Shown: positions 1 through 24,000, counted from the first letter of the stretch. The stretch is 24,000 nt of DNA from Candidatus Electrothrix aarhusensis (GCA_004028505.1 MTKO01000129.1:30559-54558), one strand, 5' to 3'. Numbers and translations are program-made. Notes: generated by a model not told the origin, from the sequence alone.

Positions 1-1
1 G

Positions 2-916
2 TACCGGGTTGTAGCGATACAGGGGCCAGTGACCGCAAGCAACCGCTAGTTTCTGCTGATCAAGTCCCTTAGCCAGATTCAGGCCGTGGTTGATGCAGTG
101 TGAGTAGGCGATGATAAGGGACGGTCCGTCGTAGGCTTCAGCCTCGTTGATCGCCTTAACCAGCTGCTGTGGGTTGGCACCCAGAGAAACCTTGGCCACG
201 TAGACGTTGCCGTAGGTGGAGAAGATCATACCCATATCCTTCTTAGGCATTTTCTTTCCGCCAGCTGCGAACTGCGCCACTGCGGCACGCGGGGTGGACT
301 TGGACATCTGACCACCGGTGTTGGAGTAGACCTCGGTGTCCAGTACCATAACATTGACGTTCTCGCCAGAAGCCAGAACATGATCCAGGCCGCCGTAGCC
401 AATGTCGTAGGCCCAACCGTCGCCGCCGAAGATCCATACGGACTTCTTGACCAGATAATCAGCTACAGGCAGGAGTCGGGAAGCTGTGACGCTGTTGTTA
501 CCAGCCAGAGCTGCTTTCAGCTCTTCAACCCGCGCCCGCTGAGCTTCGATTTCGTCCTGATTTTTCTGGTTTGCATCCAGCAGAGAATCGGCAAGTTCCT
601 GGGAAACGAGCCCTTCTTCAGCAGCAAGAGTCAGTAACTCAGCAGCCTGCATGCCCAGCTTGTTGGCGCTTTGACGCATGCCCAGACCGTACTCAGCGTT
701 ATCCTCGAACAGGGAGTTGGACCAGGAAGGACCGCGTCCGTCAGCGCGTTGTGAATACGGGGTGGTGGGCAGGTTGCCGCCATAGATAGAGGAACAGCCT
801 GTGGCGTTGGCCACCATCATCCGGTCACCGAACAGCTGAGTAACCAGTTTGATGTACGGGGTCTCGCCACAGCCTGCACAGGCACCGGAGAACTCGAACA
901 GGGGTCGCTTGAGCTG
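2..916 (-). CDS. nifJ: Pyruvate:ferredoxin/flavodoxin oxidoreductase (single-polypeptide PFOR), C-terminal TPP-binding part. It is out of frame with 817..3366, and its 3' end lies beyond the window edge.
   Basis: Reverse-strand translation in the frame with codons 2-4, 5-7 and so on reads QLKRPLFEFSGACAGCGETPYIKLVTQLFGDRMMVANATGCSSIYGG...WIFGGDGWAYDIGYGGLDHVLASGENVNVMVLDTEVYSNTGGQ...IIAYSHCINHG...GHWPLYRYNP. This is the conserved PFOR C-terminal domain with its GDG TPP motif. There is no stop before position 1, which explains its absence from the ORF track. Confidence 0.9.
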
Positions 917-3366
917 CTTCCCTTGACGGTTGCCGGATTAATGGAAGCGTTAGCCATTTCAGGCAGAGCCATGAAGGTCTTCCAGTTGGCCTGGGACTCT
1001 TTCAATACCGCGTCGGTATTGGGGATCATCTTGAGGGCTGACTCGTCCGTCTTGTTGCCTTCTGCATCTTTCTTCCGAGCCGGACAAGCGGTGGAACAGA
1101 GCGTACAACCTGCGCAGTCGGCACTGGATATCTGAACAGTGAATTTGCTGCCTTTGAATTCCTTGCCGTTGGCATCAGCGGTTTTAAACGTATCGTTCGC
1201 ACCTGCCGTTTTCAAAGCATCTTCCGTGGCAACCTTGATGCGGATACAGCCGTGCGGGCAGACCAGAGAACATTTACCGCATTGAATACAGGTTTCCGGA
1301 GACCATTCCGGTACGTTGACCGCAATATTACGTTTTTCCCACTGGGTGGTGGCGGTGGGCCAGCGACCATCGGCAGGCATTTCAGAAACCTTGATCTGAT
1401 CGCCTTTGCCTTCGATCATCTTGGCGGTCACCTGCTTAACAAACTCAGGGGCCTCGGCAGGTACAGTCTCCGGCAGCTCATGACCTGTGATGTTGTCAGG
1501 CAGGGTAACCTCGACGATATTATTGACTGCACCGTCAACTGCGTCGTAGTTCATGTTGACGATTTTGTCGCCTTTCTTGCCGTAGGTCTTCTTGATCGCA
1601 GTCTTGATTGCGTCGATTGCCTCATCCTTCTTGAGGATACCGGAGATCAGGAAGAAGGCGGTCTGCATGATCATATTGATGCGCGCGCCCAGTCCGATGG
1701 CAATACCGAGCTTGAGAGCGTCGATGATATAGAACTTGGCGTTCTTGTCGATCAGTTGCTGCTGCACCTTGGCTGGCAGCTCGTTCCAGACGCTGTCCTT
1801 ATCAAGGGTGGTGGTGAGCAGAAAGGTGCCGCCGTCTTCCAGATTGGCCAGCATGTCGTAGCTATTCAGGAAGGTGAAGTTATGGCAGGCTACAAAGCTA
1901 GCCTTGTTGATCAGATACGGAGCCACAACCTGATTCTCGCCAAAGCGGAGATGGGACACGGTCATGGAGCCTGATTTCTTGGAATCGTAGACAAAATAGC
2001 CCTGAGCCGAGTTGTCAGTCTCTGTACCGATGATCTTGATAGTGTTCTTGTTCGCACCGACCGTACCGTCAGAACCCAAACCGTAGAACATGGCTCGGTA
2101 GACATCATCGCCTTCGATATTATAGGACTTGTCGTAGCTCAGTGAGGTGTGGGTTACGTCATCATTGGGACCGACACAGAAATGGTTTTTCGGAGCCATG
2201 GAAACCATGTTGTCGTACACAGCCTTGACCATTGCCGGGCTAAATTCCGCAGAACCCAAACCGTAACGACCAGCCAGTACCAAGGGCATAAACATGGTCG
2301 GATTGGCTTCAGCAGCCTCACCTATAGCAGCGCGGACATCCAGGTACAGCGGATCTCCCGGTGCGCCTGGCTCTTTGCAGCGATCCAAAACGGTAAGGCG
2401 CTCAACAGAGGAGGGCAAGGCATTAACCATAGCCTTCATGTCAAAGGGACGGAACAGGCGGACAATAACCATGCCCACTTTACGACCGTCAGCAACCAGA
2501 TGATCAATGGTGGCTGCTACAGTTTCAGCACCAGAACCCATGATAACAACTACGTCTGTTGCATCAGGTGCGCCGTAGTAATCAAAAAGATTATACTGAC
2601 GACCGGTCAGAGCGGCGAACTTGTCCATGGTTTCCTGAACAATTCCGGGGATCGCATTATAGTACTTATTGACCGTCTCGCGACCGGTGAAGTAAACATC
2701 CGGGTTCTGAGCTGTACCTGACATAGAAGGACGATCCGGGGTCAGAGCGCGTTCACGGTGTGCGGTGATCAGCTTCTCGTCGATCATTTCCAGCATATCT
2801 TCGTTGGTCAGCTGCTCCATCTTCTGGATCTCATGGGAGGTTCGGAAGCCGTCAAAGAAATGGAGGAAGGGAATGCGTGAAGCCAGGGTGGCCTGGGTGG
2901 AGATCAGGGCCATATCCTGCGCTTCCTGAACATTCTGCGAGCAGAGCTGAGCCCAGCCGGTCTGGCGGGCGCTCATCACGTCACCGTGATCACCGAAAAT
3001 GGACAGACCCTGGCAGGCCAAGGAACGAGCCGTAACATGGAAAACGGTCGGGGTCAGCTCACCGGCCAGCTTGTACATGTTAGGCAGCATCAGCAGCAGG
3101 CCCTGAGAAGCGGTAAAAGTGGTGCAAAGTGCGCCAGTGGCCAAGGAACCGTGCAGAGAACCGGCAACGCCGCCTTCAGATTGCATCTGCGAGATAACCG
3201 GTATAGAGCCCCAGATATTCTTCTGTTTTGCGGTGGCTTTAGCATCAGCCTCTGCCGCCATCGGAGAAGAGGGAGTAATTGGATAGATGGTGATTACTTC
3301 ACTGGTAGCGTAGGCAACATGCGTACACGCCTGATTGCCGTCAATAGTGACCATTTTTCGCGACAT
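817..3366 (-). CDS. nifJ: Pyruvate:ferredoxin/flavodoxin oxidoreductase, N-terminal ~815 aa. The last ~33 aa of the track ORF are out-of-frame read-through.
   Basis: The 849-aa ORF starts MSRKMVTIDGNQACTHVAYATSEVITIYPITPSSPMA. It carries the ferredoxin-like insert CIQCGKCSLVCPHGCIR...CAGCTLCSTACP (two 4Fe-4S motifs). Recognisable PFOR sequence ends at ...INPATVKG, and the tail SSSSDPCSSSPVPVQAVARPRTSNWLLSCSVTG is the wrong frame of the next PFOR domain. An RBS-like AAGGGAGA lies 8 nt upstream of the ATG. Confidence 0.95.
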   Translation of the reverse strand: MSRKMVTIDGNQACTHVAYATSEVITIYPITPSSPMAAEADAKATAKQKNIWGSIPVISQMQSEGGVAGSLHGSLATGALCTTFTASQGLLLMLPNMYKLAGELTPTVFHVTARSLACQGLSIFGDHGDVMSARQTGWAQLCSQNVQEAQDMALISTQATLASRIPFLHFFDGFRTSHEIQKMEQLTNEDMLEMIDEKLITAHRERALTPDRPSMSGTAQNPDVYFTGRETVNKYYNAIPGIVQETMDKFAALTGRQYNLFDYYGAPDATDVVVIMGSGAETVAATIDHLVADGRKVGMVIVRLFRPFDMKAMVNALPSSVERLTVLDRCKEPGAPGDPLYLDVRAAIGEAAEANPTMFMPLVLAGRYGLGSAEFSPAMVKAVYDNMVSMAPKNHFCVGPNDDVTHTSLSYDKSYNIEGDDVYRAMFYGLGSDGTVGANKNTIKIIGTETDNSAQGYFVYDSKKSGSMTVSHLRFGENQVVAPYLINKASFVACHNFTFLNSYDMLANLEDGGTFLLTTTLDKDSVWNELPAKVQQQLIDKNAKFYIIDALKLGIAIGLGARINMIMQTAFFLISGILKKDEAIDAIKTAIKKTYGKKGDKIVNMNYDAVDGAVNNIVEVTLPDNITGHELPETVPAEAPEFVKQVTAKMIEGKGDQIKVSEMPADGRWPTATTQWEKRNIAVNVPEWSPETCIQCGKCSLVCPHGCIRIKVATEDALKTAGANDTFKTADANGKEFKGSKFTVQISSADCAGCTLCSTACPARKKDAEGNKTDESALKMIPNTDAVLKESQANWKTFMALPEMANASINPATVKGSSSSDPCSSSPVPVQAVARPRTSNWLLSCSVTG

Positions 3367-3379
3367 AAAAAAATCTCCC

Positions 3380-3393
3380 TTAATCGTGAGGTT
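3380..3393. promoter_or_regulatory. 14-nt motif TTAATCGTGAGGTT, copy 1, located 14-27 nt upstream of the PFOR start codon
   Basis: Exact 14/14 identity with 7684..7697 in the ferredoxin leader. Function is unknown; it is a candidate operator. Confidence 0.3.
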
Positions 3394-3711
3394 GACGTAT
3401 TTCGGCGGTACTGCCGAAAAATAAAATTATAAATTAAAGTGTGAACAGGTACTGTTTATTTTGTTATGCAGGTGTTCTGAATAGGCCCGGTCTCAATATA
3501 TGTCTGATCGGCAGATTGCGCCGAGCAGGTTTCCGTGATACAAAGTAAAGCTTTCCTGATAGGTTGGTTTACTTTGATGCGTAGAGACAGGGTTGGATAG
3601 CAATGCATTCATAAAAGAACAAAAATCTATCATTATAGAACAGAATCGCCAATAATGCAAGAGTGAAAGCGTGCAACTAAGGTCAGATCTCTTCATAACA
3701 GTGATAACATA

Positions 3712-4341
3712 ATGTACCGGGTCATGATTTTTGATTTTGACGGAACCATTGCTGATTCATTCAGTAGCTTTTTTGTCATCTGGAACAGATTGGCCAAGGA
3801 ATGCAACTTCAGGGTGGTCGTACCCGAGGAAATCGAAACATTTCGAGGAAAGAAATCACAGGACGTGGTTCGATCCTTAAATATCCCGCTCCTCAAACTC
3901 CCTTTTGTCCTGCAACGCGCAAGAAAGGAGTTCGGAGAGATCATGCCGGAAATCCCCTTGGTGTCCGGCATGAAAGAAACCTTGGTCGGACTGCGGGAAC
4001 AAGATGTACAGCTCGGCTTGATCACTTCCAATGCATCAGAGAACGTGCAGGCTTTTCTCAAGGAGAATGAGCTGGATTGCTTTGATATTCTTTTAGCCTC
4101 ATCTGGACTCTGGGGCAAGGCAAGGCGTATACAGAAGATGGTCAGCAATCACGGGTTGGACCGTAACCATGTGCTTTATATCGGCGATGAAACCAGAGAT
4201 ATTGAGGCGGCGCATAAGGCCGGGGTGCGGGTGGCCGCTGTCACTTGGGGATACAATAATGCAGAGATGCTCAAACGTTTTTCACCGGATTATCTGGTAA
4301 GCAGGCCCCATGAGCTTTTATCGCTTGAGAAAGCGCGATAA
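3712..4341 (+). CDS. HAD-IA family hydrolase, phosphoglycolate-phosphatase-like
   Basis: 209-aa ORF with HAD motif I FDFDGTIADS, motif II LITSN and motif IV GDETRDIEAA. Confidence 0.8.
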   Translation: MYRVMIFDFDGTIADSFSSFFVIWNRLAKECNFRVVVPEEIETFRGKKSQDVVRSLNIPLLKLPFVLQRARKEFGEIMPEIPLVSGMKETLVGLREQDVQLGLITSNASENVQAFLKENELDCFDILLASSGLWGKARRIQKMVSNHGLDRNHVLYIGDETRDIEAAHKAGVRVAAVTWGYNNAEMLKRFSPDYLVSRPHELLSLEKAR

Positions 4342-4368
4342 AATCTAGCTCGTTACCCCTCCCATGTT

Positions 4369-5127
4369 CTATCTGGAGAGGATCTCAAGCCCTGCTAATC
4401 CCACACCTGTCAAGAGCAGGATCGTCAACAGCAGCAGATCGCTTTTCTGCATACCATCAGAATCGTACAGGCTGTAAAAATGCCCGGAAAAACCGCGTAA
4501 CTCCATAGCCTGTTGTATCCGAGCTGCTCGGTTCCAGCTTCGGACCAGCATCATTCCGAGCATGTAGCTGTAGGTCTTATAGGTATGCAGGTTGGTTCTT
4601 GGCTGAAAGCAGCGCAGGGTAGCAGCACGCTGCAAGCGAAACATTTCCTGCTGAATAAGAGCGATATAACGATAGGAAAAGAGAAGGAGCAGGCAGAGCT
4701 TGGGTGACAGGCGTAGTTGCTGGAGGCCGTGCCCGAGCTGTGCAGCAGTTGATGTTGCAAGCAGGCTGATAAAGAGAAGAATAACAGCATTGGACTTAAC
4801 AGTTATCAGGAGAGCGAGAAAAAAGCCGGTGCTGCTCAGATTGATCCCGATAAACGAAATATTTTTGCCAGCTGTGTAGGTCAGGGGCAGAATAAGGCAA
4901 AGCAGAAGGTTGAAGCTGTTAACAATCAGTAGGCGATGGAAAAGCTTTCTCCATGATAAATGTGCTGTAAGCACAAGAGTAAAGGCAAGCAGGAAACCGA
5001 GTAGGGCAGGTGCCCAAGTCTGACTCAGGGCGATGACCAAGCTGAGTATGCCGGTGCTGATCAGCTTCCCCCTGGGGTCTGCCCGGTGCAGAAATGAAGT
5101 ACCGTTGCTGAACTGTTCAAAAGTCAT
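4369..5127 (-). CDS. cbiQ: Cobalt/nickel ECF transporter T component (CbiQ/NikQ family)
   Basis: 252-aa polytopic membrane ORF with CbiQ/EcfT-like sequence, including the arginine-rich coupling region ...YRYIALIQQEMFRLQRAATLRCF. It is the last gene of the cbiM-led minus-strand cluster. Confidence 0.8.
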   Translation of the reverse strand: MTFEQFSNGTSFLHRADPRGKLISTGILSLVIALSQTWAPALLGFLLAFTLVLTAHLSWRKLFHRLLIVNSFNLLLCLILPLTYTAGKNISFIGINLSSTGFFLALLITVKSNAVILLFISLLATSTAAQLGHGLQQLRLSPKLCLLLLFSYRYIALIQQEMFRLQRAATLRCFQPRTNLHTYKTYSYMLGMMLVRSWNRAARIQQAMELRGFSGHFYSLYDSDGMQKSDLLLLTILLLTGVGLAGLEILSR

Positions 5128-5181
5128 GTGATCTCATAACATAACTGCAACAACAGGTTCAATAATTTTTTTTATCGTAAC

Positions 5182-5209
5182 AATCCCCCCCTTTTTTAGG
5201 GGGGGGATT
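5182..5209. other. Perfect GC hairpin (AATCCCCCCC / loop TTTTTTAG / GGGGGGGATT) between the nikK-like gene and cbiQ
   Basis: A C7 run at 5185-5191 is complementary to a G8 run at 5199-5206, flanked by AAT/ATT. It starts about 10 nt after the reconstructed nikK-like stop codon. A T-rich tract follows it only on the + strand. Confidence 0.6.
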
Positions 5210-5218
5210 ATTTGCTTT

Positions 5219-5987
5219 TTATTTGTACGCATCCAGATAGGTCCAGAGGACAGCACCCAGCTCAACACCTTTTTCGTTACCTTCAGGGTCCTTGATGGTG
5301 TAGTCGGCCTCATTCAGAGCGGCAAATCCCCACCAGCCGCCTGGGGACAGGAAAAGGTGAATACCCCATTCTCATCAGCCTTGACCACCTGGGTAACATG
5401 GTAGTCACTCGGAGCCTTGAATTTCTTGTCTTTATTATACAGCTCCACTTCAACCTCTGCGCCGGGAACCGGTTTGCCCTTGAGCAGAACCTGACCGGAA
5501 AAGCTGTTGCCTGCATAGTTGCCAAAAGGACGGGTTAGCGGCACGATCTCGGTGGCAATGCCGACCGGCTCATCCCATCCTTGATCATCACCAAAGGCAG
5601 CGATCAGCGTCTTGGTGTAATGGATGATAGATACATCCTCAGCCGGTTCCCAGTACGGGGTTGGCTCCATGACAAAGGTGTATACGCCAGGACGTTTAAT
5701 GGGCACCTCGGTTGTCCAGGATGCATGATTCATGACCGTAGTCTCCTTGAGAGCCGGAAGCAGGTCGGTCTTCTTGTCGCCTGCTACCATAAAGAAGGCT
5801 TTCGGCTTAACGAGATCCATGCCGATTATTTCAAAGGGATGGGAAAAAGAGAGGTCCAGTTTGACACTCTTTTCCTTGGGCTCTAGGATATTATCCGAAG
5901 GATAATCATCCCGAAATGGGCAAGGGCCTCACCCGTCATACAGGCGAGAAAGAGTGCGGTTGCAGCAACAGCTTTGATCTTCATCAT
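5219..5987 (-). pseudogene. Periplasmic Ni/Co-uptake accessory protein, NikK-like (DUF4198-type), disrupted by two single-base frameshifts
   Basis: Three reading-frame pieces join into one protein. (a) 5987 downwards reads MMKIKAVAATALFLACMTGEALAHFGMII, with RBS AGGAG upstream. (b) The track ORF frame reads PSDNILEPKEKSVKLDLSFSHPFEIIGMDLVKPK...FTFSCPQA. (c) A third frame reads GWWGFAALNEADYTIKDPEGNEKGVELGAVLWTYLDAYK, with stop at 5219. The frame switches lie near 5900 and 5337-5340. Confidence 0.75.
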
Positions 5988-6065
5988 GAAATACTCCTTT
6001 TTTGTATCAGATATTATTTTTTTGGATCAACATTGAGCAAGATCCTTTTTTCCGACGGGGACACC

Positions 6066-6689
6066 TTATCCGTCTGTCGAAGTCTTCTTTTTCTTCTTTG
6101 ATTGGAACCAGGCAAGGAGGGCTGCTAGACCCATAATGCAGCCGATCCCGCCAAGAATATCCCGAGGACCGGCCTTTTTTTCACGTCCTTCCGCGAGGTG
6201 TTGTTTAATGGGGATCAACTCTCTGTTCAATTCCTGCCGCACAATTGCCCGTACAGCCTCTCTATCTACAGATTCCGCTGCTGATTCTTTTGCTGGTTTT
6301 ATTACGGGCGGTTGCGCGGTCTGGATCGGATCGGAGGCTGTGGGGAGATATTCGTCTGCTGTCAGAAGCCATTCGCCGCGATGACCGTCACCTGTCTCCA
6401 CGGTGATCAACAGATCCAATTTTTGCTCAACAGCCTGTTGCGGCAGGGTGAACTGGAACGTACCTTTATCATCGGTTTGTATTGTTAGCAGGGCGACGAG
6501 TGATTCGGCATTCTGGACATGAACTGGTACATTTTTAGCCTTACGTCCTCCGCTAAAAAATGCCTCTCCGTAGATCTGCTGCTCACCTGTCCAGCAGAAG
6601 ACATTCAGCTTATGCGCTTGAGCAGGGAGTGGACTCAGTGAAAATAAGACTGCAATGAGGAGTGCTACCAGAAAACGAAACCAGTTCAT
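6066..6689 (-). CDS. Ni/Co transport accessory membrane protein, NikL-like (signal peptide, periplasmic beta-rich domain, C-terminal TM anchor)
   Basis: The likely start MNWFRFLVALLIAVLFSLSPLPAQA at 6689 overlaps the cbiM stop codon (ATGA overlap at 6686-6689). The C-terminal anchor reads ILGGIGCIMGLAALLAWF followed by a KKKKK tail. The position between cbiM and the DUF4198-type gene matches nikMLKQ-type clusters. The track's longer 230-aa version adds an implausible N-terminus inside cbiM. Confidence 0.5.
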   Translation of the reverse strand: MNWFRFLVALLIAVLFSLSPLPAQAHKLNVFCWTGEQQIYGEAFFSGGRKAKNVPVHVQNAESLVALLTIQTDDKGTFQFTLPQQAVEQKLDLLITVETGDGHRGEWLLTADEYLPTASDPIQTAQPPVIKPAKESAAESVDREAVRAIVRQELNRELIPIKQHLAEGREKKAGPRDILGGIGCIMGLAALLAWFQSKKKKKTSTDG

Positions 6690-7288
6690 GCGTATTTGAG
6701 ATGTAAAATTTCTGGCTGAACTTTGGCGATAAAACCGACAGTGAACATGGTGATGCATCCTTCAATGATCATGACCGGTACATTGGCTGCAATAATAAGT
6801 TGCGCAGCAGCTGTGAAGCCGGTATCGGTAAGGGCGAGGGCGCAGGATGTCAGCAGTGAAGCCATTAGAATTGCCAGGAAACCCGCAATAAAGGCAGCAG
6901 CAGGCCGTGTTTTAGGATTGTCCATCCAAGGACGGGTCAGATAGTAACAGCAGAGAGCTGGGACAGACATAGTGACCGTGTTCACCCCGAGAACGGCAAA
7001 ACCGCCAAATTGGAAAAATAGGGTCTGAAGAAAGAGAGCAATAAGAATCGCCGGAAAAGCAGCCCAGCCCAGCATTACTCCCAGTAGCCCGATTAACATC
7101 AGGTGGACCGACCCCGGCCCAAGAGGGACATGAATGAGTCCTGCAACAAAAAAGGCAGAAGAAAGCAGAGCAACGGGCATGACCTGTTCAAGTTCAATCT
7201 TTTTAAGCCCAATATAGGTGCCAATCGCTGCAACGACTCCTCCGCTTATCAAAACCGGCGCCGAGAGAATTCCTTCTGAAATATGCAT
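6686..7288 (-). CDS. cbiM: Cobalt/nickel ECF transporter substrate-specific component CbiM/NikM
   Basis: 200-aa polytopic membrane ORF. It begins MHISEGIL, the conserved Met-His N-terminus of this family, and contains GLIHVPLGPGSVHLMLIGLLG. Confidence 0.9.
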   Translation of the reverse strand: MHISEGILSAPVLISGGVVAAIGTYIGLKKIELEQVMPVALLSSAFFVAGLIHVPLGPGSVHLMLIGLLGVMLGWAAFPAILIALFLQTLFFQFGGFAVLGVNTVTMSVPALCCYYLTRPWMDNPKTRPAAAFIAGFLAILMASLLTSCALALTDTGFTAAAQLIIAANVPVMIIEGCITMFTVGFIAKVQPEILHLKYA

Positions 7289-7402
7289 AATGAACGGGAG
7301 TAATATTTTTTGTTTTTTTGTAACACCGGAGATGTTGTTTACTCTAAAGTGGAGATATTGTCAAGCTGTAGGTGAAAAATGTAGATGATAAGCCGTTTTC
7401 GT

Positions 7403-7424
7403 GTTTTCTTCATGGGAAGAAAAC
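7403..7424. promoter_or_regulatory. Perfect 9-bp inverted repeat GTTTTCTTC-ATGG-GAAGAAAAC, 115-136 nt upstream of cbiM
   Basis: Read directly from the sequence. An extra GTTTTC half-site lies just before it at 7395-7400. It is a candidate operator or leader hairpin. Confidence 0.3.
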
Positions 7425-7622
7425 AACTCAAACATATCTTTTTAAGTTTTCAGCTGATGCTTATTTTTTTTGTTTGTGTACGTCCGGGAAAGGAGTAAAA
7501 AAGAAAGGAGGAGATGCTGTTTTTTTATGGATTATCTGATGATTATTTTTTCGTGCTGCTGGCAAAGAATCCCGTTTGAACGCAAGGAAATATCCGGCTG
7601 AGCAGATCATGCAAAAAAAATA

Positions 7623-7650
7623 TTGACACCAAAAATATTAAGGGTATCTT
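7623..7650 (+). promoter_or_regulatory. Candidate sigma-70 promoter for the ferredoxin gene (TTGACA-N16-TATCTT)
   Basis: A consensus -35 TTGACA lies at 7623-7628 and a -10-like TATCTT at 7645-7650, about 95 nt upstream of the ATG at 7746. Confidence 0.35.
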
Positions 7651-7683
7651 TGCCGAAGTCAGTACATGTAATGTTGTACATAA

Positions 7684-7697
7684 TTAATCGTGAGGTT
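7684..7697. promoter_or_regulatory. 14-nt motif TTAATCGTGAGGTT, copy 2, located 49-62 nt upstream of the ferredoxin start codon
   Basis: Exact identity with 3380..3393. Confidence 0.3.
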
Positions 7698-7745
7698 ACT
7701 TTTATAAAAGGGCTCGTTAGAGGGCCGCTACTAAGGAGAAAGACG

Positions 7746-7931
7746 ATGTTTGAAGTAGTTGTAGACAAAGAAAAATGTGTAGGTTGTGAAGAGTGTGTTG
7801 GTTCCTGCCCTGCAGGGGTTTTTGAAATCGTTGATGGAAAGGCAGATCCGGTCAACGAAGACGAATGTCTGGGTTGCGAAACCTGCGTGGAAGTTTGCGA
7901 ATCCGATGCCATCACCGTTACCGAAAGCTAA
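7746..7931 (+). CDS. Small 2x[4Fe-4S] ferredoxin (61 aa)
   Basis: MFEVVVDKEKCVGCEECVGSCP...CLGCETCVEVCE contains two CxxCxxCxxxC(P/E) motifs. The RBS AAGGAGA lies 6 nt upstream of the ATG at 7746. The track ORF's upstream TTG extension (7623) is not credible. Confidence 0.85.
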   Translation: MFEVVVDKEKCVGCEECVGSCPAGVFEIVDGKADPVNEDECLGCETCVEVCESDAITVTES

Positions 7932-7939
7932 GGACCGCA

Positions 7940-7999
7940 GTTGATGATGGAGGGCAACGGTGTTGCTGCTGCATAGCATAGCCGTTGTCCACTATCAAC
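7940..7999 (+). terminator. Long imperfect stem-loop directly after the ferredoxin stop codon, with a T7 tract 20 nt further on (8019-8025)
   Basis: GTTGATGATGGA...CAACGG at 7940-7960 pairs with CCGTTG/TCCACTATCAAC at 7982-7999. That gives about 17 pairs with one mismatch and a 3-nt bulge. It is not a canonical hairpin+U terminator. Confidence 0.3.
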
Positions 8000-8108
8000 C
8001 AAGGCACTCCACTTACCGTTTTTTTCCTATCTGTTTCATTTTCATACTCCCTTCTTTCCTACCACCTTCTTTTTTGACGTGTTGAAATTGAGGTGTCAGT
8101 TAATTCTA

Positions 8109-8217
8109 AGGGAGGCAGAAAATAATATCTGTCCAGTGATTGGATAGAATGATTGTATGTAACGTGTCAATCCGTTAATAATCAATATTTTGGATGATTT
8201 TTTCTACCTGCCTCCCT
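8109..8217. repeat. 109-bp element bounded by inverted repeats AGGGAGGCAGAAAA / TTTTC(TACC)TGCCTCCCT
   Basis: 8109-8117 is perfectly complementary to 8209-8217 (9 bp). A further 5 bp (8118-8122 with 8200-8204) pairs after a 4-nt bulge. The interior is AT-rich. The element sits in a 460-bp gap between convergent genes. Confidence 0.5.
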
Positions 8218-8313
8218 AAAGCTTGATAAATTTGCAAAAAATCTCAAATATTCTTTAATTGCATTGCTATAAAGACCCCCTGAACCCTTATTTTGTTGCG
8301 GGTAGCCAGCTGC

Positions 8314-8350
8314 AATAAAAAAGGGCACAGGGAAAAATCCCTGTGCCCTT
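8314..8350 (-). terminator. Rho-independent terminator of the Cys-rich protein gene
   Basis: A 13-bp perfect stem AAGGGCACAGGGA / TCCCTGTGCCCTT has a 4-nt loop. On the minus strand it is followed by TTTTATTG, about 40 nt after the stop codon at 8393. Confidence 0.85.
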
Positions 8351-8392
8351 AAAGCGTTATTCGCTTTGCACGACTGTGAGTGGTACGTTAAA

Positions 8393-9535
8393 TTAGTGCT
8401 GGAAGCGCAGTCCTATACCGAAACGTCCGTACTGAGAGATGTCACTTAGTTCATCAACAGCATTTCGAGCTTCCAAGAAGATGGAAATATTGAATTCATC
8501 TGGTTCTCCGTATACACGCGCTCCGATGTTAGCTAGAATGTCGAGGTCTGTGTCTTCAGAATCGAGATCGTCGTTTCCGTCACTTATCCATGCGCCGAGT
8601 CCGAGGCCAATAAAGCCGTCAAAGGTTTCGGACCAGTTGTACTGAGCAAAGGCGTCAATCAACAGGGCGTCATCACCATCGGAACCTTCCAGTTTAGGAG
8701 CGGCACCGACCATAGCCAAGAATGAAAGATTTTCAAGTGAGGTGCCTGTAAAAGGGCTGTACTCCACACCTAAGCGCGCAAAGAGGTAGTCTGCCGGATC
8801 TGAGAGCCGCAGATAACCGATGTCGCCAATAAAACGAAGTGGGCTCATCGTTCCGCCATCGTAACAGCCGAGTTTCTGACATTCGGCAGGGCAGCCTTCT
8901 GCGTCGGGGTTATCTTCACACTCAGCTGGGCAGTCATCACAAGTAATCACAGCAGCTGTTTCATCAGGGTCATCAAGGCTAGCGTCGTCAGACAGACACT
9001 CTTTCGGCACATCCTGGCACTCAGTGGGACAGTCTTCCTGGTCCTGAGACCCTTCTTTGCAGGATGTAGGACAGTCAGTGGGGAATTTATCGCAGATATT
9101 GCAACCTAACTCGTCACATATAGGCGGGCAATCCTTTCCTTCAGGATTTTCGATACATTCTACAGAACAATCGTCACAACTGTAACATTTTATGTCGCGG
9201 CAGATATCCGGACAACCTTCGTCATAGGGATTGATTTTACATTCATCCGTACAGTCCTCACAGGATTGGCAGGTTATATCCTTACAAATATCCGGGCAAT
9301 CCGCACCATACGGGTTTTTCTTGCATTCATCTGAGCAATCGTCGCAGGATGCTTGGGATGCCTGACATTCTGGATCCTTACAGACGGACGGACATCCTTT
9401 ACTGTAAGGATTTTCCAAACATTCATCTGAGCAGTCGTCGCAGGTGAAGGCTCTGCCTCCGGCAAAGGCGACTCCTGCCGACAGCATGACTAAAACAGCA
9501 GCCTGTGCCAGCACTTTCAGTTTCATGATTCTCAC
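8393..9535 (-). CDS. Secreted cysteine-rich tandem-repeat protein with a C-terminal beta-barrel-like domain (unknown family)
   Basis: 380-aa ORF. RBS AAGGAGAG lies upstream. The Sec-type signal peptide reads MRIMKLKVLAQAAVLVMLSAGVAFA. Residues 32-224 hold 36 Cys in six modules of C-x2-C-x3-C-x8-CP-x2-C-x4-C. Residues 230-380 contain no Cys and end ...GRFGIGLRFQH. The repeat is visible at the DNA level, for example ACATTCATCTGAGCAGTCGTCGCAGG at 9419 versus GCATTCATCTGAGCAATCGTCGCAGG at 9323. Confidence 0.85.
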   Translation of the reverse strand: MRIMKLKVLAQAAVLVMLSAGVAFAGGRAFTCDDCSDECLENPYSKGCPSVCKDPECQASQASCDDCSDECKKNPYGADCPDICKDITCQSCEDCTDECKINPYDEGCPDICRDIKCYSCDDCSVECIENPEGKDCPPICDELGCNICDKFPTDCPTSCKEGSQDQEDCPTECQDVPKECLSDDASLDDPDETAAVITCDDCPAECEDNPDAEGCPAECQKLGCYDGGTMSPLRFIGDIGYLRLSDPADYLFARLGVEYSPFTGTSLENLSFLAMVGAAPKLEGSDGDDALLIDAFAQYNWSETFDGFIGLGLGAWISDGNDDLDSEDTDLDILANIGARVYGEPDEFNISIFLEARNAVDELSDISQYGRFGIGLRFQH

Positions 9536-9629
9536 TCTCCTTGTTCTGTGAAGTTTATCTCATTGCCCGTGTTTTCGGACGAACTGCATTTTACCTGGAT
9601 AAACCCCGGTAAAATTTTTTTTACTTTTA

Positions 9630-9658
9630 ATATATATAAGCTCCTTGGTGATCTGGCA
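9630..9658 (-). promoter_or_regulatory. Candidate sigma-70 promoter for the Cys-rich protein gene (TTGCCA-N17-TATATA on the minus strand)
   Basis: The reverse complement of 9653-9658 is TTGCCA, and the reverse complement of 9630-9635 is TATATA. The site lies about 95 nt upstream of the ATG at 9535. Confidence 0.3.
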
Positions 9659-9825
9659 ACATAAAAAAAGGCAACGAGCGACTGTAGCGTCATTTTTCAG
9701 TGCAATAACAGTACAAGAGCACTCCATGAACAAAGAAAAATAAGATTAGCCCTTGCGTTCCTTTTCCAAGAGGATACTCTATTATTTGAGAGAATTTTTT
9801 TTTACACTCAACTTATATAAAAAAT

Positions 9826-10434
9826 ATGAAGAAAATATCCGGGGTAACCGGAATCATCTGGGCGATCTTTCTGCTCGGTTATTGCTTCTTTCCCGAGCTG
9901 GTCAAACAGGATGCGATTCAATTTCCCCTAGCACTCCTTCTGTCCATTTTTTTGCCGGTCAGTTTTTGGCAGGTTGCAAATCAGGAGAAAAAAAAATACT
10001 TGGCCCTGCTCTTTATCGGAATGTTTCTCGTAAATATTTCCTTTTTGCTGGTTATCATTCGTGGCAGTCTCGTCATGCAGCAACAGATTTCAGAAGAAGT
10101 GAACAGGGGAATACAGCAGGAGCTGGCGGAATATTTGGTTACCGCAGTCAGTGGTAATAAACGGAGGATCGCAGCCCGACTTATTTATCAGCGGCATGGT
10201 GTTGTCTTACCGTTTAAAAACGAGTCAGACATCTACACCTTATACGTGCCGAGCAAAGCTGATAAGAAAACATTTCAGAAAAACTTTTTCGCACGTAATG
10301 ATCTCAAACTCCAGAGCAGAGGCCTTGCAGCTTCTTTTTCCACTGCACTCCTCCTGCTTATGATCCATGCTGGGCTTTTTATCGGGCTGCTGGTCTTTCT
10401 GATTCTCTATGATAAGCGAGAGGGGGAAGGATAG
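9826..10434 (+). CDS. Hypothetical integral membrane protein (about 4 TM segments with a central soluble loop)
   Basis: 202-aa ORF with hydrophobic stretches GIIWAIFLLGYCFF, LALLLSIFLPVSFW, LALLFIGMFLVNISFLLVII and ALLLLMIHAGLFIGLLVFLIL. No family was recognised. Confidence 0.6.
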   Translation: MKKISGVTGIIWAIFLLGYCFFPELVKQDAIQFPLALLLSIFLPVSFWQVANQEKKKYLALLFIGMFLVNISFLLVIIRGSLVMQQQISEEVNRGIQQELAEYLVTAVSGNKRRIAARLIYQRHGVVLPFKNESDIYTLYVPSKADKKTFQKNFFARNDLKLQSRGLAASFSTALLLLMIHAGLFIGLLVFLILYDKREGEG

Positions 10435-10474
10435 AATATACTCAACACCGGAATGAATTATTTTTTTGTCTTCC

Positions 10475-10496
10475 GTGCCCTATAAATATAGGGCAC
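10475..10496. other. Palindrome GTGCCCTATA-AA-TATAGGGCAC between convergent genes
   Basis: The two 10-bp arms are perfect. A T7 tract precedes it on the + strand. No U-tract follows it in either transcription direction, so terminator function is uncertain. Confidence 0.35.
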
Positions 10497-10544
10497 ACTG
10501 TCCGGTATCCAGGAAGTCTTGAACTCTATGTAATGGCGTGTTGT

Positions 10545-11891
10545 TTACACACCATACTTTTTCAACTTATTCAGCAGGGTCTTCCGAGTGATCTGTAAAC
10601 GACGAGCTGCTTCGCTGCGGTTTCCGTTGGTTTCCTCAAGGGTTTTCAGGATGAGCACACGCTCAGCTTCTCTCAGGGTGGACGGTGGCTCTTCTTCTTT
10701 TTTCGGATTCATTCCAGCCCAGTTCTGAACAGCCATAGGCAGGCTGTCAAGGTCAAGATAGTCTCCCCGCATCAGAATCACACCCCGTTCTATGGCGTTT
10801 TCCAGCTCCCGGACATTGCCCGGCCAGGGGTAGCGATTAAAGATATCCATGCATTCTGGAGTGATTCCCTCTACATTACGCTTATTTCTTTTGGCAAAAT
10901 TGCGCAGAAAAAAATCAGCGAGCAAGGGGATATCACCGTCACGGTCACATAAAGAAGGCATGTCCAGGGCCACAACATTCAGTCGGTAATAAAGATCTTC
11001 CCGGAAGTTACCCGCCCGCACCTCCGCTTCCAGGTTCCGGTTGGTTGCTGTGACGATGCGTACATCTACGGTAATGACTTCCTGGCCGCCAACTCGCTGG
11101 AGTTCGTGTTCCTGAAGGACTCGTAAGAGTTTCGCCTGCATAGCCGGGGTTGTTTCACCTATCTCGTCAAGGAAGAGCGTGCCCTCCTGGGCCTGGACAA
11201 AACAGCCCTCGCGGCGACGGTCTGCTCCTGTAAAGGCTCCTTTTTCATGGCCAAAGAGCTCGGATTCCAGCAGAGTTTCAGAAAGGGCTGCACAGTTTAC
11301 CTTGATAAAGGGACCCTTCCTGCGGTGGCTTTTATAATGGAGGGCTGAGGCGACCAGCTCCTTGCCAGTCCCTGAATCACCGCTGATGAGTACAGTGGCC
11401 TCTGTGGGAGCAACCTGGACAATCATCTCCCAAAGGGTTTGCATAGGAATTGAAGATCCTATAATTCTGCCGTCCTCGCCAAAAGGTTTTTCAGAGAGCT
11501 CTGTTTTGTCCGGTTGCTGGCGATGCCCCATCGCAACTTCCAAGGTTTGGCGAAGTCGTTCAAAATCTATGGGTTTGGTAAGATAATCGTGAGCACCGAG
11601 TTTAATTGCTTCAACTGCTGAATCTATTGAGGAATAGGCAGTCATCATAACCACCGGAATCGATGGATTAATGGCGTGTATCTTGCGCAAAGCCTCCAAG
11701 CCGTCCATAGGTTCCATGCAGACATCCAAGAGGATAACATCAAAAGGCCCTTGCCGTACCGCTTCAACCGCTGTCTCGCCGTCATCCGCTTCCTGACACA
11801 ACCATCCCCATTCAGTCAGCATGGAGTAGAGCATGTACCTATGGACCTGCTCATCGTCTACAATTAAAATTTTGACCTTCTTTTGTTCCAT
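10545..11891 (-). CDS. Sigma-54-dependent Fis-family response regulator (NtrC/AtoC-like: REC + AAA+ + HTH)
   Basis: The REC domain reads KILIVDDE...ILLDVCMEPMDG. The AAA+ domain carries Walker A GDSGTGKE and the sigma-54 contact motif ESELFGHEKGAFTGA. The C-terminal Fis-type HTH reads GNRSEAARRLQITRKTLLNKLKKYGV. The ATG at 11891 (MEQKKVKILIVDD) is preferred over the track's TTG at 11912. Confidence 0.9.
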   Translation of the reverse strand: MEQKKVKILIVDDEQVHRYMLYSMLTEWGWLCQEADDGETAVEAVRQGPFDVILLDVCMEPMDGLEALRKIHAINPSIPVVMMTAYSSIDSAVEAIKLGAHDYLTKPIDFERLRQTLEVAMGHRQQPDKTELSEKPFGEDGRIIGSSIPMQTLWEMIVQVAPTEATVLISGDSGTGKELVASALHYKSHRRKGPFIKVNCAALSETLLESELFGHEKGAFTGADRRREGCFVQAQEGTLFLDEIGETTPAMQAKLLRVLQEHELQRVGGQEVITVDVRIVTATNRNLEAEVRAGNFREDLYYRLNVVALDMPSLCDRDGDIPLLADFFLRNFAKRNKRNVEGITPECMDIFNRYPWPGNVRELENAIERGVILMRGDYLDLDSLPMAVQNWAGMNPKKEEEPPSTLREAERVLILKTLEETNGNRSEAARRLQITRKTLLNKLKKYGV

Positions 11892-12133
11892 GAATTTAGT
11901 AAGCTGTTGCAAGTTTTATTACTTCGGTTGAGGAAAGGTTTATATCGGCACGCTGATCAGCACAATATGAATTCAAGTAAAAAAAATATAAAATAATGTG
12001 ATGCAGTGAAATTATCATAAAAAGTCAGGGTTCACCTTATAAGTTATGTAGAAAACAAGTCCCTGTCCATAAAAAAAAGACTTTTGAAAAAACAATATCC
12101 TTTAAGAGGAGGGGAGTCGGGCGAGTCTTTCAA

Positions 12134-12790
12134 TCAATCGCGCAACGAAATACAATCCCAGCCTTTTTGGCGGGCAAGCGTAGCCAATTTTTCATCTGGA
12201 TCAACGGCAACAGGGGTATCCACCTTTTCCAATAAGGGCAGGTCGTTGATTGAGTCACTATAAAAACAGCTCCCTTGAAGCGACATCTTGTTTTTCGCTA
12301 GCCAGTTTTCCAAGCGTTGCACCTTGCCCTCATGAAAACAGGGGATGCCGTCAATCTCTGTGGTGTAGCGATTATTGACGATCTTTGGCTCTGTTGCCAG
12401 GAGATGCTCTATCCCGAAGGCGCGGACAATAGGCCCGGTGATAAAGCTGTTGGTTGCTGTGATAACCATCATCGTGTCCCCATGCTCTTTATGTTTATTC
12501 ACCAAGGCGAGAGCCTGCCCCCCGATCATCGGTTGGATAACGTCCCGCATGAATTCCGCATGGAGCTGTTGAAGCTCTTCCATATTGCGTTCCGCTAGGG
12601 GCTGGAAACTGAATGCGCAGAATTCATAGATATCCAGGGTGCCCTGTTTATATTGGTCAAAGAAACGGTTATTTTCCGCCTCATAAGAGGCCTCATCAAC
12701 CAGGCCTTTTTTAACGAGAAAGCGACCCCACTCATAATCGCTGTCGCCAGCTAACAGGGTATTATCAAGATCAAAAAGAGAAAGTGCCAT
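12134..12790 (-). CDS. HAD-IB family hydrolase (phosphoserine-phosphatase-like)
   Basis: 218 aa with motif I LFDLDNTLL, motif II VITATN and motif IV YSDSINDLPLL. It starts 12 nt downstream of miaB on the same strand. Confidence 0.8.
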   Translation of the reverse strand: MALSLFDLDNTLLAGDSDYEWGRFLVKKGLVDEASYEAENNRFFDQYKQGTLDIYEFCAFSFQPLAERNMEELQQLHAEFMRDVIQPMIGGQALALVNKHKEHGDTMMVITATNSFITGPIVRAFGIEHLLATEPKIVNNRYTTEIDGIPCFHEGKVQRLENWLAKNKMSLQGSCFYSDSINDLPLLEKVDTPVAVDPDEKLATLARQKGWDCISLRD

Positions 12791-12802
12791 ACAGGTATCC
12801 TT

Positions 12803-14170
12803 TTAGAGCGAACTCTCTGTTATAACCGGCTCCCCTTGCAGGGAATGCTCGCCTGCATGAGTAACAGTAACCAAAACAATGTCACCGGGCAGCAGGTCTG
12901 TCGGAGAGGTGAAATGAACAATATGGTTTGTTCTTGTCCGTCCCCGTGCTTTGGAGGGGGAGGAGGATTCAACCATGACTTCAACCGTCTTGCCAAGGAA
13001 TTCCTGGTTGCGTTCTAAGCTGATGGTGTCCTGACGACGTTGAAAACGTTGCAGCCGTTCCCCTTTAACCTCCTCAGCGACCTTGTCGTTGAAATCAGCT
13101 GAGCGGGTATGGGGACGATCAGAGTATTTAAAAGAGTACGAACCGTGGAATCGAACGGTTTCGAGCAGATCCATGGTTTGAGCAAAATCTTTCTCTGTTT
13201 CGCCAGGGAAACCGACAATGACATCGGTGCAGATGGCGATATCAGGACAATAGGAGCGCAGTTCCGCCACTTTTTCCAGGTATATTTCTCGGGTGTATTT
13301 CCTGTGCATCTTTTTCAAGACAGCATTAGAACCAGCTTGCACCGGCAGATGGAACTGCGGGCAGAGATTGGGCAGTTCACGAAAGCATTGCATTAATTCC
13401 GTGGAGAGATCCTGCGGATTTGAAGTGGTGAATCGCAGTCGTTGCACTCCGGGTATCTCGGCAACCATCTTGAGTAGGTCGGCAAAGCCTGTCGGATCTT
13501 CGACAACCGCATTGGTGCAGCCATAGGAGTTGACATTCTGGCCCAGCAGGGTGATTTCTTTGATGCCCCGTGCAATCAAGAGCTGGACTTCTTCCAGGAT
13601 ATCCGCAACCGGCCTGCTGATCTCCCGCCCCCGAGTTTTCGGCACCACACAATAGCTGCAATAATTATTACAGCCCTGCATAATGGTCACAAATTTACGA
13701 AACTCTGCTGGTTGAGCCTGTCCCGGCGCAGGCGCTTCTTCTAATAATCGTTGAAAAGGAGGAATAGTGAACTCCTTGTCAAGATCGCAGGATATTTCCC
13801 TCGTTGTCTCTTGCCGCTCAAGCCGTCCGAGCATTTCCGGCAGCTGATAGAGCTGTTGGGTTCCCACCACAATATCCACATGGGGCATTCGGTGGAAGAT
13901 CTGCTCTCCTTCCTGTTGGGCCACGCAGCCAGCCACTGCTATGCGCAGGTCTGGTTGCTTTTTTTTCTGCTTGCGGAGCATTCCAAGCATGCTGAAAACT
14001 TTCTGCTCTGCCTTGGCACGGATGGAACAGGTGTTGAGGATGACCAGATCCGCATCTGTCTGCTCTCCCACCGCGATGTAGCCGGATTGAGACAGAAGCT
14101 GGACCATGATTTCCGAGTCCCGCTCGTTCATCTGGCAGCCAAAGGTTTTTATGTAAACGTGTTTACTCAT
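12803..14170 (-). CDS. miaB: tRNA-2-methylthio-N6-dimethylallyladenosine synthase MiaB
   Basis: 455 aa. The N-terminal region reads YIKTFGCQMNERDSE, the radical-SAM motif is CNNYCSYC, and a C-terminal TRAM-like domain is present. Confidence 0.93.
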   Translation of the reverse strand: MSKHVYIKTFGCQMNERDSEIMVQLLSQSGYIAVGEQTDADLVILNTCSIRAKAEQKVFSMLGMLRKQKKKQPDLRIAVAGCVAQQEGEQIFHRMPHVDIVVGTQQLYQLPEMLGRLERQETTREISCDLDKEFTIPPFQRLLEEAPAPGQAQPAEFRKFVTIMQGCNNYCSYCVVPKTRGREISRPVADILEEVQLLIARGIKEITLLGQNVNSYGCTNAVVEDPTGFADLLKMVAEIPGVQRLRFTTSNPQDLSTELMQCFRELPNLCPQFHLPVQAGSNAVLKKMHRKYTREIYLEKVAELRSYCPDIAICTDVIVGFPGETEKDFAQTMDLLETVRFHGSYSFKYSDRPHTRSADFNDKVAEEVKGERLQRFQRRQDTISLERNQEFLGKTVEVMVESSSPSKARGRTRTNHIVHFTSPTDLLPGDIVLVTVTHAGEHSLQGEPVITESSL

Positions 14171-14224
14171 ATTGTTATATGATCTTATTATAGCCTGTTA
14201 TTGTATAATGACTTGTTACGTCAT

Positions 14225-15028
14225 CTACATTGGTTCTATGTCTTCCCCGAGATACGCCCTGATGACCTCCGGATTATTCCGGACCTCGTTAGGGGTGCCT
14301 TCAGCGATCTTTTTGCCGTAATCCATCACAAAGATGTGGTCGGAGAGACTCATGACCAATTTCATATCGTGCTCAATCAGCAGGATCGAGATGCCGTCAT
14401 CTCGGATCTCGGTAATCAATGCATCCAGCTCCACAGTCTCCTGGGGATTCATTCCGGCTGCCGGTTCATCAAGCAGCAGAAGGGCGGGATCGGTTGCAAG
14501 AGCCCTGGCTATTTCCAGCCTGCGTTGCGCTCCATAGGGTAAGTTCTTGGCAAATTCATTGGCCAGCTCGGCAAGCCCGACTTTTTCTAACAGAGCAAAG
14601 GAGCGGGCAACGACCTCTTTTTCTTCCTTAATCGTTCGCTTATCGCGAAAGATTGCTCCGAGCACCCTGGCCTTGGTTCGGCAATGGCAACCGATCATGA
14701 CGTTTTCCAGGACGCTCATGTCAGGGAAGAGGCGGATATTTTGAAAGGTCCGAGCCAGTCCCTGCTCTGTCACTTGATTCGGTTTTAAGCCGTTGAGTCG
14801 TTTGCTGCTTTTTCCTGTCGGTGTCAGCAGAAGATGGCCCGAGGTCGGTTTGTAAATTCCGGTCAGGCAATTGAAAAAAGTAGTTTTGCCTGCTCCGTTT
14901 GGCCCGATCAGGGCCGCGATTTCCCCTTGGCCGACCCGGATATTTAGCTTATCCAAGGCTCTGATGCCTCCGAACTGCATGGTCAGGTCACTGACTTCAA
15001 GGATGGTATGATTGCTCTGTTCGGTCAT
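14225..15028 (-). CDS. livG: Branched-chain amino acid ABC transporter ATP-binding protein LivG
   Basis: 267 aa with Walker A GPNGAGKTT, FNCLTGIYKPTSG, signature LPYGAQRRLEIARAL, Walker B LLLLDEPAAG and the LivG-type C-terminus NNPEVIRAYLGE. Confidence 0.9.
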   Translation of the reverse strand: MTEQSNHTILEVSDLTMQFGGIRALDKLNIRVGQGEIAALIGPNGAGKTTFFNCLTGIYKPTSGHLLLTPTGKSSKRLNGLKPNQVTEQGLARTFQNIRLFPDMSVLENVMIGCHCRTKARVLGAIFRDKRTIKEEKEVVARSFALLEKVGLAELANEFAKNLPYGAQRRLEIARALATDPALLLLDEPAAGMNPQETVELDALITEIRDDGISILLIEHDMKLVMSLSDHIFVMDYGKKIAEGTPNEVRNNPEVIRAYLGEDIEPM

Positions 15029-15042
15029 AATCTCTTGCGAAA

Positions 15043-15849
15043 TTAAGATACGTTGGAGTTTGAAATTACGACACGGTTTTTTATCCCTCTTATGACATCC
15101 AAAGGAAATCCTGTAGTTTTAGCGATAATATCAGGGGAGATACCCTCTTTAAGTAAGGCTTTCGCAACGGCCAGCTTACCTTCGTCAAACTGTGCTCTCT
15201 GGAGTTCCTCCTGATGATACTCTTCAATCATATTCGCACGTTCAGCAGGTGAAATTCGATCCTTCTGGATGTGATCAAAAAGTTTATGAATCTCCGGTCG
15301 ACTATAGCGTTTTTCATCAACCTCTTCATCTAACGTGTCATTAATTGCCAGCAGCCATTCCCGATAAGGCTCTGGAGTGGCATCATTGACATATTTAGGA
15401 CACAGGTAGATAATTTTATGAGGAATTTCATTTAAAGGGTTCCCAGATAAATCGTGAGGGTCAAAATCTGTCATTGCGATGTCAGTTTTATGACGGTCAC
15501 CGGAAGTCAGGACAACAAGAGTGAAAACCTTTAATGCCGGATGATAGTCTTTTGAATTTGCAATCTGTTCCAACAAAGCGGCACAGTGATAATAAAGAAA
15601 CCTGTCGTAATGGTCAATACTGCGTGCATGCTGAATATCAACAATGACGCGGTGCTTCTTGTCTTCCGCGAACAAATCAAAACGTGGTGCGACATACCCT
15701 ATCGGCGGGTCAAATTCTTTTTCGGTTTCAACCTGTTCTATCTCCAGAGCTATTCCCAGCATATCTCGAATAAATGCGACAAAGATTTCTGGGTCACAGA
15801 ATGCTTTTTCAAAGACAACTCCGTACCTTAATGATGCCACATGTTTCAT
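15043..15849 (-). CDS. PD-(D/E)XK nuclease family transposase-like protein (Rpn/YhgA-like recombination-promoting nuclease)
   Basis: 268 aa. The N-terminus LRYGVVFEKAFCDPEIFVAFIRDMLG and the core FDLFAEDKKHRVIVDIQH (D...D/E-x-Q/K) are typical of this family. The C-terminus EGKLAVAKALLKEGISPDIIAKTTGFPLDVI is the family's characteristic helical tail. The gene is AT-rich relative to its flanks. Confidence 0.7.
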   Translation of the reverse strand: MKHVASLRYGVVFEKAFCDPEIFVAFIRDMLGIALEIEQVETEKEFDPPIGYVAPRFDLFAEDKKHRVIVDIQHARSIDHYDRFLYYHCAALLEQIANSKDYHPALKVFTLVVLTSGDRHKTDIAMTDFDPHDLSGNPLNEIPHKIIYLCPKYVNDATPEPYREWLLAINDTLDEEVDEKRYSRPEIHKLFDHIQKDRISPAERANMIEEYHQEELQRAQFDEGKLAVAKALLKEGISPDIIAKTTGFPLDVIRGIKNRVVISNSNVS

Positions 15850-15869
15850 GGAGATTCACCTTGTATTTT

Positions 15870-16433
15870 TTAATCCCAATCAAATAAGTATGCATAATCT
15901 AGCATTTTTTTCTCACCGTTATCGCAGGTTCCAGTTAGTACAAACAAGATTTTTTGATTTTCTTCATCTAATTTTAGGTCTGGGTCAATACCAAGATAAT
16001 TGTGTTCAAGATTGACATCATTAAGGATTGATTGTCCTGGCAAAGGGTCAAACCTACTGAACTGTACAGCGTGACCAATAATTTTCCCACCCGAATAAGA
16101 CTGTTGATTGGTTAAATAAACGATTAGAGCAAATTCACCAGATGATGTAATAGACTTGTTTTCAACAACCGCTCCTGGTATTCTCATGCTAGAACTTGCA
16201 TAATCAATATGTGGTATATTCAAGGGTTTAACCAGTGATAATGCGCAGCTACTTTGTATGTATTTTTTGTTTCTTGCTGCGGCTATAATAGCTTGAGTAA
16301 CTACTCGACCCAACTCTTCACCTACACCTTTTTTAAAACCATCAGAAAATGCATTATCTTCACAAAAGCCGCTTAATGAAAACAAGCCAATTGTCGCCGC
16401 TATACACAATAGGCAAAAAAAATGTTTTATCAT
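15870..16433 (-). CDS. Hypothetical secreted protein
   Basis: 187 aa with N-terminal signal sequence MIKHFFCLLCIAATIGLFSLSGF. It is AT-rich and no family was recognised. It lies 20 nt upstream of the Rpn-like gene. Confidence 0.55.
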   Translation of the reverse strand: MIKHFFCLLCIAATIGLFSLSGFCEDNAFSDGFKKGVGEELGRVVTQAIIAAARNKKYIQSSCALSLVKPLNIPHIDYASSSMRIPGAVVENKSITSSGEFALIVYLTNQQSYSGGKIIGHAVQFSRFDPLPGQSILNDVNLEHNYLGIDPDLKLDEENQKILFVLTGTCDNGEKKMLDYAYLFDWD

Positions 16434-16435
16434 TA

Positions 16436-16567
16436 TTATTCTATAGTTGATGGTTTTGTATTATGTATGCTGCTCAAAGCATGTTCCTGCTTCAACCCCT
16501 GAAGCTCTTCAATCGACAACCCTGTATTTTCCGCAATTGCCCCTATATCTTTTGAAAACGACTTCAT
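16436..16567 (-). CDS. Possible small ORF (43 aa), MKSFSKDIGAIAENTGLSIEELQGLKQEHALSSIHNTKPSTIE
   Basis: An AGGAG lies 9 nt upstream of the ATG. The stop codon lies 2 nt before the ATG of the next gene. It is too short for the ORF track and is unverified. Confidence 0.25.
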   Translation of the reverse strand: MKSFSKDIGAIAENTGLSIEELQGLKQEHALSSIHNTKPSTIE

Positions 16568-16627
16568 GGGATATTTCTCCTGCAACCGCTGCAAAAAGCG
16601 CGTCCTGCCCGGCTTGCAAACCGAAGA

Positions 16628-16927
16628 TTAATGAGCATTACCGGCTGCTGCCAGCTCCTCTCTGATAATTTTTCGCAGAATTTCTTCAAAACCATTCTGC
16701 TCGGCAATATCCAGTCTGACGATTCTTTTTAAAGTCTCGTTGATAAGATTATGATAGCCCTGCTTTCCGCCCTTTGTTTCAAAATATCGGACAACTTCGA
16801 CATCAAGCGCAAGAGTAATGCGCTGTTTTTCTTCATCAGGTTTGAGGTTCCGGCGTAAAACAGCCCGGTCGAAATCTGCTTGCGTCACTTGAGGGTATTC
16901 ATCTGTAGAGGTTTTTAAAAGCTGCAT
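16628..16927 (-). CDS. BrnA/DUF4415-like antitoxin-family protein (orphan)
   Basis: 99 aa. The core ITLALDVEVVRYFETKGGKQGYHNLINETLKRIV matches the remembered BrnA/DUF4415 pattern (ISIRLD.DVL.WFK..G.GYQT.IN..LR). The ATG lies 2 nt after the livM stop codon. No DUF497/BrnT-like ORF is adjacent. Confidence 0.55.
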   Translation of the reverse strand: MQLLKTSTDEYPQVTQADFDRAVLRRNLKPDEEKQRITLALDVEVVRYFETKGGKQGYHNLINETLKRIVRLDIAEQNGFEEILRKIIREELAAAGNAH

Positions 16928-16929
16928 TG

Positions 16930-18162
16930 TTATGATTTGATGTTGTACGTCCGTCGCACCGTGGAAATCAGCCCCTTGGGCCGGAAGATCATCATGATAA
17001 CCAAGGTCGCTCCAAAGACCAGCATACGGTAATCGGCAAAGGCCCGCAGGTATTCGGGCAGCAGCATCAGAACCAGTGCTGCAATGATTACTCCGATAAT
17101 AGAGCCCATCCCGCCCAGCACCACAATGCAGAGGATAATAGCGGATTCGAGAAAGGTAAAGGAAGAAGGATTAACAAAGGTGGTTTTGGCGGCAAAGATC
17201 ACCCCGACCATGCCTGCCCAGAAGGCCCCCAGGGAAAAAGCAGTTAACTTGGTTTTTGTTTTATCGATCCCCATGGACTGACAGGCGATATCATCTTCCC
17301 GCAGGGCAAACCAGGCCCGACCGATCCGGGAATTTTGCAGCCGGTTCACCATGAACACCGTGAAAATCACGAGAGCGATCATTAGATAATAGAGATAGCT
17401 AATAGACTGATCAAGCGTCATTTCTATGCCGAACAAGCCGGGTCTGGGGATATTGGATATTCCGCTAGGACCTTGGGAAAACTCGGACCAGTTTTCCAGC
17501 ACCAAGCGAATAATTTCCCCGAAACCCAAGGTGACAATAGCCAGATAGTCGCCTCGCAAACGCAGCACCGGAAAGCCGAGCAAAATGCCGAAACAGGCAG
17601 CCAGCAACCCGCCGATGGGCAGGGCTGTCCAGAAGCCGATTCCGAAATGGAGGTTGAGCAGGGCATAGGTATAGGCTCCGACCGCATAAAAGGCCACATA
17701 GCCCAGATCAAGCAGACCTGCCACTCCGACAACGATATTGAGGCCCAGCCCTAAGACCACATACATAAGGGCTGTGATCATGATATTGATCTGATAGGTG
17801 GAAAGGTACAGCGGAAAAGTAGAAAGAATCAGCAAAAGCACTCCAAGAACCGGTAAAAATACTTTTGGCTCATTGAGCAGAATGTGTTGCCAATCCTTTT
17901 TCTCTTTTTCCGGGACAATTTCCAGAGCAACGCGCAATTTTTTCTTTTCTTCCTGGACGGTTTTCCAGCCCAGAAAGGCTCGGCTCAACAGGTACAGAAA
18001 AAAACTGGTCAGCCCCACATAGAGCATATTCTGCCAACGCCAGACAACGGTTTCTTCGTAGGGATTCACCTTGACAACCATGATGGGAAAGGTGAGAAAA
18101 CAGAACCAGAGAGCAATCAGAAATGCTTTTTTGAGATGTTGCAATGCGAGTATGTTGTTCAT
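16930..18162 (-). CDS. livM: Branched-chain amino acid ABC transporter permease LivM
   Basis: Core sequence MYVVLGLGLNIVVGVAGLLDLGYVAFYAVGAYTYALL, with the long LivM-type N-terminal extension. The ATG at 18162 (MNNILALQHLKKAF...) is preferred. The track's TTG start at 18285 adds 41 hydrophilic residues. Confidence 0.88.
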   Translation of the reverse strand: MNNILALQHLKKAFLIALWFCFLTFPIMVVKVNPYEETVVWRWQNMLYVGLTSFFLYLLSRAFLGWKTVQEEKKKLRVALEIVPEKEKKDWQHILLNEPKVFLPVLGVLLLILSTFPLYLSTYQINIMITALMYVVLGLGLNIVVGVAGLLDLGYVAFYAVGAYTYALLNLHFGIGFWTALPIGGLLAACFGILLGFPVLRLRGDYLAIVTLGFGEIIRLVLENWSEFSQGPSGISNIPRPGLFGIEMTLDQSISYLYYLMIALVIFTVFMVNRLQNSRIGRAWFALREDDIACQSMGIDKTKTKLTAFSLGAFWAGMVGVIFAAKTTFVNPSSFTFLESAIILCIVVLGGMGSIIGVIIAALVLMLLPEYLRAFADYRMLVFGATLVIMMIFRPKGLISTVRRTYNIKS

Positions 18163-18555
18163 ATTCAGAGTAATCTTGAGAACTCTTGCAGGATGTGTTG
18201 CGGTCCCGTATAGATCTTGTTGGAGATTTTTGGATTCCTGCTTGGATTCCTGATTCAGCACATCATAGCTGAATAGCTCTGTCAACGCAATCTATCAGTC
18301 GTTTTTCTCCTTTGGGAAAGATCGAATTTGCGCAAAGGTTCTTATTGGTTATCTTGCTAATTTTCTATCTATTGTTTTGATTATAATAAGGTTCTCGGCA
18401 AGACGGTTTTTCGGGTTATATACGATTGATCCGAAAAATTTTGTATTTTATGGAAGGGTGATATATAAACGCGGATAGATGCTGTCGTGCTATTGACGGG
18501 GGCGGGTATCACCTCTGACCGAATGAACATAACCAAGCCTTCTCTGAGCTGATCA

Positions 18556-19464
18556 ATGAAAAAGTATCTCTTCAATATTCTTATTATCTTCTTCGCTGTC
18601 ACGGAGGCTTTAACCTCTCCGGCATTCAGTGGAAATTTACAAAATACTCCACAGAATGCTCCACAGGATATTACTCATCCTGACCAAGCAGGCAAGGGAA
18701 CGCATGACGACCGGGAGGGCGGCTGGTGGGATGAGCTTCCCAAAGAAAAAAAGGCCTTGTACACCAATATTTCCGCAGCCGCCTTTATAACACTGTATGG
18801 GTTCGCTGATTGGGATTATGGCTCAGGAGGTTTTCATTTTGCTGATGAAGGCTGGTTTGAAAAGGACTCGAAATATGGCGGTGCGGATAAAGCCGGTCAT
18901 TTTTGGTCGACGTATGCGGTTGCCGATGCCTTTACCGGTCTGTATAAGCATTGGGGGTACGATAGGAAAACAGCTGGCCGCTACGGCGTGTTTTCGTCCT
19001 GGGCCGTGCAGACAATTATGGAGCTTGATGATGGAACCAGTGAAACCCAGGGATTTGACTGGGGCGATATGACTATGAATACGCTCGGGGCATTAACCAG
19101 CATGTTCATGGAGCAGTACCCTGAACTGGATCGCAAGATAGATTTTCGTGTTGAATATGCCTTAAATGTCCCTGTACAAGGAATTTTTGATGATTACTCC
19201 AATATGTACTATGCCGTAGTTGTCAAACTTGATGGCTTTGACCACCTGCAACATTCCTGGCTGCAATGGGCAGAACTGCATGCAGGATACTGTACCCAGG
19301 GATATGACACCGCCGAACCGGAGAAAGAACGCCACGTTTATTTTGGGATATCCTTTAATTTCTCTCGGTTCCTCTATCAGCATAATTACCATAAGACAGG
19401 AAAAATGCTGGAGTATCTTCAGGTTCCGTATACGGTGCCGAAAATTTTTGGGAAGTCGGGGTGA
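18556..19464 (+). CDS. DUF2279-like periplasmic/outer-membrane protein
   Basis: 302 aa with signal peptide MKKYLFNILIIFFAVTEALTSPAFS. The motif block FADEGWFEKDSKYGGADKAGHFWSTY...ELDDGTSETQGFDWGDMTMNTLGA resembles the DK.GH / DG.s...GFS..D signature remembered for DUF2279. Confidence 0.55.
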   Translation: MKKYLFNILIIFFAVTEALTSPAFSGNLQNTPQNAPQDITHPDQAGKGTHDDREGGWWDELPKEKKALYTNISAAAFITLYGFADWDYGSGGFHFADEGWFEKDSKYGGADKAGHFWSTYAVADAFTGLYKHWGYDRKTAGRYGVFSSWAVQTIMELDDGTSETQGFDWGDMTMNTLGALTSMFMEQYPELDRKIDFRVEYALNVPVQGIFDDYSNMYYAVVVKLDGFDHLQHSWLQWAELHAGYCTQGYDTAEPEKERHVYFGISFNFSRFLYQHNYHKTGKMLEYLQVPYTVPKIFGKSG

Positions 19465-19710
19465 AGAGTTCTCCCAGCGGCCCCTGCAATAGGGCAGGCG
19501 TTGCCACTGGTACGGATCAAAGTGCTGCTTCCTCTGAATACAAGGAAGTCGATAAGGAAAAAAACTTGCTGTTGCAGTCGTGTCCCCCCTCCTTTTTTTG
19601 TCTTTTGCGAAGAGCTACTGACTTCAGCTTGACAGGCTGATACGGTCTTTGGTATGTAAAAAGATTCATAAATTCGCTGCATAAAATCACCGACCTTTTA
19701 AGGATACCCC

Positions 19711-20766
19711 ATGAAAAAAAAGAACATGCCTCTCTGCGATTATCTCTACGTGGACACCAAGAAAATTCTTTCCGTGTACAATCAACTGACCGGAGCTGTT
19801 GTCTCTGCCGGGGAGTCCACGTACGCAACCGTCAATCCAGCGGAGAATAAGAAAAAATACGATTTCAAGATTTTTAAAAGCGATGTTGGCAACACAGCCC
19901 AGGAAGGGCAGGGGGCGCAGGAGCAGATCAAACCCCACCATACTCTGTTTCAGGAGCTGGAAGAAGAACTGACCAATCAGGGGCATCTGGTTGATTTGTC
20001 TGGCAAGGGGATGGCGGAAAAGATTCAGGACAAAGACTTTAGAAAGACCTTGAAAAATACCTTCTGTGTTAAGGTAACAGGGCGATGCGTTATTGAGCAT
20101 TACGAGCGAATGAAAAAAATCTCTGACTCGTTTCCGGATATTGCCGCGTTGATTAATCAGAGCAATAAGGCGGCAGTAAAAAGTACGGACGCCTATAAAG
20201 AGCTTGTAGAGCAGATTAAGACCAGAGAAGCAGATATAGCAAAGATAAGGGACAGGAATGCACGTAATATTCAGCAGGCTCCTTTGAAAGAGCAGAAGAA
20301 AAAGCTGGAAGATCTGCTCGAAAATCACACCAAGGCAGGAGTGGTTGAACAGTGGATTTTGGACGGGCTCAAGACCTGGATTGATACCTTCATTCCTGGC
20401 ATTATCAATTTGCGAGTCTATCCGGACCAAGAGCATACGGCTGTGCAGGTTTTCGGGCATTTGAAGCAGGAGAATTTCTTTGATATGGATGTCAGCGCCT
20501 TTCACTTTACTTACGGTTCCGTCCCGACCGAAGAGCTGACCATGCTCGGTATTGTCAGTTCGGTTCCAAATCCAGAAGATGCACTGTTTAATCCGCATCA
20601 GGAGTTTTTGGGCGGCGATTTATCGAGCAAGGAAGCAGTGGAACGCGGGTTTCGTAGTGTCTTTCGTGGGTTTGAAGGGTTTGAGCAGATGGTGCGGACA
20701 TGCCGGTATCCGAGGGTGTTGGTTTATCCGATGTTGGTTTATCGGGAGATGGGGGGGAAGAGATAG
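19711..20766 (+). CDS. Uncharacterised 351-aa protein with a central coiled coil
   Basis: The ORF has RBS AAGGA upstream. Its composition is protein-like and K/E-rich. The equally long antisense ORF (19687..20598) is L/F-rich shadow sequence. The N-terminus reads DYLYVDTKKILSVYNQLTG and the C-terminus reads RYPRVLVYPMLVYREM. A candidate promoter TTGACA-N18-TATGTA lies at 19629-19658. Confidence 0.7.
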   Translation: MKKKNMPLCDYLYVDTKKILSVYNQLTGAVVSAGESTYATVNPAENKKKYDFKIFKSDVGNTAQEGQGAQEQIKPHHTLFQELEEELTNQGHLVDLSGKGMAEKIQDKDFRKTLKNTFCVKVTGRCVIEHYERMKKISDSFPDIAALINQSNKAAVKSTDAYKELVEQIKTREADIAKIRDRNARNIQQAPLKEQKKKLEDLLENHTKAGVVEQWILDGLKTWIDTFIPGIINLRVYPDQEHTAVQVFGHLKQENFFDMDVSAFHFTYGSVPTEELTMLGIVSSVPNPEDALFNPHQEFLGGDLSSKEAVERGFRSVFRGFEGFEQMVRTCRYPRVLVYPMLVYREMGGKR

Positions 20767-20895
20767 TTTTTCCAGCGGGGCAGGTGCTGTCTCTTGTCTT
20801 GTACGGCGTGTCGGTGTCAGCAACGATCTTGTGGAATCTCACCTTTTTTTTGTACACTCTAGACTGAGTACCCGCCGTAAAAAAGCGTTTCTGTC

Positions 20896-20926
20896 GTCCC
20901 GACAGGGACTCTTGTCCCGGAGGGAC
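20896..20926. repeat. Two adjacent copies of a small palindrome: GTCCC-GACA-GGGAC and GTCCC-GGA-GGGAC
   Basis: Read directly from 20896-20909 and 20914-20926. The inner arms (GGGAC at 20905-09 with GTCCC at 20914-18) can also pair with each other. Confidence 0.6.
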
Positions 20927-21026
20927 ACTCGATCATACCCCAGTGATTTATCGCTGGGCAGAAAAGCCCCGGCGGGGATCTATCTCACCAACCCAGGATA
21001 ACATTTCGGGCTAACACATTTTCACC

Positions 21027-22391
21027 ATGCATATCCACACCAGCCAACAAAAAATCTTCAGCGTTTCAGAACTTACCCGCTCCATCAAATCCATGCTGGA
21101 GGGCCGTTTTGCCTTTATCAGCGTTGCCGGCGAGATCTCTGGCCTCCGGCGACCGGGCTCCGGTCATATGTATTTCACCCTCAAAGACGATCAGGCCCAG
21201 ATCAAGGCTGTGCTTTTTAAGATGCAGCAGCGGTATTTGCAACAGCTGCCCAAAGACGGCGACATGGTGATTTGCTTGGGCAGGGTTTCCGTGTACGAGC
21301 CCAGAGGTGACTACCAGCTCATCATCGACAGCTGGATTATCACGGAGAAGGGGCTTTTGCAGCTCGCCTTTGAGCAGCTGAAAAAACAGCTGGATGCTGA
21401 AGGACTCTTTGATCAGGAGCTGAAAAAGCCGATTCCACCTTTGCCTGAGCACCTGATCCTCGTGACCTCACCCTCGGGTGCTGCGGTCCATGACTTCATC
21501 CGCATTGCCCAGAAAAGATACCCGCAGGTACGGATTTCGGTTTATCCGGCAGCAGTACAGGGAGAGCATGCGGCAAAAGAGTTGTGTCAGGCTGTGTCGG
21601 AGATTAATCTTCAGCAGGCCGCAGGTCGGCTGGCAGCAGACGCGATTATTCTCTGCCGGGGCGGCGGTTCTGTTGAGGATCTTCAGGCCTTTAATAATGA
21701 AGAACTGGCTTGGGAGATTCACAGATCAGCCATCCCGGTGGTCAGTGCGGTGGGCCATGAGATCGACTTTACCATTGCCGATCTGGTGGCCGACCTCCGT
21801 GCGCCCACCCCCAGCGGGGCCGCTGAAATGTTGCTGCCGGACAGCCAGGCCCTGCGCGAACATCTTGCTGATCAGCTCGTCGACTGCGCCGGACCATGCA
21901 GGATAAAACTGGATCGCCATCAGGAGCGGATAGCCCTATACCGGCAAAAGCTGACCGGTGCGGCCCAACCCGTTGACACCCTGCTGCTCCGCCTGGACCA
22001 TATGGGTGAAAATATGGAGCATGCCATGCAAGCGAACCTGACTGCTCTTCAGGCCCGCCTGGATCGGGTGGAAAATCGCCTCAAACGGAACAATCCCTTA
22101 CTGGTGCTCAATCTCTATCATCAGCGGATTGAGGAGATGCAACGACGGCTTCGCCAAATCGGCAGCAGGCTTATCAGTGATAAGGAACAGGATCTTGCCC
22201 GAGCCGCAGGGGTGCTGGAGGCGGTGAGCCCTCTGTCCACCTTGGCACGCGGTTACTCTGTGGCTCGGAAAGTCTCGGGCCGCCGAGCGTTGATCTCGGC
22301 AGCGGATCAGGTTCAGGCTGGAGAATCCATTGAGGTGCTGCTTCATCAGGGGCGGTTGGAGTGTGAGGTGACTCGGATTGAACGGCAGTAG
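21027..22391 (+). CDS. xseA: Exodeoxyribonuclease VII large subunit XseA
   Basis: 454 aa with the N-terminal OB-fold sequence VAGEISGLRRPGSGHMYFTLKD, plus VTSPSGAAVHDF, CRGGGSVEDLQAFNNE, VGHEIDFTIADLVADLRAPTPSGAAE and a long helical C-terminus. Confidence 0.93.
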   Translation: MHIHTSQQKIFSVSELTRSIKSMLEGRFAFISVAGEISGLRRPGSGHMYFTLKDDQAQIKAVLFKMQQRYLQQLPKDGDMVICLGRVSVYEPRGDYQLIIDSWIITEKGLLQLAFEQLKKQLDAEGLFDQELKKPIPPLPEHLILVTSPSGAAVHDFIRIAQKRYPQVRISVYPAAVQGEHAAKELCQAVSEINLQQAAGRLAADAIILCRGGGSVEDLQAFNNEELAWEIHRSAIPVVSAVGHEIDFTIADLVADLRAPTPSGAAEMLLPDSQALREHLADQLVDCAGPCRIKLDRHQERIALYRQKLTGAAQPVDTLLLRLDHMGENMEHAMQANLTALQARLDRVENRLKRNNPLLVLNLYHQRIEEMQRRLRQIGSRLISDKEQDLARAAGVLEAVSPLSTLARGYSVARKVSGRRALISAADQVQAGESIEVLLHQGRLECEVTRIERQ

Positions 22392-22404
22392 TCTTTCTCC
22401 CGCT

Positions 22405-22485
22405 GACCAGTGTCAGGTGTTGATCCCGACGAGTGTCAGGTGTTGATCCTGACGAGTGTCAGGTGCCGATCCTGACCAGTGTCAG
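22405..22485. repeat. Tandem array of 3.5 copies of a 23-bp unit, GAC(C/G)AGTGTCAGGTG(TT/CC)GATCC(C/T)
   Basis: Units occupy 22405-22427, 22428-22450 and 22451-22473, with a partial unit at 22474-22485. Each unit junction forms the palindrome CTGAC-NAGT-GTCAG. The array starts 14 nt after the xseA stop codon. Confidence 0.9.
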
Positions 22486-22697
22486 ATATGTTACGAATTC
22501 GAGGTTTCGTGTGCGGGGAAACCGACAGGCCGGAGGATGCTCCGCTCTCCCTGATCCGCCTGCCTTGCTTTTCGTGTTTTCAATGTTAACCTATTACAGT
22601 ATGGTACGAGGAAAAGAGCAGGCGAAAAACGATAGGTAAGCATGGATGTTTTCGCTTATTGACAATGTTAGTGACAGAAAAAGAAGGAGGCATGAAC

Positions 22698-23225
22698 ATG
22701 AAAACTTGGTGGAGTGCAATAGACGTAGCAAATTCATCTTATGAAGAGATAAAACAGAGAAAAGTTATCAGCCAAGGTTGGCATGATCTTGGACCACTAA
22801 ACTCACTATTCCCCTTGATAAATCAAGACTGGAAAGGCTTTGTGACGACAATCCAAATAATCGGTGATACCACATATAAAGGAGAAAGCTGGTGGAATAA
22901 TGATAGAAATGGAAATAGAACACCTAAAGTTATGTGGAATTTATTAAACATCAGAAGTGAAGATTTAATAGTAGCTATTGAAGGGACAAAAGTTAAAGGC
23001 ATATGCGAGATAGAGCAAGATGCTATAGAAACGTATATATATCAGCCTAAATATGAGTATGCTCAAACAGTTGGCTTTCCTGTAGAGTGGATTGATTGGA
23101 GTGAGGATAAATTTAGTTTTATTCCCACTGCGCCAGCTCAAAGTGTATTGGGAATTGCCGGGTTAATAGGAGAACATAATGAGGTGGTAACGGCTTGGCA
23201 GCAGTATAAATCTAAAGCTCTGTAG
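22698..23225 (+). CDS. Hypothetical 175-aa protein, AT-rich, possibly a PUA/EVE-like fold
   Basis: A strong RBS GAAGGAGG lies 7 nt upstream of the ATG at 22698 (MKTWWSAID...). GC content is markedly lower than in xseA. The motifs KVISQGWHDLGPL and DLIVAIEGTKVKGICEI...YEYAQTVGFPVEWIDW resemble the N-terminal modules of McrB-like restriction proteins. This is from memory and is unverified. Confidence 0.6.
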   Translation: MKTWWSAIDVANSSYEEIKQRKVISQGWHDLGPLNSLFPLINQDWKGFVTTIQIIGDTTYKGESWWNNDRNGNRTPKVMWNLLNIRSEDLIVAIEGTKVKGICEIEQDAIETYIYQPKYEYAQTVGFPVEWIDWSEDKFSFIPTAPAQSVLGIAGLIGEHNEVVTAWQQYKSKAL

Positions 23226-23484
23226 GGTGCCGCCCCTACCATGCAACATTTCAACCTTGCAGACATGTCCTGCCTGTTGATGACTCATGTGTGATCATAA
23301 ACAATTTCTCAGCGGCCTGGATATACTCGGCCCGGCTCCTGCATTCATGCCCCGCGATACATCACGGGACTGTTATCGGCTGTCCCTCCGAGACAAGGAA
23401 GGAAGATCATCCCTCGGGTAATCAGTACATCTGTTCCGTGGAAGATATATCCGGTACAGGATATCTGAGGGGATAAGAGTTTAT

Positions 23485-24000
23485 ATGCAGCATATCGATA
23501 AAAAAAGTCTCAATAACGCCTATCGTCTCTTTGAAACCGGCGATATTGATCAATTTGAAATCGGCACAACAAAAGGCCTGCAACAAATCCATCATTATCT
23601 TTTTCAGGGCCTGTATGATTTTGCCGGAGAAATACGCACAAACAACATCGCAAAAGGAAACTTCAGGTTTGCCAACTCTCTGTACTTGAATGAAATACTG
23701 GTAAAGATCGAGCAAATGTCGGAGGAGACCTTTGAAGAAATAATAGCCAAGTATGTAGAGATGAATATCGCCCATCCTTTCATGGAAGGGAATGGAAGAG
23801 CTATGCGTATTTGGCTGGATATGATCCTGAAAACCCGGCTGAAGAAAGTGGTCAACTGGCAGCTTGTAGACAAAATGCTGTATTTGCAGGCAATGGAAAG
23901 AAGTCCGGTCAATGATCTGGAAATAAGAACCCTCTTATCAGCAAACGTAAACGAGAAGATTAACAACCTGGAAATTATCTTTAAAGGGATAGAGCAATCC
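23485..24000 (+). CDS. fic: Fic-family AMP transferase (class III, NmFic-like), 3' end beyond the window
   Basis: The frame is open from the ATG at 23485 to the window edge (172 codons), so it is absent from the ORF track. It reads [63 protein letters not shown]... and carries the canonical Fic motif [12 protein letters not shown]. Confidence 0.9.

Follow-up and report, generated by a model that had tools for sequence, protein, structure and literature searches.

The window analysed here, a stretch of 24,000 nucleotides from Candidatus Electrothrix aarhusensis, carries a gene for an exported protein in which a tandem array of cysteine-rich hairpin modules precedes a predicted outer-membrane β-barrel. 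All of its named homologues belong to cable bacteria (Ca. Electrothrix and Ca. Electronema), and its Cys domain is novel by sequence and by fold with respect to Pfam, NCBIfam and the PDB. We read it as a disulfide-laddered periplasmic module of an envelope specific to cable bacteria, with a probability of roughly 0.45. Cable bacteria conduct electrons over centimetres by means of periplasmic nickel/sulfur fibres, and to our knowledge the protein components of these fibres are still to be identified. The interest of the protein stems from its restriction to this lineage, an organismal context that was missed in a first-pass annotation of the sequence. Because it is lineage-restricted, conserved in both genera, served by a strong candidate promoter, apparently tethered to the outer membrane and endowed with 30-36 invariant Cys in what is probably the fibre compartment, its gene constitutes a concrete and cheaply testable candidate for the protein partner of the wires.

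Gene structure, expression signals and neighbourhood

Read from its GTG codon, the open reading frame yields a product of 380 aa. The strong ribosome binding site AAGGAGA (9542-9536) abuts this GTG and stands 10 nt upstream of an ATG at position 9526. MKLKVL forms the N-terminus of all homologues, and their aligned start corresponds to M4 in 23 of 23 full-length sequences. It follows from this spacing and from the homologous N-termini that the real product is almost certainly the 377-aa protein initiated at ATG 9526 and that the numbering of the first-pass annotation was shifted by +3; residue numbers given here refer to the 380-aa GTG-start frame (Table 1). The signal peptide, MKLKVLAQAAVLVMLSAGVAFA followed by GG, was recognized by rule and displays a Lys-rich n region, a hydrophobic h region and a c region ending in AFA before the GG. 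The A-x-A site is kept in homologues, where A25 and G26 are invariant. Inspection revealed neither a twin arginine nor a lipobox in this peptide, and RR is likewise absent from the consensus signal peptide of the homologue alignment, in agreement with the Sec export initially proposed.

Table 1. Coordinates of the gene, its modules, its expression signals and its neighbours in the window. Module spacings give the residues between successive Cys, the slashes enclosing the central loop.
Feature	Position (nt)	Residues (aa)	Strand	Remarks
Candidate sigma-70-type promoter	9631..9669		-	T-tract 9669-9663, -35 TTGCCA 9659-9654, 17-nt spacer, -10 TATATA 9636-9631
5' UTR, ~100 nt	9527..9624		-	highly conserved within Electrothrix; includes RBS AAGGAGA
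ORF as listed	8393..9535		-	probable true CDS 8393..9526, 377 aa, ATG start
Sec signal peptide	9461..9526	4-25	-	A-F-A/G-G cleavage site; sequence inspection by rule
Cys hairpin module 1	9365..9442	32-57	-	spacing 2,3/8/3,4
Cys hairpin module 2	9269..9346	64-89	-	spacing 2,3/8/3,4
Cys hairpin module 3	9185..9262	92-117	-	CPDICxDIKCYS nearly invariant
Cys hairpin module 4	9101..9178	120-145	-	spacing 2,3/8/3,4
Cys hairpin module 5	8996..9094	148-180	-	spacing 6,3/9/3,6; invariant in all homologues
Acidic linker, variable	8942..8995	181-198	-	pLDDT <50 at aa 185-194
Cys hairpin module 6	8864..8941	199-224	-	dispensable or variable
8-stranded outer-membrane β-barrel	8396..8845	231-380	-	predicted; AF2 + Foldseek
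Intrinsic terminator	8321..8350		-	13-bp stem, 8 GC pairs, 4-nt loop, TTTTATT tail
2x[4Fe-4S] ferredoxin gene	7746-7931		+	matches 14 Fer4 families
nikM-nikL-DUF4198(nikK)-cbiQ operon	7288..4369		-	neighbour

The gene is proposed to be monocistronic and to be served by a strong candidate promoter. The block T6-N2-3-CTTGCCAGA-N14-TATAT is kept in 10 of 10 Electrothrix loci and in nearly all Electronema-type loci as well (it is degraded in L003 and L015), where the flanking genes differ. The element TTGCCA-17-TATATA does not follow the strict consensus and was not called by a strict consensus scan. The gene had been credited with its own candidate promoter and a strong terminator: the terminator stands, and the promoter deviates from the strict consensus but is kept in all species compared. 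No match to an Rfam family, riboswitch or other, was found in the window. A small hairpin (GUCCG-AAAACA-CGGGC, 9580-9565) can be drawn in the 5' UTR, for which RNAalifold returned a weak consensus of -6.3 kcal/mol with 0 compensatory pairs counted. The idea of a structured 5' UTR was dropped, since the consensus is weak, covariation is lacking and the conservation is that of sequence only. Visual inspection of the upstream region gave no sigma-54 promoter motif, although a sigma-54 activator gene is located nearby.

Both the ferredoxin gene and the Ni/Co operon lie where they were first placed. The adjacency of nikMLKQ is found in eight Electrothrix loci, among them those of YB6 and gigas, in which the opposite flank is rearranged, and is absent from all 13 Electronema-type loci examined. 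The reported proximity to a Ni/Co operon thus applies to Electrothrix and fails in every Electronema-type locus. Being limited to one genus, it is weak evidence for a link to nickel, and a functional connection with nik through synteny was abandoned. Moreover, a strong terminator and a ferredoxin gene on the other strand lie between the gene and nik, so that the two are not co-transcribed. The upstream neighbour in Electrothrix encodes a 202-aa membrane protein belonging to no family. In eight Electronema-type loci, the gene lying divergently upstream encodes an orphan, SdhC-like dihaem cytochrome b of the b558 type (TIGR02046, score 115 bits, cutoff 96 bits). These upstream neighbours are unrelated, and no partner gene is conserved across the two genera.

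Cysteine hairpin modules and predicted β-barrel

All 36 Cys of the protein fall within aa 32-224 and, as stated in the first-pass annotation, none occurs in aa 225-380. The spacing C-x2-C-x3-C-x8-C-x3-C-x4-C is followed by five modules (1-4 and 6). The annotated six modules of one exact spacing are consequently reduced to five, module 5 having the symmetric variant C-x6-C-x3-C-x9-C-x3-C-x6-C. Four of the copies had also been described as near-identical; module identities amount to only 46-69% at the protein level and 56-67% at the DNA level, values that point to old duplications. The linker differs in length and sequence among homologues. The Cys region contains 17.7% Cys and 27% Asp+Glu, the latter in line with the acidic richness first remarked upon, has a net charge of about -40 and is poor in Lys and Arg. 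His is absent from this region in the window protein and does not exceed four in any homologue. Neither CC nor CxC motifs occur, the gaps between Cys never being 0 or 1. Tyr and Phe of the loops are conserved in the homologue alignment (NPY, DKFP). Since the modules are nearly devoid of hydrophobic residues, cross-links must hold their fold. On the arms, Cys occupy positions i, i+3/4 and i+7, where AF2 predicts short helices.

The repeat had been regarded as belonging to no named family, and the searches agree. The Cys domain gave no match in Pfam or NCBIfam, with the whole protein and with each half (E<=10 or E<=1), nor in the PDB by single-sequence or profile search, and an AF2 model of aa 26-228 returned 0 Foldseek hits against the PDB at E<=10. 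A Ca-binding module of the LDL-A or cbEGF type, evoked by the 'DCSDE' motif, was discarded because the motif is not kept in Electronema and no model matches. The sequence pattern of the metallothioneins is not found either, given the lack of CC/CxC gaps, the conserved loop Tyr/Phe and the absence of a model match.

The CxxCxxxC and CP elements had been called ferredoxin-like, though non-canonical. Like the 2x[4Fe-4S] ferredoxins (CxxCxxCxxxCP), of which the adjacent gene product is an example, the protein has Cys clusters including Cys-Pro, and this superficial likeness would be the basis for motifs binding electron-conducting clusters of the [4Fe-4S] or a similar type. We hold such a ferredoxin-like function to be scarcely credible. 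The arrangement CxxCxxxC ... CPxxC ... C, built on mirrored arms, differs from the ferredoxin spacing. At a threshold as lax as E<=10 the protein hits none of the Fer4 models, whereas the ferredoxin next to it hits 14 Fer4 families, and the likeness is not borne out. The export signal is of the Sec and not of the Tat type, and we know of no periplasmic route for Fe-S assembly. The signal peptide without RR and the Fer4 result both agree with the initial opinion that a cluster inserted in the cytoplasm is unlikely. An iron signal reported at the fibres (PMC11976967) speaks in favour of Fe-S clusters.

Prediction and structural similarity show that the last ~150 aa correspond to an 8-stranded barrel of the OmpA/NspA/PagL/OmpX type, predicted to insert into the outer membrane, as was anticipated from the alternating pattern of the C-terminus. 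The AF2 strands comprise aa 233-244, 248-259, 270-284, 290-302, 306-318, 329-343, 349-359 and 371-379, the last two being separated by a helix (aa 360-369); pLDDT is 82-95 over the block and 56 at aa 321-330. The top Foldseek matches in the PDB are all 8-stranded outer-membrane proteins (E 1e-4 to 4e-4, probability 1.00): OmpA-TM (1bxw, E 1.4e-4), PagL (2erv), NspA (1p4t, TMt 0.69), OprF-N (4rlc) and OmpX. The TM scores, normalized to the target, range from 0.58 to 0.69 for an identity of only 12-17%. With these small proteins and PF13505, aa 231-380 have in common the antiparallel strands, short turns, a ...GxGLRF-x-x C-terminal strand and Sec export. The helix ahead of strand 8 and the Asp-rich loops set the window barrel apart from them, and the soluble domain, C-terminal to the barrel in OmpA and OprF, is here N-terminal. 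Neither the whole window protein nor its C-domain alone matches any Pfam or NCBIfam barrel family (E<=10, E<=1), and PF13505 (OMP_b-brl) was detected below threshold (E 1.2e-3) in 2 of 13 related barrels. The C-terminus GIGLRFQH has F at -3 and ends in His instead of the usual aromatic residue, which counts against the reading favoured here; the last residue is F or Y in 17 of 24 homologues and H, R, Q, L or M in the other seven.

Both ends of an even-stranded outer-membrane barrel face the periplasm. By this topology rule, on which the orientation rests, an 8-stranded barrel would leave the Cys domain hanging in the periplasm directly beneath the outer membrane. An N-terminal 'passenger' followed by a C-terminal barrel nevertheless recalls type V secretion, and the Cys domain might be displayed outside in the manner of an autotransporter, for instance as part of a newly described surface layer or as a contact for minerals or metals. 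The presence of autotransporter β-domains among the lower-ranked Foldseek matches and the existence of head-stalk-anchor paralogues with PKD domains lend some colour to surface display, which we consider highly improbable. The barrel has 8 strands, as opposed to the 12 (or 3x4 in a trimer) of type V systems, and is best matched by OmpA, NspA, PagL and OmpX; the AF2 model contains no pore-spanning helix ahead of it, and a polypeptide cannot traverse an 8-stranded lumen. As far as is known, autotransporter passengers avoid multiple disulfides, and the would-be passenger contains 36 Cys. The strand number, the missing helix and this Cys content led us to reject membership in the type V autotransporters.

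Homologues, paralogues and phyletic distribution

Full-length matches bearing a name, among 5.8e9 proteins, all come from Electrothrix, Electronema or 'Desulfobulbus sp.' single-filament genomes of cable bacteria. A profile search of 1.84e9 representatives yielded 85 hits, nearly all through the barrel alone, and the 19 loci recovered by a scan of GTDB genomes belong to cable bacteria or to Desulfobulbaceae MAGs. The orthologue of Ca. Electronema aureum GS occupies positions 8001-9047 of locus L017 (NQJD01000013.1). The first-pass annotation had made Cys conservation a point to be checked in homologues: across 24 of them (47-87% identity), modules 1-5 keep every one of their 30 Cys, so that the Cys pattern is not due to chance. 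Many non-Cys positions of these modules are invariant as well. The barrel has a mean identity of 0.65, modules 1-5 without their Cys reach 0.59, and the linker together with module 6 has 0.39. The sixth module is missing from P0008, P0012, P0024, P0026 and P0028 and truncated in P0010, P0011 and P0013, and extra modules are present in P0014 and P0021. The number of N-terminal Cys remains even in 24 of 24 homologues (30, 34, 36, 44 or 48). Asp+Glu account for 24-28% in the closest, Electrothrix-type homologues (P0001-P0014) and for 14-23% in the distant Electronema-type ones.

Across 49 family proteins, 235 modules were sorted into seven spacing types: 2,3/8/3,4; 2,3/6/3,4; 6,3/8-9/3,6; 4,2,3/8/3,2,4; 2,3,3/8/3,2,3; 2,2,3/5/4,2,4; and 2,2,5/6/3,2,4. 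All have equal numbers of Cys on both arms in near- or exact mirror spacing and together cover 91% of Cys; the first is that of 167 of the 235 modules. The modules contain 6 or 8 Cys, with one 4-Cys variant, a number that is always even and mirrored around the central loop. This variant (3/8/3), carried by P0069, indicates that rungs are gained or lost as symmetric pairs.

Some unannotated paralogues (P0044, P0049, P0072 = CAK8717334.1, P0033) possess the same barrel at 50-57% identity, preceded by a Cys-poor head of ~140 aa, which has no PDB or NCBIfam match, and by variable stalks, built from 8-Cys modules, from PKD domains or from Pro-rich repeats. Related Cys hairpin modules lie between the Cys-poor head and this barrel in P0033, P0072, P0071 and P0069. 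In P0052, P0095, P0116, P0087 and P0042, PKD domains or Pro-rich repeats take the position of the Cys modules, an exchange that fits a role as structural stalk modules. By comparison, the window protein is headless, and its 6-Cys modules form a fixed 5+1 array. The gene surroundings of the paralogues were uninformative.

Proposed disulfide rungs, possible metal binding and the conductive fibres

According to the reading we favour, Sec would export the precursor and the last ~150 aa would insert into the outer membrane as an OmpA/OmpX-type barrel, from which the ~200-aa N-terminal domain would hang into the periplasm. In this domain, five hairpin modules form a fixed array, after which come the variable linker and the sixth module. 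An NPY/NPxG loop joins the two short, predicted helical arms of each module, and the Cys, three to an arm, are spaced as mirror images. Judging from the spacing, three cross-arm disulfide rungs (C1-C6, C2-C5, C3-C4) would most likely form in every module, ~18 in total, and would produce a compact, rigid and acidic rod with almost no hydrophobic core, presumably resistant to detergents and proteases. Tethered in this way, the protein would connect the outer membrane with the periplasmic compartment of the ridges and fibres, or keep the two at a set distance, a structural role suggested by its phyletic restriction and location only. Conservation of modules 1-5, module for module in both genera and about as strong as that of the barrel, makes a specific binding surface more probable than a mere spacer.

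Such an arrangement would have precedents. Small Tim proteins and plant α-hairpinins consist of twin CX3C helical hairpins stapled by nested cross-arm disulfides. Every canonical module likewise contains a twin CX3C (C2-x3-C3 ... C4-x3-C5) on two arms predicted by AF2 to be short helices, and the antiparallel, mirrored arms and the small hydrophobic core are common to both. The family analysed here differs by 3-4 putative rungs per hairpin instead of 2, a loop of 5-9 residues, tandem arrays of 5 or 6 modules with 2-residue linkers, a periplasmic location and fusion to an outer-membrane barrel, the connectivity being deduced from spacing in our case. There is no sign of sequence homology with them, no Pfam match of any kind having been obtained in a scan that should cover zf-Tim10_DDP.

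The first-pass annotation had offered metal chelation and disulfide knots side by side. The even counts, mirror spacing and paired gain or loss of Cys lean towards disulfide rungs over discrete metal sites, and the symmetric 4-, 6- and 8-Cys modules make chelation the less favoured of the two. Several points nonetheless weigh against the ladder. Its connectivity derives from spacing, bridging metal ions or polysulfide would fit the mirrored Cys pairs equally well, and cable bacteria span sulfidic as well as oxic zones. A fixed module number and a conserved surface fit the binding of a ligand or metal just as well as a structural role. If the protein were only structural, it would still define an undescribed disulfide-ladder repeat domain and a small head-stalk-barrel envelope family peculiar to cable bacteria, useful as markers of, and entry points to, the architecture of ridges and fibres.

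The paired Cys could instead cycle between dithiol and disulfide or carry persulfide or polysulfide, and thereby relay electrons or zero-valent sulfur in electrogenic sulfide oxidation. The pairing itself, the periplasmic location, the sulfide-oxidizing host, the b558-type cytochrome b gene lying divergently upstream in eight Electronema-type loci and the ferredoxin gene adjoining in Electrothrix are compatible with such a relay. We judge it improbable: Pfam and NCBIfam reveal no thioredoxin-fold, rhodanese, SoxY or DsrE-like signature, and known relays use one or two reactive Cys and not 30-36 structural-looking ones in rigid hairpins. In addition, the neighbours vary by genus and are separately transcribed, and the ferredoxin, having no signal peptide, is cytoplasmic.

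A thiolate module is another possibility, on balance a doubtful one. Reduced hairpin Cys would then bind Ni, Fe, Cu, Zn or Co, and the protein would act as a periplasmic buffer or chaperone, or as an anchor or template for Ni-bis(dithiolene) ribbons. The Csp1-type copper storage protein is exported and carries its Cys on helices facing a common core. A thiolate-rich extracytoplasmic sink would be analogous to it and to bacterial metallothioneins, which share the high Cys density. The window protein departs from both by the lack of CC/CxC motifs and of a four-helix bundle, its even and mirror-paired Cys, strong acidity, membrane anchor and the absence of a model match. Metal binding is favoured by the high proportion of Cys with flanking Asp/Glu, Sec export, the probable periplasmic site under the outer membrane, the nikMLKQ genes adjoining in eight Electrothrix loci and the confinement of the protein to cable bacteria, no other lineage being known to form periplasmic Ni/S fibres. 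It is disfavoured by the missing nik adjacency in 13 Electronema-type loci, separate transcription from nik, the rarity of His and lack of CC/CxC in the Cys region, an acidity not kept in freshwater homologues and the silence of metallothionein, Fer4 and other metal-domain models. Coexisting 4-, 6- and 8-Cys modules also fit 2-Cys rungs better than metal sites of 3 or 4 Cys.

Published data add to the case for metal. A 2025 comparative genomics study lists no periplasmic Ni-binding candidate detected by homology, points out that such a search would miss a new family, and reports that Fe, Ni and S co-localize at the fibres (PMC11976967). In structural models of 2026, NiBiD oligomers end in hypothetical S-S links to Cys of a protein scaffold left unidentified (PMC13534509, PMC13573619). 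The passages of the cable-bacteria literature retrieved by full-text search contain no mention of the protein or of any Cys-rich fibre candidate. It is conceivable, if unlikely, that the Cys-ladder is the missing protein partner of the fibres, its paired Cys capping, anchoring or templating nickel-bis(dithiolene) ribbons. Attachment could rest, for example, on direct Ni-thiolate bonds or on S-S links with the terminal sulfurs of the dithiolenes. Each fibre would thereby be fixed under its outer-membrane ridge, and part of the sulfur signal of the fibres, possibly also of the Fe/Ni signal, would be accounted for.

A conserved gene restricted to cable bacteria

Read from its GTG start, the ORF at 8393..9535 specifies a protein of 380 aa. 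A ribosome-binding site, AAGGAGA, directly adjoins this GTG and lies 10 nt ahead of an ATG at 9526. Because of this spacing, and because every homologue begins with MKLKVL, the sequence makes it almost certain that the real start is the ATG, with a product of 377 aa. The N-terminus carries a Sec signal of the classical type when judged by rule (MKLKVLAQAAVLVMLSAGVAFA followed by GG), with neither twin arginine nor lipobox, in agreement with the export route proposed in the first-pass annotation. The candidate promoter and strong terminator noted there are also borne out. A promoter block, T6-N2-3-CTTGCCAGA-N14-TATAT, is kept upstream of the gene in both Electrothrix and Electronema although the flanking genes differ between them, and is clear in all but two Electronema-type loci. 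The 5' UTR of about 100 nt is nearly invariant within Electrothrix. Such conservation is unusual for non-coding DNA at this divergence. The gene is monocistronic at every locus, and the conserved block and 5' UTR suggest an autonomous, probably strongly expressed unit.

A total of 57 matches were found among 5.8 billion proteins. All those bearing a name belong to Ca. Electrothrix, Ca. Electronema or older 'Desulfobulbus sp.' entries (TB, F3), which we take to be single-filament cable-bacteria genomes. The closest is 86% identical, the exact sequence being absent from the collection, and database labels read 'hypothetical protein' or 'Outer membrane protein beta-barrel domain-containing protein'. 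Just 85 relatives emerged when 1.84 billion cluster representatives were searched with a profile, nearly all via the barrel alone. Scanning one genome per GTDB species yielded 19 loci, all in Electrothrix (homologues occur in E. laxa, gigas, marina, aestuarii, scaldis, YB6 and GW3-4, among others), Electronema (including En. aureum GS, halotolerans and nielsenii) or Desulfobulbaceae MAGs similar to one of these genera in both sequence and synteny. The window itself is accordingly from an Electrothrix species of the family Desulfobulbaceae.

Architecture of the cysteine array

All 36 cysteines lie within aa 32-224, and none follows. The spacing C-x2-C-x3-C-x8-C-x3-C-x4-C is exact in five modules (aa 32-57, 64-89, 92-117, 120-145 and 199-224); the initial description of six modules with a single spacing holds for these and fails for aa 148-180, which follows the symmetric variant C-x6-C-x3-C-x9-C-x3-C-x6-C. 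Nor are the copies near-identical, as had been thought: since identity between modules is only 46-69% for protein and 56-67% for DNA, they are old duplications. The Cys region contains 17.7% Cys and has a net charge of about -40; its reported richness in Asp and Glu is confirmed (27%), and the modules hold almost no hydrophobic residues.

Among 24 full-length homologues (47-87% identity), all 30 cysteines of modules 1-5 are invariant, as are many prolines and loop residues, and modules are conserved position for position (module 3, for instance, keeps CPDICxDIKCYS, and the module 4/5 junction LGCNICDKFP). The conserved modules always number five; the sixth is lost, truncated or multiplied, depending on species. 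Mean pairwise identity is 0.68 for modules 1-5 (0.59 minus Cys columns), 0.65 for the barrel and 0.39 for the linker plus module 6. Asp plus Glu amounts to 24-28% in homologues of Electrothrix type (P0001-P0014), which are the closest, and falls to 14-23% in those of Electronema type, which are more distant, so that acidity is probably a salinity-related trait and not part of the core function.

The supposition that the repeat belongs to no named family stands. The Cys domain has no Pfam or NCBIfam match in scans at E<=10, no PDB match by single-sequence or profile query, and no Foldseek match in PDB for the fold of a separate AF2 model of aa 26-228 (pLDDT 77.7). The module is thus a domain not previously described. 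AF2 predicts both arms of every module as short turns of helix on either side of an NPY/NPxG loop.

Seven spacing types (arm/loop/arm) cover the 235 modules of 49 family proteins and account for 91% of all Cys: 2,3/8/3,4; 2,3/6/3,4; 6,3/8-9/3,6; 4,2,3/8/3,2,4; 2,3,3/8/3,2,3; 2,2,3/5/4,2,4; and 2,2,5/6/3,2,4. All seven have equal numbers of Cys per arm, in mirror or near-mirror spacing about a Cys-free loop. One family protein, P0069, also has a 4-Cys 3/8/3 module, and rungs therefore appear to come and go as symmetric pairs. In 24/24 homologues the N-terminal region holds an even number of Cys (30, 34, 36, 44 or 48), and the Cys, at positions i, i+3/4 and i+7, share a single helix face. Together with the scarcity of hydrophobic residues, these patterns suggest that each module would be a helical hairpin whose cysteines pair across the arms in nested fashion (C1-C6, C2-C5 and C3-C4), closing the hairpin. 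The simplest chemistry fitting 4-, 6- and 8-Cys versions alike is cross-arm disulfides, three per module. Small Tims and alpha-hairpinins are twin-CX3C hairpins whose motif logic resembles that of the module, with no sequence homology.

The main rival, which we consider less likely, is thiolate metal binding by the array; its thiolate pairs may instead bridge soft metals or polysulfide. A metallothionein-like version is disfavoured by the absence of CC and CxC motifs. The ferredoxin-like reading offered at first is contradicted by motif, HMM match and export route alike.

The outer-membrane barrel and its family

AlphaFold2, run on the 24-sequence alignment (mean pLDDT 77.9), predicts eight antiparallel strands at aa 233-379 with a single short helix separating strand 7 from strand 8; pLDDT is 82-95 across barrel blocks and 56 in one loop block. 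The top Foldseek-PDB matches are small outer-membrane barrels only: the OmpA transmembrane domain (1bxw, E 1.4e-4), PagL (2erv), NspA (1p4t, TM 0.69), the OprF N-domain (4rlc), OmpW and OmpX. No Pfam or NCBIfam barrel model scores significantly with the gene product, and PF13505 is touched by 2/13 related barrels (E about 1e-3). The small outer-membrane barrel anchor proposed earlier is thus upheld by predicted fold, with no sequence-model match. As an anchor, such a barrel is commonplace; the novelty lies in the Cys module and its combination with the barrel. Outer-membrane barrels with an even number of strands keep N- and C-terminus alike on the periplasmic side, and by this rule the Cys domain is predicted to lie in the periplasm, tethered beneath the outer membrane. 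We hold this location and the disulfide-ladder hairpins with moderate confidence. Autotransporter-like display is unlikely, given 8 strands instead of 12, no pore helix and a Cys-filled 'passenger'.

Paralogues with a Cys-poor N-terminal head of about 140 aa (P0044, P0049 and others), encoded by standalone genes, share this barrel. Their head-to-barrel segment may be empty or hold Pro-rich repeats, PKD domains or Cys hairpins of 8-Cys types, the last in P0033, P0072 (CAK8717334.1), P0071 and P0069. There the hairpins occupy a stalk or spacer position, which supports a structural nature of the module. Because the gene product is head-less, with a fixed and highly conserved array, the comparison argues that the array itself may be the functional surface. 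In some Electronema genomes a paralogue stands in tandem with the orthologue: a head+barrel paralogue ends just upstream of it in Electronema PJ, S01.Bin068 and TJ, and in TJ the orthologous position encodes P0069, with head, Cys modules and barrel. Distant members on long metagenomic contigs (P0052, P0095, P0116, P0118) have PKD-like domains in the head-to-barrel segment, and one NCBI match is labelled just '[bacterium]'; unlike the Cys-array protein, the barrel/head family may extend beyond cable bacteria.

Genomic context and possible role

Features of the window and of compared loci carrying the orthologue (L handles)
Feature	Sequence	Coordinates	Strand	Remarks
Pyruvate:ferredoxin oxidoreductase gene	window	5-3366	-	frameshifted near 919-937, frame -1 to -3
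nikM (PF01891), nikL (NF058648), DUF4198 protein (nikK-like), cbiQ	window	7288..4369	-	no ATPase gene (nikO/cbiO) adjoining
61-aa 2x[4Fe-4S] ferredoxin	window	7746-7931	+	
Strong terminator	window	8350..8321	-	3' of gene
Gene under study	window	8393-9535	-	
Promoter-like block	window	9631-9669	-	T-tract, CTTGCCAGA, 14 nt, TATAT; compared across loci L001-L026
202-aa membrane protein	window	9826-10434	+	no family match
Sigma-54 response regulator	window	10545-11912	-	
PD-(D/E)XK family transposase-like gene	window	15043-15849	-	
HTH_32 plus DDE_3 transposase-like genes	L001 (GW3-4)	15443-16697		
Cytochrome b	L003	9084-9722	-	homologues in L006, L013, L014, L015, L020, L021, L024
Tandem head+barrel paralogue	L020	6473-7264		also 5' ends of L021, L024 upstream stretches

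The nik operon is of the NikM(K)LQO importer type described for cable bacteria (PMC11247825). The proximity to Ni/Co uptake and ferredoxin genes that had drawn attention persists in eight Electrothrix loci, where the order gene-ferredoxin-nikMLKQ is kept even in YB6 and gigas despite their rearranged other flank, and is absent from every Electronema-type locus compared. Being limited to Electrothrix, beside a gene monocistronic everywhere, this synteny is a genus-level trait and a weak hint at best. Rfam gave no match anywhere in the window, for B12 and NiCo riboswitches or otherwise. Eight Electrothrix sequences (7 loci and the window) share the 202-aa membrane protein as divergent neighbour. 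An unrelated gene takes the divergent upstream position in Electronema-type genomes: an orphan dihaem cytochrome b of the SdhC b558 family (TIGR02046, 115 bits vs a 96-bit cutoff), with no SdhA/B genes adjoining in the L003 gene table.

No description of the protein was found in the cable-bacteria papers searched. A 2025 EMBO Reports comparison yielded no periplasmic Ni-binding fibre candidate and notes that a new family would have escaped it (PMC11976967). Models published in 2026 in Nature Communications and J Phys Chem Lett propose Ni-bis(dithiolene) oligomers whose ends may be joined through disulfides to the cysteines of a protein scaffold that the models leave unnamed (PMC13534509, PMC13573619). 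These works leave a real slot for a Cys-bearing periplasmic protein, which the gene product might conceivably fill. The fibre-sheath protein is apparently mainly disordered and not alpha-helical (Boschker et al. 2021). Within the metal-binding alternative, a role as anchor or template of Ni-dithiolene fibres is a long shot. The protein could be a structural element of the cable-specific envelope, tentatively in outer-membrane-to-ridge or fibre tethering. Its interest stems mainly from the cable-bacteria host and the fibre-protein question that it touches.

The break in the pyruvate:ferredoxin oxidoreductase gene, whose E. aestuarii orthologue is intact (1190 aa), marks either an indel in the assembly or a pseudogene. 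Downstream of cbiQ, GW3-4 carries a pair of transposase genes, and the transposase-like genes agree with local rearrangements between Electrothrix species.
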